Shown here: piece after piece, positions 1 to 64,000 of the stretch
How the letters are laid out: every line of letters begins with the position of its first letter
Numbering within the stretch: the stretch's first letter is position 1
Origin: Anaeromyxobacteraceae bacterium
GTDB taxonomy: Bacteria; Myxococcota; Myxococcia; Myxococcales; Anaeromyxobacteraceae
NCBI GenBank assembly: GCA_047602405.1
Contig: JASGHJ010000001.1
Coordinates: 2,240,001 to 2,304,000, forward strand
Direction: 5' to 3'
DNA: 64,000 bases
The notes under the pieces: generated by a model
Databases searched by the model: none
Seen by the model: the letters and a program-made list of their open reading frames with translations, nothing else
What the model was told of the DNA's origin: nothing
Position numbers and translations under genes: made by a program

Positions 1-162
1 GAGTTCTTCTTCCACTGGGAGGACACGCCGCTCCTCGTCGTCAACACGAGCGACGTCGACCTCGAGGGCGACGCCCAGGACCAGGAGGACCTGCTCGCGG
101 TCATCCGGAAGCACCGGAAGGGGACCCAGCACTACGTCCCGATGGGCACGAAGAGCGGTTGA
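1..162 (+). CDS. 3' end of a deoxynucleoside kinase family protein (partial)
   Basis: Frame 1 reads EFFFHWEDTPLLVVNTSDVDLEGDAQDQEDLLAVIRKHRKGTQHYVPMGTKSG*, like the C-terminus of dNK-family proteins, which often precede panB. Confidence 0.7.
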   Translation, partial: EFFFHWEDTPLLVVNTSDVDLEGDAQDQEDLLAVIRKHRKGTQHYVPMGTKSG

Positions 163-216
163 CTCCGATGTCAGTTGAAGCGCGCGGTACGATTGAAGAT
201 TAGATAGACGTCAGCA

Positions 217-280
217 GTCCGGCTCATGGGCAGGACCCCACGCCTCCTTTCTCGGAGGCACAGGGCCTACACCGGAGGTC
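217..280 (+). promoter_or_regulatory. Tandem hairpins in the panB 5' leader (candidate pan RNA motif)
   Basis: GTCC-G-GCTC-AT-GGGC-A-GGAC and CCC..GCCTCC-TTTCTC-GGAGGC..GGG stems just upstream of the GGAGG RBS of panB. Confidence 0.35.
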
Positions 281-287
281 GAACCCA

Positions 288-1208
288 ATGTCGTCCCAGG
301 TCCCCGCGCCGCGGAGGCGCGTCACCATCCACGAGCTCGCGCGCATGAAGGCCGCGGGCGATCCCATCGCGGTCGTCACCGCCTACGACGCCACGGCGGC
401 CCGCTGGGCCGACGCGGCCGGCGTCGACGTCATCCTCGTCGGCGACTCGCTCGGCATGGTCGTGCAGGGCCACGACTCGACGCTGCCGGTCACGCTCGAC
501 CAGATGGTCTACCACGGCGCCGCGGTCCGCCGCGGGCTCGCCAGGGGTTCGGGCCGGCCGCACCTCGTCGTCGACATGCCGTTCGGCAGCTACCACGCGA
601 GCGTGGACGAGGCCGTGAAGGCCGCCGCCCGGCTCGTCGCCGAGGGCGGGGCCGAGGCCGTGAAGCTCGAGGGCGGCGCCGAGTTCGTGGAGGTCGTGAA
701 GCGCATCACGCGCGCGGGCGTGCCGGTCATGGGCCACATCGGCCTCACGCCGCAGTCGGTCCACAAGATGGGCGGCTACGTCGTGCAGGGGAAGGACGCC
801 GACAAGGCGGCCCTGATCCTGAAGGACGCCCTCGCCCTCGAGGCGGCGGGCTGCTACGCGATCGTGCTCGAGTGCGTCCCGGAGGAGCTCGCCCGCGTCG
901 TCAGCGGCCGGCTCTCCATCCCGACCATCGGCATCGGCGCCGGCGTCCACTGCGACGGTCAGGTGCTCGTGCTCAACGACCTCCTCGGCATGGATCCGTC
1001 GTTCACGCCGAAGTTCGTGAAGCACTTCGCGACCGTCTCGGAGGCGGCCACCGCCGGCATCGCGGCCTACGTCGCCGAGGTGAAGGGCCGGACCTTCCCG
1101 GACGACGCCCACAGCTTCCACGCGCCCAACGTGCGCCTCCTGCCGCTGCCCGCGCTCGCAGGCGACGACGAGGAGCCCCACGGCGGCGTGATGGGGGCGC
1201 CGGTCTAG
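288..1208 (+). CDS. panB: 3-methyl-2-oxobutanoate hydroxymethyltransferase
   Basis: [47 protein letters not shown] motifs. Confidence 0.97.
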
Positions 1209-1218
1209 CGCCACCTCC

Positions 1219-2088
1219 ATGAAGACGCCCGAGCTGTTCACGAGCCCCGCCGCTTGGGCGGCCCGCTGCCTCGCGGCCCGCGACGCGGGCACCCGCATCG
1301 CGCTCGTGCCGACGATGGGGTTCCTCCACGAGGGCCACCTCTCGCTCATGCGGGAGGCCAGGCGCCGCGCGGACGCCGGCGGCCGCCCCGGGCTCGCCCT
1401 CGCGACGATCTTCGTGAACCCCGCCCAGTTCGGCCCGAGGGAGGACCTCTCGCGCTACCCGCGCGACCTCGAGGGCGACCTCGCGAAGTGCGCCGCGGCG
1501 GGCATCGACGCCGTGCTCGCGCCGCCCGACCCGGCGCTCGTCTACGGGCCCCACCACCAGACCTGGATCGAGGTCGGCGACGTCGCCCAGGGGCTCTGCG
1601 GCGCCTCCCGCCCCGGTCACTTCCGCGGCGTGGCGACCGTGGTCGCGAAGCTCCTCAACCTGTCGCGCCCGCACGTCGCGCTCTTCGGCGAGAAGGACTT
1701 CCAGCAGCTCGCCGTGATCCGCGCGATGGTCCGCGACCTCGACCTGGGCGTCGAGATCTCCGGGATGCCCATCGTGCGCGAGCCGGACGGCCTCGCGATG
1801 TCCTCCCGGAACGCCTACCTCTCGGCCGACGAACGCCTCCGGGCGCTCGCGCTCTCGCGGTCGCTCGCCGCCGCCGCCGAGGCGGCGCGCCGCGGCGAGC
1901 GGGACGCGGCCGCGCTCCGGGCCCGCGCCCGGGCCGCGCTCGAGGCCGCGCCCGTCAAGATCGACTACGTCGAGATCGTGGAGCCGGAGACCCTGAAGCC
2001 CGTGGAGGTGGCGGCGCCCGGCGCGGTGATGCTCGTCGCGGCCTTCGTCGGCACGACCCGGCTCATCGACAACGCGAGGCTGCCGTGA
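1219..2088 (+). CDS. panC: Pantoate--beta-alanine ligase
   Basis: VPTMGFLHEGH, IFVNPAQF, RPGHFRGV, FGEKDFQQ, GLAMSSRN, RLIDN motifs. Confidence 0.97.
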   Translation: MKTPELFTSPAAWAARCLAARDAGTRIALVPTMGFLHEGHLSLMREARRRADAGGRPGLALATIFVNPAQFGPREDLSRYPRDLEGDLAKCAAAGIDAVLAPPDPALVYGPHHQTWIEVGDVAQGLCGASRPGHFRGVATVVAKLLNLSRPHVALFGEKDFQQLAVIRAMVRDLDLGVEISGMPIVREPDGLAMSSRNAYLSADERLRALALSRSLAAAAEAARRGERDAAALRARARAALEAAPVKIDYVEIVEPETLKPVEVAAPGAVMLVAAFVGTTRLIDNARLP

Positions 2089-2576
2089 AGGGCGCCGCGG
2101 GCAAGAAGCGGGTCGCGGAGGGCGAGAAGGTCGTCGCCTCCAACCGGCGCGCGCGCTTCGACTACACCATCGAGGACGCGTGGGAGGCCGGGCTCGTGCT
2201 CACCGGCAGCGAGGTGAAGTCGCTGCGCGAGAGCAACGTGAACCTCTCCGACGCCTACGCGCAGCCGCGGGGCGGCGAGCTCTTCCTCGTGAACTGCCGG
2301 ATCGGCGAGTACAAGCAGGCCGCGCACTTCGGGCACGACCCGCTGCGGGAGCGCAAGCTCCTCATGTCCCGCGCGGAGCTCGAGCGCGTACGCGGCAAGG
2401 TCGAGCAGCGCGGCTACACGCTCGTCCCGCTGCGCCTGTACTTCAAGGACGGCTGGGCGAAGGTCGAGCTCGGCCTCGGGAAGGGCCGCACCCACGAGGA
2501 CCGGCGCGACGCCATCGCGGAGCGCGAGTCCAAGCGGGAGGTCGAGAAGGCGCTCGGCCGGGCGCGCAAGCGCTGA
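2085..2576 (+). CDS. smpB: SsrA-binding protein SmpB
   Basis: GTG overlaps the panC stop; NRRARFDY..EAGLVLTGSEVKSLR, RKLLM, GYTLVPL, KVELGLGKG motifs. Confidence 0.95.
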   Translation: MKGAAGKKRVAEGEKVVASNRRARFDYTIEDAWEAGLVLTGSEVKSLRESNVNLSDAYAQPRGGELFLVNCRIGEYKQAAHFGHDPLRERKLLMSRAELERVRGKVEQRGYTLVPLRLYFKDGWAKVELGLGKGRTHEDRRDAIAERESKREVEKALGRARKR

Positions 2577-2684
2577 GCGGCCTCCGGCAAGGCCGTACGA
2601 CGGGCTGCGGCACGTACCATGGGCGCGGGGCACGGCGGGGGCCTCCCGCGCCCCCGCGCACATCGGGTAGGCTCGTGTGCGCAG

Positions 2685-3590
2685 ATGTTCGACCGGCTCA
2701 GCCTCCCCGAGGACGTCGTCGACTGCCGCGGCCGCCTGGTCGCGCGGCGGGGCTTCGTCGTGTCGCCGGAGGTGATCGACGAGGCCGCCGCGACCGCCTC
2801 GCCGGAGGCGCCCGTCGCGCTCTCCGGCACGCCGCTCGCGCTCGACGTCGCGGACCCGCTCGACGACCCGACGTACCAGCACCTGTTCCAGGGCCCCGAG
2901 GTCCGCGACGCCGTCGAGCGCGTGCTCCTCGGCGTCCGGCTGCCGCCGGTGCTCTTCGAGGAGTTGCTCGCCGCGCGCCGCAACGGCTCGCCGGTGCACC
3001 GCCACGCCTTCGTGACCGCCGCGGTCGCGGTGCGGATGCTGCTCTCCGCGCTCGGCGAGGCCCGCGGCCTGAGCGACCTCGCCGCGGCCGCGCTCCTCCA
3101 CGACCTCGGCATGCGCCACCTCCCGGCGCGCCTCCTGCGCGGCCAGGAGCGCCTGACCCGCGACGACGCCGACCGGATCGCCTCGCACCCGCTCGTGGGC
3201 GCCTACCACCTCGCGACCGTCCTCGGCCGCCACCCGGCCGTCTCCGCCGCCCGCAGCCATCACTGGCGGTGCGGCCAGGGCTACCCGGTGTTGCCGTCGG
3301 CCCCGCCGCGCTCCATCGAGGTCATCTCGGTCGCGAGCGCCTTCGCGGCGCTCACGCAGCCGCGCTCCTACCGCTCCGGCGCCTTCGACGCCCGCGGCGC
3401 CTGCGACGTCCTCGTGGAGGAGGCCGCCCGCGGCCGCGCCGACGGCTCCTCCGTGAAGCTCCTCGTCCACGCGCTGCGCGGCGGCCGCGGCGACCCGCGC
3501 GCCATCCGCTTCGGGCACGAGCGCGTCGGGCACACGCCCGAGCAGAACGGCTACGTCCCGCCGGCGCCGCCCGACCGCAATCCGGTCTAG
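2685..3590 (+). CDS. HD-GYP-like domain protein (degenerate)
   Basis: LLHDLGM, HPLVGA, HHWRCGQGYP and ASAFAALTQPRSYR resemble HD-GYP motifs; start could be 2619 or 2685. Confidence 0.7.
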   Translation: MFDRLSLPEDVVDCRGRLVARRGFVVSPEVIDEAAATASPEAPVALSGTPLALDVADPLDDPTYQHLFQGPEVRDAVERVLLGVRLPPVLFEELLAARRNGSPVHRHAFVTAAVAVRMLLSALGEARGLSDLAAAALLHDLGMRHLPARLLRGQERLTRDDADRIASHPLVGAYHLATVLGRHPAVSAARSHHWRCGQGYPVLPSAPPRSIEVISVASAFAALTQPRSYRSGAFDARGACDVLVEEAARGRADGSSVKLLVHALRGGRGDPRAIRFGHERVGHTPEQNGYVPPAPPDRNPV

Positions 3591-3757
3591 GTTTGGTCGT
3601 TCGCATGCAGGCCCGCCGCGAGCTCCGCGGGCACCTCCGCTGTCGGCATGCGTGTCCGTGGGAGCCAAACGGGCCTCCGCGACAGCGCTTGCTCGGACGG
3701 GTGTGAGACGGAACAGATCGCCGGAACCGTTGCCGTTGCATGGCGGTGACCGCCGCA

Positions 3758-3859
3758 GCAGGCCTGCGCGCGAGTTGCGCGTATCGGCGTCGTGCGCTAC
3801 GCGCACGGCGCCGACACACGCCCTCGTCACTTGGCCTGCATTGCCAGGATCCTGGAGAC
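3758..3859. repeat. Hairpin-core repeat, copy A (inverted relative to 4187-4289)
   Basis: 11 differences over 103 aligned columns against the reverse complement of 4187-4289; folds as a long hairpin closed by GCAGGCC/GGCCTGC. Confidence 0.9.
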
Positions 3860-4186
3860 CGTACCGAGCCCGTCGCTCGCTGCGCGCTGCTGCGGAGACC
3901 CGTTTGGCTCTCGGGCGTGGTGGACGGTGAGCGGCCGTGGCTGCTGGGTGCTGATGAACGACCAACGGGCCCGCTGGTGTTGCGGCGACGGGCTCCCATT
4001 CATCCGCGCTGGTGCATGCTCCGGTCTCTGCCCGTCCCCGCCCGCCCCGCGTCGTTCACCCGCCGCATCTGATTCACCTTTAGTTCATCACTCGCCACCT
4101 AGCAGTTTCGGCCGACCGCAGTCCGCAACGCTCCGAAGGCGAGACGCGCCCCCGCAGCGCCGGCCGGCGGAGGTCGGGCTCTCCAC

Positions 4187-4289
4187 GTCACCAGGATCCT
4201 AGCGAATGCAGGCCAAGTGACGAGGGCGTGTGACGGCGACGTGCGCGCAGCGCACGGCGTCGTCACGCGCAACTCGCACGCAGGCCTGC
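4187..4289. repeat. Hairpin-core repeat, copy B
   Basis: Inverted copy of 3758-3859 with a compensatory change in the apical stem. Confidence 0.9.
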
Positions 4290-4290
4290 C

Positions 4291-4337
4291 TGGTTCGACT
4301 CCGCCGCGCTTCGCGCGGCTACGCTCACCATGAGCGG
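4291..4337 (-). repeat. Palindromic REP-like element, family 1 (intergenic copy)
   Basis: Minus strand CCGCTCA-TGGT-GAGCGTAG-CCGCGC-GAA-GCGCGG-CGGAGTCGA-ACCA. Confidence 0.85.
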
Positions 4338-4448
4338 GAGATGTGGTGACGTCAGACCGACGCAGCCGGCCGGCGTCGCGGGGGCGCGTCGAGCCCCCTC
4401 GGTCACGTGACGCCGACTGCCTTGGGGGCCCTGCGGTGCGGGTAGGGT

Positions 4449-4787
4449 TCAGCCCTTCGGGAGCAGCACCTCGCGCAGGTAACTCCACGAGAAGATGCCG
4501 GTGTCGTGCCCGTCGGAGAAGTGCAGCTTCACGGCGTAGTTGCCGACCGGCTCGATCTCCGCGATGCGGATGCCGGCGGGGATGGTGGCGGGATCCAGGA
4601 TCTTCCGGCCCGAGCCCTCCTCGACGCAGCCCGCGCAGGGGCACGCGTCGCGCAGCCCGAACGCGGACACCACGGTCTCGAGGCCGCCCGGCCAGACGAA
4701 GCGCAGCTCGCCCTGCTCGGTGAAGTCGATCGCCTCCGGCGGCTCGGCCGTCTGGCTCTTGAACTGGATCTTGTCGAGGAGGCCCAT
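4449..4787 (-). CDS. DUF971 / gamma-butyrobetaine hydroxylase N-terminal-like protein
   Basis: LRDACPCAGC and VGNYAVKLHFSDGHDTGIFSW motifs. Confidence 0.88.
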   Translation of the reverse strand: MGLLDKIQFKSQTAEPPEAIDFTEQGELRFVWPGGLETVVSAFGLRDACPCAGCVEEGSGRKILDPATIPAGIRIAEIEPVGNYAVKLHFSDGHDTGIFSWSYLREVLLPKG

Positions 4788-4838
4788 GGCGGGGTGGTTT
4801 TGCCGCCGGCGGGGCCCGGCGTCAACCCCGCCGGCGCG

Positions 4839-5580
4839 TCAGATGGGCGCGAGCGCCTGGAGGAGCTCGGAGCGGTCCTCCATCGGCGCGAGGCAGGGGC
4901 GGGTGTCGGAGACGAAGAGCTCGGAGGTGGTGACGTCCCCGGTGAGGCGCAGCACGGCCGAGGAGCGCGTGCCGTAGGCCGGGTCCATGTGGATGCAGAA
5001 TCCCCGGGGGCGTGCCGTCCGGGCCGGCGTGCGAGCCGAGCATGAGCTGGAGCCGCTCGGGGGCGAGGTCGGTCGGCCAGCGGGCGCGGACGAGGTCGGC
5101 GCGCGGGCCCCTCCCGGCGCGGTCGCTCTCGGTGACGACGTGCAGGCCCGGGCCGAGCGTCTCGAAGCCGCTCCGCTCGCCGTCGTACCACCACAGGAAG
5201 GCGCCCTTCGCGTCGGCGACCACGAGGTGGAACGGGTTCCAGGCCTCGGCGCGCTCGGCAAAGAGCGCGCTGCGCGCGGCGGACGCGTCGGGCGCGGCGA
5301 GCGCCAGGCCGACGATGTCGCCGCGCGAGCGGCGCTCGGGGTCGGGGTACCAGTCGAAGGGCGCGTGGTAGTTCGTGAGCGCGGCGAGGACCGCGCGCGA
5401 GGAGACGCCGATCCAGGTGCCGCCCGCGAGGACGTCGCGGGGGGCGGCGTAGCGGGTGCCGGCCGGCGTCTCCCGGAGGGCCCAGCCCTCCGCCTGGCGC
5501 CCGAGCCGCTCGTCGCGGTTCGCGGCGACGACCACCGGCCAGCGGCGGTCCTGTCCGAGCGCGACGGCGAGGGTGCACAT
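4839..5580 (-). CDS. NRDE/TANGO2 family protein, split by a +1 frameshift near 5000
   Basis: MCTL..AANRDE, GGTWIGV and ALTN in one frame; CIH..YGTRSS C-terminus in another; removing one base at 4999-5000 restores the frame. Confidence 0.85.
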
Positions 5581-5611
5581 GCTCTCGACCCCTGAAAGGA
5601 AGCGGCCCCGG

Positions 5612-5651
5612 AAAAGAGACGGGCGCGGCGGCCGGGAGGCCACCGCGCCCG
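5612..5651 (-). terminator. Likely intrinsic terminator after pckG
   Basis: GC-rich stem CGGGCGCGG(T)GGCC/GGCC(G)CCGCGCCCG followed by TCTCTTTT on the minus strand. Confidence 0.6.
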
Positions 5652-5664
5652 GGGGACGCCGAGT

Positions 5665-7449
5665 CTACGCCCTCTTCGCGGCCGAGCGCACGCGCTCGAG
5701 CAAGAGCTCGCGCTGCAGCGCGAGCGGGCGCGGGAGCGTCGGCCCGAGCTTCTGGAACCACTCCTCCTCGGAGGCGAACTCGTTCTCCCACTCGGCGTAG
5801 TCGATCTTCATCGCCTCCTCGACCGCGCCGGCCGGGACCTCGAGGCCGCCGAGGTTGAGGTCGGAGATGCGCGGCACCCAGCCGACCAGCGTCTCCTTCG
5901 CGCCGATCCGGCCCTGCGCGCGGTCGATGATCCACTTGAGGACGCGCATGTTCTCGCCGTAGCCCGGCCAGAGGAACTTGCCCTCCGAGCTCTTCCGGAA
6001 CCAGTTCACCATGAAGATCTTCGGCGGGTTCGGGATCTTCGACTGCATGTCGAGCCAGTGCTGCAGGTAGGTGCCGGCGTCGTAGCCGATGAACGGCAGC
6101 ATCGCCATCGGGTCGCGGCGCACGCCCTCCTTCAGGCCGACCGCCGCGGCGGTGGTCTCGGAGCCCATGGTGGCGCCGAGGAACACGCCGTGGGTCCAGT
6201 TGAAGGACTGGAGCACGAGCGGGACCGTGGTCGAGCGGCGGCCGCCGAAGATGATCGCGGAGATGGGCACGCCCTTCGCGTGGTCGGCGAACGGCGAGAG
6301 CGCCGGGTTGTTCGACATCGGCGCCGTGAAGCGGCTGTTCGGGTGCGCCGCCTTCTCGGTCGAGCCCTTCTTCCAGGGCTGGCCCTTCCAGTCGATCATC
6401 TCGGCGTAGGGCTCGTTGTCCTTGCCCTCCCACCACACGTCGCCGTCCGCGGTGCGCGCGACGTTCGTGAAGATCGTGTCGCGCTCGATGGAGCGCATCG
6501 CGTTCGGGTTGGTCTTGAAGTTCGTGCCCGGCACGACGCCGAAGTAGCCGGCCTCGGGGTTCACGGCCCAGAGCCGGCCGCCGTCGCCCACGCGGAGCCA
6601 CGCGATGTCGTCGCCGACCGTGCGGATGGTCCAGCCGTCGAAGCTCTTCGGCGGGATCAGCATCGCGAAGTTGGTCTTGCCGCACGCCGACGGGAAGGCG
6701 GCCGCGACGTAGGACACCTCGCCCTCGGGGCTCTCGGCCTCGAGGATGAGCATGTGCTCGGCGAGCCAGCCCTCCTGGCGGGCGAGGTGGCTGCCGATGC
6801 GGAGCGCGAGGCACTTCTTGCCGAGGAGCGCGTTGCCGCCGTAGCCCGAGCCCACCGACCAGATCGTGTTGTCCTGGGGGAAGTGGCAGATGAAGCGGGC
6901 GTCGGGGTTGAGGTCGCGCGTCGCGTGGAGGCCCTTGTTGAAGTCGCGGCTCGTGTCGCCGAGGCGGTCGAGCGCCTGCGTCCCCATGCGCGTCATGAGC
7001 CCCATGTTGAGGGCCACGTAGATCGAGTCGGTGATCTCGACGCCGACCTTCGCGAAGGGCGACGAGACCGGCCCCATCACGTAGGGCACCACGAACATCG
7101 TGCGGCCCTTCATCGAGCCGTCGTACAGCGCGCCGAGCTTCCGGTACGCCTCGCCGGGATCCATCCAGTTGTTGGTGGGGCCGGCCTCGGCCTTCGTCGG
7201 CGTGCAGATGAAGGTGAGGTGCTCGACGCGGGCGACGTCGTTCTTGTCGGAGTGGTGGTAGTAGCAGCCCGGCCACTTCTTCTGGTCGAGCGGGATCAGG
7301 ACCTTCTTCGCCACCGCCTCCTCGGTGAGGCGCTTCTTCTCCTCCGCCGAGCCGTCGCACCAGACGATCTTGTCCGGCTTGCAGAGGCGGGCCATCTCAT
7401 CGACCCAGGCGAGCAGGTGCGGATTCTTGGTCGGACGCTCCGTCGACAT
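5665..7449 (-). CDS. pckG: Phosphoenolpyruvate carboxykinase (GTP)
   Basis: GSGYGGNALLGKKC, WLAEHM, FPSACGKTN, VGDDIAW, NPEAGYFGV, HPNSRF, RRDPMAMLPF motifs. Confidence 0.96.
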   Translation of the reverse strand: MSTERPTKNPHLLAWVDEMARLCKPDKIVWCDGSAEEKKRLTEEAVAKKVLIPLDQKKWPGCYYHHSDKNDVARVEHLTFICTPTKAEAGPTNNWMDPGEAYRKLGALYDGSMKGRTMFVVPYVMGPVSSPFAKVGVEITDSIYVALNMGLMTRMGTQALDRLGDTSRDFNKGLHATRDLNPDARFICHFPQDNTIWSVGSGYGGNALLGKKCLALRIGSHLARQEGWLAEHMLILEAESPEGEVSYVAAAFPSACGKTNFAMLIPPKSFDGWTIRTVGDDIAWLRVGDGGRLWAVNPEAGYFGVVPGTNFKTNPNAMRSIERDTIFTNVARTADGDVWWEGKDNEPYAEMIDWKGQPWKKGSTEKAAHPNSRFTAPMSNNPALSPFADHAKGVPISAIIFGGRRSTTVPLVLQSFNWTHGVFLGATMGSETTAAAVGLKEGVRRDPMAMLPFIGYDAGTYLQHWLDMQSKIPNPPKIFMVNWFRKSSEGKFLWPGYGENMRVLKWIIDRAQGRIGAKETLVGWVPRISDLNLGGLEVPAGAVEEAMKIDYAEWENEFASEEEWFQKLGPTLPRPLALQRELLLERVRSAAKRA

Positions 7450-7673
7450 TCGCGCTTCCTTTCCTGGGCGCACGTGTCGCCCGGCGAGGGGTCCTGAACG
7501 GGGGGCCCCGAAGCTAGCGCACGGGCGGCTGCCCGTCGAGCCCGCACCGGAGGTGCGCGAAGTTTGCGCCCGGGTGCGTGTGCTGCCCTCAAGGTTTAGC
7601 CCTGGCGCCCCGCGCGAGCAGGCCGGGACGGCGTCGCCCGCGGCCGCGGTGACGGCTGCCTACGCAGTGCGGC

Positions 7674-9345
7674 GTGATCAGCGTCAGGAGGATGGACGCC
7701 CCCCTCCACGGTCCCGTCTTCGTGCCCGGCGGCACCCGCTTCAGGCTCTGGGCGCCGCTCCAGCGGCGCCCGGCCGTCGAGGTCGAGGGCAGGGCCCCGG
7801 CCCCGCTCGCGCCCGCCGGGGACGGCTTCTGGGCGCTCGACGTGCCCGGAGCCGGACCCGGCGACCGCTACGCCTTCGTGCTCGACGACGGCCGGCGGGT
7901 GCCCGACCCCGCCTCGCCCCGCCAGCCCGGGGGCGTGCACGGGCCCTCGCAGACTCTTCGATCCCGGCGCCCACCGCTGGTCGGACGACGGCTGGCGCGG
8001 GCTCCCGCTCGAGGAGCTCGTGATCGAGGAGGTGCACGTCGGGACCTACACGCCCGACGGCACGCTCGACGCCGCGGCCGCGCGCCTCCCGGAGGCGGTC
8101 GAGCTCGGCGTCACCTGCGTCGAGCTCATGCCGCTGCAGCCCTTCCCGGGCCGGCGGAACTGGGGTTACGACGGCGTGTCGCTCCACGCGGTGCACGAGG
8201 CGTACGGCGGGCCCGCGGCGCTGCAGCGCCTCGTCGACCGCGCCCACGGGCTCGGGCTCGCGGTGTGCCTCGACGTCGTCTACAACCACCTCGGCCCGGA
8301 GGGGAACTACCTCGGGCTCGTCGCGCCCTACTTCACGAGGCGTCACCACACCCCCTGGGGCGACGGGCTCGACCTCGACGGCCCGGGCGCCGCGCCGGTG
8401 CGCGCGCTCCTCGTCGAGGCCGCGCTGCGGTGGGTCCGCGACTTCCGGGTCGACGCGCTCCGCCTCGACGCGACCCACGCGATCGAGGACGGCTCGGCCC
8501 GCCACCTCGTCGCGGAGCTCGCGGCGGCCGTCCACGCCGAGGCGGCGCGCTCCGGGCGGCGCGTGCACGTCATCGCGGAGAGCGACGAGAACGACCGCAA
8601 GGTCCTCGACCCGCCGCCGGCGGGGTGGGGCTGCGACGCGGTCTGGGCCGACGACCTCCACCACGCGCTGCACGCGCTCGCGACGGGCGAGCGGGGCAAG
8701 TTCCTCGTCGACTTCGGCTCCGTGGAGCGCGTCGCCCAGGCGCTGCGCGGCGGGTTCGCGCTGCAGGGCGGGCGGTCGCTCTACCGGGGCCGGCCGCACG
8801 GGACGCCGACGGCCGGCCTCGCCCCGGCGCGCTTCGTGACCTGCCTGCAGAACCACGACCAGGTCGGCAACCGGCCCTCGGGCGAGCGGCTCTCCACGCT
8901 CGTGCCACGCGAGGCCCTCGCGCCGCTCGCCGCCGTGGTGCTCCTCGGCTCGGGCACGCCGCTCCTCTTCATGGGCGAGGCCTACGGCGAGGAGAACCCG
9001 TTCCTCTACTTCACCTCGCACACGGACCCGGCCCTCGCCCGCGCCGTCAGCGAGGGCCGCCGCGCCGAGTTCATCGCCGAGGGCGCGGCCGACGTGCCGG
9101 ACCCGCAGGCGATCGGCACGTTCGAGCGCTCCCGCCCGGTGCGCCGCAAGGACGGCTGGCACGGCGAGCTCCTCGAGCGCTACCGGGAGCTCCTCGCGAT
9201 CCGGCGGCGCCACCTCCCGGCGATCTCGGCGGGCTGGCCGGAGGTCCGCGTCGAGGGGCGGAGCCTGAAGTTCGAACGGCCCGGGCTCACCTTGACGGTG
9301 AACCTCGGGCCGGACCGGTGGAGCTACGAGGTGGTCGAAGGGTAG
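7674..9345 (+). CDS. treZ: Malto-oligosyltrehalose trehalohydrolase (GH13), frameshift near 7953
   Basis: FRLWAP..PDPASPRQPGGVHGPS N-terminus, then in the +1 frame WGYDGV, DVVYNHLGPEGNY, LRLDATH, QNHDQVGNR, PLLFMGE; start 7674 or 7692. Confidence 0.88.
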
Positions 9346-9349
9346 GGGC

Positions 9350-11047
9350 CTACTTCTTCTCGAGCTTCGCCTTCAGGAGGTCCCCGAGCGTCCCGAAGCC
9401 CTTGCCGGACTGCTTCGGCGCGGTCTTCTTCAGGTACTCGGCCGCCTCGGCGCGCTCGGCGGCGTCCTCGGCGCCCGACTTCGAGAGCCGGATGCGGTGC
9501 TGCTCGTCGATCGCGAGGACGAGCACCTTGAAGGTGTCGCCCGGCTTGAACGAGCGGCGGAGGTCGGCGCCGCGCGGCGTGCCGGTCTCGCTCGCGGGCA
9601 CGAGGCCGCGGCCGCCGGCGAAGCGCACGAAGACGCCGAAGCTCTCGATCTTGTCGACGCTCGCCTCGACCACGTCGCCGACCTTCGGCGGCGGGGGTGG
9701 GGCGGGGCGCTCCGGGCGCGGCGGCGCATCGGGCACCGGCGCGGGCTCGGGCCTCGGCTGCAGCGCCTTCACCGACAGCGCGATGCGCTCGCCCTTATGC
9801 CCCCGGCGTCCTGAGGTGCCCGGCACCGAAGCCGGGGGCTTCGGGTCCTCGTCGATGCGCAGCACCTGCACGGAGACCGTGTCGCCGGCCTTCAGGAGGT
9901 CGCCCGGCTTCGACGTGCGGTCCCAGGCGAGCTCGGAGACGTGCACGAGCCCCTCGACGCCGCCGAGGTCCACGAACGCGCCGTAGTCCTGCACGCTCGT
10001 GACGGTGCCCTCGAAGATCGCGCCCGGCGCGAGCTTCTCGCGGGTGGCCTGCGCCTTCTGGGCCCGCTCCTCCTCGAGGAGCGCGCGGCGCGAGAGGACG
10101 GCGTCGCGGCCGTCGGCGCGCTGCACCTTGAACTGGAGCTTCTGGCCGACGAAGACCGACGGGTCGGCGACGAAGCGCACGTCCACCTGGGAGATCGGGC
10201 AGAACGCCCGCTCGCCGTGGACCTCGACCTCGAGGCCGCCCTTGTTCACGGCCTTCACGATCCCCTCGACCGGCAGGCCGGTCTGGGCCGCCTCGACGAG
10301 CGCCTCGCGGGCGTGGTCGCGCGGGGTCTTCGCGTGCCCGCGGGAGACGAGCACGCCGCGGTCGGTCGCCTGGATGACGACGCCGTCCACGATGTCGCCC
10401 TCGCGGAGCGTGACGTTGCCCTCGTCGTCCTTCAGCTCGGCGACGTCGATCATGCCCTCGGCGACGCCCGAGCCGAGCTCGAGGAACGCCACGTCGTGGC
10501 CGAGCTGGATGATCTTCCCCGCGACCTTCTCGCCGACGGCGAAGCGGCGGCGCGGGGCGGCCGCGGCGCCGGAGGCGGCGAGCATGTCCGCGAAGGAGCC
10601 CTCGTCGGGCGCCTCGACCTCGGGCGCCGGGGGCGGCGCGCCCTTCGGCGTGGGCGGGGCCTTCGGCTCGGCTCCCTCGACTCCGGGGCCGCTGTCGCGG
10701 CCCCTACGCTCGGGATGGGCGGAGGAGCGACCCTCGCGACCGCCGCGATCACCGCGGCCACCGGGCGGACCGCCGCGGCCGGGAGGACCGCCCCGGCCAC
10801 CGGGGCCACCGGGCCCGCGGCCGCGCGGGCCGGGCCTGCCGCCGCCACCGGGCGCGCCGGCCTTGTCGGCGACGCGCTGCCAGAGGGGCCGATCGTCCTT
10901 CTCCACCGCGGTGGACGCGGCGCGAGGCGCGGGCGCGAGGACCTCTTCCTGCGGCGCCTCGATCGGCGCGCCGGGCGGGGGCGGCCGGAGGTGGACCTTG
11001 CGAACCACGACCGGGCCCGACTCCTTCTTCTGCTTCTCGTCGGACAT
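9350..11047 (-). CDS. Multi-S1 RNA-binding domain protein (RpsA-like paralog) with a Gly/Arg/Pro-rich N-terminus
   Basis: Four S1-like repeats (e.g. GTVTSVQDYGAFVDLGGVEGLVHVSELAW) and a C-terminal GFGTLGDLL tail. Confidence 0.88.
   Translation of the reverse strand: MSDEKQKKESGPVVVRKVHLRPPPPGAPIEAPQEEVLAPAPRAASTAVEKDDRPLWQRVADKAGAPGGGGRPGPRGRGPGGPGGRGGPPGRGGPPGGRGDRGGREGRSSAHPERRGRDSGPGVEGAEPKAPPTPKGAPPPAPEVEAPDEGSFADMLAASGAAAAPRRRFAVGEKVAGKIIQLGHDVAFLELGSGVAEGMIDVAELKDDEGNVTLREGDIVDGVVIQATDRGVLVSRGHAKTPRDHAREALVEAAQTGLPVEGIVKAVNKGGLEVEVHGERAFCPISQVDVRFVADPSVFVGQKLQFKVQRADGRDAVLSRRALLEEERAQKAQATREKLAPGAIFEGTVTSVQDYGAFVDLGGVEGLVHVSELAWDRTSKPGDLLKAGDTVSVQVLRIDEDPKPPASVPGTSGRRGHKGERIALSVKALQPRPEPAPVPDAPPRPERPAPPPPPKVGDVVEASVDKIESFGVFVRFAGGRGLVPASETGTPRGADLRRSFKPGDTFKVLVLAIDEQHRIRLSKSGAEDAAERAEAAEYLKKTAPKQSGKGFGTLGDLLKAKLEKK
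9797..9838. repeat. 42-bp palindromic in-frame insert in an S1 domain loop
   Basis: GCCCCCGGC/GCCGGGGGC arms around GGTGCC/GGCACC; atypical codons; removal gives ..DPKKGERIALS. Confidence 0.6.
10673..10722 (-). repeat. Palindromic REP-like element, family 1 (inside the S1-protein gene)
   Basis: CCGCCCA-TCCC-GAGCGTAG-GGGCCGC-GACA-GCGGCCC-CGGAGTCGA-GGGA, translated as AHPERRGRDSGPGVEG. Confidence 0.85.
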
Positions 11048-11097
11048 GACCGGCGACCTCATAGCACAACGCCCGGCGGGGGCGTAAAACAGCCGGC

Positions 11098-11451
11098 GTG
11101 GACCACCGCCGCGTCGCCGTCTTCCTGTCCCACGCCGATCCGGGGGCCCTCCGGCTCGCGGCCTCCGCGGCCATGACAGGGGTGTCGATGGGCGCCCGGG
11201 TGGACGTGTTCCTGTTCGGCCCGGCCGTCACCGCGCTCGTGGAGGCCGCCGGCGGGGAGGCCGACCCGGGCGAGCCCGCCGGGCAGCTGCACGCGGCGCG
11301 CGGGGAGGGGGTCCGCCTCGTCGCGTGCAGCGCGAGCCTCGTGGAGGAGAAGGTGCCACTCGACCGGGCCGAGCGGGCGCTCGACGCGGTGGTCGGCTGG
11401 CCGACCATCCTGGAGTGGACCCGAGAGGTCGTGGAGCGCTTCAGCTTCTGA
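11098..11451 (+). CDS. DsrE/DsrF-like family protein
   Basis: Small alpha/beta protein with VDVFLFG, GVRLVACSAS and VVGWPTIL segments. Confidence 0.7.
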   Translation: MDHRRVAVFLSHADPGALRLAASAAMTGVSMGARVDVFLFGPAVTALVEAAGGEADPGEPAGQLHAARGEGVRLVACSASLVEEKVPLDRAERALDAVVGWPTILEWTREVVERFSF

Positions 11452-11505
11452 GAGCAGGAAGATCGCACCCTCCGCGAGCGTTCCAGCAACCGGGAGCCTC
11501 TCACC

Positions 11506-12684
11506 ATGGTCAGCGTCAGCCTCACTCCGCCCCCCAGCCGAGATGGCGGGTCCTCCGGCGGCGTCCTCCGCCTCGCCTTCCTCGCCGTGCTCGTCGGCGC
11601 CGCGCTCGGCGCCGGCTTCTGGCTCGGCCGCGCGACCGCGCCCGCCTCGATCTCCGCCGCCGCGCCCACCCCGCAGGCAGCGGCTTCCGCGGCCAGCTCA
11701 CCCGCGGCCATCCCGGGCACCCTCGCCGCCCCGCCGGGCCAGGCGGTCGCGCCCCCGGCAGCAGCGCCGGCCCAGCCCGCGCCCCTCGCCGCCGCGCCGG
11801 CACAGCCCGCGTCCGCCGCCGCGGCGCCCCCCGCCGCGGCCCCCACGTCGGGGCGCCTCGTCGCGACCATCCAGGGCCCGCTCGAGGAGGCGGTGGCGCG
11901 CGCGATCCCGCCGGCCGACCGCGACCTCGCCGAGCAGCTCACGCAGGTCGTGAACCGGCTCCTCGTCTGGGACCTGCGCGTCTCCCGCGAGGCGGTCAGG
12001 GGCGACCGGCTCGAGGTGCTGTACCGTCGCGCCGGGACCGTGGTCGCGGACGGCGCGGCCCGCCCGGAGCCGGTCGTGCTCGCGGCGCGCTACGCCTCGC
12101 AGAAGCTCGGGCGCACCCTCGAGGCGTGGCGCTTCCAGGCGCCCGGCGAGGCGTGGCCCCGCTACTACCGGACCGACGGGCACGAGCTCGAGGAGCGGCT
12201 CGTGGACGCTCCGCTCGACGACTACGACCAGGTCACCTCCCTCCTGCGCGACGGCCGCCGCCACGAGGGCGTGGACTTCCGGACCCCGGTGGGCACCCCG
12301 GTGAAGGCGCCGTTCGACGGCGTGCTCGAGCGGAAGAACTGGAACTGGCGGGCGAACGGCAACTGCCTCGAGCTGCGCGACGTGGCGACGGGCCGGGTGG
12401 CGAAGTTCCTCCACCTCGACGAGCTGCCGAAGGACCTGAAGCCCGGCGCCCGCTTCGCGAAGGGCGCGCCGATCGCGCGGTCCGGCAACTCGGGCCACTC
12501 CTTCGCGCCGCACCTCCACTACCAGCTCGAGGACGCCTCGGGCCGGGTGCTGGATCCGTTCGAGATCCACCGCACCACCCGGCGCGCGCTGCCCGACGCC
12601 GCGCGCCCTGCCTTCGACGCGGAGCGCGCCCGCCTCGCCGCGGCGCTCGGCGACGACGCGCTCGCCGCGGCCGCGACCCGGTAG
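11506..12684 (+). CDS. M23 family metallopeptidase, membrane anchored
   Basis: N-terminal TM helix, Ala/Pro linker, HEGVDF and GNSGHSFAPHLHY motifs. Confidence 0.88.
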   Translation: MVSVSLTPPPSRDGGSSGGVLRLAFLAVLVGAALGAGFWLGRATAPASISAAAPTPQAAASAASSPAAIPGTLAAPPGQAVAPPAAAPAQPAPLAAAPAQPASAAAAPPAAAPTSGRLVATIQGPLEEAVARAIPPADRDLAEQLTQVVNRLLVWDLRVSREAVRGDRLEVLYRRAGTVVADGAARPEPVVLAARYASQKLGRTLEAWRFQAPGEAWPRYYRTDGHELEERLVDAPLDDYDQVTSLLRDGRRHEGVDFRTPVGTPVKAPFDGVLERKNWNWRANGNCLELRDVATGRVAKFLHLDELPKDLKPGARFAKGAPIARSGNSGHSFAPHLHYQLEDASGRVLDPFEIHRTTRRALPDAARPAFDAERARLAAALGDDALAAAATR

Positions 12685-12943
12685 CCCCGCGGGCGGGGCG
12701 CGCAGGACCCCGCCCGCCCGGCCCAAGCGCGCGCAGACACTCGGTACACGCAGGGTCCGTCCGGCCCCTCCCCCATCACCCGCTGCGGGGAGGCGGGGAA
12801 GGTGACAACATCCCCTGCGGTGTACTGGGCCCTCGCCACCTCCGTCGATCCGACCCGGTTCCGGACCCTCGATCCCGGACGAGCGGTCGTCGACCGCCGC
12901 GGCCGAGCCCGCGCCGCAGGCCACCCGGACCCCGAGGGACAAG

Positions 12944-13444
12944 GTGACGGTGTCCGCCGGCGCGAAGGCGCTCGGCGGGCAGCAGCTCACGCCGGAGGAG
13001 CAGCAGGCCGTCGAGAGGCTGAAGGCCCGCGACGCCGAGGTCCACGCCCACGAGGCCGCGCACATGGCGTCGGCGGGCGCGGCCGGCGGCGGGGCGAGCT
13101 ACACGTACGAGCTCGGGCCGGACGGCCGGCTGTACGCGGTGGGCGGCGAGGTGCCGGTCTCGCTGCGCTCGGGGTCGACCCCGGACGAGACCATCGCGAA
13201 CGCCGAGCGCGTCCAGCGCGCCGCGCTCGCGCCCGCGAGCCCGTCCTCCCAGGATCTCGCGGTGGCCGGGATGGCCGCGCGGATGATCGCCGACGCGCGC
13301 GCGCAGAAGGCGCGCGAGGCCTCCAGGGCGTACGAGAAGGTCCGCGGCCGGCTGACGGGCGACGACGCGACCGGCGAGGCCCGGCCGGGCCTGCCCTCGG
13401 CGCCCGCGGCGGACGCCGAGGTCGAGCCCGGGCTGGCGGCGTAG
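12944..13444 (+). CDS. SprA-related family protein
   Basis: RDAEVHAHEAAH, YTYELGPDGRLYAVGGEV, AALAPASPSSQD motifs; start uncertain. Confidence 0.75.
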   Translation: MTVSAGAKALGGQQLTPEEQQAVERLKARDAEVHAHEAAHMASAGAAGGGASYTYELGPDGRLYAVGGEVPVSLRSGSTPDETIANAERVQRAALAPASPSSQDLAVAGMAARMIADARAQKAREASRAYEKVRGRLTGDDATGEARPGLPSAPAADAEVEPGLAA

Positions 13445-13497
13445 GCGCGAGGTGCGCCCCGCCGCTCAGGGTGCTCCGCGCCCCGCGGCTGCGGGCT

Positions 13498-14826
13498 TCA
13501 GGCGCCCTTGCCGCCGCCGGCGGCGGCCCACTTCTCGAGCATCTCGGTCGTGACCGACTTCGGGCGCTCGAGCGCGTAGCCGAGCCCGCGATCCCACACG
13601 AGGTTCGCGAGCACGCCGAGGGCGCGGCCGACGCCGAAGAGTACGGTGTAGAACTCGTACTCCCGCACGCCGTAGTGCCACTGGATGACGCCGGAGTGCG
13701 CGTCCACGTTGGGCCAGGGGTTCTTCGTCTTGCCGTGCTTCGTGAGCACGCCCGGCGCGACCTCGAGCATGAGGTTCACGAGCTGGAAGAACGGATCGTC
13801 CGGCATGTGCTTGCGGGCGAACTCGTTCTGGGCGGTGAAGCGCGGGTCGGTCTTGCGGAGCACGGCGTGGCCGTAGCCGGGGATCACCTGGCCGGCGTTG
13901 AGCGTGTCCCACAGGAACTTCTCGAGCTGCTCCTTCGACGGGACCTTGCCGTCGAGCTTCTTCATCGCCCCCTGGATCCAGCCCAGGACCTCCTGGTTGG
14001 CGAGGCCGTGCAGCGGGCCGGCGAGGCCGTTGATGCCGGCGGCGAGCGAGTAGTAGGCGTCGGAGAGCGCGGAGCCGACGAGGTGGGTCGCGTGGGCCGA
14101 GACGTTCCCGACCTCGTGGTCCGAGTGCAGGATGAAGTACATGCGCGCCACGTCGTCGTACGGCGGCGGCACGCCCATCATCCGGGCGAAGTTGCCGCCC
14201 CAGTCGAGCTTCGCATCCGGCTCGATGAACGTGTCCTGCTTGTACTTCATCCGGTAGATGTACGCGGCGACGCGCGGGAGCCGCGCGAGCAGCGTCATCG
14301 CGTCCTCGTAGGTCGGCTCCCAGTAGTCGGCCTTCTTGAGGTTGCCCTCGTGGTACCGGTGCGCGAACGTCGACTCGCGCTGCATCGAGACGATCGCCGC
14401 CGAGAGCATCGTCATCGGGTGGCTGTCGCGGGGCAGCGCGCGCAGCACGTCGAACACGTAGCTCGGGACCTGGCCGCGCTCGCGCCAGTCGGCGACGACC
14501 TCGCGCGCCTGCTCGAGGGTCGGGATCTCGCCGGTGAGCAGGAAGTAGAAGAAGGACTCGACGGTGGGCTGCTCCATGCCCGGCTCGCGGGGCAGGGCGG
14601 CGAACGTCTCCGGGATGGTCTTCCCGCGGAACCGGATGCCCTCCTGGGGATCCAGGTACGAGATGTCCGTGACGAGGCACTTCACGTCGCGGGCGCCGCC
14701 GATCGCCTGGCCGATCGTCACCTCGTCGATGACGACCTTGTCGAACTCCTTGATGAGACGCTGGGTGCGCGGGCGAAAGGCCTCGATCTTGGCCTTCAGG
14801 GTCCGCTTGAGCGTGGTGTCGGACAT
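13498..14826 (-). CDS. gltA: Citrate (Si)-synthase, eukaryote-like type
   Basis: GGARDVKCLV, GIRFRG, HSDHEVGNVSAH, GLAGPLHGLANQEVL, PGYGHAVLRKTDPR, NPWPNVDAHSG motifs. Confidence 0.95.
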   Translation of the reverse strand: MSDTTLKRTLKAKIEAFRPRTQRLIKEFDKVVIDEVTIGQAIGGARDVKCLVTDISYLDPQEGIRFRGKTIPETFAALPREPGMEQPTVESFFYFLLTGEIPTLEQAREVVADWRERGQVPSYVFDVLRALPRDSHPMTMLSAAIVSMQRESTFAHRYHEGNLKKADYWEPTYEDAMTLLARLPRVAAYIYRMKYKQDTFIEPDAKLDWGGNFARMMGVPPPYDDVARMYFILHSDHEVGNVSAHATHLVGSALSDAYYSLAAGINGLAGPLHGLANQEVLGWIQGAMKKLDGKVPSKEQLEKFLWDTLNAGQVIPGYGHAVLRKTDPRFTAQNEFARKHMPDDPFFQLVNLMLEVAPGVLTKHGKTKNPWPNVDAHSGVIQWHYGVREYEFYTVLFGVGRALGVLANLVWDRGLGYALERPKSVTTEMLEKWAAAGGGKGA

Positions 14827-14929
14827 CGGGTCTCTCCGGGCGCTGGGGGGGATCCAGAGGACTGCGCGCCCGGCGCGTGGGACCGCCGGGAGCGGGCGAA
14901 ATCTACCCGTCCGAGGGCGGTGCCGCAAA

Positions 14930-14962
14930 GACAAACGACCGTGCGGCCAGGACAGACGACCG
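14930..14962. promoter_or_regulatory. Direct repeat with 21-bp period upstream of gltA (candidate regulator site)
   Basis: GACAAACGACCG (14930-14941) and GACAGACGACCG (14951-14962). Confidence 0.4.
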
Positions 14963-14995
14963 CCAGAAACCCAGGCCGGAACGCGAGGTTTGGTC

Positions 14996-15427
14996 TCAGC
15001 CGCGCCCGGCGGCCAGCGCGGCTGCGATCTCGGCGGCCGGGTTCCGGCGGGCGGGTGTGGCCGGCGCGTCGGCGTCGATCGAGGGGGCTCCGTCGAGGGG
15101 GGACTCCCCGGAAGTCGGGGACTCCTCGGCCTGTGAGGTTTCCTTGCCCTTGCCGGTGCCCGCGCCCGACCGGCAGCTCCGGCACCAGGGCTGGTTGCGG
15201 ATCGTGCCGTCGGACATCTTGCGGAGCCCGAACAGCGAGAGGGGCCGCATCTTGTGGCACTTCTGGCACATGAGGGTGATGAGCACCTCGTTGCCGTCCG
15301 CGTCATAGACCGCGGAGCGCCGCCGCTTGGGCTTCGGCGTGGCCGCGGCCTCGCGGCGGGGAGCGGGCGCCGGCTTCGCGGTGTCGCCCTTCACGATTGC
15401 AGACGCCACCATGACCTTGACGGCCAT
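14996..15427 (-). CDS. Hypothetical protein with a CxxC...CxxC zinc-finger-like motif
   Basis: GGAGG RBS; CQKCHK..FGLRKM..NQPWCRSC; coding-like codon bias. Confidence 0.75.
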   Translation of the reverse strand: MAVKVMVASAIVKGDTAKPAPAPRREAAATPKPKRRRSAVYDADGNEVLITLMCQKCHKMRPLSLFGLRKMSDGTIRNQPWCRSCRSGAGTGKGKETSQAEESPTSGESPLDGAPSIDADAPATPARRNPAAEIAAALAAGRG

Positions 15428-15586
15428 CGCTTCGACCTCCTCGACTGCTGGACTGTTCAGAACGCCACCCGAGGGCAGCGCCCGGAACGCTAGTCGGCGG
15501 GTCTGACATCGGGGGCAGGGGCCCTCCGCAAGCGCGGCGGAAAACCGCAAGGGCGCGCCCTCGACCGCGGCGGCGCGTGTGCGAGC

Positions 15587-15955
15587 ATGTCGGGTGGGGG
15601 GAGGGCTGACTTGCCGGTCGACCAGCACTGGGCCGACTTTCGCACCGTCGCGGTGTTCGGGAGCACCCCGGACGCGGAGCGCGCGCGCGGCCTCCTCGAG
15701 TCGGACGGCATCGTCGCGGCGGTGCAGGACGCGGTGGAGGACGCGCCGCGGCCCGACGTGCTCTGCATCCGCCTCCTCGTCCCCGCGAGCGACCTCGCCC
15801 GCGCCCGCGATCTGCTCGCGCCGGACCTCGAGCGCGAGCACCACGCCGAGCCCGTTGCCGCGCCGGCCCCGGAGGTGGACGCGACGTGGACCGTGGCCTG
15901 GCTCGCGCTGCTCGCCGCGGCGCTGGCGGCGCTGCTCGCGGCCTTCAGCATCTGA
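15587..15955 (+). CDS. DUF2007-like small protein with a C-terminal TM helix
   Basis: FRTVAVF..AERARGLLESDGI..IRLLVPASDLARARDLL pattern and a hydrophobic C-terminus. Confidence 0.6.
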   Translation: MSGGGRADLPVDQHWADFRTVAVFGSTPDAERARGLLESDGIVAAVQDAVEDAPRPDVLCIRLLVPASDLARARDLLAPDLEREHHAEPVAAPAPEVDATWTVAWLALLAAALAALLAAFSI

Positions 15956-16177
15956 GGTGCGCGCCTCGGCCGCGCCCGAAAACGGATTTTGCTGGCAGCA
16001 AAGTGCACCCGCAGCGAACGGCCGCACACCGTGGAGGCATCCCCGCGCGGTTCCGGATTTCCCCGATGGCCCTTTCGGGCGTTTGGGCCTACACGCTCGG
16101 GCAACCCAGCACCCCGCATTCCCCGGCGAAGACGTGCCCTCGCGGCCGCCCATCGCCCGGCAAAGGAGGAGGACCTC

Positions 16178-17439
16178 ATGAAGAAGCTCGCCCTCGCCAT
16201 CGCGCTCGTCGCGTCGCTCGCCCCCGCGGCGGCCCGCGCCCAGTACGCGGCGTCGCTCCGCCTCGGCTACGCCGTCGGCGTCCAGGACTACGCCAAGGAC
16301 ATCAAGATGCGGGACACCCTGAACTCCCAGGTGCCCATCCAGCTCGACCTCGGGTTCAAGGTGCTCCCGAAGGTGACGCTCGGCGCGTACGTGTCCTACG
16401 GCTTCGCGCACGTCGGCAGCGCCTGCCCGGTGGACGCCTCCTGCAGCGGCAACGTCACCGACTTCGGCCTCCAGCTCCAGTACCGGTTCGCCACGCGCCC
16501 GGTCAGCCCGTGGGCGAGCGTCGGCGTCGGCTGGGAGAAGACCTCCTTCGAGGTCGAGAAGGCGAAGACGAAGGCCGAGGGCCTCGACCTCCTCCGGCTG
16601 GCCGCCGGCTGGGAGTGGCCGGTGAACGACACGTTCGGCGTCGGCCCGTTCGTCCAGTACCAGCTCGGCCGCTACGAGAGCTACACGATCCCCGGCACGA
16701 CGAGCGACCCGGGCAAGACGATTCACGGCTGGTTCACCATCGGGTTCCGCGGCACGTTCGACGACCTCGCCGACTGGGACGCCGCCGCGCGCGCGGCCGC
16801 CGAGAAGGCCGCCGCGGAGAAGGCCGCCGCCGAGAAGGCGGCCGCCGACAAGCTCGCCGCCCAGAAGGCCGCGGCCGAGAAGGCCGCCGCCGAGGCGAAG
16901 GCGGCCGCCGACGCCGCCGCCGCGAAGGCCGCCGCCGAGGCCGCCGCGGCCAAGGCCGCCGCCGAGGCCGCGAAGCCGGACCGCGACGGGGACGGCATCC
17001 CGGACGACTCCGACGCCTGCCCGGACCAGAAGGGCGAGCGGTCGAGCGACCCGAAGAAGAACGGCTGCAAGCAGCTCATCGTCGTGACCGAGAAGGGCTT
17101 CGACCTCAAGGAGAAGATCCAGTTCAACACCGGCAAGGCGACCATCAACCCGGTCTCCGAGCCGTCCTGAAGTCGGTCGCCGAGGCGCTCGCCGCGCACC
17201 CGGAGATCAAGAAGCTGTCGGTCGAGGGCCACACCGACAACGTCGGCGCCGAGGCCACCAACACGGCGCTCTCGAAGAAGCGCGCCGCCGCGGTGGTCGA
17301 CTGGCTCGTGAAGAAGGGCGGCGTGTCCGCCGACCGGCTGGTCTCCACCGGCTTCGGCCCGACGAAGCCGATCGCCGACAACGCCACGGAGGAGGGCCGC
17401 TCGGCCAACCGCCGCGTCGAGATGGTGATCGTGAAGTAG
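16178..17439 (+). CDS. OmpA family outer-membrane protein (beta-barrel, Ala/Lys linker, Ca-binding repeat, OmpA-C), frameshift near 17162
   Basis: Strong RBS, signal peptide, amphipathic strands, AAAEK repeats, DRDGDGIPD..DACP; EGHTDNVG and NRRVE lie in the shifted frame. Confidence 0.88.
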
Positions 17440-17468
17440 GCAAGGCGTCGGTCGCTCACCGCGGCCTC

Positions 17469-17511
17469 GAAGGCCCGATCCGCTCCGTGCGGGTCGGGCC
17501 TTCTCGCTTTT
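17469..17511 (+). terminator. Intrinsic terminator
   Basis: GAAGGCCCGATCCGC/GCGGGTCGGGCCTTC stem followed by TCGCTTTT. Confidence 0.7.
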
Positions 17512-17713
17512 CGCGGCCTGCAGCCCGCGGCGCACCATGGTCCCACGACGCGCGCCCCTCCCTGCACCCGGCTCACGGAGGGTGTGTGGCAGCGGACCAC
17601 ACCATGAACGTCCGACAGATCGGACGCTCGGTCTGGACGCACAGTGGGTGCGCAACCCCACCGCCGTCGCTGGCAGCCGCCGAATCCGCCCGGATCCGGG
17701 CAGGAGGCCGTAA

Positions 17714-20700
17714 GTGTTCCAGTCCACCACGCCATCGCGGCGCACGCTGGTCGCGACCCTCGCGCTCTCGCTCCTCGCCGCCGCGTGCGGCCGCCCCGCC
17801 CCCCAGGACCGGCCGGCGCCCGTGGTCTCCCGCGGCGACGCCGCCATGCTCCCGGTCCTGGCCGCGACCGGCTTCGAGTCGGGGCTCGGCGCGTGGACCG
17901 CGGAGACGACCTCCGGCACGAGCACGTGGCACGCGGTCAGCCACCCCGAGCGGCTGCAGGTCCCCTACGACGTCTGGTGGGCGACGCTGACCGCCGACGT
18001 GGGGCAGCACCTGCCCGCGCGGACCGGCGCGGGCGTGGCGTGGTTCGGCGTCGACGCGATCGGCTCGTACATCGGCACGGGCTACTCGGTCGCCACCTAC
18101 AACGGCGGCTTCTCGGCGGCGGCGCAGTCCGGCACGCTCACCTCGCCGGCCGTCTCGCTCGCCGGCACCGCGCGCGCCGCCGTCGAGTTCGACGCGTGGT
18201 GGGAGATCGAGGGCAAGCCGAGGAACAACACCATCGACGTGATGGCGGTCGAGGTCTCCATCGACGGCGGCACCACCTTCGCCGAGGCGGCGCGGCTCAA
18301 CGGGCAGTTCGCGCCGCCCACCGCCATCCAGGCGAGCCTGAGCTCGGGCGGTCCGGGCATGCCGCCGACGTGGCGCCACTACGCGGTCGACCTCCCGACG
18401 GCGGCCGGCGCGGCCGACGTGCGCGTCCGCTTCCGGTTCGACTCGGGCGACGTCGAGCTGAACGCCTTCCGCGGCTGGGCCCTCGACAACGTCGAGATCG
18501 TGGGCGGGGCCGCGTACCCGGCGCCGGCGATCACCGGCGTCACGCCCGCCGTGAACGCCATCAACGCGCAGTTCACGATCCACGGGCAGAACTTCGTCCA
18601 GGGCGCCACGGTGAAGATGGGCGGGAACACCGTCCCCGCCGCGAACGTCCTCCACCTCGGCGCCGACACGCTCCTCCTGACGGTGCCCTACCTCTCCTCC
18701 CAGGCCTGGGCCCTCACGGTCACCAACCCGGACGGCCAGGCCGCCTTCCTGCCCCTGGGCTTCACGATCACGAGCGACCCGTGGCCCTGGGCCACCGGGA
18801 TCGCGCCGAACAACGTCGCGGCGGGCGTCGCGAACGCCGTGACCGTCACCGGCCAGGGCTTCGTCGCCGGCTCGACCGTCACCGTCGGCGTGCTCCCGGC
18901 GACGAACGTGACCGTGGTCTCGGACACCGAGCTCACCGCGACCTTCCCGGCCCTCCAGCCGGGCAACTACCGGGTGGCGGTCACCTCCCCGAGCGGCCAG
19001 ACCGCCACGAACGAGGCGCTCTACCGCGTGGCGCGGCCCAACGAGGGCTCGACGATCACCGTGACCGCGCCGGCCGGCGGCGAGACCTGGTTCGCGGGCA
19101 CGACCCACGACGTGACCTGGACGCACGCGGGCGCCGCGGCGATGACGATCGAGCTCTGGAGGGACGGCTCGTACGATCGCACGCTCGTCCAGGGCGTCGC
19201 CGCCGCCGCGGGCACCTGGTCCTGGGCGATCCCGGCCGACCTCCCGCGCAGCGCGGGTTACCGCATCCGCGTCGCCAACCAGGTCGGCGTCTCGTCCGAC
19301 CTCTCCGACGCGGTCTTCTCGGTCCCGGTCCACCACGACGTGGCCGCCTCCGCCACGGGGGACGGCGCGCTCACCTGCCCCGCCCGCGTCGCGGACGGCG
19401 CCACCCTGACCTGCACGATCGGCTCGGCCCACGTCACCCTCGTCTCCCTGACCGACAACGGTGCCGACGTCACCGGCCTCGTGTCCGGCGGCGCGTACTC
19501 CGTCGCGAACGTCACGGCGGACCACGCCCTCGTCGCCACCTTCAGCCACGACGTCGAGGCGGTGGCCCTGCACTCCGGCGGCGGCCAGTCGGCCGTCGTC
19601 GACGCTGCGTTCGCGGCGCCGGTCTGCTTCCGCCTCACCGACTTCTGGGGCGCGGGCGTCTCCGGGCGGACCGTCGCCTTCACGGTCCCCGTCACCGGCG
19701 CCCGGGCGGTGCTCTCCTCCGCGGCCGTCGCCTCCGACGTGAACGGCGACGCCTGCGTCGGCCTGACCGCGGGCACGGTGACCGGCAGCTACCTCGTCAC
19801 CGCCCAGCACGGCGCGCTGTCCGCCACCGCGGGCGCCACCAACACCGCGGGGGCCGCGGCGACGCTCGTCGCCCTCGCCGGCGGCGGCCAGGCCGCCACC
19901 GTGGACGCCGCCTTCGGGGGCGCGCTCACGGTGCTGGCGACGGACCTCCACGACAACGCCGTCCCGGGCGCGACCGTCGCCTTCGCCGCGCCGGCCACCG
20001 GCGCGAGCGCGACGCTCTCCGCCGCGTCCGTCACGACCGCGGCCGACGGCACCGCGAGCGTCACCGCCACCGCGAGGACGATCGCGGGGGCGTACACCGT
20101 CTCGGCCACCACCGCCGGGGTCGGCACGCCGGCCACCTTCGGCCTCACGAACCTGGCCGGCCCCGCGGCCTCCATGGCCGCCGTCGCCGGCGCGACGCCG
20201 CAGTCCGCCACCGTCGCCACCGGGTTCGCGAATCCGCTCGCCGTCGTCGTGACCGACACCCACGGCAACGCCGTGAAGGACGTGACCGTCACCTGGACCG
20301 CCCCGGCGGCCGGGGCGCGCGCCTCGCTCTCCGCCGCGACCGCCACGACCAACGCGGCGGGCACCGCGAGCGTCACGGCCACCGCCGGCACCGTCGCCGG
20401 CGCGTACGCCGTGGACGCGACCACCTCGGGCGGGCTCCTCGTCTCGTTCGTCCTGACGAACACGGCGGGCGCTCCGGCGTCCGTCGCGAAGGCCTCGGGC
20501 GACGGCCAGACCGCCACGGTGGGCGCGGCCTTCGCGGGGGCCCTCGAGCTCCAGGTCGGCGATCTCCACGGCAACCCGGTCCCGGGCGCCAGCGTGACCT
20601 GGTCCGCCCCGGCGGCCGGCGCGCGCGCGTCGCTCTCGGCGAGCGCCACGACGACCGCGGCGAACGGCCGGACCTCGGTCACCGCCACCGCCGGCACGGT

Positions 20701-23700
20701 CGCGGGTGGGTATCTCGTCACCGCCACGGTCGGGGCCTTCTCGACCACGTTCTCGCTCACCAACACCCCCGGCGCCGTGGCCTCGATCGCGGCCGTCGGC
20801 GGCAGCGGCCAGTCCGCCACGGTCGACACCGCGTTCGGTGCCGGCCTCTCGGCCAAGGTGGCCGACACCCACGGGAACGGCGTGCCCGGCGTCACCGTCA
20901 CCTTCGCGGCGCCGGCGTCCGGCGCGCGCGCGTCGCTCTCGGCCGCGACCGCCACCACGAACGCCTCCGGGATCGCGGCGGTGACCGTCACCGCGGGCAC
21001 CGCCGCCGGCGCCTACCAGGTGAGCGCCACGGCGTCCGGCGCGGCCTCGCCGGCCACCTTCGATCTCACGAACACCCCCGGCGCGGTCGCCGCCTTGACC
21101 ACCGCCTCCGGCTCGACGCCGCAGAGCGCGACGGTGGGCGGCACGGCCTTCGCGGGTGCGCTCGCCGTCACCGTGACGGACGGGTTCGGCAACCCGACCC
21201 CGGGCGTCACGGTCACCTTCGCCGCGCCCGCCCCTCGCGCGACCCTCTCGGCCGCCGCCGCGACCACGAACGCCACGGGCGTCGCCCAGGTCACGGCCAC
21301 GACCGGCGCCGTCGCCGGCAGCTACTTCGTGACCGCGACGGCGTCGGGCCAGACCGCCGCGTTCGCGCTCACGAACCTCGCCGGCCCTGCCGCGAACGTC
21401 GTGGCCGTCTCCGGAGCGACCCCGCAGTCGGCGACCGTCGGGACCGCCTTCGCGAACCCGCTCGGCGTGACCGTCTCCGACACCTACGGCAACCCGATCC
21501 AGGGCGTCACGGTCTCGTACGCGGCGCCGGCCACGGGCGCGAAGGCCAGCCTCTCGCCCGCCACCGCCACCACCGACGCCGCCGGCCTCGCCGCGGTGAC
21601 CGCCACGGCGGGCACCCTCGCCGGCCCCTACGTCGTCACCGCCAGCGCGGCCGGCGTGGCGACCCCGGCCTCCTTCGCGCTCACGAACCTGCCCGGCGCG
21701 CCCGCCTCCATGACGGCCGCCGGCACCGCGACGCCCCAGTCGGCGACGGTCGGGGCCGCCTTCGCGAACCCGCTCGCCGTCACCGTCCGGGATGCGTCCG
21801 GGAACGTGGTCCCCGGCGTCACGGTCGACTTCACCGCACCGGCCTCCGGCGCGCGCGCGAGCCTCTCGGCCGGCAGCGCCACGACCGACGCGACCGGCAG
21901 GGCCTCGGTCACCGCCACCGCGGGGACCGTGGCCGGCGCCTACACCGTGTCCGCCGCCCTCTCCGGCGGCCCGTCGGCGTCCTTCGCGCTGACGAACCTC
22001 GCCGACGCCGCCGCGGCCCTCGTGCTCGAGGCCGGCGACGGGCAGGCCGCCACCGTCGGCGGAAGCTTCGCGACCGCGCTGGGCGTCCGCGTGCGAGACG
22101 CGCAGGGCAACCCCGTCGCGGGCGTCCTCGTCTCCTTCTCGTCCCCGGCCTCCGGCCCGACCGCGGTCGTGTCCGCGCCCTCGGTCACCACCGGCGCCGA
22201 CGGCAAGGCGAGCGTCACCGCGACCGCCGGCACGATCGCCGGCGCGTACCAGGTCACGGCGTCCGCCCCGGGGGCCGCCGCCCCGGTCGCGTTCCAGCTC
22301 GAGAACCTCGCCGGCGCGCCCGCGGCGATCGCCGCCGTGGCGGGCTCCACGCCGCAGACCGCGCCCGCCGGCGCGATCGCGTTCGCGAATCCGCTCGCGG
22401 TGCTCGTCTCCGACGCGCACGGCAACCCGGTCCCCGGCGCGCAGGTCGACTTCGCCGCCCCGGCGGCGGGCGCGACCGCGGGCCTCTCGGCGCCGGGCGC
22501 CACGACCGACGCCGCCGGCGTGGCGGGGGTCGAGGCGACCTCCGGCGACGTGGCCGGCACGTTCAGCGTCACCGCGAGCGTCGCGGGCGGCCTCTCGGCC
22601 TCCTTCGAGCTCACGAACGCCCCCGGCCAGCCCACGACCCTCACGCTCGTCTCCGGCGACCCCCAGGCGGCCTCCGCCGGGACGGCCTTCGCCCTCCCGC
22701 TCGCCGTGCACCTCGCCGACGCCCACGGCAACGCCGTGCCGGGCGTGACCGTCGCGTTCCTCGCGCCGTCGAGCGGCGCCCGCGCGGCGCTCTCCTCGGG
22801 CGGCGTCGCGACCGACGCCGCCGGGGACGCGGCGGTCACCGCCACCGCCGGCACGATCGCCGGCGCGTACCAGGTCACGGCCGGCGCGAGCGGGGTCGCG
22901 AGCCCGGTCGTGTTCCACCTCGAGAACCTGGCCGGTGCCGCCGCGGTCGTCACCGCGGCGCCGGCCGCCGCCACGCAGGCGGCCAAGGTCGGCACCGCGT
23001 TCGCCCAGCCGCTCGCGGTGCTCGTCGCCGACGCCCACGGCAACCCCGTGTCCGGCGCCACCGTGACGTACGCGGCGCCGTCGAGCGGCGCGCGCGCGCA
23101 GCTCTCCGCCGCGTCCGCCACCTCCGGCGCGACGGGCGCCGCGTCGGTCACCGCCACGGCCGGCACGGTCGCGGGCGCGTACGTCGTGACGGCCTCCTGC
23201 GGCGCGGCCACCCCGGCCACGTTCGACCTCACCAACACGGCGGGCGCGCCGAGCACCGTCGCGGTCTCGGCGGGCGGCACCCAGTCCGCCGCGGTCGGCT
23301 CGGCCTTCGGGGCCCCGCTCGTGGCGATCGTCCGCGACGCGAGCGGCAACCCGGTCTCCGGGGTGACGGTCGCCTTCGCCGCCCCGGCCGCGGGGGCCCG
23401 CGCCACGCTCTCGGCGCCCGAGGCCGTCACCGCGGCCGACGGCAAGGCCTCGGTGACGGCGACCGCCGGCACCGTCGCCGGGCCCTACGCCGTGACGGCG
23501 ACCTTCGCCGGCGCGGCCGCGCCCGCGTCGTTCCCGCTCACGAACGTCGCGGGGGCGGCGGCCACGGCCGTCGCGGACGCCGCCTCCTCCGAGCAGGCGG
23601 CCACGGTCGGCGCCGCCTTCGCCGCGCCGCTCGCCGTGACGGTCGCCGACACGTTCGGCAACCCGGTCGCCGGTCAGGCCGTCGCGTTCGCCTGCCCGGC

Positions 23701-24298
23701 GTCCGGCGCGCGCTGCACCCTCGGCGCCGCGAGCGCCGTCACCGACGCCGCCGGCCGGGCGAGCGTCACCGCCACCGCGGGCGGGACGCCGGGCGCCTAC
23801 GCCGCCACGGCCACCGCCGGGGCGCTCACCCCGGTGAGCTTCGCGCTCGAGAACCTCCTCGGCGCGCCGTCCTCGATCGCGGTGCTCTCCGGCGCCGTCC
23901 AGCGCGCGATCTCCGGGGCCGCGTTCGCGACGCCGCTCGCGGTGCAGGTGCTCGACCCGATGGGCAACCCCATCCCGTCGGCCCGCGTCGCGTGGGTGGT
24001 CGTCCCGGGCACGTCGACGGGCGGCAGGCTCTCGACCGAGTCGTCGCTCACCGGCGCGGACGGCAAGACCGGCGTCACCGTGACCGCGACTGGCAGCGTC
24101 GGTGCGTTCCAGGTCCGCGCCTCGGTGGCAGGGGTCGCCACGCCGGGCGTCTTCACCCTCACCATCGACCCGGCGCCCGCGCCGGCGAAGAAGGGCGGGG
24201 GCGGGTGCGCCACGGGCGGAGAGGGCGGCCTCGCGCTCCTGCCGCTCGCGCTCGCCGCGCGCCGCCTGCGGCGGCGCCGCGGCGGCGCCTCAGTGTGA
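17714..24298 (+). CDS. Giant surface protein: lipobox, jelly-roll-like domain, IPT/TIG domains, ~15 Big_1/invasin-like Ig repeats, MYXO-CTERM
   Basis: LLAAAC lipobox; ~102-aa repeats with D.xGNPVPG and ATAGTVAG.Y; C-terminal KKGGGGCATGG + hydrophobic helix + RRLRRRR. Confidence 0.9.
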   Translation: MFQSTTPSRRTLVATLALSLLAAACGRPAPQDRPAPVVSRGDAAMLPVLAATGFESGLGAWTAETTSGTSTWHAVSHPERLQVPYDVWWATLTADVGQHLPARTGAGVAWFGVDAIGSYIGTGYSVATYNGGFSAAAQSGTLTSPAVSLAGTARAAVEFDAWWEIEGKPRNNTIDVMAVEVSIDGGTTFAEAARLNGQFAPPTAIQASLSSGGPGMPPTWRHYAVDLPTAAGAADVRVRFRFDSGDVELNAFRGWALDNVEIVGGAAYPAPAITGVTPAVNAINAQFTIHGQNFVQGATVKMGGNTVPAANVLHLGADTLLLTVPYLSSQAWALTVTNPDGQAAFLPLGFTITSDPWPWATGIAPNNVAAGVANAVTVTGQGFVAGSTVTVGVLPATNVTVVSDTELTATFPALQPGNYRVAVTSPSGQTATNEALYRVARPNEGSTITVTAPAGGETWFAGTTHDVTWTHAGAAAMTIELWRDGSYDRTLVQGVAAAAGTWSWAIPADLPRSAGYRIRVANQVGVSSDLSDAVFSVPVHHDVAASATGDGALTCPARVADGATLTCTIGSAHVTLVSLTDNGADVTGLVSGGAYSVANVTADHALVATFSHDVEAVALHSGGGQSAVVDAAFAAPVCFRLTDFWGAGVSGRTVAFTVPVTGARAVLSSAAVASDVNGDACVGLTAGTVTGSYLVTAQHGALSATAGATNTAGAAATLVALAGGGQAATVDAAFGGALTVLATDLHDNAVPGATVAFAAPATGASATLSAASVTTAADGTASVTATARTIAGAYTVSATTAGVGTPATFGLTNLAGPAASMAAVAGATPQSATVATGFANPLAVVVTDTHGNAVKDVTVTWTAPAAGARASLSAATATTNAAGTASVTATAGTVAGAYAVDATTSGGLLVSFVLTNTAGAPASVAKASGDGQTATVGAAFAGALELQVGDLHGNPVPGASVTWSAPAAGARASLSASATTTAANGRTSVTATAGTVAGGYLVTATVGAFSTTFSLTNTPGAVASIAAVGGSGQSATVDTAFGAGLSAKVADTHGNGVPGVTVTFAAPASGARASLSAATATTNASGIAAVTVTAGTAAGAYQVSATASGAASPATFDLTNTPGAVAALTTASGSTPQSATVGGTAFAGALAVTVTDGFGNPTPGVTVTFAAPAPRATLSAAAATTNATGVAQVTATTGAVAGSYFVTATASGQTAAFALTNLAGPAANVVAVSGATPQSATVGTAFANPLGVTVSDTYGNPIQGVTVSYAAPATGAKASLSPATATTDAAGLAAVTATAGTLAGPYVVTASAAGVATPASFALTNLPGAPASMTAAGTATPQSATVGAAFANPLAVTVRDASGNVVPGVTVDFTAPASGARASLSAGSATTDATGRASVTATAGTVAGAYTVSAALSGGPSASFALTNLADAAAALVLEAGDGQAATVGGSFATALGVRVRDAQGNPVAGVLVSFSSPASGPTAVVSAPSVTTGADGKASVTATAGTIAGAYQVTASAPGAAAPVAFQLENLAGAPAAIAAVAGSTPQTAPAGAIAFANPLAVLVSDAHGNPVPGAQVDFAAPAAGATAGLSAPGATTDAAGVAGVEATSGDVAGTFSVTASVAGGLSASFELTNAPGQPTTLTLVSGDPQAASAGTAFALPLAVHLADAHGNAVPGVTVAFLAPSSGARAALSSGGVATDAAGDAAVTATAGTIAGAYQVTAGASGVASPVVFHLENLAGAAAVVTAAPAAATQAAKVGTAFAQPLAVLVADAHGNPVSGATVTYAAPSSGARAQLSAASATSGATGAASVTATAGTVAGAYVVTASCGAATPATFDLTNTAGAPSTVAVSAGGTQSAAVGSAFGAPLVAIVRDASGNPVSGVTVAFAAPAAGARATLSAPEAVTAADGKASVTATAGTVAGPYAVTATFAGAAAPASFPLTNVAGAAATAVADAASSEQAATVGAAFAAPLAVTVADTFGNPVAGQAVAFACPASGARCTLGAASAVTDAAGRASVTATAGGTPGAYAATATAGALTPVSFALENLLGAPSSIAVLSGAVQRAISGAAFATPLAVQVLDPMGNPIPSARVAWVVVPGTSTGGRLSTESSLTGADGKTGVTVTATGSVGAFQVRASVAGVATPGVFTLTIDPAPAPAKKGGGGCATGGEGGLALLPLALAARRLRRRRGGASV

Positions 24299-24595
24299 CG
24301 TGAGGTACATCGCCGTCTGGAGCACCCCGACGAACGCCACGACGGCGGCGGCGCTGACCGCCGCCTTCGTGGTGCTCCGGAACCAGGCGAGGAGCCCCGG
24401 CAGCGCGAGCCCGAGCGGGAACACGAGCCCGAGCGGCACGTTCGTCACGTGCACGCGCACGAGGCCGAGGGCCATCGCGAGCTCGGAGGCCGCCGCCAGC
24501 GCCGCGATCCCGGGGACGACCCGGGACGGCGAGACGAGGAGCAGCACGAGGGCGGCGAGCAGGACACCCGCCGCCATGCCGATCTGCAGGGTCAT
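24290..24595 (-). CDS. Small hydrophobic membrane protein (~4 TM)
   Basis: MTLQIGMAAGVLLAALVLLLV... 101 aa, almost entirely hydrophobic. Confidence 0.65.
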   Translation of the reverse strand: MTLQIGMAAGVLLAALVLLLVSPSRVVPGIAALAAASELAMALGLVRVHVTNVPLGLVFPLGLALPGLLAWFRSTTKAAVSAAAVVAFVGVLQTAMYLTSH

Positions 24596-24663
24596 GGCGC
24601 AGCTTCTCCGTGGGCCAGGGACCCACGTACCGGGGGAGGGGGGCGGAGCCCCCCAGGATGGTC

Positions 24664-27492
<2,829 letters not shown>

Positions 27493-27594
27493 GGGGAGGC
27501 CCTCGCGAGGTGGGGGGAAAAGAGCCGAGCACCCGTGTTTACGCCGCCCCCACGGCCGGATCAACGGTGTAGACGTGGGGGCGGAGGAAGCACG

Positions 27595-29112
27595 GTGACC
27601 GTCCCCTCGAAGCTCTACCGCCCCGCCCTCGGGCTCCTGACCGACTTCTACGAGCTCACCATGGCGGCGGCCGCCCTGAGGACCGGCCTCGCCGGGAAGG
27701 AGGCCGCGTTCACGGTCTCCTTCAGGCACCACCCGTTCCACGGGGGCTTCACGGTGGCGGCCGGGCTCGAGCACGTGGCGGACCTCGTGGAGTCGTGGCG
27801 GTACGACCCGGAGGACCTCGCGTTCCTGGCGGCCCAGCGCGGGGCCGACGGGGAGCCGCTCTTCGAGCCGGCGTTCCTGCGGGCGCTCGAGACGCTCCGG
27901 ATGGACGTCGACGTGGACGGCGTCCCGGAGGGGACGGCGGTGTTCCCGGGCGAGCCGGTCCTCAGGGTGACCGGGCCGGTGCTGCCGAGCTTCCTCCTCG
28001 AGTCCGCCATCCTCGCCATCGTGAACTTCCAGACCCTCGTCGCGACGAAGGCGGCGCGCGTCGTGCTGGCCGCGCGCGGCGAGCCGGTGCTCGAGTTCGG
28101 CCTGAGGCGCGCGCAGGGGCTCGACGGCGCGCTCTCGGCGAGCCGGGCCGCGTACGTGGGCGGCTGCGCGGCCACCTCCAACACGCTCGCCGCCCGGCTC
28201 TTCGGGATTCCGGCGAAGGGGACGCACGCGCACTCGTGGGTGATGCTCCACGGCGACGAGCGCGAGGCGTTCGAGGCGTACGCGCGGGCGATGCCGGGGA
28301 ACTGCGTGTTCCTCGTGGACACGTACGCCTCGCTCGCCGGCGTCGACCACGCCATCGAGGCGGGCCGGATGCTGCGGGCGCTGGGGAAGGACCTGGTCGG
28401 CATCCGCCTCGACTCGGGCGACCTCGCGTGGCTCTCCATCGAGGCCCGGCGCAGGCTCGACGCCGCCGGGTTCGGGCAGGCGGCCATCCTCGGGTCGAAC
28501 GAGCTCGACGAGCACATCATCGAGAGCCTGAAGCTGCAGGGCGCCACGATCTCGGTGTGGGGCGTCGGCACGAAGCTCGTCACCGGCGCCGAGGACGGCG
28601 CGCTCGGCGGGGTCTACAAGCTCGGCGCGGTGCGGGACGGCCCGGACGCGCCGTGGCAGCCGCGCATCAAGCTCTCCGAGCAGACCGCGAAGGTGAACGT
28701 GCCCGGCGTGCTCGGCGTGCGGCGGTTCGCGAAGGACGGGGAGTTCGTGGCGGACGTGATCCACGAGGCGAGCCTGGGGCTGCCGCGACCGCTCGTGATG
28801 GTGGACCCGAACGACCCGACGCGGAGGCGCGAGCTCGACGTTGCCGACGGCGGGAGGGCCGCCGACGGGAAGGGCGGGCTGGTGTCGGAGGAGCTGCTCG
28901 TGCCGGTGTTCCGGCGCGGGCAGCGCGTGTGGCAGGCGCCGCCGCTCGCCGAGTCGCGGGCGCGGACCGCCGCGCAGCTCGCGCGCTTCCACGGTGGCGT
29001 GAAGCGCTTCGTGAACCCGCACCTCTACCCCGTGGGCCTCGAGCGGCACCTGCACGAGCTCCGCACGCGCCTCGTGATGGAGGCGCGCGGGGTGGCGGGG
29101 CTGCCGGGCTGA
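27595..29112 (+). CDS. pncB: Nicotinate phosphoribosyltransferase
   Basis: [51 protein letters not shown] motifs. Confidence 0.95.
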
Positions 29113-29523
29113 AGGGCCCGTTCCCGCAGTCCGTGATCGTGGCCCGGCCAGGTCGACGATCCCGCCGGGTGGAGCGCCGCGCCGGATCCCTCGTTCGGTG
29201 CCCCCGGGGCGGGTCGCGCCCGCCCGGCGACGCGCTCCGCCGCGAGATGCCGGGACATTCTCCACGCGTGAATCCTGAGCGCGCGTCGCAGGGTCGCAAA
29301 CGGGGGAGCACCCCCGGCGAGCTCGGGGGTCGTGGATTCACGGACAGGCAACTCGCACGCTGGGTGTCGAGTCGGATGCGCGGGTCCGCAACCGCAGCGC
29401 TTCGGATGCGCGCGTCCGCGATCACGCGCCACGTTGACGGCGTCGCGTGCGAGGCGCGTGATGCGAGGTGGAGGGGCGGCGCCGTTCCTTCGACGATCCG
29501 CCCTCCCAGCGAGGAGGAGGGCC

Positions 29524-29949
29524 ATGAGAAGGCACAACGGCTGGGTGGTCGCGGTGGTGACGGCGCTGGTGCTGGTTCCCTTCGGCGCGAGGGCGGAGCG
29601 CCCCAGGCTGACGCACGATCTGGTGGTGGACGGCAAGGCGGCGTTCGCCGCGCGCTGCGCGAGCTGCCATGGAGAGGAAGGGCGGGGAGACGGTCCGGCT
29701 GCGGCGGCCCTCCCGGTGATGCCGCGCGACCTCAGGCGCGACGGCTACACCCGCGGGCGGAAGGCGCCCGAGGTGTTCGCGACGCTCGCGACCGGGACCG
29801 AGCACGCGATGCCGAGCTTCGACGCGCTGCCGGAGCGTGAGCGGTGGGCGCTCACCTACCGCGTGCTGCTCCTCCACGCCGCCGGGCGCAGCGAGCGCAC
29901 CCACGCGGAACCGACCGCCATGCTCGGCGTCGAGGGTGCCGCGCCGTGA
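29524..29949 (+). CDS. Periplasmic monoheme cytochrome c
   Basis: AGGAGG RBS, signal peptide, CASCHG..GRGDGP and distal AMPSF. Confidence 0.85.
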   Translation: MRRHNGWVVAVVTALVLVPFGARAERPRLTHDLVVDGKAAFAARCASCHGEEGRGDGPAAAALPVMPRDLRRDGYTRGRKAPEVFATLATGTEHAMPSFDALPERERWALTYRVLLLHAAGRSERTHAEPTAMLGVEGAAP

Positions 29950-30016
29950 GCACGCCCGATCACGGTCTCGCCGGGCGCGCCCGAGTCCGGACCCGCCCGG
30001 CGACGGCACGAAGGCT

Positions 30017-30106
30017 GGTCGCTGGCAGGCAGGTCGCCGGCACGGCGGCCGCTGGCAGGGTGGCCGTTCGCAAGCAGCACGTCCGCAGGCAGGCCGTTCG
30101 AAAGGA
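30017..30106. repeat. Six degenerate 15-bp tandem units
   Basis: GGTCGCTGGCAGGCA, GGTCGCCGGCACGGC, GGCCGCTGGCAGGGT, GGCCGTTCGCAAGCA, GCACGTCCGCAGGCA, GGCCGTTCGAAAGGA. Confidence 0.75.
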
Positions 30107-30114
30107 GCGTCCCC

Positions 30115-30615
30115 GTGTCCGTGCGGTGGCTCATCGGTGTCGTGTCCTGCGTGCTCGTCTCCTCGTCCCCGGCCTCGGCGCGCGATCTCGGGCCGTGCCG
30201 GCTCCTCGAGGTCCGGAGCGAGGAGCTCCCGTCCCGCGCCTGCCTCTCGTGCCACGACGGGGGCCGCGCCGTGCGCATCTGCCCGGGGCACAAGGTCGGC
30301 GAGCCGTACCCGGAGCTCGGCGACTCGCGCAACACGCTCCGGACCCTGCGGGAGGTGCGGCGGCGCGGCGTCAACCTGCCCGGCGGCAACGTCGAGTGCG
30401 TGACCTGCCACAGCGGAAGGTCGCCGTGGGAGAGCCACCTCGCGCTGCCCGAAGGGACGCACGCCCTCCCGCGGGTCGACCCGCACGACCCGAGGACGTA
30501 CGAGGATCGGCCCAACTGGCGCCTCACGCTGCCGGACGCGGCGGCGCGCGTCCCGGGCACGCCGGTCTGCCCGGCGATGCTGTGCGTGAGCTGCCACGCG
30601 TTCGCCGATCCGTGA
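30115..30615 (+). CDS. Secreted triheme cytochrome c
   Basis: Signal peptide and three CxxCH motifs (CLSCH, CVTCH, CVSCH); AAGGAG RBS. Confidence 0.8.
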   Translation: MSVRWLIGVVSCVLVSSSPASARDLGPCRLLEVRSEELPSRACLSCHDGGRAVRICPGHKVGEPYPELGDSRNTLRTLREVRRRGVNLPGGNVECVTCHSGRSPWESHLALPEGTHALPRVDPHDPRTYEDRPNWRLTLPDAAARVPGTPVCPAMLCVSCHAFADP

Positions 30616-30665
30616 GGGGCGGGGCCGGCAGGGAAGCAGCGCGCAGGGCGAGCACCAGGGCGAGG

Positions 30666-30702
30666 TTGATCCCTGCCGGGTACCTTGGTACATCGGTAAC
30701 CA
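30666..30702 (+). promoter_or_regulatory. Candidate sigma70 promoter overlapped by three 8-bp boxes
   Basis: TTGATC-N17-TACATC; boxes GGTACCTT, GGTACATC, GGTAACCA at 30679-30702. Confidence 0.45.
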
Positions 30703-31025
30703 TGGCTACCCCGAAGAAGTCCCGCCGCTCCGCCCCGGCCGCTCCGCCCGTCCGCCCCGGGGCGGGCCCCCGCCCCGCCGTCACCGCCGACCGCGTCCAG
30801 ACCGGCGTCCGGCTCGAGAAGCGCCTCCTCAAGGTCCTGAAGGGCCTCGCCGAGCTGAAGGACCTCTCCCTCGGCGACCTCCTCGAGGGCATCGTCCTGC
30901 ACGCGCTGGAGGGGAAGGCGCCCTTCTCGCCGGCGACCATGAAGGAGATCGCCCGGCTGCGCGCCATCTACGGGCTCACGCTGAAGGCCGCCGACAGCCA
31001 CCGGCTCGAGGAGCGTGGCCGGTGA
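30702..31025 (+). CDS. Ribbon-helix-helix-like small DNA-binding protein
   Basis: RVQTGVRLEKRLLKVLKGLAELKDLSLGDLLEGIV fits a beta-alpha-alpha pattern. Confidence 0.65.
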   Translation: MATPKKSRRSAPAAPPVRPGAGPRPAVTADRVQTGVRLEKRLLKVLKGLAELKDLSLGDLLEGIVLHALEGKAPFSPATMKEIARLRAIYGLTLKAADSHRLEERGR

Positions 31026-31564
31026 GCGCGCCCGGGGAGCCCGGCGCCGCCGAGCCGTCGGCCGCGCCCGCCCGTCCGGAGCCCGCCCGCCCCGGACCGG
31101 TCGCCCGCACCGACCACACCTTCGAGTTCACCGCCCGTGCGCCGCTCCGGGCGGCGTTCCCGCTCTTCGGCGCCTGGGGCGAGCGCGCCTGGGCGGGCGA
31201 AGCCTGGGACCCGCGCTTCCTCTGGCCGGACCCGCCGCGCGACGAGGAGGGCGAGGTCTTCACGCTCTCGCACGGCGAGCGGGGCGTGGCCGTCTGGGTG
31301 AACACCGCCTTCGACCTCGCCGCCGGCCGCATCCAGTACGTCTACGTCCTGCCCGGCACGCAGGTGACCGTCATCGACCTCGCGCTCGCGGAGGCGCCGG
31401 ACGGGGCGAGCACCCGGATCCGGGTCCGGTACCGGCGCACCGCGCTCGAGGCCGGCGCGAACGCGATCGTCGAGGAGGCCGGCCGCAAGGACGCCGCCGC
31501 GGCGCAGGAGTGGGAGGGGGCCGTCGACGCGGCCCTGCGCCCCGGTCTTCCCTCGACCGCCTGA
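31022..31564 (+). CDS. SRPBCC-like hypothetical protein
   Basis: GTG overlaps the upstream stop; AFPLFGAWGERAWAG..WDP and a C-terminal helix ending WEGAVDAAL. Confidence 0.6.
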   Translation: MSAPGEPGAAEPSAAPARPEPARPGPVARTDHTFEFTARAPLRAAFPLFGAWGERAWAGEAWDPRFLWPDPPRDEEGEVFTLSHGERGVAVWVNTAFDLAAGRIQYVYVLPGTQVTVIDLALAEAPDGASTRIRVRYRRTALEAGANAIVEEAGRKDAAAAQEWEGAVDAALRPGLPSTA

Positions 31565-31615
31565 GGGCGATCGCGCCAGGAGCGCCAGGGCCGGACCGGG
31601 GTAGGCTCGGGGCCC

Positions 31616-32017
31616 ATGGCCGAGACCCCGCCGACCCTCTCCCTGCTGATCCTCGCCGTCGAGTCGCTCCCGCGGGCGCTCGCGTTCTACCGCGCGGCGT
31701 TCGGCTGGGAGCAGGTGGTCGACGCGCCGGTCTACGCCGAGTTCCGCCTGCCGGCCGGCCTGCGCCTCGGCCTCTACGACCGCCGCGCCTTCGCGGCCAA
31801 CACGGGGCGCGCCCCGGCCGCGACGCCCGCGGGCGAGCTCGCGCCGACCGAGCTGTACCTCTACCCGGAGGACCTCGCGGCGACGCTCGCCCGTGTCCAG
31901 GCGGCCGGGGCGCGCACCTTGACCCCGCTCGCGCGGCGCGACTGGGGCGACGAGGTCGCGTACCTCGCCGATCCCGACGGCAACGTGCTCGCGCTGGCGC
32001 GGCCCTCGCCGGCCTGA
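31616..32017 (+). CDS. VOC/glyoxalase family protein
   Basis: LAVESLPRALAFYRAAFG and RDWGDEVAYLADPDGN motifs. Confidence 0.88.
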   Translation: MAETPPTLSLLILAVESLPRALAFYRAAFGWEQVVDAPVYAEFRLPAGLRLGLYDRRAFAANTGRAPAATPAGELAPTELYLYPEDLAATLARVQAAGARTLTPLARRDWGDEVAYLADPDGNVLALARPSPA

Positions 32018-32161
32018 GGGCCGCGGCGCGCTCCCGGGTCGCCACGGCGCCCGCGGGACGCCGCCCCGACGACCGCCACCGCCCGGCCACGGACCTCGCG
32101 CCTTCGGGGCGGTCCGGCCGAGCGCATCGGCGAACCGCCCCGGCCGCCGGGAGGTCCCGGC

Positions 32162-32593
32162 CTACTCCGCGACGGCCTCGCCGGTCCCGCCGAGCTCGCG
32201 CGGAAAGTCCTTCAGCTTGGGAAGCCCGTCCCGCATGGGCATGACGGTCTCCTGGTAGTTGACGTGCACGCCCGGCGTGAATCGCACGCTGGGCAGCATC
32301 GCGGCGTAGACGTCCACGAGGCCCCACGCCGGGTGATCGGTGAGGAGGTGGCCGCCGCAGCGGGTGCACCAGCGGCGGTGGCTGCGGTCACTCTTCCGGA
32401 ACGTCGCGATCTGGTCGCCGCCCCGCACCACCTCGACCGCGCCCGGCTTCCACAGCGTGAACGCGTTCACCGGCGCGGCCGACCACTCCCGGCATGACGC
32501 GCAGTGGCAGTACCCCATCGCCTCGGGCGCTCCGGTCACCTCGATCTCGACGCCGCCGCAGAAGCAGCGGCCCCTGTGCTTCACCTGGTCCAT
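32162..32593 (-). CDS. GFA / CENP-V family Zn-binding protein
   Basis: GRCFCG, CHCASCR and WCTRCG motifs. Confidence 0.9.
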   Translation of the reverse strand: MDQVKHRGRCFCGGVEIEVTGAPEAMGYCHCASCREWSAAPVNAFTLWKPGAVEVVRGGDQIATFRKSDRSHRRWCTRCGGHLLTDHPAWGLVDVYAAMLPSVRFTPGVHVNYQETVMPMRDGLPKLKDFPRELGGTGEAVAE

Positions 32594-32712
32594 CGTTCTT
32601 CCCCTGTTCGGTTCCGGCGTGCCCCATCCCGGCCCCGTGCCGGGAGTGCAGCGCCACGGGCCTCGTTCTATGGATCCGGGCGGGAGGGCGGAATGGCCGG
32701 ACGTCGCGATCA

Positions 32713-32781
32713 CACGACCGGGAGTCCGGGGCGGCGCCGGCACGACCGCGCGTCCGGCGCGCACGACCGCGCGTCCGGCGG
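32713..32781. promoter_or_regulatory. Direct repeats in the divergent GFA/AraC promoter region
   Basis: CACGACCGGGAGTCCGGGGC, then CACGACCGCGCGTCCGGCG twice with a 21-bp period (32741, 32762). Confidence 0.5.
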
Positions 32782-32790
32782 AGGTGGGGG

Positions 32791-33762
32791 ATGAGCGGCG
32801 ACGCGGTGTCGGACGTGCTGCGCGCGGTGCGCCTGACCGGGGCCGTGTTCTTCAAGATCGAGGGCTCCGACCCCTGGGCGGCAGAGGCCCTGCCCTCGCA
32901 GGAGATCGGGCCGACGCTCCTGCCGGGCGCCGAGCACGTCATCGAGTACCACCTCGTCGTCTCCGGGGCGTGCTGGGGCGGGGTGGTGGGCGAGCCGCCG
33001 GTGCACCTCACCGCGGGCGACGTCATCGCCTTCCCGCGCGGCGACGCGCACGTGATCTCGAGCGCGCCCGGGATGCGCGCGCGCCCGGACTACTCGGCCT
33101 TCGCGGGCGCGAGGAGGTTCCCGGTCGCGGTGAGCTGCCAGGGCGGGGGGCCGGAGCGGGTGGAGCTCGTGTGCGGCTTCCTCGGCTGCGACGCGCGCCC
33201 CTTCAACCCCCTGCTCGCCACGCTGCCGCGCGTCCTGCACCTGCCGCGCGGCGCGAGCGGCGGGAGGGTGGAGCAGCTCATGCAGATCGCCCTCGCGGAG
33301 GCGGAGCACCCGGGCTCGGGCAGCGAGGCCGTGCTGGCGCGGATGAGCGAGCTCCTCTTCGTGGAGCTCGTGCGGCGGTACCTCGCGACCTTGCCGGGCG
33401 AGGCGGTGGGGTGGTTCGCCGCGCTGCGGGACGAGGGCGTCGGGCGCGCGCTGGCGGCGCTGCACCACCGTCCGGCCCAGGCCTGGGATCTCGACGGCCT
33501 CGCCCGGGAGGTCGGCGTCTCCCGCTCGGTGCTCGCGGAGCGGTTCGTCGGGCTCCTCGGCATCCCGCCGATGCAGTACCTCGCCCGCTGGCGGATGCAG
33601 CTCGCGGCCAACCTGCTCGGCTCGACGTCCATGGGGCTCGCGGAGATCGCCGATCGCGTCGGCTACGGCTCCGAGGCGGCGCTGTCGCGCGCGTACAAGC
33701 GGCTCGTGGGGGTCGCCCCCGCCGACTGGCGCCGCGGGAAGCGGCCGTCGCTCACACCGTGA
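32791..33762 (+). CDS. AraC family transcriptional regulator (cupin_6 type)
   Basis: DAVSDVLRAVRLTG N-terminus, LVCGFLGCD, PMQYLARWRMQLA, VGYGSEAALSRAYKR HTH. Confidence 0.92.
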   Translation: MSGDAVSDVLRAVRLTGAVFFKIEGSDPWAAEALPSQEIGPTLLPGAEHVIEYHLVVSGACWGGVVGEPPVHLTAGDVIAFPRGDAHVISSAPGMRARPDYSAFAGARRFPVAVSCQGGGPERVELVCGFLGCDARPFNPLLATLPRVLHLPRGASGGRVEQLMQIALAEAEHPGSGSEAVLARMSELLFVELVRRYLATLPGEAVGWFAALRDEGVGRALAALHHRPAQAWDLDGLAREVGVSRSVLAERFVGLLGIPPMQYLARWRMQLAANLLGSTSMGLAEIADRVGYGSEAALSRAYKRLVGVAPADWRRGKRPSLTP

Positions 33763-34722
33763 CGATCACCTTCCCGGCGACGTGCCCGGCCTCGACGAGC
33801 CGGATGGCCTCCGCCGCCTCGGCGAGCGGGAAGCGCCGGTCGATGACGGCGCGCAGCTTCCCGGCCTCGAAGAGCTCCGCGAGGAGCACGAGGTCCGCGA
33901 GCACCGGCTTCGAGGAGACGACGCGCAGCTTCCTCGCCCCGAGCGAGAGGAGCGGCCCGAGCAGCAGCGCCTGGAACAGCTGGCGGCCGCCGCCGCCGAC
34001 CATCGCGTACCGGCCCCGCGGTGCGAGTGCGCGCCGGTAGTCGAGGATGGAGCGGTCGCCGTTCACGCCCAGGATGAGGTCGTACCGGCCTCCGCCGGCG
34101 AGCGCGTCCTCGCGCGTGTAGTCCACGACGTGGTGCGCGCCGAGCGAGCGCGCGAGCTCCACCTTCCCGGTGCTGCACACCGCCGTCACCTCGGCCCCGA
34201 GGTGCCGGGCGAGCTGCACCGCGAAGGTCCCGACGCCGCCGGACGCGCCGGCGACGAGCACGCGCTCGCCCGGGCGGACCTGGCCGACGTCGCGCACCGC
34301 GTGGAGCGCGGTCATCCCGGCGAGCGGGATCGCCGCGGCCTCCTCGAACGACGCGCTCGAGGGCTTCAGGGCGAGCTCGCCCTCGCGGGCGCGCTTGTAC
34401 TCCGCGAGGCCGCCGAAGTCGGAGCCGAAGCAGTCCCCGAAGACCGCGTCGCCGGCCTTCAGCCGCTTCACCTCGGGGCCCACCGCCTCCACGACGCCGG
34501 CCACGTCGGCGCCCGGGCAGGTCACCCGCACCGGCCTGCGCAGCCCGGAGTAGGTCCGCACGAGGAACGGCCGCGCGGTCACCATGCGCCAGTCGGCGGC
34601 ATTGATCGACACGGCGCGCACCGCGACGAGCACCTCGTCGCCGCGCGGGACCGGCTTCGGGACCTCGGCGAGCCGCAGGACCGTGAGGGGCGCGCCGTAC
34701 GCTCGAAGGTGATCGCCTTCAT
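33752..34722 (-). CDS. NAD(P)-dependent MDR-family oxidoreductase, frameshift near 34700
   Basis: MKAITFE then, after a 1-base loss, YGAPLTVLRLAEVPKP; PGADVAGVV, GASGGVGTFAVQLA, GHVAGKVIV motifs. Confidence 0.88.
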
Positions 34723-34755
34723 GCGCGGGACTCTACGTCCGTCCAGGCCGGGGCT

Positions 34756-36270
34756 TCACCCCTTCATGGAGCCCGTGCGGAGGAACCGCAGGTGCCAGGA
34801 GAACGCCTCCTCGAGGAGGTGGGGCGTGTGCTTCCCCGGGGAGTGGTCGAGCGCGCGGCGGTAGTAGTCCTTCAGCGCGGGGCGGTAGTCGGGGTGCACG
34901 CACGCCTCGATGATCCTCACGGCGCGCTGCTTCGGCGACGTGCCGCGGAGGTCGGCGAGGCCCTGCTCGGTCACCACAACGTCCACGTCGTGCTCGCAGT
35001 GATCGACGTGGCTGACCATCGGCACGACGCAGGAGATCTCGCCGTTCCGGCCGGCGACGGAGGGCGTCGTGAAGATGGACAGGTACGAGTTCCGCGCGAA
35101 GTCGCCCGAGCCGCCGATGCCGTTGATGATGCGCGAGCCGTTCACGTGGGTGGAGTTCACGTTGCCGTAGAGGTCGAATTCCACGCAGCCGTTCATGGCG
35201 ATGACGCCGAGGCGCTTGATGACCGCCACGTTGTTCGAGACCGACTGCGGGCGGAGGATGATCTTCTCCCGGTAGCGCGCGACGTCCCGCGTGAAGCGCT
35301 CGGCCACCTCCGGCGAGACCGACAGCGCCGTCGCCGAGGCCATGTCGAGCTTGCCGGCGTCGATGAGCGCGAGCATGACGTCCTGGATCACCTCGGTGTA
35401 CGCGGTGAGCCCCGCGTAGTCGGAGTCGAGGAGCCCGTAGAGCACCGCGTTCGCGACGTTGCCGACCCCGGACTGGAGCGGGAGCAGGTTCCTCGGCAGC
35501 CGGCCCTGCTTCACCTCGTGCGCGAAGAAGTCGAGGATGAAGCGGGAGATCGCCTTCGAGGCCGCGTCCGGCTCCTTGAAGGAGTTCGTGCGGTCGGGGT
35601 GGTTCGTCTCGACGATCGCGCGGATCTTGCCCGGCGGGCAGGTGAGGTACGGGGTCCCGACGCGGTCGCCGGGCTTCCTGATCGGGATGGGCTCGGTGAG
35701 CGGCGGCGCGAGCGGCTCGAAGACGTCGTGCATGCCCTCGAGCGCGAGCGGCTGGTGGTGGTTGACCTCGAGCACCACCTCGCGCGCGCAGTCGATGAAG
35801 ACCTGGTTGTTGCCGACGGAGGTGGAGGGGATGAGCTTCCCGTCCTCGGTGATGCCCGCCACCTCGACGATGGCGAGATCGAGCTCGCCGAAGAAGCCGG
35901 AGCGGACGTACTGCGCCACCGAGCCGAGGTGGAAGTCGAAGTACTCCATTTTCCCGAAGTTGATCTTCTCCCGGGCGATGGGGTCGGAGTTGTAGGGCAT
36001 CCGGAGCTCGATGCCGTCCACCATCGCGAGCGCGCCGTCGAGCTCGGACGACGTCGAGGCGCCGGTCATCACCGAGATGCGGAACTTCCCGCCGCGCGAG
36101 TGCTCGCGGAGGATGTGCTCGGCGAGCGCCTGCGGCACGAGCTTCGGGTACCCGGAGCCGGTGAAGCCGCTCATGCCGACGCGGTAACCGCTCTTCACGA
36201 GCGCGGCGGCCTCCGGGGCGAAGACCACCTTCTTCCTGAGCTCGGCGTTCCGGATGCGGATCTCGTCCAT
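34756..36270 (-). CDS. Succinyl-CoA:acetate CoA-transferase / acetyl-CoA hydrolase family protein
   Basis: GMSGFTGSGYPK, TGAST, TSVGNN, LQSGVGNVANAV, YTEVIQD, GNVNSTH, NGIGGSGDFARN, TEQGLADLRG motifs. Confidence 0.93.
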   Translation of the reverse strand: MDEIRIRNAELRKKVVFAPEAAALVKSGYRVGMSGFTGSGYPKLVPQALAEHILREHSRGGKFRISVMTGASTSSELDGALAMVDGIELRMPYNSDPIAREKINFGKMEYFDFHLGSVAQYVRSGFFGELDLAIVEVAGITEDGKLIPSTSVGNNQVFIDCAREVVLEVNHHQPLALEGMHDVFEPLAPPLTEPIPIRKPGDRVGTPYLTCPPGKIRAIVETNHPDRTNSFKEPDAASKAISRFILDFFAHEVKQGRLPRNLLPLQSGVGNVANAVLYGLLDSDYAGLTAYTEVIQDVMLALIDAGKLDMASATALSVSPEVAERFTRDVARYREKIILRPQSVSNNVAVIKRLGVIAMNGCVEFDLYGNVNSTHVNGSRIINGIGGSGDFARNSYLSIFTTPSVAGRNGEISCVVPMVSHVDHCEHDVDVVVTEQGLADLRGTSPKQRAVRIIEACVHPDYRPALKDYYRRALDHSPGKHTPHLLEEAFSWHLRFLRTGSMKG

Positions 36271-36464
36271 GGGTGCCTGGGGCCTCGGCGGTGAGGGGGA
36301 GCGCGTGAGCAGAGCACGGGGCCGCGCCGCCCTCGCAGCGGTGGGGTGTCGCAGACCCGGTGTCCGTGGTGCGGTGCGTCGCGCGCGGACGCTCCGTCCG
36401 GATCGACCCGGCGTTTACCGCGGTCAAGGAGGCCGCACGTGGACGCACCTACGCTGCGTCCCGC

Positions 36465-37694
36465 ATGCCCTCCGTCCTCGCCTCGCTCGCCGCGGGCCTC
36501 GCGCTCGCCGCCGCCGCCCCGCCCTCCGTGGTCGTGCTGGACGTCGAGGCGCCGCCCGGCGAACGGCTCGACGCCGCGGTGCTGGGCGCGGCGTTCGCGG
36601 CCGGGCTCGAGGACCGGGACGCGTGGAGGCTCCAGACCCTCCACGACGTGCGGGCGATGCTCTCGGTGGAGCGCGACCGGCAGGCGCTCGGGACCTGCCA
36701 GGGCGAGGGTTGCCTCGCGGCGCTCGGCGCCTCCCTCGACGCGCCGCTCGTCGCGGTGCTCTCCCTCGCGGCGCAGGACGATCGGCTCACGGCGAGCGCG
36801 CGGGTGCTCTCGCGCGAGACGGGCAGCGCCGTCGCGCACGCGGCCGTCGCGGGCGACCGCGCGCAGGCCGCGGGGCTGGCCCGCCGCGCGGGAGAGGCGC
36901 TGCGCGCGGCGTGGCGGTCGGCGCGGGGGCTCGGCGCCGCCGCGGCCGCGCCGGCGTGCCCGGACGTGGGCGCGTGCGACCGCGGCTGCCGCGCGGGCGA
37001 GGCCGCCGGCTGCGCCCGCCTCGGCGACCTCCTCGGCGCGGGGCTGCCCAGCGATCGCCCCAAGGCCGGGGCGGCGTGGAGCCGCGCGTGCAACCTCGGC
37101 GCGCTCGAGGCCTGCGAGCGGGGCGCGCGGGCCCTCGACGACGCGGGGTTCCACGAGGCGTCGGTGCCCGCCTTCCGGCGCGCGTGCCTCGACGGCGCGA
37201 GCCAGGCCGCGTGCCGCCGCGGGTGGGAGCTCCTCGAGCGCGGCGAGCCCGGCGGGCGCGACGCGCCGGCGGTGCCGCTCCTCGAGCGGGGCTGCGCCGG
37301 GAGCGACCGCGAGGCCTGCGCACGCCTCGCGGCCCACCGCTGGGACGGCGCGCCGAGGCTCGGGCCCGCCGCCCTCGAGCCGCTCGTCCGCGCGTGCACC
37401 CTCGAGCCGGTGGCCGGCTGCCCCGGCGCGGCGGCCACGTTCGCGAGGGTCGGGTGCGCCGGCGCCTCGGCCGGCGCGTGCCTCGCGGCCGGGCTCGAGC
37501 TCGCCCGCCGGCGCGAGACCGCCGGGCTCGGCGAGAGCCTCGCCGCCGCCGCCTGCCCCGGCGCGGCCGCGGACTGCCACCGGAGCGCGGGCGCGCTCCT
37601 CGGCGGGGACGATCGCGCCCGGCGCACGGGCGCCTGGCTCGACGCGATCGCCTGCCGGGCAGGCGCGGCCGAGGCCTGCCCCGCCGCCGACTGA
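36465..37694 (+). CDS. Secreted Cys-rich Sel1-like repeat protein
   Basis: Signal peptide, N-domain with C..EGCLAALGASL, repeated RAC..G..xAC helical units. Confidence 0.7.
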   Translation: MPSVLASLAAGLALAAAAPPSVVVLDVEAPPGERLDAAVLGAAFAAGLEDRDAWRLQTLHDVRAMLSVERDRQALGTCQGEGCLAALGASLDAPLVAVLSLAAQDDRLTASARVLSRETGSAVAHAAVAGDRAQAAGLARRAGEALRAAWRSARGLGAAAAAPACPDVGACDRGCRAGEAAGCARLGDLLGAGLPSDRPKAGAAWSRACNLGALEACERGARALDDAGFHEASVPAFRRACLDGASQAACRRGWELLERGEPGGRDAPAVPLLERGCAGSDREACARLAAHRWDGAPRLGPAALEPLVRACTLEPVAGCPGAAATFARVGCAGASAGACLAAGLELARRRETAGLGESLAAAACPGAAADCHRSAGALLGGDDRARRTGAWLDAIACRAGAAEACPAAD

Positions 37695-37706
37695 GAGGAC
37701 CCCGCC

Positions 37707-39821
37707 ATGACCGCCGCCGCGCTCGCCGTCGCGCTCCTCGTCTCCGCGCAGCCGCGCCCGCCGCCCGCCGTGGCGGTGCTCGACATCCAGCTCGGCCAGG
37801 GCATCACCGGCATCGACCGCGCGGCGCTCACCGACGTGGCGGTCTCGGCCCTCACGGATCGCGAGGCGTGGCGCCTCGTGACCCTCCGTGACGTCGGTAC
37901 GCTGCTCTCGTTCGAGAAGAAGCGCGAGCTCCTCGGATGCACGGAGGGTGAGTGCCTCGCCGAGCTCGCGGGCGCGCTCGGCACCGAGGCCGCGGTCGTC
38001 ACGAACGTGGGCCGGGCCGGCGCCTCCGCCATCGTGACCGGCCGCATCGTGAAGAGCTCCACGGGCGAGCTCCTCGGCCAGGCGGCCGTCGAGGTCGAGG
38101 GCATGGATCTCACCGGCGCGGTCCGGAAGCTCGGTCGGCGCCTCCTCGCCGCGTGGCGCTCGGTGCGGGGCATGGCGCCGCCGCGGGAGCTCGCCGCCGA
38201 CTGCGCCACCGCGGCCGCCTGCAAGGCGGCGTGCGACGAGGGCAGCGCGGAGGCCTGCGCCCGGCTCGCCGCGCTGTCGGTCCAGGCCGCCCCGGACCCG
38301 GCCCAGCTCGCCGCCACCTTCGCCCAGGCCTGCGAGCGCGGGACGCCCGGCGCCTGCGCGGAGGCGGGCGACCGGTTCCTCGCGCTCGGGCAGCTCGGGC
38401 GGGGCGTGGGCCTGCTCGAGCAGGCCTGCCTCTCGCTCGAGACGGAGGCACCGGCCGCGTGCGCGCGGGCCGCGAAGGCGCTCCTCGACGCCGCGCCGCC
38501 GGCCCGTGACGCGCGGCGCGCCGGGGCGATGCTCCGGGTGGCCTGCGACGGCGGGCTCGCCGACGCGTGCCTCTCGGAGGCGCGCCTCCTCGCCGCCGCG
38601 CCCGCGACCGCGACCACGGACGCCCAGGTGCGGACCACGCTGGCGAGCGCCTGCGACCAGGGCCGCGCCGCCGGGTGCTCCGAGCTCGCCCGCTTCGCGG
38701 AGGCGGGCCGGGGTGGGGCGAAGGATCCGGCGCTCGCGGCCAGCCTCCGCGCGAAGGCGTGCCACCTCGGCGAGGAGGACGTCTGCCTCGCCTCGGCGCG
38801 GGACCGGCTCACCGCGGGCGACGAGGCGGGCGCGGTCCCGCTCCTCGAGCGGCTCTGCGGCGCCCGGCGCGCCGACTCGGGCGCGGCTTGCGGGGAGCGC
38901 GCTCGCGTGGCGCAGCGGCGCTCCGGCAGGCTCTCCGCGGTGCACGTACGCTGGGCGAAGGCGGCGTGCGAGGCGGGCGGTGCCGCGGAAGCGTGCGCGG
39001 TCGCGGTCGAGGGGGCGTCGCGCGAGGGGCTCCCGGATCCCGGCGCCGCTGCGCGGTGGTTGCGACGCGCCTGCCCGGACGCCGGCGACGCCTGCGGGGC
39101 GGCGGCGAAGGCGGCGGTCGCGGCCGTCCCGCAGGGCACCGGGAAGGGCGGGGAGGTGCTCGCGGCTGCATGCGACGCGGGCCACGGCCCCGCCTGCCTG
39201 CGCCTCTCCCGCGCGGCCGCCTCGGAGGGGCGCGGCGCCGAGGCCGCCATCCTGCGCGAGAGGGCCTGCGAGACGGCCACGCTCGAGGTCGACTGCGAAC
39301 GCCACGGCCTGAGCCTCGGGCTCTCCGCGGAGTTCATGGCGGCAGACGCGCAGATCGTCCCCTCGGTCGCGGGCGCCGCGAAGAACGGCCAGGCCGGCGG
39401 CGCGCTCACGCTCATCGCCCGCGGCGCCCTCCTGGAGGCGGGCCTCGCCGGCACCGTCCGGAGCGGCGGCGCCTACGACTTCGGCGCCATGGCCGGCCTC
39501 GGCTTCGACGCCGCGAACGGTCGGCTCCGGCTCGAGGCGCTGTTCGAGTTCGGCGTCGTGAACGCGGGAGGCTTCGTCGACACGGACAAGCTGCAGTCCG
39601 GCCTGCCCTCGGCGACGGGCCTTCGCTTCTACCGTGCGCTGCGCGCGGGCGCGTCCTTCGGGAGCGGCGCCGTCCGGTGGGGAGTGTGGCTCGCCCTCCG
39701 GGCAGCACCCCGCAAGTTCGCGGTCCTCTCGACGGCGTCGCCGGTGACGGGCGTGCAGACGTGGGAGGTGACGGCCGGGGAGTACGCCACCGCCGGACTG
39801 CGGTTCGAGTACCTCTTCTAA
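37707..39821 (+). CDS. Secreted Cys-rich Sel1-like repeat protein with a C-terminal beta-barrel-like domain
   Basis: Paralogous N-domain (GCTEGECLAELAGALG), many AC..G...AC repeats, amphipathic strands ending LRFEYLF. Confidence 0.72.
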   Translation: MTAAALAVALLVSAQPRPPPAVAVLDIQLGQGITGIDRAALTDVAVSALTDREAWRLVTLRDVGTLLSFEKKRELLGCTEGECLAELAGALGTEAAVVTNVGRAGASAIVTGRIVKSSTGELLGQAAVEVEGMDLTGAVRKLGRRLLAAWRSVRGMAPPRELAADCATAAACKAACDEGSAEACARLAALSVQAAPDPAQLAATFAQACERGTPGACAEAGDRFLALGQLGRGVGLLEQACLSLETEAPAACARAAKALLDAAPPARDARRAGAMLRVACDGGLADACLSEARLLAAAPATATTDAQVRTTLASACDQGRAAGCSELARFAEAGRGGAKDPALAASLRAKACHLGEEDVCLASARDRLTAGDEAGAVPLLERLCGARRADSGAACGERARVAQRRSGRLSAVHVRWAKAACEAGGAAEACAVAVEGASREGLPDPGAAARWLRRACPDAGDACGAAAKAAVAAVPQGTGKGGEVLAAACDAGHGPACLRLSRAAASEGRGAEAAILRERACETATLEVDCERHGLSLGLSAEFMAADAQIVPSVAGAAKNGQAGGALTLIARGALLEAGLAGTVRSGGAYDFGAMAGLGFDAANGRLRLEALFEFGVVNAGGFVDTDKLQSGLPSATGLRFYRALRAGASFGSGAVRWGVWLALRAAPRKFAVLSTASPVTGVQTWEVTAGEYATAGLRFEYLF

Positions 39822-40297
39822 CCCGGCGACGCGCCACCCGGGACGCCCACGCCCTCGACGCGGGTCGCCACGAACGTCCCCTCGTGCCGCCCTCCCTCGC
39901 CGGACCCGCAGGCCACCACCGAGAGCACCCTCACCCGCGCCGCCCGGTGCCGGCCGAGCGTCTCGAGGAAGCGCTCCCACGCGCCCGGCGCCGGGGCGGT
40001 CGCGGTGGCGGTGAAGTCGCCGTCCACCGGCGCGTCGTAGTCGAACGTGCTCCGCTGGATCACGAGGCGCGCGGCGATGCCGGCCTCGCGCAGGCGCAGG
40101 TGGAGGAGGAGCCAGCCGGAGAGGATCGCGACCGCCGAGAGGCTGCCGCCGAAGCCGGTGCCGCGGTGGTTCACGTTCGGCGCGAGGGGCGCGGCGAGGC
40201 GCAGCGTGGTGCCGTCCCAGTGGACCGCCCGGGCGGCGAGCGTCCGGGTGAGGGGGATGCGCTCGTGCACGAACGCCGAGATCTCGTCGAGGGTCAT
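39818..40297 (-). CDS. YiiD C-terminal hot-dog domain protein (thioesterase / malonyl-ACP decarboxylase-like)
   Basis: HERIPLT, APLAPNVNHRGTGFGGSL..LSGW, LVIQ...YDAPVDGDF motifs. Confidence 0.85.
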   Translation of the reverse strand: MTLDEISAFVHERIPLTRTLAARAVHWDGTTLRLAAPLAPNVNHRGTGFGGSLSAVAILSGWLLLHLRLREAGIAARLVIQRSTFDYDAPVDGDFTATATAPAPGAWERFLETLGRHRAARVRVLSVVACGSGEGGRHEGTFVATRVEGVGVPGGASPG

Positions 40298-40389
40298 CGG
40301 GTCCCCGGTGTAGCCGGTCCGCGGGGGTCACTGCCGGTTCCTGGCGGGGCGTCGCGGCCTGACCCGGGAGTCAGCGCAAAGGCGGTCCG

Positions 40390-40887
40390 CTACACGGCGC
40401 GCGCCATCACCGCGTGCACCGGGCGCGTCATCCGCAGCGCGTCCCAGCGCTCGCCGTTCGCGCGCGGATAGGCGCGGAGCAGGCGCTCGCGCTCGACGAA
40501 GCCGAAGCGGCGGTACAGGCGGACCGCCCGCGTGTTCGCCGGGAACACGTGCAGGACGATCTCGCGGGCGCCGGCTTCGTCGGCCCAGGCGACGCTCGCG
40601 CGGAGCAGCGCGGCGCCGACCCCGCGGCCGCGCGCCTCCTCGGCGACCAGCATGCCGAGCTCGGGGCGCTCCACCCCGACCATCGCCGAGAGGCCGATCG
40701 GCCGGCCGCCCTCGCGCGCGACGAGGATGGTGCCGGTCTGCGTGGCGAGGAGCGCCCGCCAGCGGGCCCGCACCTCGCGCCGGTCGACGGGCGGCTCCGT
40801 CGCGAGCCACACGCGCTCGTCGACCACGGCCTCGAAGAGATCGAGGCAGGCCTCCATGTCACACGGCGAGAGGGTCACGACCTCCAC
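40390..40887 (-). CDS. GNAT family N-acetyltransferase
   Basis: LGMLVAEEARGRGVGAALL and HVFPANTRAVRLYRRFGF motifs; start uncertain. Confidence 0.88.
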   Translation of the reverse strand: MEVVTLSPCDMEACLDLFEAVVDERVWLATEPPVDRREVRARWRALLATQTGTILVAREGGRPIGLSAMVGVERPELGMLVAEEARGRGVGAALLRASVAWADEAGAREIVLHVFPANTRAVRLYRRFGFVERERLLRAYPRANGERWDALRMTRPVHAVMARAV

Positions 40888-41016
40888 GCTCCAGAAGATG
40901 GCACGCAGGGTGGGGGTCGGCCAGTTGGCGACCGCCGCGTCGCGGCGAGTTTGCGCGTCCGCGACGGGGCGGTCACGGACGGACCCCATCCTCCGGGCCT
41001 CGAAAGGAGGTCGTCC

Positions 41017-41553
41017 ATGTCCGAACGCACCGTCCGGCCGCTGTGCCCCGAGGACTTCCCCGTCCTCATGAAGCTCGAGGAGGAGGTCTTCGGCGCCGAG
41101 GGCGAGTCCGTCCTCGGCCCGTACTACGTGCGGCTCTGCTGCGAGTTCTTCCAGGAGACCTGCTTCGTCGCCTACGACGGCGACGCGCCCGCCGGCTACG
41201 TGCTCTCGTTCCTGCGCGGCCGCGAGGCCTACTGCACGACGCTCGCGGTCGCGCCGGAGTACCAGGGCAGCCGCATCGCGTTCCTGCTCCTCAAGGCGCT
41301 CATCGCCGCCATCGCGCCGCGCGTCGACGCCTGCTGGTTCACCGTGAAGGAGGACAACCTCCAGGCGCGCTCGCTCCACCAGGCGCTCGGCGCGAAGGAG
41401 CTGGGCTTCCGGGACGACTTCTACGGCCCCGGCGACCGGCGGCTCGTCTCGCGCATCGAGCGCGACGCGTTCGACCGGCTCCGCGCGCGCTTCGAGCGGA
41501 TGGGGCTCGTGCAGCCCGTCGCGGACGAGGGCCTCGCGCTGGGGGCCGCGTGA
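41017..41553 (+). CDS. GNAT family N-acyltransferase
   Basis: AAGGAGG RBS; TTLAVAPEYQGSRIAFLLL and TVKEDNLQARSLHQALGA motifs. Confidence 0.85.
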   Translation: MSERTVRPLCPEDFPVLMKLEEEVFGAEGESVLGPYYVRLCCEFFQETCFVAYDGDAPAGYVLSFLRGREAYCTTLAVAPEYQGSRIAFLLLKALIAAIAPRVDACWFTVKEDNLQARSLHQALGAKELGFRDDFYGPGDRRLVSRIERDAFDRLRARFERMGLVQPVADEGLALGAA

Positions 41554-42251
41554 GCGCGCTCCGCGCCGCGGGGCGGCTCGCGCGGCTCGCCGGGATCGCC
41601 GCGGACGTGCTCGCCGGCCGGCGCCGGCTGCACGGGGCGAGCGCCGCGGCGCTCGAGGTGCTCGGCGTGAACGTGCTCGTGGACGGGCCGCTGCCGCCCC
41701 AGGGGGCGCTCCTCGCCGCGAACCACCTCTCGTGGCTCGACCCGCTCGTCGTCGCGTCGCTCGTGCCGTGCACGCCCATCGCGAAGGCCGAGCTCTCCGG
41801 GTGGCCGCTGCTGGGGCGCGCGGCGCGCGCGTGCGGCGTGCTCTTCGTCGAGCGCGGCGACGCGACCTCGGGGCTCGCGGTGAAGCGCGGCGCCCAGGCG
41901 GTCCTCGAGCGGGGCGGGCGGATCCTCAACTTCCCGGAGGGCACGACCACCCGCGGCGACGACGTGCTCGCGTTCCGGCCGGGCCTCTTCGGCACGGCCC
42001 GTCGCGCGGGCGCGCCGGTCGTGCCGGTCGCGATCACGCTCGAGCCCGCCGAGCTCGCCTGGACCGGCGACGACGCGTTCCTGCCGCACCTCCTCGCGCT
42101 CGCCGCGCGGCGACGCTCGGAGGCGCGGGTGCGCTTCGGCGCGCCGGTCCCGCCGCTGCTCTACCGGGACGCGGCCGCGCTCGCCGAGGCGGTGCGCGGC
42201 CGGGTCCTCGAGCTCCGCGGAGGTGCGCCGTGGCGCAGGACCCAGCCCTGA
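41550..42251 (+). CDS. PlsC/OlsA-like lysophospholipid acyltransferase
   Basis: ANHLSWLD (HX4D), IAKAEL..WPLLG, FVER and FPEGTT motifs; GTG overlaps the GNAT stop. Confidence 0.9.
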   Translation: MSALRAAGRLARLAGIAADVLAGRRRLHGASAAALEVLGVNVLVDGPLPPQGALLAANHLSWLDPLVVASLVPCTPIAKAELSGWPLLGRAARACGVLFVERGDATSGLAVKRGAQAVLERGGRILNFPEGTTTRGDDVLAFRPGLFGTARRAGAPVVPVAITLEPAELAWTGDDAFLPHLLALAARRRSEARVRFGAPVPPLLYRDAAALAEAVRGRVLELRGGAPWRRTQP

Positions 42252-43189
42252 CGTACCTCAGGCACGGGCAGTCGCCCTTCTTCCGGCTGCCGGTCTCGAT
42301 CGGCGCGCCGCCGCCCGGCACGCGCGCCGTCCTCATGGGCGTGCCGTTCGACCTCGGCACGACCTACCAGCCCGGCGCGCGGCTCGCGCCGTGGCACGTG
42401 CGGCGCGTCTCGGCGCTCCTGCAGGGCTGGCACCCGGTGCACGGCGTCGACGTGTTCGCCGAGGTGCCCGCGGTGGACGGCGGCAACGCGGCCTTCCCGC
42501 CGTTCGACCCCGGCGCGATGCGCGAGGCGGTGCAGGCGGAGGTGTCGCGCATCGCCGCCGCCGGCGCGGCGCCCTTCCTGCTCGGCGGCGATCACTCGAT
42601 CGTGCTCCCGGCACTCCGCGCGCTCGCGAAGGCCCGCGGGCCGCTCGCGGTCGTGCACGTGGACGCGCACCTCGACACGAGCGGGCCCGAGACCTGGGGC
42701 GAGGCGTTCCACCACGGCACGCCGTTCCGCCACGCGCTCGAGGAGGGGCTCGTCGCGCGGGGCGCGCTCTTCCAGGTCGGCATCCGCGGGCCCTGGGGCG
42801 CCTCGACCGACGCCGACCTCTCGCGGAGGCACGGCGGCGTGATCGTCTCCCCCGAGCTCGTCGACGCGGAAGGGCCCGGCGCGCTGGGCCGGCGCATCCG
42901 GGAGGCCTGCGGGGACCGGCCGACCTACGTCTCCTTCGACGTCGACGCGCTCGACCCGGCCTTCGTGCCCGGCACCGGCACGCCGGTCCCGGGCGGCCTC
43001 ACGACGCGCGAGGCGTTCGCGCTCCTGCGAGGGCTCGCGGGCGTGCGGCTCGCGGGCATGGACGTCGTGGAGGTCTGCCCGGCGCTCGACCACGGCGAGG
43101 CCACCTCCACCCTCGCGGCGCACCTCCTCTGGGAGGGGCTGGCGCTCCTCGCGGTGGAAGGGCGGAGGCGACCCGACCGGGCGGGGTAG
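42230..43189 (+). CDS. Agmatinase-like ureohydrolase
   Basis: GVPFD, GGDHSI, DAHLDT, HHGTPF, SFDVDALDP..PGTGTP, DVVEVCP motifs. Confidence 0.9.
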   Translation: MAQDPALTYLRHGQSPFFRLPVSIGAPPPGTRAVLMGVPFDLGTTYQPGARLAPWHVRRVSALLQGWHPVHGVDVFAEVPAVDGGNAAFPPFDPGAMREAVQAEVSRIAAAGAAPFLLGGDHSIVLPALRALAKARGPLAVVHVDAHLDTSGPETWGEAFHHGTPFRHALEEGLVARGALFQVGIRGPWGASTDADLSRRHGGVIVSPELVDAEGPGALGRRIREACGDRPTYVSFDVDALDPAFVPGTGTPVPGGLTTREAFALLRGLAGVRLAGMDVVEVCPALDHGEATSTLAAHLLWEGLALLAVEGRRRPDRAG

Positions 43190-43255
43190 GGCAAACGCCC
43201 ACACCGCTCCCTGGGCACGACGCGAGGCCAGTTCCGTATTAGCTTGTCGCTACCG

Positions 43256-43888
43256 ATGAGCGCGCCGAACCCGTGGACCGTGGTGCAGGCGAGCGACTAC
43301 GAGCGCTACATGGGCCCCGAGGGGCTCGATCAGCTCGGGACGCTGTCGTCCTTGTTCCAGGAGAGCTACCTCGCCGCGCAGCCGGACCGCGTCCTCGTGC
43401 TCGGCTCCGGCACCGGCAACGGCCTCGAGCACGTCGACCCCGCGGTCACCCGCCAGGTGACCTGCGTCGACGTGAACCTCCAGTACCTCGGCATCGCGCG
43501 CCAGCGGTACATGCACCTCGGGCCGAAGCTCGAGCTCTTCTGCTCGCCGGTCGAGAAGTTCCGCGCCGCCGCCGGCGCGTACGACCTCGTCGACGCCTCG
43601 CTCATCTTCGAGTACGTCCACCCCGAGACGCTCGTCCGCAAGATCGGCGAGTGGCTCCGGCCGGGCGGCACCTGCGTGGTCGTGCTCGAGCTCCCCGGCG
43701 GTGCGGGCCCGGAGCCCGAGTCGAAGCCGCTCAAGATCATCGAGCGCGCCGAGAAGCACGTGAAGCCGGCGGAGCTCGCCGCGCTGTTCGCCCAGCACGG
43801 CATGCCGAAGCGCCGCGAGCGCGAGGTGCCGTGCAAGCACGGCCGCAAGCTCTGGGCGGCGACGTTCGGGCGCCCGGCCGCGAAATAG
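43256..43888 (+). CDS. Class I SAM-dependent methyltransferase
   Basis: VLVLGSGTGNG motif I, VDVN, LIFEYV, LRPGG; start 43244 or 43256. Confidence 0.85.
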   Translation: MSAPNPWTVVQASDYERYMGPEGLDQLGTLSSLFQESYLAAQPDRVLVLGSGTGNGLEHVDPAVTRQVTCVDVNLQYLGIARQRYMHLGPKLELFCSPVEKFRAAAGAYDLVDASLIFEYVHPETLVRKIGEWLRPGGTCVVVLELPGGAGPEPESKPLKIIERAEKHVKPAELAALFAQHGMPKRREREVPCKHGRKLWAATFGRPAAK

Positions 43889-43923
43889 GGCCCCCTCGGG
43901 TGCGTATCCTGAACTGTTGAGCC

Positions 43924-43988
43924 TTGCTGCCGGGGTGGGGCCCCGGCGAGCTTTGCTCGACGGGGCGGGGCGCTGCCGAAGCGCCCCG
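43924..43988 (+). repeat. Two-hairpin dispersed repeat, family 2, copy 1
   Basis: TTGCTGCCGGGGTGGGG-CCCCGGCGAGC-TTT-GCTCGACGGGG-CGGGGCGCT-GCCGA-AGCGCCCCG. Confidence 0.85.
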
Positions 43989-44009
43989 GAGACAAGGAGA
44001 CCGAACGCC

Positions 44010-44342
44010 GTGCCCACCTGCCGCTACTGCCGCTCCGAGAACCTCCCGGGCGCCATCCGCTGCGCCCACTGCACGAGCTGGCTCGACGAGGCCCGCCGCC
44101 CGGTGCGCGAGTGGGAGCGCGCCCGCGACGGCAAGTGGATCGCGGGCGTCGCGCGCGGGCTCGCGAACCGCTTCGCGCTGCCGGTCGCGTTCGTGCGGCT
44201 CTGCTTCCTCTTCTCGCTGCTGTTCGGGGGCTGGGGCCTGCTCGCGTACGTCGCGCTCTGGATCGCGATGCCGCTCTCGCCGTACCCGCTGCCGACGCGG
44301 ACCGTCGAGGCGCCCGTCGGGCCGCCGCCGGGGTCGTTCTAG
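44010..44342 (+). CDS. Zinc-ribbon plus PspC domain protein
   Basis: AAGGAG RBS; CRYC..CAHC; RARDGKWIAGVARGLA..VRL..YVALWIAMP. Confidence 0.88.
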   Translation: MPTCRYCRSENLPGAIRCAHCTSWLDEARRPVREWERARDGKWIAGVARGLANRFALPVAFVRLCFLFSLLFGGWGLLAYVALWIAMPLSPYPLPTRTVEAPVGPPPGSF

Positions 44343-44346
44343 CGGC

Positions 44347-45273
44347 TCAGGCCTGGGTCGCGTCCTCGAAGACCTCGAGCGCGCCGCCGGCGACCTGCAC
44401 CGCGCCCACGGGCTTCAGGTTCGGCTCGAGCGCGGACGCGGCCTGGCCGACCAGGATCTGCCCCGGCGTCGCGAGCGCCGCGAGCCGCTCGGCGCGGTCC
44501 GCCGCGGCGCCGAGCGCGCCGAGGTCGACGCCGGCCGGCCCGCCGGAGGTGCCGGCCAGCACCTGCCCCACCTCGACCCCTGCCCGGACGTCGAGCCCGC
44601 CGAGGTCGCGCACCCGCTCGCGCGCGCCGCGCGCGGCGCGCAGCGCGTGGGGCACGTCGTCGGGGCCGGAGCCGGCGAGGCCGAAGAGCCCGAGCACGCC
44701 GACGCCCGCGAGCCGCGCCGCGACGCCACCCTCGTTCACGACCGCCGCGGCGCAGGCGTCGAGCGCCGAGCGCACCCGGGCGGCCGCGTCGACCGCGCCG
44801 GCGACCCCGGACGCGTGCAGGGAGAGCCGCAGCACCGCCGCCGGGCGGAGCGTGAGGGCGAGGGGGTCCTCGGACTCGGGCGTGAGCGAGGGCCGCGGCG
44901 CCGGCTCGGACTTGATGGTCCCGCGGGACTCGCGGTCCCGGGGAGGGGCCGGGGTGGCGACCGGCTTCTTGACCGGCTCCCAGCTCGAGACCGCCGCGAA
45001 CCGCACCTCGGTCTTGCCGAACCGGAGGAGCGCCCCGTCCGGCACCTTCGCCTCGTTGACGCGCTCGTCCGCGAGGAACGTTCCGTTGCGGCTCTCGAGG
45101 TCGATGACCCAGACCTCCGGGCCCCGGCGCTCGAACATCGCGTGCATGCTCGAGATCCAGGGATCGCCGATCTGCAGGTGCGACTCCGGCGAGCGGCCGA
45201 GCACGGTGGGGATGTCCGGCAGCACGAACACCGTGCCGGCGCATACACCGTTCAGCACCACGATCTCGGCCAA
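44347..45273 (-). CDS. FHA domain protein with a degenerate class III nucleotide cyclase-like domain
   Basis: LGRS..ISSMHA..DLESRNGT (FHA); VRAGVEVGQVLAG..ALGAAADRAERLAALATPGQILV (cyclase-like); start 45273 (TTG) or 45312. Confidence 0.8.
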   Translation of the reverse strand: MAEIVVLNGVCAGTVFVLPDIPTVLGRSPESHLQIGDPWISSMHAMFERRGPEVWVIDLESRNGTFLADERVNEAKVPDGALLRFGKTEVRFAAVSSWEPVKKPVATPAPPRDRESRGTIKSEPAPRPSLTPESEDPLALTLRPAAVLRLSLHASGVAGAVDAAARVRSALDACAAAVVNEGGVAARLAGVGVLGLFGLAGSGPDDVPHALRAARGARERVRDLGGLDVRAGVEVGQVLAGTSGGPAGVDLGALGAAADRAERLAALATPGQILVGQAASALEPNLKPVGAVQVAGGALEVFEDATQA

Positions 45274-45332
45274 GAGCGCGCGTCCCCTTCCTCGGAAGCC
45301 CCGAAGGCCCATGATACCTTACCTCCGCGCTC

Positions 45333-46805
45333 ATGGCCGTGTCGCACCCGCAGCAGCCCCGCGTCCGGGAGGGCGACCGCATCGGGACCGTTCCCGACGG
45401 CATGATCGGCAGGGTGCTCGGCGATCGATATCGCGTGCTGTCGCGCCTGGGCGAGGGCGGGATGGGCACCGTCTACCTCTGCGAGCACGCCGTCCTGCGC
45501 CGCCGCTTCGCGTTGAAGGTGCTCCGGCCGGAGCTCGGCGACGACCCGGAGCTCGTCGAGCGCTTCCGCAACGAGGCCATCGCCGCGAGCCGCATCGGCC
45601 AGGAGAACGTCGTCGACGTGGTCGACTTCGGGGCCGAGGAGGACGGGGCGCTCTACTACGTCATGGAGGCGCTCGACGGTCGGTCGGTGGGGGCGATCCT
45701 CCGCGACGAGGGGCCGTTCGCGGTCAGCCGCACGCTCTCGCTCCTCGAGCAGACCTGCCGGGCGCTGGCCGCCGCGCACGCGCGCGGCGTCGTGCACCGC
45801 GACGTGAAGCCGGAGAACGTCTTCGTGGTCCGCCGCGAGGAGGCGGAGCGGGTCAAGATCCTCGACTTCGGGATCAGCCACGTGCCCGCCGAGATGACCG
45901 GCTCGAAGATCACCCGCGCCGGCTCCATCATCGGCACGCCGGAGTACATGGCGCCGGAGCAGGCGAACGGCGAGCCCATCGACCACCGCGCCGACGTCTA
46001 CGCCGTGGGCGTCCTCGCCTACGAGATGCTCACCGGACTCCTGCCCTTCGAGGCGAACGGCCCGGTCGCGACGCTGGTCGCCGCGCGCGAGCAGCCGGTC
46101 GAGCCGCCCTCGAGGAAGCGCAAGGACATCCCGGTCGAGGTCGATCGGATCGTCGTCCGCGCGCTCGCGAAGAAGCCGGACGACCGGTTCCCCTCGATGC
46201 TCGACTTCGCCGCCGAGCTCCTGCGCGTGCGCGCCGGCATCTTCGGCGCGGGCTCCACGCCGGACCCGGTGCGCGGGCAGTCGCCCACGATGCGCTACGA
46301 GCCGGCGCCCCGGAAGTCGCGGCCGCGCAGCGGCACGCTCGCGGTGGGCGAGCCCACCCCGGAGCTCTCCGGCGGCCGGCCGACCCTGCCGCGCGGCCTG
46401 CGCGGGCTCACGCGCCGCCGCACGGCCATCGCGGCCGGCGCGGTGCTGCTCCTCCTCGCGATCGTGGGCGGGACGTACGCCTGGCTGCGCCAGCCGCCCG
46501 CTCCGGCGGCGGTCGCCGCGGCCCCCGCGCCCGCGACGCCTCCGCCGGCCGCGCCCACGCCGGCGGGGCCCGAGCCGGTCGCCGCCGCGCAGCCGGCGCC
46601 CGCGCCGCCCGTCGAGCTCATCCCGCCGGCCGCGCCGGTCGCCGCCCCCGTGGAGGAGCGCGTCCAGGTCCCGTCGGTCCTGGCCCGGCCCGCCCCGAGG
46701 AAGGCTGTCCAGAAGGCCGCCGCCCCGCCGAAGAAGAAGCCGAGCGCCGAGGAGCCGATCCAGGATCCTTACGGCGACGACCTCAAGCCGAACCCCTTCA
46801 AATGA
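45333..46805 (+). CDS. Membrane-anchored Hanks-type Ser/Thr protein kinase
   Basis: LGEGGMGTVY, ALK, HRDVKPEN, DFG, GTPEYMAPEQ motifs; TM helix and Pro-rich tail. Confidence 0.95.
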   Translation: MAVSHPQQPRVREGDRIGTVPDGMIGRVLGDRYRVLSRLGEGGMGTVYLCEHAVLRRRFALKVLRPELGDDPELVERFRNEAIAASRIGQENVVDVVDFGAEEDGALYYVMEALDGRSVGAILRDEGPFAVSRTLSLLEQTCRALAAAHARGVVHRDVKPENVFVVRREEAERVKILDFGISHVPAEMTGSKITRAGSIIGTPEYMAPEQANGEPIDHRADVYAVGVLAYEMLTGLLPFEANGPVATLVAAREQPVEPPSRKRKDIPVEVDRIVVRALAKKPDDRFPSMLDFAAELLRVRAGIFGAGSTPDPVRGQSPTMRYEPAPRKSRPRSGTLAVGEPTPELSGGRPTLPRGLRGLTRRRTAIAAGAVLLLLAIVGGTYAWLRQPPAPAAVAAAPAPATPPPAAPTPAGPEPVAAAQPAPAPPVELIPPAAPVAAPVEERVQVPSVLARPAPRKAVQKAAAPPKKKPSAEEPIQDPYGDDLKPNPFK

Positions 46806-47791
46806 TCCGGCTCCGACCCTCCGCCATCGTCTCCCTGCTCCTGCTCGCGTGCGCCGCGCTCCCCGCGCGCGCGGACGAGGCCGCCGAGGCCAAGATCCAC
46901 TACGCGGAGGGCACGCGGCTCTACCGCGCGCAGAAGTACCGCGCCGCGATCGTGGAGTTCGAGAACGCGTACCGGAAGAAGCCGCACGGCGCGATCCAGT
47001 ACAACCTCGCCCAGTGCCACGAGAAGCTCGGCGAGTGGCCCGCGGCGCTGCGCAGCTACCACGACTACCTGCGCGAGCTGCCCGGCGCGGGCGACCGCAA
47101 CACCGTGCTCGCCACCATCCGCCGCCTCGAGCAGAAGCTCGCCGACACCGGCGTGCAGGTGCTGCTCGTCTACACCGACCCGCTCGGCGCCGAGGTGCGC
47201 GTCGACGGGAAGGTGCGGGGCGCGACCCCGTTCCACGTGGTGCTGCCGCCCGGCGACTACGCGGTGACGCTCACCCGCACCGGCTACCAGACGCTGACGC
47301 GCGACGTCGTGATGGGCGCCCGCGGCTCGCAGATCGTCGACGAGAAGCTCCGCCCCGCCGAGGCGAGGCCGGTGCCGCTCCCGCCGCCGCCCGTCGCCTC
47401 CGCGCCGCAGACCACCGTGCCGCCGCCGCAGGCGACCACCGCGCCCGCGGCGAAGCCCGACCTCACGCCGGCCGCGCCCTCGTCGACCGGCCCGGGTGTC
47501 GTCGCGAAGCTCCCGCCGCCCGCGCCGCCGGGCCGGTCCACCTTCGAGCGCAAGCCCTTCACGTGGGCCGCCGCCGGCGCGACCGCCGCGGCGCTCGCCG
47601 GGGGCATCTACTTCGGGATGCACGCGAAGTCGCTCTCGAGCGAGCTGCGCGACGGCACCCCGCGGACGAACGCGGCCTCGCTCGCGAGCGACGCGAAGTC
47701 CTCGTCGAAGCGCGCCAACATCCTGTACGGCGTCGCGGGCCTCTCGGCCGCCGCGGGCGCCACGCTGTTCTTCGTGGAGGGTTCGTTCTGA
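46802..47791 (+). CDS. Secreted TPR plus PEGA domain protein
   Basis: Signal peptide, TPR helices (YNLAQCHEKLG), PEGA (TDPLGAEVRVDG..GATP), C-terminal hydrophobic hairpin ending EGSF. Confidence 0.85.
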   Translation: MIRLRPSAIVSLLLLACAALPARADEAAEAKIHYAEGTRLYRAQKYRAAIVEFENAYRKKPHGAIQYNLAQCHEKLGEWPAALRSYHDYLRELPGAGDRNTVLATIRRLEQKLADTGVQVLLVYTDPLGAEVRVDGKVRGATPFHVVLPPGDYAVTLTRTGYQTLTRDVVMGARGSQIVDEKLRPAEARPVPLPPPPVASAPQTTVPPPQATTAPAAKPDLTPAAPSSTGPGVVAKLPPPAPPGRSTFERKPFTWAAAGATAAALAGGIYFGMHAKSLSSELRDGTPRTNAASLASDAKSSSKRANILYGVAGLSAAAGATLFFVEGSF

Positions 47792-49548
47792 TGCGCCGCG
47801 CGATCCTCCTGTTGCCCGCGCTCTCCGCGCTCGCCGCCTGCTCCGTGGAGCTGGAGGGGGCCGCGTGCGCCGTGCCCGGCGAAGGCGACCAGTGCCCGGC
47901 GGGGCAGAAGTGCGGGAACGACCTCCGCTGCTCGGTCCGGGCGGCGGATCCGGATTGCGGGTTCTGTTCCCTCGGTTCGGTCAGTTGCTCTGCTGTCGGG
48001 AACGCACTCGAGACCTGCGTGAAGGTCGACGAGGTCTGCCACCAGACACGGTCGGACGACTGTGCCGCCGACAACAAGGTCTGTGAGACTGGGGCATGCC
48101 GGGGGAAGCCCTGCTCGACGCCCGGGTCTACCGCGTCCTGCCCGACGAACCAGGCGTGTGGCTACGACAACCGGTGCAGCGTGGAGGCCGCAGGCTCCAC
48201 GTGCGCCTTTTGCGACCTCGGAGCGAAGCAGTGCAACGGCGCGAAGACCAAGGTCCAGGTCTGTCAAGCGAACGGTACCGTGTGCCGCGCCTGGGCGGAC
48301 GACACCGACTGCTCGGCGAACAGCCTTATCTGCGCCCCGAAGGGCCCAAGCGTGGCGTGCGAATGCAGTGCGCCCGCGGGGACGGTCGCGGTTGACCAGC
48401 AGAACTCCGGGAGCGGAGGCGTCACGCCCACGGGCGCCCCTCAACCTGCCGGATGCCGCCTGCAAACGCTCGAGGCCGCGTTCGCGAAGTCGGGCGTGAC
48501 CACGCTGCAGATCTACCCGGGCACCTACGTTCTGTCTTCGCCTCACTCCATACCGAAGGGAATGGTTGTGAGCGGCCAGGGGACTCCCGCTCAGGTGATC
48601 GTCCAGGCCACATCGGCTGGGACGGACATCCTTCAACTCGCTTCAGGGAGCACAATGGAGCACCTGCGCCTGGAGGCCAACGCCGACTACACGGGCGCCG
48701 CGCTGAAGGTGGATTGCGCAGGGGACACGGCTCCCGTGACCCTGAATGACGTGAAGGTGCTCGGCGCGAGCAAGGTCGTTCGTGGGATTTCGATGGAGGG
48801 CGGCTGTGGCCTCGCCGCGACTGGCCTAGAGGTCTCCGGTGCCAAGGCAGATGGTGTCTACCTGAACCTTGCGGCCACGTCGTTGCCCTCGGCTACGCTG
48901 GATGCGACGAGCACGATTCACGACAACGGTGGTAACGGGGTTCACGTTCTGGCTGGGAAGCTCGTCGCAACCGGTACGAACGTGTCAGCGAACACAATCC
49001 ACGGGATCTTTGCCGAGTTCACGAGCGCGTCGACTCCGTTCGACATCGCGCTGGATGGCGTCGACCTCCACGAGAACCAGGGGACCGGTCTGTTCTTGAA
49101 GGATGTCGCCGACGCCACCGGCACCAAGGTCTCGGTGAAGAACTCGAAGCTGCGGAAGAACGCGGGTTCCAGGGATGAGTCGCTCTACAGCACAGGCCGA
49201 CGTGCGGGCGGTGCGCTCTTCTGGGGTAACGCGCCGACGAGCTTCGTTTTCACGGGCAACACCGTGTGCTCGAACGGTGGCGCGACCGTAGACGACGCCG
49301 CGGTGTACTCGAGCAGCAACCCCAGTTGGAGGATGGGCACGGTGGACAGCGCCGGGTGCGCTGCCACCGCGAACACGTTCTACGATGGGGCAGGCGGGCG
49401 CCTCCTGTATTCGACGAACGCAGTTGACGTCACCCCTGCCATCAACAACATCTGGCCTGCGGATCCCCCCGCGAGCGCAAGCTACTTCAACGCGATTGTG
49501 ACCCCGACCTGCGCCGCCGCTTTCACGGTCCCGTCGGCCTGCCAGTGA
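47791..49548 (+). CDS. Cys-rich lipoprotein with a C-terminal parallel beta-helix-like domain
   Basis: LSALAAC lipobox, two Cys-rich repeats, IYPGTY, beta-helix-like turns (IHDNGGNGV, SANTIHGI, HENQGTGL). Confidence 0.75.
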   Translation: MRRAILLLPALSALAACSVELEGAACAVPGEGDQCPAGQKCGNDLRCSVRAADPDCGFCSLGSVSCSAVGNALETCVKVDEVCHQTRSDDCAADNKVCETGACRGKPCSTPGSTASCPTNQACGYDNRCSVEAAGSTCAFCDLGAKQCNGAKTKVQVCQANGTVCRAWADDTDCSANSLICAPKGPSVACECSAPAGTVAVDQQNSGSGGVTPTGAPQPAGCRLQTLEAAFAKSGVTTLQIYPGTYVLSSPHSIPKGMVVSGQGTPAQVIVQATSAGTDILQLASGSTMEHLRLEANADYTGAALKVDCAGDTAPVTLNDVKVLGASKVVRGISMEGGCGLAATGLEVSGAKADGVYLNLAATSLPSATLDATSTIHDNGGNGVHVLAGKLVATGTNVSANTIHGIFAEFTSASTPFDIALDGVDLHENQGTGLFLKDVADATGTKVSVKNSKLRKNAGSRDESLYSTGRRAGGALFWGNAPTSFVFTGNTVCSNGGATVDDAAVYSSSNPSWRMGTVDSAGCAATANTFYDGAGGRLLYSTNAVDVTPAINNIWPADPPASASYFNAIVTPTCAAAFTVPSACQ

Positions 49549-49815
49549 CTACACCGTCCGCGTCCGCCTGCCCATCGCGACGCCCGCGATGAGGAGGAGC
49601 GCGATGGCGCCGATGATGCTGCCGATGAACCCGGCCGACTGGTAGCTGTCGGCGTGCGAACCGGTGATCGCGCTCGCCACGAGGCCGCCCACGAGCGAGC
49701 CGGCGATCCCGAGCAGCGTGGTGGTGACGAGCCCCATGCTCTGCCGCCCAGGCACGAGCGCGCGCGCGATGAGACCGATGACGAACCCGAACACGATCCA
49801 GGCGAGAATGCCCAT
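49549..49815 (-). CDS. GlsB/YeaQ/YmgE family membrane protein
   Basis: MGILAWIVFGFVIGLIARALVPG..LLGIAGSLVGG..SIIGAIALL. Confidence 0.9.
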   Translation of the reverse strand: MGILAWIVFGFVIGLIARALVPGRQSMGLVTTTLLGIAGSLVGGLVASAITGSHADSYQSAGFIGSIIGAIALLLIAGVAMGRRTRTV

Positions 49816-49954
49816 GGCTACCTCCCTCTCTCCGATGAAGGTAGGCCCCGGCGCACACCCGGCCCGGCCGCCCGGCCGCAGGGCGGGCCCTTCCTTGACG
49901 CGCCCCAGGGACGCGGGTAGCGTCGGAACCCGGCTCCACGAAAGGGGTTTCGGC

Positions 49955-50254
49955 GTGCGGCTCCTCCTCACGGTCCTCGCGATCGCCGCGCTGGCGGGCT
50001 GCGGCCCGGTCCGGTCCACCGCCAACCTCTCCGAGGCCGAGGTGGCCCTCGAGGCCGCCCGCGCCGCCGGCGCGAGGGACTCGGCCACCTTCGAGTACGT
50101 CTCCGCCGAGGCCTACCTCCGGAAGGCGAAGGAGACCGCGAACCGCGCCCGCTACGAGGCGAGCATCGACTTCGCGAAGAAGGCCACCCAGCTCGCGAAG
50201 GAAGCGCGGGAGAAGGCGCTCTCCTCCTCGAACCGCGGTCCGGAGGCGCCGTGA
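49955..50254 (+). CDS. DUF4398 domain lipoprotein
   Basis: LAGC lipobox; AEVALEAARAAGA..EYVSAEAYLRKA. Confidence 0.8.
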   Translation: MRLLLTVLAIAALAGCGPVRSTANLSEAEVALEAARAAGARDSATFEYVSAEAYLRKAKETANRARYEASIDFAKKATQLAKEAREKALSSSNRGPEAP

Positions 50255-51513
50255 TGCGCGTCGGCAGGATCTCGCTCACCGCGGCCGCGCTCGCCGCGCT
50301 CGTCGCCGGCGGCTGCGTCACCGGCGGCAAGCTCCGCGAGGGCGCCTCCGTCATCCGCTCCGACGTCGAGAAGGCGAAGCGCTCCGGCGCGCCGCGCTGC
50401 GCGCCGCGCGAGCTCGCGCTCGCGGAGGCCAACGTCTCGTTCGCCGAGCACGAGATCGCCTACGGCGACCCGGTCCGCGCGAAGGGCCACCTCGACGTCG
50501 CCGAGGAGAACGTCCGCAAGGCGCTCGAGCTCTCGCAGACCTGCGCGCCCACCCAGGTCACCATCGCGAAGAAGCCCGAGGAGCCGAAGAAGGGCGTCCG
50601 CATCGAGAAGACCGACTCCGACCACGACGGCGTGCCGGACGTGGACGACCGCTGCCCCGACGTGCCCGGCCGGCCCGAGCTGCAGGGCTGCCCCGACACC
50701 GACGGTGACGGCCTGGCCGACGCCGAGGACCGCTGCCCGCGCGAGGCCGGCCCGATCGAGAACCAGGGCTGCCCGATCGCCAAGGACTCCGACGGCGACG
50801 GCGTCCCCGACGACATCGACCGCTGCCCGCTCGACCCCGAGGACCGGGACGGCTTCCAGGACGAGGACGGCTGCCCGGATCCCGACAACGACGGGGACGG
50901 CGTGGTCGACCGGCTCGACGCCTGTCCGAACCAGCCCGGCCCCGTCGAGAACAAGGGCTGCCCGGTCACCGACCGCGACGGCGACGGCGTGGCCGACGCC
51001 CTCGACAAGTGCCCCGACGTGCCCGGCATCCCCGCCAACGCCGGCTGCCCCGACGGCGACAAGGACGGCGACACGGTCCCCGACTCGCGCGACCGCTGCC
51101 CGGCCGTGTTCGGCTCGCCGCCCGACGGCTGCCCGAAGAAGTACGGCCTCGTCGAGGTCGACAAGAACCAGATCCGCATCAAGCAGCAGGTGAACTTCGC
51201 GCCCGCGAAGTTCCGGATCCTGAAGACCTCGTACCGGCTGCTCGACCAGGTCGTGCAGGCCCTCAACGACTTCCCGAAGGCGAAGGTCCGCATCGAGGGC
51301 CACACCGACAACGTCGGCAAGCCCGCCGCGAACCTGAAGCTCAGCCAGCGCCGCGCCGACGCGGTGATGGACTACCTCGTCTCGAAGGGCGTCTCGGCCG
51401 ACCGGCTCGAGGCGAAGGGGTTCGGCCAGACGCAGCCCATCGCGTCCAACAAGACCAAGCTCGGCAAGGCCAAGAACCGCCGCACCGAGTTCAAGATCGT
51501 CTCGCTGGAGTGA
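50251..51513 (+). CDS. DUF4398 + thrombospondin type-3-like repeats + OmpA-C lipoprotein
   Basis: AGGC lipobox, multiple D.DGDGV.D..D.CP repeats, EGHTDNVG, NRRTEF. Confidence 0.9.
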   Translation: MMRVGRISLTAAALAALVAGGCVTGGKLREGASVIRSDVEKAKRSGAPRCAPRELALAEANVSFAEHEIAYGDPVRAKGHLDVAEENVRKALELSQTCAPTQVTIAKKPEEPKKGVRIEKTDSDHDGVPDVDDRCPDVPGRPELQGCPDTDGDGLADAEDRCPREAGPIENQGCPIAKDSDGDGVPDDIDRCPLDPEDRDGFQDEDGCPDPDNDGDGVVDRLDACPNQPGPVENKGCPVTDRDGDGVADALDKCPDVPGIPANAGCPDGDKDGDTVPDSRDRCPAVFGSPPDGCPKKYGLVEVDKNQIRIKQQVNFAPAKFRILKTSYRLLDQVVQALNDFPKAKVRIEGHTDNVGKPAANLKLSQRRADAVMDYLVSKGVSADRLEAKGFGQTQPIASNKTKLGKAKNRRTEFKIVSLE

Positions 51514-51517
51514 GCGC

Positions 51518-52571
51518 ATGCCCCGCTTCGAGGTCTTCGTCCCCGCCGCGCCGCCGACGCTCCCGACGGAGGTCACCCTCCGCATCGAGGCGGAGAGCTG
51601 GCTCGCGGCGGTGAAGGCCGGGTCGAAGAAGATCGGCGGCCCCCAGAATCGCGAGCAACATCCTCTGCGACATCCAGGAGGACGGGTCGATCCACGTGAC
51701 CGACTCGACCTCCGGCCGCGTGTTCCGCATCGTGGAGCTCGCCGCCGGGGCAACGCCGCCGGCGCCGATCCCCGCCGCCGCGGCGCCCGCGCCCCAGCCG
51801 CCCGCGCCTCCGCCGCCCGTGGTCGCGAAGCCCGCGCCGCCGCCCCCCGCGCCCCCGAAGCCGGCCCCCGCGCCGCCCGCCCCCGCGCCGGTGGCCGGGA
51901 AGCCCGCCCCCGCCCCGAAGCCAGCGGCCGCTCATCCTGAGCGTAGCCTCGCCGCAGGCGAGACGAAGTCGAAGGACCGCCCCCGCCCCTCCGCCGAGCC
52001 GAAGGCGGTCGAGGAGGTCGCGCGCCCGTCGACGCCGCCGCCCGCGAAGATCGGCCGCAAGCAGGGCAACCCGCGCGAGGAGCTGCTCGCCGAGCTCTTC
52101 GAGGCCGTCTCGACGCTCGAGGGCCAGAAGGATTGCAAGGCCGCCCTCGCGTACCTGCTCGACCTCGCGATGGAGAGGCTCGGCTGCGACGCGGGCTCGG
52201 TGTTCCTCTCCCGCCTCGGCGAGGACGAGCTGCACTTCGAGGTCGTGCGCGGCCCGGCGGCGAGCTCGCTCGCCTCCGCGAAGCTCACGGTGCCGGTGGG
52301 CGTCGGCATCGTCGGCTACTGCGCGCAGGAGAACGTGTGCCTCGCCGTGTCGGACGCGCAGAAGGACCGGCGCTTCCACCGGGCCATCTCCGAGGCGATC
52401 GGCTACGAGACCCGCTCGCTCCTCTGCGCGCCCATCGCACGCGAGAACACCGTGCTCGGCGCGATCGAGGTGCTCAACAAGCGCGGCGCGGTGTTCGACG
52501 CCGGCGACCTGGCGGCGCTCGCGTACCTCGCCGCACAGGCGGCGGAGTTCCTGCACCGCCTCGACCGGTAG
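51518..52571 (+). CDS. GAF domain protein with an N-terminal domain and Pro-rich linker, frameshift near 51647
   Basis: N-terminal frame joins IASNILCDIQEDGSIHVTD after removing one base; GIVGYC..DAQKDRRF..TRSLLCAPI..GAIEVLNK GAF motifs. Confidence 0.8.
51928..51976 (+). repeat. Palindromic REP-like element, family 1 (inside the GAF-protein gene)
   Basis: CCGCTCA-TCCT-GAGCGTAG-CCTCGCC-GCA-GGCGAGA-CGAAGTCGA-AGGA, translated as AHPERSLAAGETKSKD. Confidence 0.85.
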
Positions 52572-52672
52572 TCCCTCGGTCCCCATCGGAGACGCTCCCG
52601 GCGCTTCCCTGCGGGGCTGCGCGGCCGTAGCTTGCCGGGCCTTCGCACGCCCGTTCGCAGGAGGACCGCCCC

Positions 52673-53209
52673 GTGAACCGACTCGCCTTCGCCCTCGCCG
52701 CCGCCCTCGCGCTCGCCCTCCCTGGCGAGGCGCACGCGCAGCGCGGCACGCAGATGCTGAGCGCCTGGCTCGTGCTCGACCCCGGCCCCGTGGACGGGGT
52801 CGGCATCGGCGGGCGGTTCATGCTGCCCATCGCCGACGGCGTCATCCGCGGCGGCCGGGTGCGCGACGAGTTCACGCTCGAGCTCGGCGCGGACTTCGTG
52901 CACTACGCCGACACCATCGGCGTGCCGCCGGACGCATTCGAGTACAGCTGGAACGGCTTCCTCGTCGCGGTCGGGGCCACCTGGAACTTCTGGCTGTCGC
53001 CGCGCGTCGCGCTCTACCCGAAGCTCGACCTCGGCTTCTGGTTCGGCTCGTACAGCGGCTGGAGGGACGCGTACGGCTACCGCCGGCACGACTACGGCGG
53101 CGTCTACCTCGAGCCGGCGGTCGGCCTCATCGTGAGGCTCGGCCGGGCGGACCTCCGGGTGGAGCTCGGCACCGACCTCGCCCGGGTGGGCCTCGGCTTC
53201 GACTACTGA
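52673..53209 (+). CDS. Small outer-membrane beta-barrel protein
   Basis: AGGAGG RBS, signal peptide, alternating aromatic/hydrophobic strands, ends GLGFDY. Confidence 0.75.
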   Translation: MNRLAFALAAALALALPGEAHAQRGTQMLSAWLVLDPGPVDGVGIGGRFMLPIADGVIRGGRVRDEFTLELGADFVHYADTIGVPPDAFEYSWNGFLVAVGATWNFWLSPRVALYPKLDLGFWFGSYSGWRDAYGYRRHDYGGVYLEPAVGLIVRLGRADLRVELGTDLARVGLGFDY

Positions 53210-53341
53210 AGTAGGCGGAACGACAGGGGTTCCGGGGGCGGCGCCGCGGCCCGCCGGGCTGACCCAGCCCGACCCGGGGCCAGGCCCATTTCGAGGCTGC
53301 GTACGGCGGCGGTCTCGGGCAGGATTGGGCATGTGGGTACC

Positions 53342-53659
53342 ATGGACAAGCGACAGAGCCAGCGCCTTCGCCGCCGCTTCAAGGTGACCGTCGGCACGAC
53401 CTCGTGGTTCACGACGGACGTCGGCAAGGGCGGCTTCGGCGCCGAGACCGCGCGCGCCCCCATCCCCGGCGCGGACGTCATCGGGATCATCTCCGGCAAG
53501 GACGTCGAGGTCGCCTTCGCGGGCAAGATCGCCTGGTCGGTGCGGGGCAACATGCACATGGCCCTGCGCAGCCGGACCGGCGTCCGGTTCACGCGCGTGG
53601 GCCCGACGCTCGCCGCGCTCCTCGCCGACGGGCAGCCGGCGCCCGACGCCCTCGGTTAG
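53342..53659 (+). CDS. Stand-alone PilZ-like domain protein
   Basis: KRQSQR (RxxxR), TDVGKGG (D.S.GG-like), GKIAW, GVRF. Confidence 0.7.
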   Translation: MDKRQSQRLRRRFKVTVGTTSWFTTDVGKGGFGAETARAPIPGADVIGIISGKDVEVAFAGKIAWSVRGNMHMALRSRTGVRFTRVGPTLAALLADGQPAPDALG

Positions 53660-54744
53660 TCCGCGTCCTCCGGCAGCTCCGCCTCGCTCTTCATCAGCTC
53701 GCGCATCACCACCGTCGCGTACGAGCCGCGCGGCAGCTCGAAGCGCGCGCGGTAGCCGTCGCCCTCGGGCGTCGGGTCGAGCGCGACCTCGACCGGGAGG
53801 CGCGCCGCGCGGCGGGTGCCCTCGGCCTCGCCGCCGCCCCGCGCGAAGTCGGCGGGGGTGACGCCCTCCTCGACGAGGAGCCGCTCCTCGCGCTCGCGCG
53901 CCTCGCCCGCCGCGGCGCGGAGCGCGTGGCCGAACATCGGCCCGGCGGGCGAGACCTCGAAGCGCGCCACGCGCGGGCCGTCGGCGGCGGGGTCCTCGCA
54001 CAGGAACAGCCCGCCGGTGTCGAGCTTCTTCAGCCAGTCGCCGGCGAGCGCCGCCGCGAGGAGGCCGTCCTGGAGCCGCGCGGCGAGCCAGCGGTTGAAG
54101 AGGTGCGACTGGAAGGCGGAGATCACGAACCGCCGCAGGAACCGGTCGCGCGCCGCGCGCTGCACCTCCGGCGCGCGGTCGCCCGCGAGCAGCCGCCGGC
54201 CGATGACGGCGTTCTCGCCGGCCGCGCCGAAGCGCTGGGGGCCGAAGTAGTTGGGCAGCCCCCGCGCCGCGAGCGCCGCGGCGCAGGCCCCGGCCCGCGC
54301 GAGGTCGCCGCCGCGCACCGCGAGCTCGAAGCGGTTCGCCCGGACGTGTCCGGTGCGCAGCTTGTTCTGGTGGCGCGAGACCTCGAGCACGCGCAGGCCC
54401 TCGGCGTCGAGCGCGCGCGGGTCCGGATCGCGCGCGACCGGGAAGGAGAGCCACTGCGTCGTGACCGCGTCCCGGTCCTTCTGGCCGGCGGCGCCGCAGT
54501 CGCGCTCGGGCACGCCGAGCGCGCGCGCGAGCGTCCGGACCGCGTCGCGCGTGGTGCGGCCGCGCTTCTCGACGCGCAGGTAGAGGTGGGGTCCCGCGCC
54601 CGAGGGCAGGTACGCGGGCACCTCGTCGACGCGGAAGTCCTCGGGGCGGCTGCGCAGCGCGCCGCCCGAGCCCGGAAGCTCGGGCGTGACGAAGGGGAGG
54701 GACCCGGAGCCGCCGCCGGGCGGCGGCGGAGTCGTGGGGGTCAC
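53656..54744 (-). CDS. truD: tRNA pseudouridine(13) synthase
   Basis: PEDFRVDE, AGQKDRDAVTTQW, KLRTGH, PNYFGPQRFG, SAFQSHLFN, FELPRGSYAT motifs. Confidence 0.95.
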   Translation of the reverse strand: MTPTTPPPPGGGSGSLPFVTPELPGSGGALRSRPEDFRVDEVPAYLPSGAGPHLYLRVEKRGRTTRDAVRTLARALGVPERDCGAAGQKDRDAVTTQWLSFPVARDPDPRALDAEGLRVLEVSRHQNKLRTGHVRANRFELAVRGGDLARAGACAAALAARGLPNYFGPQRFGAAGENAVIGRRLLAGDRAPEVQRAARDRFLRRFVISAFQSHLFNRWLAARLQDGLLAAALAGDWLKKLDTGGLFLCEDPAADGPRVARFEVSPAGPMFGHALRAAAGEAREREERLLVEEGVTPADFARGGGEAEGTRRAARLPVEVALDPTPEGDGYRARFELPRGSYATVVMRELMKSEAELPEDAD

Positions 54745-56003
54745 ACCTGCGCCCCGGCCCGGAGGAGGTGGCCGCGGATCGAGGTCGACAGGGCCTCGTC
54801 CTGCCCGGGCCCGAGGCGTTCGCCCACGAGGAACAGGGCGAAGAACACGAGCTCCCTCAGCGCCCGGAGCGCGAGGTTGGCGCGGTCGCCGCCCGAGTCG
54901 AGCGAGGCGACCACCGCGGCGTCGAGGCCGCCGACGTGCGCCGCGACCGCCTCGGCGTCGAGCGTGGCGTCGGCCGCGAGCGGCAGCCGGCCCAGCACCG
55001 GCGCGTGCGGCGAGCTGCCGTCGGCGAGGAAGCTGCGGAGCGCGGCGAGGAGGCCGGGGCGGGCGGCGTCGGGCTGCGTGGCCACGACCTCGCGCAGCGC
55101 CTCGGAGAGCTCGCCCACCACCCGGCGCAGGCGCACCGCCGGGTCCACCGGCGGCGCCGCGGCGGCGGGCTCGAGGTAGCCGGCCTCCGCGAGGTGGTAG
55201 AGGATCTTGGTCGCGTCGAGCTCGTTCATGTGCGCCGCGCGGGCGATCTCCGCGGGCGTGCGGCCGTCGGCGAGCGCGAGGAGCTCGTTCTCGCGGGCGT
55301 GCAGCGAGATGGCGCGCCTCGGGTCGCGGCGGCGGAGGCGGGCGTCGGGCGGGATGCGGGCCTTGAACAGGCTCATCTCGTCGATGCGCCGGATCCCGTC
55401 CATGAGGAGCGACTGGGTGTTCACGGTGAGCGGGGCGCCGCGCTCGGGGATGTCCTCGTCGAGCAGGTGGAACGTGCCGGCGCGCGCCTGCAGGATGGCC
55501 TGGAACACCGAGGTCACCTGCTCGTGGAGGCACTTGAAGAGGTCGTTCGCCGTCATGAAGCCGAGGTCGACGAGCGACTTGCCGATCGGCGAGCCCGCGG
55601 CGTGGGCCTTCGCGAGCTGCGCCTCGGTGGCGTAGCCGAGCCGCACCGCCACGTCGCCGAGCCGCTCGCCCGCGGCGGTGGAGCGGGCGCTGCGCAGCTC
55701 GCCCTCGCGGAACGCGAGCCCACGCTCGGCGCCGCCGGAGGCCACCGTGAGGACCCCGGTGAGCCGCGCCTGGTGCAGGAAGCCGATGAGGTCCGCGATG
55801 GGGAACGCCGCGAGGTCGCCCGCGAGCGCGCAGCGCGGTCGCCCGGCTGCGCCGCCGCCCGAGGGGGTGCGCCGCGCCACCAGCAAGTCGGGCGCGGCGG
55901 GCAGGAGCGTGAAGCGGCCCGCCCGGTCGGCGAGGGCCTTCTTGGCCTCCTCCGACTGCGGGACGACCCGGCCGTGCGGGTCGATGTCGAGCAGGATCGG
56001 CAT
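54741..56003 (-). CDS. DUF4388 domain protein
   Basis: LAGDLAAFPIADLIGFL..TGVL, ERLGDV, LLMDGIRRIDE motifs. Confidence 0.82.
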   Translation of the reverse strand: MPILLDIDPHGRVVPQSEEAKKALADRAGRFTLLPAAPDLLVARRTPSGGGAAGRPRCALAGDLAAFPIADLIGFLHQARLTGVLTVASGGAERGLAFREGELRSARSTAAGERLGDVAVRLGYATEAQLAKAHAAGSPIGKSLVDLGFMTANDLFKCLHEQVTSVFQAILQARAGTFHLLDEDIPERGAPLTVNTQSLLMDGIRRIDEMSLFKARIPPDARLRRRDPRRAISLHARENELLALADGRTPAEIARAAHMNELDATKILYHLAEAGYLEPAAAAPPVDPAVRLRRVVGELSEALREVVATQPDAARPGLLAALRSFLADGSSPHAPVLGRLPLAADATLDAEAVAAHVGGLDAAVVASLDSGGDRANLALRALRELVFFALFLVGERLGPGQDEALSTSIRGHLLRAGAQV

Positions 56004-56930
56004 CTAGTCCTTGAGCCAGCCCCCGTGCGCGACCCACTCGCGCTCGTCGTCGAGGGCGAAGCGGAGCCCCTCGGCGGTGAGGTCGTCGACGAGCCGGCCG
56101 TTCATGTACAGCGACGGGGTGTGGGCGAGGTTGGCGCGGCGCCCCTCGCCCTGCGCGGCCGCCACCCGGCCCCTGTACTTGCCCTGGGCGAGCGCCTCCT
56201 TGAGATCGGCCCCGTCGCCGCCCGACGCCTCGATGACCGCGGCGAGGTTGTCCGGGTTCGGCACCTCGTCGAGCTCGTAGAGGCGCTTCTGCACCTCCCA
56301 GTAGATGCCGGCGTCGCGCGCCCACTCGCCCGCCTCGGCGGCCTCCTGCGCGCCCGGGTGGGCGGCGATCGGGAAGGGCTTCGCGTACAGGCGGACCTCG
56401 GCGGCGTGCTCCTTCGCGAACGCCTCCACCGCGGGGACGGTGATCTTGCAGAACGGGCAGGTGAAGTCGGAGACCACGACGAGCGTGATCTTCGCCTTCG
56501 GGTCGCCGAGGGGCTCGCCCATGTTCGCGAGGTCGAACGCCGCCCGCCGGTCGAAGCCCGCGTAGTAGGCGTCGACGAGCTTCTTGATCTCGGGGCCGGT
56601 CGCGCCCTTCGCCGCCATGCCGCGCGCGAGCGCCACCATGCGCGGCGCGTGCTTGCAGCCCTTGTGGGTGCGCAGCGCGCCCGAGACCGTGAGCGGCAGG
56701 CCGCAGGCGACGAAGGTCTCGCTCGCCCAGGTGGCGAGCGACTGCTTCGCGTACGCGGAGAGGCCGGTGAGGTCGACGCCTGGGAGCGCCTCCTCGGGCG
56801 ACGCGGGCGGCGGGGCCGCGGCGGCCGGGGGCGGCACGGGCGGCGCATCGCGGGAGACGGTGCCGGTGGTCGCCCCGCACGAGGCGGCGACGAAGGCGAG
56901 GGCGAGGGCAGGGAGGCTGGACGGGCGCAT
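56004..56930 (-). CDS. DsbA/thioredoxin-fold lipoprotein
   Basis: VAASC lipobox, SDFTCPFC, FPI..H, TPSLYMNGR motifs. Confidence 0.88.
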   Translation of the reverse strand: MRPSSLPALALAFVAASCGATTGTVSRDAPPVPPPAAAAPPPASPEEALPGVDLTGLSAYAKQSLATWASETFVACGLPLTVSGALRTHKGCKHAPRMVALARGMAAKGATGPEIKKLVDAYYAGFDRRAAFDLANMGEPLGDPKAKITLVVVSDFTCPFCKITVPAVEAFAKEHAAEVRLYAKPFPIAAHPGAQEAAEAGEWARDAGIYWEVQKRLYELDEVPNPDNLAAVIEASGGDGADLKEALAQGKYRGRVAAAQGEGRRANLAHTPSLYMNGRLVDDLTAEGLRFALDDEREWVAHGGWLKD

Positions 56931-56982
56931 GCGTTCGGATCCTCGAGCGGATCCCTTAGCACGGCCCGTGTTACGAAGGGAC

Positions 56983-57462
56983 ATGACCGACCTCGAGGCC
57001 ATGCGGGAGGCCCTCGCGCTCGCGAGGACCGCCGCGGCGCGCGGGGAGGTGCCGGTCGGCGCCGTGGCGCTGTTCGAGGGCAACGTCGTGGGCCACGGGA
57101 TGAACGCCCGCGAGGGCGCGCGGGATCCCACCGCCCACGCGGAGCTGATCGCGCTGCAGCGGGCCGCCCGCAAGCTCGACCGGTGGCGCCTCACCGGGGT
57201 CACCCTCTACGTCACGCTCGAGCCGTGCGCGATGTGCGCGGGCGCGATGGTGCTCGCCCGCATCGACCGGCTCGTCTACGCGGCCTCCGATCCCAAGGCG
57301 GGAGCGGTCGGGTCGCTCCTCGATCTCTCGGGGGACCCCCGCCTCAACCACCGGTTCCCGGTCGAGCGGGGGCTCCTCGCGGACGAGGCCGGCGACCTGC
57401 TGCGGACCTTCTTCAGGGCGCGGCGGGGCTCCGGCGGCGCGCCCGAGGGTGGAAACGGGTAG
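56983..57462 (+). CDS. tadA: tRNA adenosine(34) deaminase
   Basis: GEVPVGA, DPTAHAE, TLEPCAMCAGA, DPKAGAVGS, LNH motifs. Confidence 0.95.
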   Translation: MTDLEAMREALALARTAAARGEVPVGAVALFEGNVVGHGMNAREGARDPTAHAELIALQRAARKLDRWRLTGVTLYVTLEPCAMCAGAMVLARIDRLVYAASDPKAGAVGSLLDLSGDPRLNHRFPVERGLLADEAGDLLRTFFRARRGSGGAPEGGNG

Positions 57463-57465
57463 CGG

Positions 57466-57528
57466 TTGCTGCCGGGGTGGGGCCCCGACGAGCTTTGCTC
57501 GGCGGGGCGGGGGGCGCCGAGCCCCCCG
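57466..57528 (+). repeat. Two-hairpin dispersed repeat, family 2, copy 2
   Basis: TTGCTGCCGGGGTGGGG-CCCCGACGAGC-TTT-GCTCGGCGGGG-CGGGGGGC-GCCGA-GCCCCCCG. Confidence 0.85.
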
Positions 57529-57585
57529 TGAAATTCAGCTGGTTGGCGCTTGGCAGCCGCAGGACTTTCGGCTAGATCCGCCGGC

Positions 57586-57673
57586 GGAGAGCTGGCCGAG
57601 TTGGTCGAAGGCGCCTGACTCGAAATCAGGTGTACCGGCAACGGTACCGGGGGTTCGAATCCCTCGCTCTCCG
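57586..57673 (+). tRNA. tRNA-Ser(CGA), CCA not encoded
   Basis: GGAGAGC/GCTCTCC acceptor stem, CCTGA-CTCGAAA-TCAGG anticodon arm, long variable arm, GGTTCGAATCC. Confidence 0.95.
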
Positions 57674-57707
57674 CTCTTTTTCTCCAGCAACTCCAGCAAC
57701 ACAGTTT

Positions 57708-57797
57708 GGAGAGGTGACCGAGCGGCTGAAGGTGCACGACTGGAAATCGTGTGTACCGGGAACGGTACCGTGGGTTCAAATCCCACCCTCTCCGCCA
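57708..57797 (+). tRNA. tRNA-Ser(GGA)
   Basis: GGAGAGG/CCTCTCC acceptor stem, CACGA-CTGGAAA-TCGTG anticodon arm, long variable arm, GGTTCAAATCC, 3' GCCA. Confidence 0.96.
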
Positions 57798-57855
57798 GAC
57801 AGGGCGGACCCCGCGCAGCGGCATTAAGACAGGGGTGAGCCGGTGGATGTCGTAG

Positions 57856-57962
57856 AGCCGGCCCAGAATCCTCGGGCGACGTGGGGGCTGCCGAACCCCG
57901 CCAGGCCCGGAAGGGAGCAACGGTAAGTGGTCTTCCGTGCGCCCGGGGATTGTGGGCCGGCT
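57856..57962 (+). ncRNA. ffs: Signal recognition particle RNA (small bacterial type)
   Basis: Domain IV GCCAGGCCCGGAAGGGAGCAAC inside a long stem AGCCGGCCCA..AATCCTCGGGCG/CGCCCGGGGATT..TGGGCCGGCT; usual position before dnaX. Confidence 0.92.
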
Positions 57963-57976
57963 TGCTGTTTTTCACG

Positions 57977-58034
57977 TCCCTCGACTCCGGCCCGCGGAGC
58001 TGCGCTCCGCCGGGCCTGCGCTCGGGATGAACGG
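57977..58034 (-). repeat. Palindromic REP-like element, family 1 (between ffs and dnaX)
   Basis: Minus strand CCGTTCA-TCCC-GAGCGCAG-[GCCCG..GGGC hairpin]-CGGAGTCGA-GGGA. Confidence 0.85.
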
Positions 58035-58070
58035 CCGTGCCCACGAGGTGTTCTGATCAGGGGTTGAACC

Positions 58071-59990
58071 ATGACGACGCCCTACCTCGTCCTCGCCCGC
58101 AAGTACCGGCCCCAGCAGTTCGGGGAGATGGCCGGGCAGGCGCACGTCGTCCGGACGCTCTCGAACGCGCTGAAGACCGGCCAGCTCGCGCACGCCTTCC
58201 TGTTCACCGGGCCGCGCGGCGTGGGCAAGACCACCTCCGCCCGGCTCGTCGCGAAGGCCCTCAACTGCGAGAAGGGGCCGACCGCCCAGCCGTGCGGCGA
58301 GTGCGCGCCCTGCCAGGAGATCGCCGAGGGGCGCGCGGTGGACGTCGTCGAGATCGACGCCGCCTCGAACAACGGCGTCGACAACGTCCGCGACATCGTC
58401 GAGGCGGTGAAGTACCGGCCCGCGCGCGACCGCTTCAAGGTCTTCGTGGTGGACGAGGTCCACATGCTCTCGACGGGGGCGTTCAACGCGCTCCTGAAGA
58501 CGCTCGAGGAGCCGCCGCCGCACGTGAAGTTCGTGCTCGCCACGACCGACGTGCACAAGGTGCCCGAGACCATCGTCTCGCGCTGCCAGCGCTTCGACTT
58601 CCGGCGTCTCACGGTGCAGGAGATCGCCGACCAGCTCGGCCGCGTGGCCGCCCAGGAGCACATCCGCGTCTCGCCCGCCGCGCTCGCGCTCGTCGCGCGG
58701 CAGGCGGAGGGCGGCATGCGCGACGCGCTCTCGATGCTCGACCAGGTCCGCGCGGCCTGCGGCGACGCGCCGGACGACGGCGCGGTGGCCGAGGCGCTCG
58801 GCGCGGTCGACGCGCAGGCCATCTCGCGCATCGGCGCGGCGCTCGTCGGCCGCGACGGCGCGGCGGTGCTCCAGGAGGTCGGCGCGCTCCACGCGAAGGG
58901 GCTCGAGATGAAGCGGGTCGCCGAGGAGCTCGCCCGGCACCTGCGCAACGTGGTGGTCGCGAGGCTCGTGCCGGGGTCCCCGCTCGATCTCCCCGACGCC
59001 GAGGCCGCCGAGGTGAAGGCCCAGGCGGCCGCCGCCGACCCCGCCCAGCTCGTGCGCCTCTTCGACCTCGTGCAGAAGGCGGTCGAGGACGTGAAGCTCG
59101 CCGAGGGCTCGCGCCACGCGCTCGAGGTCGCGCTGCTCGCCGGCGTGTTCCTCGCGCCCGGCGCGCAGGTCGCGGAGCTGGTCGCCCGGCTGGACGCGAT
59201 GTCCCGCGGCGCGCCGCTGCCTCCCGCGGGCGGTGGACCGGGCGGGAGCCACGGGGGCGGCGGCCCACGCCCCACCTCCACTCCGTTCGTCCCGAGCCCT
59301 TCGACAGGCTCAGGGCGAACGGAGCCCGTTCCGGGCATCGTGCAGGGGTTTCGTCCGCTCACCCCGAGCGTAGCGGCCGCACCAGCGGCCGCGGAGTCGA
59401 GGGGCGGGTTCCGCGACCTGCCGCGCGAGGCCGTCGCTCCTCCGGCGCCCGCGCCCGCCGCGTCGATCCCTGCCTTCGGCACCCCCGGCTGCGCCTCGCC
59501 GGATCCGGTCGGTCCGGGCGTCCTTGCCGCCGAAGCGGCCGCGGGGAACGACGCCGACCGCTGGCGGTCCGCCGTGGAGGCCATCGAGAAGGTGAGCCCC
59601 ATGGCCGCGCCCGCCCTCAAGCAGGCGGCGCTCCTGAAGCTCGTCGACGGCGAGGTCTCGGTGCAGCTCGCGCCGGGCCTCTTCGCGCAGACCGCCGAGA
59701 AGCGGCGCGCCGAGGTCGAGGCCGAGCTCGGCCGGTTCTTCGGCCGGCCGACGAAGCTCTCCATCACCGTGGGCGCGCTGCCCGGGCCCGCCGCCGCCGG
59801 CGGGGCCGCCGAGGGTGGAGGTGCGGACGCGCCGCCGCCCGGCGCGGCGCCGGTCTCCATCGCCGCGGTCGAGGCGGCCGAGCGCATGGCGCGCACGGCG
59901 CGGGTGAAGGAGACGGCCCGCAACCACGACAACATCCGCGAGGCCGCCCGCATCCTGGGCGGCGGCATCGAGAAGATCGAGGAGCTCTGA
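58071..59990 (+). CDS. dnaX: DNA polymerase III subunit gamma/tau
   Basis: [59 protein letters not shown] motifs. Confidence 0.97.
59281..59404. repeat. Family-1 palindromic elements read in frame within the dnaX linker
   Basis: Hairpin CTCCGTTCGTCCCGAGCC..GGCTCAGGGCGAACGGAG (59281-59324) and CCGCTCA-CCCC-GAGCGTAG-CGGCCGC-ACCA-GCGGCCG-CGGAGTCGA-GGGG (59355-59404). Confidence 0.85.
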
Positions 59991-59991
59991 G

Positions 59992-60303
59992 ATGGACATC
60001 CAGTACCTCATGCGGCAGGCGAAGAAGCTCGAGAAGGCCGTCTCCGACGCGAAGGAGTCGCTCGCCACCGCGGTTTCGGTCGAGGCCGAGAGCGGCGGCG
60101 GGCTCGTGAAGGTCGCCATGAACGGCAAGTGCGAGATCACGAAGCTCGCCATCGATCCGAAGGCCATCACGCCCGACGACCGCGCGATGCTCGAGGACCT
60201 CGTGACCGCGGCGGTGAACGCCGCCGCCGAGAAGGCGCGCGCCGCCGCCGACCAGCACCTCGAGAAGGCGACCGGGGGCATCAAGATCCCGGGCATCGGG
60301 TAG
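59992..60303 (+). CDS. ybaB: YbaB/EbfC nucleoid-associated protein
   Basis: [24 protein letters not shown] motifs; between dnaX and recR. Confidence 0.93.
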
Positions 60304-60306
60304 CGC

Positions 60307-60904
60307 GTGGCCGTCGCGGATCCCATCGCCCGGCTCGTGAAGGAGTTCGCGAAGCTGCCGGGCATCGGCGAGAAGACCGCCCAGCGCCTCGCGTTCCACG
60401 TCCTGAAGGCCGGACCCGGCTACGCCGGCGAGCTCGCCGCGGCGATCGCCGGGGTGGTGCGCGACGTCCGGCTCTGCTCGCAGTGCCAGACCCTCACCGA
60501 CGTCGACCCGTGCCCGGTCTGCGCCGACCCGGAGCGCGACGCGAAGCTGCTCTGCGTGGTCGAGGGCGTGCCCGACCTCATCGCCATCGAGCGCACCCGC
60601 GAGTACCGCGGGCGGTATCACGTCCTGCACGGGGCCCTCTCGCCGCTCGACGGCATCGGCCCCGGCGAGCTCAGAGATCCGCGAGCTCCTCGTCCGCCTG
60701 GAAGGGGCGCCGGTGGACGAGGTGGTGGTGGCGACGAACCCGGACGTCGAGGGCGAGGCCACCGCGCTCTACCTGCAGAAGCTGCTGAAGCCGCTCGGGG
60801 TCAGGGTCACCCGCATCGCCCAGGGGGTGCCGATGGGGGGCGATCTCGAGTACGCGGATCAGGTGACCCTGGCCCGCGCCCTGGCCGGCCGCCGAGAGCT
60901 GTAG
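60307..60904 (+). CDS. recR: Recombination mediator RecR, frameshift near 60674
   Basis: [14 protein letters not shown]4 zinc finger, [16 protein letters not shown]; then in the +1 frame [19 protein letters not shown]. Confidence 0.93.
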
Positions 60905-61001
60905 GCGTCCCGGGGCGTACGATGAGGTCTACGAGATTGAATACCGGGCGTTTCCCTGGTATTCGGCCATGGTCTCGGGAACATCGCGGAGAGCCCTGCG
61001 C

Positions 61002-61481
61002 ATGAATTCCGGCTTGGTCATGTACGAGGAGGAGTTCCGGCTGATCGCCGGGATCTGCGATCGGCTCACGCGCGACGCGAACGCGAAGGTGGTGTTCCTC
61101 GTCGACAAGAACGGCCAGCTCATCGCCTCCTCCGGGCAGGCCCAGAACCTCGACACCACCTCCCTCGCCTCGCTCACCGCCGGGAACGTCGCCGCGATGG
61201 GCGGCCTCGCGAAGCTGATCGGGGAGAAGGAGTTCCCGAACCAGTTCCACGAGGGGGAGCGCGAGTCGCTCCACATGAGCATCGTGGGCGGGCGGGTGGT
61301 CCTGGTCGTCATCTTCGATGCCAAGAGCTCGCTCGGGCTCGTGCGCCTCCGGGTGAAGAAGGCCGGCGAGGAGCTCGGGAAGGTCTTCGAGGCGCTCGCC
61401 CAGAAGCAGGCGGCACCCGGCGCGGCGAGCCCGTTCGCCGAGATCACCGATGACGACATCGACAATCTCTTCAGCGAGTGA
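61002..61481 (+). CDS. mglB: Roadblock/LC7 GAP MglB
   Basis: LVMYEEEF..DANAKVVFLVDKNGQLI..DTTSLASLTAGNVAAMGGLAKLIGE..SPFAEITDDDIDNLFSE. Confidence 0.96.
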   Translation: MNSGLVMYEEEFRLIAGICDRLTRDANAKVVFLVDKNGQLIASSGQAQNLDTTSLASLTAGNVAAMGGLAKLIGEKEFPNQFHEGERESLHMSIVGGRVVLVVIFDAKSSLGLVRLRVKKAGEELGKVFEALAQKQAAPGAASPFAEITDDDIDNLFSE

Positions 61482-61484
61482 GCG

Positions 61485-62072
61485 ATGAGCTTCATCAACT
61501 ACAGCTCACGCGAGATCAACTGCAAGATCGTCTACTACGGGCCTGGCCTGTGCGGGAAGACGACCAACCTGCAGTACGTCTACGCGAAGACCAACCCCGA
61601 CGCGAAGGGCAAGATGATCTCCCTCGCGACGGAGACCGAGCGCACGCTCTTCTTCGACTTCCTCCCCCTCTCGCTGGGTGAGATCCGCGGCTTCAAGACC
61701 CGCTTCCACCTGTACACGGTGCCGGGCCAGGTCTTCTACGACGCGTCCAGAAAGCTTATCCTGAAGGGCGTGGACGGGGTCGTGTTCGTCGCCGACTCGC
61801 AGATCGAGCGCATGGAGGCGAACCTCGAGTCGGTCGAGAACCTGCGCGTGAACCTCTCCGAGCAGGGCTACGACCTCGACAAGATCCCGTACGTCGTCCA
61901 GTACAACAAGCGGGACCTCCCGAACGTCGCGACCATCGAGGAGCTGCACCGGCTCCTCAACCCCAACGGCGTGCCCGAGTACCAGGCCGTCGCCCCGACC
62001 GGCGTCGGCGTGTTCGACACGCTGAAGGCCGTCGCGAAGCTGGTCCTCACCGAGCTGAAGAAGGGCGGCTGA
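61485..62072 (+). CDS. mglA: Small GTPase MglA
   Basis: [34 protein letters not shown] and NKRD motifs; 195 aa. Confidence 0.98.
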
Positions 62073-62224
62073 GGCCCCCACCACCCCGCAGGGCCATCCG
62101 CCTCGGGCAGGGCGGCCAGGCGCCTGCTCGCCCGGTGGTCGGGCTGGCGCGACCCCGGCAGCCCCGTGGTATAAGGGATCGCCTCGTAGGTCCGAATTTC
62201 CCGGGGTTTTTCCCCGAAGCGAGG

Positions 62225-62977
62225 GTGACCGTGGTGCGAACCGTCGGGTTGCTCGCCGTCCTCTGTCTCGCGCTGCCCGCCGCGGCCGGGGGGCAGGCGT
62301 CCCCGCCTGCGCAGGAGCCCTCGGCACCCACGACGGCACCCGCAGCAGCCCCCGCCGACGCCGCGTCCCCGAAGGCCGTGTCCGCGAAGCCCCCGGCGCC
62401 CATGACGGCCGACGAGGTGAACGACCTCAAGGTCCGCACGCTCGAGGAGCGCGTCTCCGACCTCAAGGAGAAGATCTTCCGGACGAAGGCGCGCCTGATG
62501 AACCTGCAGGAAATGGTCATCGGCGGCGACATCACCACCGGTGCGAAGGCCGTCCTCGTGCACCGCAACGAGATGGGCTCGAGCTTCTACCTCGAGTCGG
62601 CCGCGTACGCGCTCGACGGCGCGCCGATCTACACGAAGGTGGACGTCGACGGCGACCTCGAGAAGCGCGAGGAGTTCGAGATCTTCAACGGGCGCGTCGT
62701 GCCCGGCAACCACCAGGTCTCGGTGCAGCTCGTCTACCGCGGCCACGGCTACGGCGTGTTCAGCTACCTCGAGGGCTTCCGCTTCAAGGTCCAGTCCTCG
62801 TACACGTTCGCCGCCGAGCCCGGGAAGGTGAACACCATCAAGGTGGTGGGCTTCGAGAAGGGCGGCCTCACGGCGGAGCTGAAGGATCGCCCGTCGGTCC
62901 GCTACGACGTGGACACGCAGCGCGAGGAGCAGGCGCCCCGCACCCAGCCCGCCGCGGCCGAAGGCACCGGGAAGTGA
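62225..62977 (+). CDS. Secreted hypothetical protein (coiled coil plus Ig-like domain)
   Basis: Signal peptide, Ala/Pro linker, LEERVSDLKEKIFRTKARL coiled coil, beta-rich C-terminus; start approximate. Confidence 0.8.
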   Translation: MTVVRTVGLLAVLCLALPAAAGGQASPPAQEPSAPTTAPAAAPADAASPKAVSAKPPAPMTADEVNDLKVRTLEERVSDLKEKIFRTKARLMNLQEMVIGGDITTGAKAVLVHRNEMGSSFYLESAAYALDGAPIYTKVDVDGDLEKREEFEIFNGRVVPGNHQVSVQLVYRGHGYGVFSYLEGFRFKVQSSYTFAAEPGKVNTIKVVGFEKGGLTAELKDRPSVRYDVDTQREEQAPRTQPAAAEGTGK

Positions 62978-64000
62978 ACCTGCCGAGCACGATCGTCGCC
63001 GCGGTCGCGCTCGCGATCGCGGCGACCGGGCCCCGCCCCGCGAGCGCCGCCCCGAAGGGTGCGGCGCAGGACCCCGTCCGCCAGGCGGAGATCCTCGAGG
63101 CGAAGCTCTCGCAGCTCGAGGCGGTCGGCCCGATGGAGGACGAGGACCCGTCCGCCCGGCGCGTCCGCAAGTTCGCGCAGGCGGAGATCCAGTTCGCGCT
63201 GCGGGACTGGATGCACACCGGCATCCTCCTCGCCGAGCTCGTCGACGACCCGGCGTTCAAGGCCTCCCGCGACTACCCGCGCGCGGTCTTCATGCTCGCG
63301 GAGGCGCTGCGCGAGCAGGGCGCCTGCGTGCCGGCGCGCGTCCGCTACGACGAGCTCCTCGCCCTCCCCGCAGGCACCGCGATGCACCCGGCCAGCGTGC
63401 AGGGCGCGATGGCCTGCGCGGTGAAGGAGGGCCGGCCCGAGGTGGTCGGCCCGCTCTACGAGAAGGCGCAGGGCGTCTTCCCGGGGGGGCCGCCGCCCGA
63501 GGTCCGCTACCTCGCGGCGAAGTCGCTCTACCAGCGCACCGACCTCCCGGAGGAGCGCCGCCAGGCGCTCGCCGCCGCCGCGCTCGCGGACGTCCCCGCC
63601 CCGTACCTCTCGCAGGCGCGCTACCTCGAGGGCGTCATGCTCGTCGAGAAGGGCGACCTCGACGCCGCGCGGGTGAAGTTCGAGGGCTGCGCCGCCGACC
63701 TCGGCCCCGGCACCAGCGCGGACGTCGCCGAGCTGTGCACGCTCGCGGTGGCCCGCCTCCACGCCGACGCGGCCCGCCCCGCCGCCGCGCTCGACTGGTA
63801 CGCGCGGATCCCGCGCGAGTCGCCGCGCTTCACCGAGGCGCTCTACGAGATCGCCTGGAACTACGTGAAGGCGAAGCGCTACGACGAGGCGCTCAAGACC
63901 GCCGAGCTCATCACCGACCTCGCGCCCGAGACGCCGCTCGCGCCCGAGGCGACCATCCTGCAGGGGCACCTGCTCCTCAAGCTCGAGCGCCACGACGAGG
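62974..64000 (+). CDS. Secreted TPR repeat protein (partial, runs off the window)
   Basis: GTG overlaps the upstream stop; signal peptide; helical repeats such as EALYEIAWNYVK and EATILQGHLLLKL; not in the ORF track because no stop falls in the window. Confidence 0.8.
   Translation, partial: MNLPSTIVAAVALAIAATGPRPASAAPKGAAQDPVRQAEILEAKLSQLEAVGPMEDEDPSARRVRKFAQAEIQFALRDWMHTGILLAELVDDPAFKASRDYPRAVFMLAEALREQGACVPARVRYDELLALPAGTAMHPASVQGAMACAVKEGRPEVVGPLYEKAQGVFPGGPPPEVRYLAAKSLYQRTDLPEERRQALAAAALADVPAPYLSQARYLEGVMLVEKGDLDAARVKFEGCAADLGPGTSADVAELCTLAVARLHADAARPAAALDWYARIPRESPRFTEALYEIAWNYVKAKRYDEALKTAELITDLAPETPLAPEATILQGHLLLKLERHDE

What the first reader, a model, noticed from the sequence alone, without database searches (positions are those of the whole stretch)
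3593..4440. Pair of inverted, nested rod-like hairpin elements sharing a conserved ~100-nt core: candidate undescribed ncRNA or ssDNA element
Seen: ~850 bp between convergent genes with no credible ORF. Core A (3758-3859) and core B (4187-4289) are inverted copies with 11 differences in 103 columns. Each folds into one long hairpin closed by GCAGGCC/GGCCTGC and followed by a conserved C(C/T)AGGATCCTGG palindrome, with a compensatory T-A to A-T swap in the apical stem. Each core is enclosed by further long stems of unrelated sequence. A: 3593-3602/3956-3965, 3661-3688/3884-3911, 3696-3702/3868-3874. B: 4143-4168/4365-4390, 4185-4193/4344-4352. Both longest outer stems are interrupted by a similar 2-nt mismatch. 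Several core mismatches become G-U pairs if A is read on minus and B on plus, i.e. divergently from the spacer. Inference: structure is conserved while the flanking sequence is not, which points to a functional folded RNA or ssDNA (divergent sRNA pair, REPIN/MITE-like non-autonomous element, or orphan msDNA-like repeat). No partner enzyme lies in this window.
Basis: partly seen in the sequence, partly recalled or inferred. Interest (0 to 1): 0.8.

Follow-up and report, generated by a model that had tools for sequence, protein, structure and literature searches.

The report
Giant hairpin repeat targeted by IS1111
The two hairpins are the arms of one of 16 scattered copies of a roughly 770-base gene-less DNA repeat that sits between converging genes of a myxobacterium; it likely folds as single-stranded DNA and likely spread as a selfish element rather than being an RNA gene, and an insertion sequence whose predicted guide RNA matches the repeat sits in four of the copies.

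Summary
The structure is real. Window 3641-4417 is one of 16 intergenic loci (31 arms) of a repeat family: two inverted ~330-bp arms, each a nested ~255-nt rod, around a variable spacer. 15 of 16 loci lie between convergent genes. Intact arms were found only in this genome, one sister genome and one metagenome contig. Across 32 arms, 15 of 53 pairs change on both sides, and stem halves match in 32 of 32 arms while nested layers reassort. The apical loop is the DNA mini-hairpin GC-GNA-GC on one strand in 26 of 32 arms, as in the genome's ~230 CGTC-type repeats. An IS1111 element (4 of 4 copies) sits in the arms' inner motif, which its predicted guide matches; the window copy holds an empty one-mismatch site. 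The outer stems are homologous, the GGATCC palindrome is not conserved (7 of 32), and there is no family-wide G-U strand bias. Best reading: an oversized REPIN/BIME-like non-autonomous ssDNA repeat, old and decaying; no mobilizing enzyme found, no RNA data. The scan already reported what appears to be this family at another locus (e1-9979641).

The parts
3641..4417 (.). Whole element: one copy of a dispersed ~690-890 bp repeat made of two inverted arms and a spacer
   Evidence: 31 arm matches at 16 loci in the genome and nothing weaker; ends from alignments
3641..3967 (+). Left arm (type 1), read from outer end to spacer
   Evidence: alignment A1; profile match 2243643-2243968
3642..3658 (+). 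Variable terminal segment starting GTNG-GCA; with the P unit it forms a ~40-bp monomer that is tandemly stuttered at some other loci
   Evidence: GTNG in 13 of 15 left ends, exact GTAG in 2 (counted)
3659..3688 (+). 5' strand of the left outer stem (P unit), with the invariant GA at 3681-3682
   Evidence: helix 1, 27 pairs, 8 with changes on both sides; GA/CT in 32 of 32 arms
3758..3842 (+). Left core rod; apical loop TAC at 3798-3800 reads GC-GTA-GC on the minus strand
3884..3913 (+). 3' strand of the left outer stem (inverted P unit), with the invariant CT at 3890-3891
3914..3967 (+). Left inner motif, unpaired within the arm and complementary to the right inner motif
3968..4071 (.). Variable low-complexity spacer
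   Evidence: distance between inner P units 142-346 bp in the 10 IS-free two-armed loci listed
4079..4088 (+). Unoccupied IS1111 target, one mismatch from the predicted guide match; the insertion point would be between 4081 and 4082
4072..4417 (-). Right arm (type 2), read from outer end to spacer on the minus strand; outer stem 4138-4168/4365-4395
4205..4289 (+). Right core rod; apical loop GCA at 4247-4249 reads GC-GCA-GC on the plus strand
4292..4337 (+). A copy of the genome's small CGTC-type hairpin repeat (here called Q) in place of the arm's side branch; shared only with the copy at C2:518798
   Evidence: Q-type repeats flank the small GIY-YIG gene L052
2619..3590 (+). Flanking host gene, HD-domain protein (not part of the element)
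   Evidence: PF13487/PF01966
4449..4787 (-). Flanking host gene, GBBH-like_N protein (not part of the element)
   Evidence: PF06155

Best explanation
This is one copy of a dispersed, gene-less, two-armed palindromic DNA repeat that likely works like an oversized REPIN/BIME: each arm is predicted to fold when the DNA is single-stranded, and an unidentified hairpin-recognising enzyme encoded elsewhere would have copied the element into gaps between converging genes. Shown: the anatomy, 16 loci, the placement, the paired changes, presence/absence in a sister genome, and an IS1111 inserted at the inner motif in four loci. Inferred: folding as DNA rather than RNA (from the GNA mini-hairpin caps shared with the CGTC-type repeats); mobilisation in trans by a Y1 HUH (RAYT-like) or GIY-YIG enzyme; exchange of nested stem layers between copies with loss of mispaired products; and decay by deletion between the repeats. 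Because the arms are inverted, either strand carries one arm in the GNA-capped orientation. The family looks old and slow: no two arms are more than 93% identical.
For: 31 arms at 16 loci. 15 of 16 between convergent genes (14 by script, the 15th from the ORF) against 289 of 1791 gene gaps on contig C1 (crude gene caller). Intact arms in 1 of 36 other genomes of the genus, 1 of 91 of the family with a covariance model and 1 of 362 of the order (7 further short weak matches, 4 of them read and unlike the arm), so it spread within one lineage. At 10 loci with both flanks found in G010: two arms at 1, collapsed at 2, end remnants at 2, no arm at 5. 97.9% of cells paired, 15 of 53 pairs change on both sides; slid controls 31-53%. 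5' and 3' alleles agree in 32 of 32 arms for three layers and 30 of 32 for the apex while layers reassort. Loop is TNC inward, so GC-GNA-GC outward, in 26 of 32 arms, and GCA inverted in 1; 159 of 223 Q repeats have the same loop against 600 of 5202 perfect 3-nt-loop hairpins genome-wide. All 4 IS copies lie at the arm's inner motif, as ISPa11 does in REPs (PMC11187229, passages).
Against: No mobilizing enzyme is tied to it: no arm-like DNA outside the 16 loci and none beside 31 Y1 and 3 GIY-YIG loci from six genomes. Copy number is far below that of typical REPs. The GTAG tag is exact in only 2 of 15 left ends. No excision or insertion event was seen, and no near-identical pair exists, so present mobility is unshown. 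5 of 32 arms have 4-nt loops. Paired changes can also come from template switching or gene conversion without selection, and the arms are related, so the shuffle control is not a probability. Every arm has its outer end facing a gene's 3' end, including the single-arm locus, which an mRNA 3'-end role would also predict.
Confidence: 0.6

Rival explanations
1. The arms act as RNA at the 3' ends of the two flanking mRNAs (read-through hairpins that block exonucleases or end transcription), and the host keeps the fold for that reason.
For: 15 of 16 loci are convergent and the single-arm locus also faces a 3' end; G-T cells are more numerous on the inward, mRNA-sense strand, 160 against 104; REPs are proposed to act this way (PMC3733652, abstract).
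Against: The sister genome has lost or collapsed the element at 9 of 10 resolved loci; other species put unrelated repeats at the window's site; no terminator-like site; distinct wobble alleles favour the other strand, 19 against 13. It does not explain dispersal and can coexist with the best reading.
Confidence: 0.15
2. Each arm is a single-strand initiation signal or single-stranded promoter (ssi/sso/Frpo-like) that primes DNA synthesis on whichever strand is exposed.
For: GNA mini-hairpins occur in the ssiA signal and the phage N4 promoter (PMC13037366, passages); the arm is a 255-nt imperfect rod with an invariant mismatch; inverted duplication serves both strands.
Against: No match in 72,556 plasmids or 50,697 phages or in viral contigs; no sigma70-like boxes on the linear sequence; dispensable in the sister genome.
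Confidence: 0.08
3. A classical MITE: the arms are very long terminal inverted repeats left by a lost DDE transposon.
For: Terminal inverted repeats around a variable non-coding middle.
Against: The only gene found between arms is a later IS1111: 99-100% identical among copies while arms are at most 93% identical, in both orientations, and not found in G010 with this query. No target duplication is evident at five arm-less orthologous sites, though divergence blurs them. Internal self-pairing is not a MITE need.
Confidence: 0.07
4. A pair of divergent small RNAs transcribed outward from the spacer.
For: In this copy the outward strands fold better; conserved inner motifs flank the spacer.
Against: No family-wide strand bias; no promoter or terminator match; no Rfam match; the spacer is variable and is deleted or interrupted at several loci; the outward loop is a DNA-type GNA triloop.
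Confidence: 0.05
5. Retro-copied msDNA-like repeats (msr-msd relics).
For: An outer inverted repeat enclosing small stems and one long hairpin resembles retron msr-msd architecture (recalled, not tested); msDNA-like repeats are reported in Nannocystis (title seen in a reference list only).
Against: None of 8 reverse-transcriptase matches is at a copy; the nearest lie about 15-23 kb away and 7 are one multicopy 484-aa frame; retrons are not known to me to occur as inverted pairs between convergent genes.
Confidence: 0.05

Closest known systems
REPINs and BIMEs (REP doublets moved by RAYT; PMC3116915 passages, PMC3733652 sections 5 and 14)
   Same: Extragenic, lineage-restricted, inverted doublets of a short palindromic unit that fold into a long hairpin; heterodimers; conserved and variable spacers alternate; mosaic higher-order array; downstream of genes; target of an IS110/IS1111 element.
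   Different: Each doublet is ~255 nt with a structured interior instead of 20-100 bp spacers; the unit is a doublet of doublets of ~750 bp; only 16 loci; tag degenerate; no RAYT gene flanked by the repeat.
CGTC-tagged REPs / Ssn-related motifs with GIY-YIG ssDNA nucleases (PMC3733652 section 6; PMC11893778 passages and Discussion)
   Same: The genome's Q repeats are of this look, flank a small GIY-YIG gene, share the apical loop set (TGC, TTC, TAC, TGAA) with the arms, and one is built into the window's right arm.
   Different: The published SRM pattern matches 0 of 32 arms; the arms are ten times longer and flank no nuclease gene; L052 was not shown to be an Ssn.
IS1111 family with seekRNA (PMC11187229 passages), e.g. 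ISPa11 in REPs; ISPpu9 in REPs (PMC12288879, search listing only)
   Same: The 1470-bp passenger has a DEDD transposase, 12-bp subterminal repeats, 7/3 extensions, a 3' non-coding region and two target-matching words in the published order.
   Different: Its target is this undescribed repeat; relatives at 69-84% identity carry other guide words and lie in other targets.
Bacterial MITEs
   Same: Gene-less, terminal inverted repeats, intergenic.
   Different: No target duplication seen, no cognate transposase, arms pair internally with covariation.

Membership tests
REPIN/BIME | Short palindromic units in inverted doublets that fold into a hairpin | tested here: met
   Four P units in alternating orientation per element; outer stem of 27 pairs
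REPIN/BIME | Dispersed, extragenic, downstream of genes, lineage-restricted | tested here: met
   16 loci, 15 convergent; 1 of 91 other genomes of the family
REPIN/BIME | High copy number (usually over 100 REPs) | tested here: not met
   31 arms
REPIN/BIME | Terminal GTAG-type tag | tested here: inconclusive
   GTNG in 13 of 15 left ends, GTAG in 2; right ends more variable
REPIN/BIME | RAYT gene flanked by the same repeat | tested here: not met
   No arm-like DNA beside 31 Y1 loci or anywhere outside the 16 loci; four Y1 proteins tested score under the NCBIfam RAYT cut-off
REPIN/BIME | Excision or cleavage by a RAYT | not testable with these tools
   Needs raw reads of the host or biochemistry
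Ssn/SRM (CGTC-type) | Match to the published SRM pattern | tested here: not met
   0 matches in 32 arms, both strands; 72 in the genome, some of them Q repeats
Ssn/SRM (CGTC-type) | Repeat flanks a cd10448 GIY-YIG gene | tested here: not met
   No arm beside the 3 GIY-YIG loci; L052 is flanked by Q repeats; its subfamily was not determined
MITE | Terminal inverted repeats without a gene | tested here: met
MITE | Target site duplication | tested here: inconclusive
   None evident at five arm-less orthologous sites that are too diverged to be clean
MITE | Autonomous transposase with the same ends | tested here: not met
   the only cargo is a separate IS1111
Retron msr-msd | Adjacent reverse transcriptase gene | tested here: not met
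   8 RVT_1 matches, none at a copy
Retron msr-msd | Branching G and msDNA product | not testable with these tools
   Needs a small-ssDNA gel
Integron attC site | Integron integrase in the genome | tested here: not met
   0 matches over the TIGR02249 cut-off among 9
Known RNA family | Rfam match at gathering score | tested here: not met
   3 chance-level miRNA matches, 19-24 bits against cut-offs of 67-137
IS1111 (the passenger) | DEDD transposase | tested here: met
   PF01548, PF02371; NF033542 at 235.5 bits, cut-off 140
IS1111 (the passenger) | 11-13 bp subterminal inverted repeats with 7-bp left and 3-bp right extensions | tested here: met
   12-bp repeats; the 7/3 cut restores the target in 4 of 4 copies
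IS1111 (the passenger) | 3' non-coding region with top-strand match before bottom-strand match | tested here: met
   Guide words track the flanks in this IS and in 6 of 7 related copies read, poorly in L357 (read by eye); the RNA itself was not observed

The most novel reading that the evidence does not exclude
A new class of non-autonomous mobile DNA: a ~750-base single-stranded cloverleaf (two GNA-capped rods plus paired ends and paired inner motifs) grown out of CGTC-type repeats, moved by a hairpin-cutting enzyme other than a RAYT, such as the GIY-YIG nuclease that the Q repeats flank, and evolving by swapping whole nested stem layers between copies, with its own RNA-guided IS1111 hyperparasite.
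Probability: 0.17. Interest if true: 0.75.

Novelty: new variant of a known kind. Interest (0 to 1): 0.5.

Why it matters
If the reading holds, REP-like selfish palindromes can grow to about 750 bases with layered, exchangeable stems kept under strict pairing, which widens what such elements look like and warns that strong covariation in an intergenic hairpin need not mean an RNA gene. It also supplies a natural case of a seekRNA tuned to a host repeat, with an empty near-cognate site in this window, and a defined single-stranded substrate for testing which of the host's uncharacterised Y1 or GIY-YIG enzymes moves gene-less repeats. The reach is limited: two sister species, no enzyme, no activity shown, and the scan has seen the family before.

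Tried and rejected
Rfam: chance-level matches only. Partner enzyme: Y1, GIY-YIG, reverse transcriptase and integron integrase gave no gene flanked by the arms; IS91-type Y2 and rolling-circle Rep families were not searched. A resemblance between the left end and a hairpin upstream of Y1 locus L046 is a single instance and was set aside. The IS as autonomous parent: rejected. IS relatives as bait for distant family members: their flanks hold no arm. Expression: no RNA holder listed, which is no evidence either way. Contigs of four DNA runs hold pieces of the arms and the same alternative filling of the window's site as G010, but none spans the element. Left-right matching within an element: only the core is above permutation (0.797 against 0.776, p=0.009, one of nine segments tested); ends and inner motifs are not, so the cloverleaf pairing has no covariation support. 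Whole-arm flip-flop as in rolling-hairpin replication: not seen, only one apex is inverted. attC reading: no integrase, no conserved L boxes. The arm extraction was faulty for 12 arms and was redone. Six loci (b, c, e, k, I1, I4) could not be placed in the G010 DNA fetched.

Full report
Observation. The region lies between an HD-domain gene ending at 3590 (+) and a GBBH-like_N gene ending at 4449 (-). Rfam gives only chance matches. Four details fail: the outer stems are homologous (18 of 25 identical on each side), the AGGATCCTGG palindrome is in 7 of 32 arms, the outermost 10-bp stem has no counterpart at 13 other loci (all), and the strand preference is not family-wide.

It is a repeat family. 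A profile of the arm finds 31 arms at 16 loci of the 6.16-Mb, 74% G+C genome and nothing weaker. Fourteen loci have two full inverted arms, one has two arms fused at a shared core, one has a single arm. The element runs from about 3641 to 4417. Each arm, read from the outer end, is: a variable terminal segment, a P unit, a side branch, the core rod, the inverted P unit, and an inner motif. Fifteen of 16 loci lie between convergent genes (14 by script; the fifteenth from the ORF), against 289 of 1791 gene gaps on contig C1 by a crude gene caller. The only records that carry the element (L123, L129, L130) are titled Anaeromyxobacter sp., which is my basis for the host group.

Distribution and history. 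Intact arms occur in 1 of 36 other genomes of the genus, 1 of 91 of the family with a covariance model (strict filters) and 1 of 362 of the order. That genome, G010, is 92-94% identical in flanking genes. One 439-bp metagenome contig holds an arm. At the 10 loci where both flanks were found in G010, it has two arms at one, collapsed forms at two, end remnants at two and no arm at five; short end-like words remain at the window's site and at one other (read by eye). Four other species have unrelated short repeats or almost nothing at the window's site. No two arms exceed 93% identity. So the family spread inside one lineage before or around the species split, and has since lost copies by deletion between its own repeats. 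Whether it still moves is unshown.

The fold is kept. On 32 arms (29 of 31 from this genome, leaving out the fused locus, and 3 from G010), 97.9% of cells pair, 15 of 53 pairs change on both sides, and slid controls pair 31-53%. The arms are mosaics of a few alleles per layer. The two halves of a layer, 10 to 250 nt apart, agree in 32 of 32 arms for the P unit, the outer stem and the core base and in 30 of 32 for the apex, yet layers combine in many ways. A single crossover between arms would break this, so such products are lost or not formed. A GA/CT mismatch in the outer stem is invariant. Caveat: the arms are related and template switching also yields paired changes.

DNA or RNA. The apical loop is TGC (14), TTC (11) or TAC (1) on the inward strand, that is GC-GNA-GC on the outward strand, in 26 of 32 arms; one arm has it inverted and five have 4-nt loops. 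GCGNAGC is the extra-stable DNA mini-hairpin; RNA counterparts are much less stable, and it occurs in ssDNA signals such as ssiA and the N4 promoter (PMC13037366, passages). The genome's small CGTC-type repeats (Q, 230 strict matches) carry the same loop in 159 of 223 scored, against 600 of 5202 perfect hairpins genome-wide. Q-type repeats flank a small GIY-YIG gene, and one replaces the side branch of the window's right arm. G-U wobble gives no consistent strand, there are no promoter or terminator matches, and no RNA run holds the stretch (no evidence either way). I read this as single-stranded DNA, with an mRNA 3'-end role still open.

The passenger. Four loci carry a 1470-bp IS, and it occurs nowhere else in the genome. 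It has a DEDD transposase, 12-bp subterminal repeats with 7/3 extensions and a 3' non-coding region, the marks of IS1111 (PMC11187229, passages). Removing it restores the same target, CCGTT|AGTTCA, in 4 of 4 copies, in either arm's inner motif; no unoccupied exact copy of the nine-base core remains in the genome. The non-coding region holds a word complementary to the right half followed by a word matching the left half, in the published order. In 6 of 7 related IS copies read (69-84% identical proteins) the words at these two positions change with the flanks; L357 fits poorly and an eighth locus (L359, truncated) was not read. The IS is therefore a later, likely RNA-guided parasite of the repeat and not its parent. 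The window's site 4079-4088 differs by one base and is empty.

Mechanism. Most likely the element works like a REPIN or BIME (PMC3116915 passages; PMC3733652 abstract and sections 5, 6, 14): a gene-less palindrome that folds on exposed single strands and was copied in trans. The enzyme step is inferred. No Y1, GIY-YIG, reverse transcriptase or integron integrase gene is tied to it, so it fails the RAYT-flanking and copy-number tests for membership while resembling the family in behaviour. It also fails the published SRM pattern of the Ssn system (PMC11893778 abstract, passages and Discussion). Rivals are a 3'-end RNA element (0.15), a priming signal (0.08), a DDE MITE (0.07), divergent sRNAs (0.05) and msDNA relics (0.05).

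Novelty. Seven literature searches showed no description of this family; most subscription journals are outside the library, and I read no supplementary files, where repeat lists of the REP and SRM papers could bear on the claim. What I add from my own calls is the layer concordance, the GNA link to the Q repeats and the guide-matched IS1111; I saw only a few lines of that note and cannot tell whether it has these too. Notes e1-1536033 and e1-4704862 pointed to the GIY-YIG/SRM comparison, e1-9583776 to the single-strand signal rival. Verdict: new variant of a known kind, interest 0.5.

Noticed in passing
G000:C2:480590-482070, 980630-982110, 1993990-1995460, 2508395-2509880: New IS1111-family element (1470 bp, 4 near-identical copies). 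Relatives in G128, G138, G107, G112 and G071 show guide words that change with their targets, a small natural reprogramming series; the two G128 copies differ from each other in both guide words.
   Followed up: yes
L354 (G138:C95), 3' non-coding region of the IS: An inverted-repeat-bounded insert of about 170 bp sits next to the predicted left-guide word of this IS1111 relative.
   Followed up: no
genome-wide; window 4292-4337; L052: About 230 CGTC-type hairpin repeats (Q) with a variable inner hairpin, often nested inside each other; an array of them flanks a small GIY-YIG gene at C1:1892872. Short matches to them occur in many genomes of the genus.
   Followed up: partly
L045-L050 and further places: At least six diverged Y1 HUH (RAYT-like) genes, several near-identical copies of one type, all under the NCBIfam RAYT cut-off where tested.
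   Followed up: partly
L054-L060: Seven identical-scoring 484-aa reverse-transcriptase frames plus one partial copy (L061); probably a multicopy group II intron, not classified.
   Followed up: no
L094 (G023:C1:4436620-4437250): At the window's orthologous gap this species has about three and a half tandem copies of a ~168-bp multi-hairpin unit unrelated to the element.
   Followed up: no
L092 (G010:C5:107882-108558): At the window's orthologous gap G010 has a small predicted lipoprotein gene, with a ten-base word like the element's left end just after the HD gene; two sequencing runs show the same 675-base filling.
   Followed up: partly
L105 642690-642800; G000:C2:1350372; C2:3293080; C2:3365440: The terminal 30-40 bp of the element is tandemly stuttered at several loci, up to four times in G010.
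   Followed up: no
window 288-2576: panB, panC and an SmpB-like frame precede the HD-domain gene (names recalled from the translations, not tested); ordinary housekeeping context.
   Followed up: no
G000:C1:3400-5450 and 20850-22900: Identical motif hits in mirrored positions suggest a large inverted duplication near the start of contig C1.
   Followed up: no
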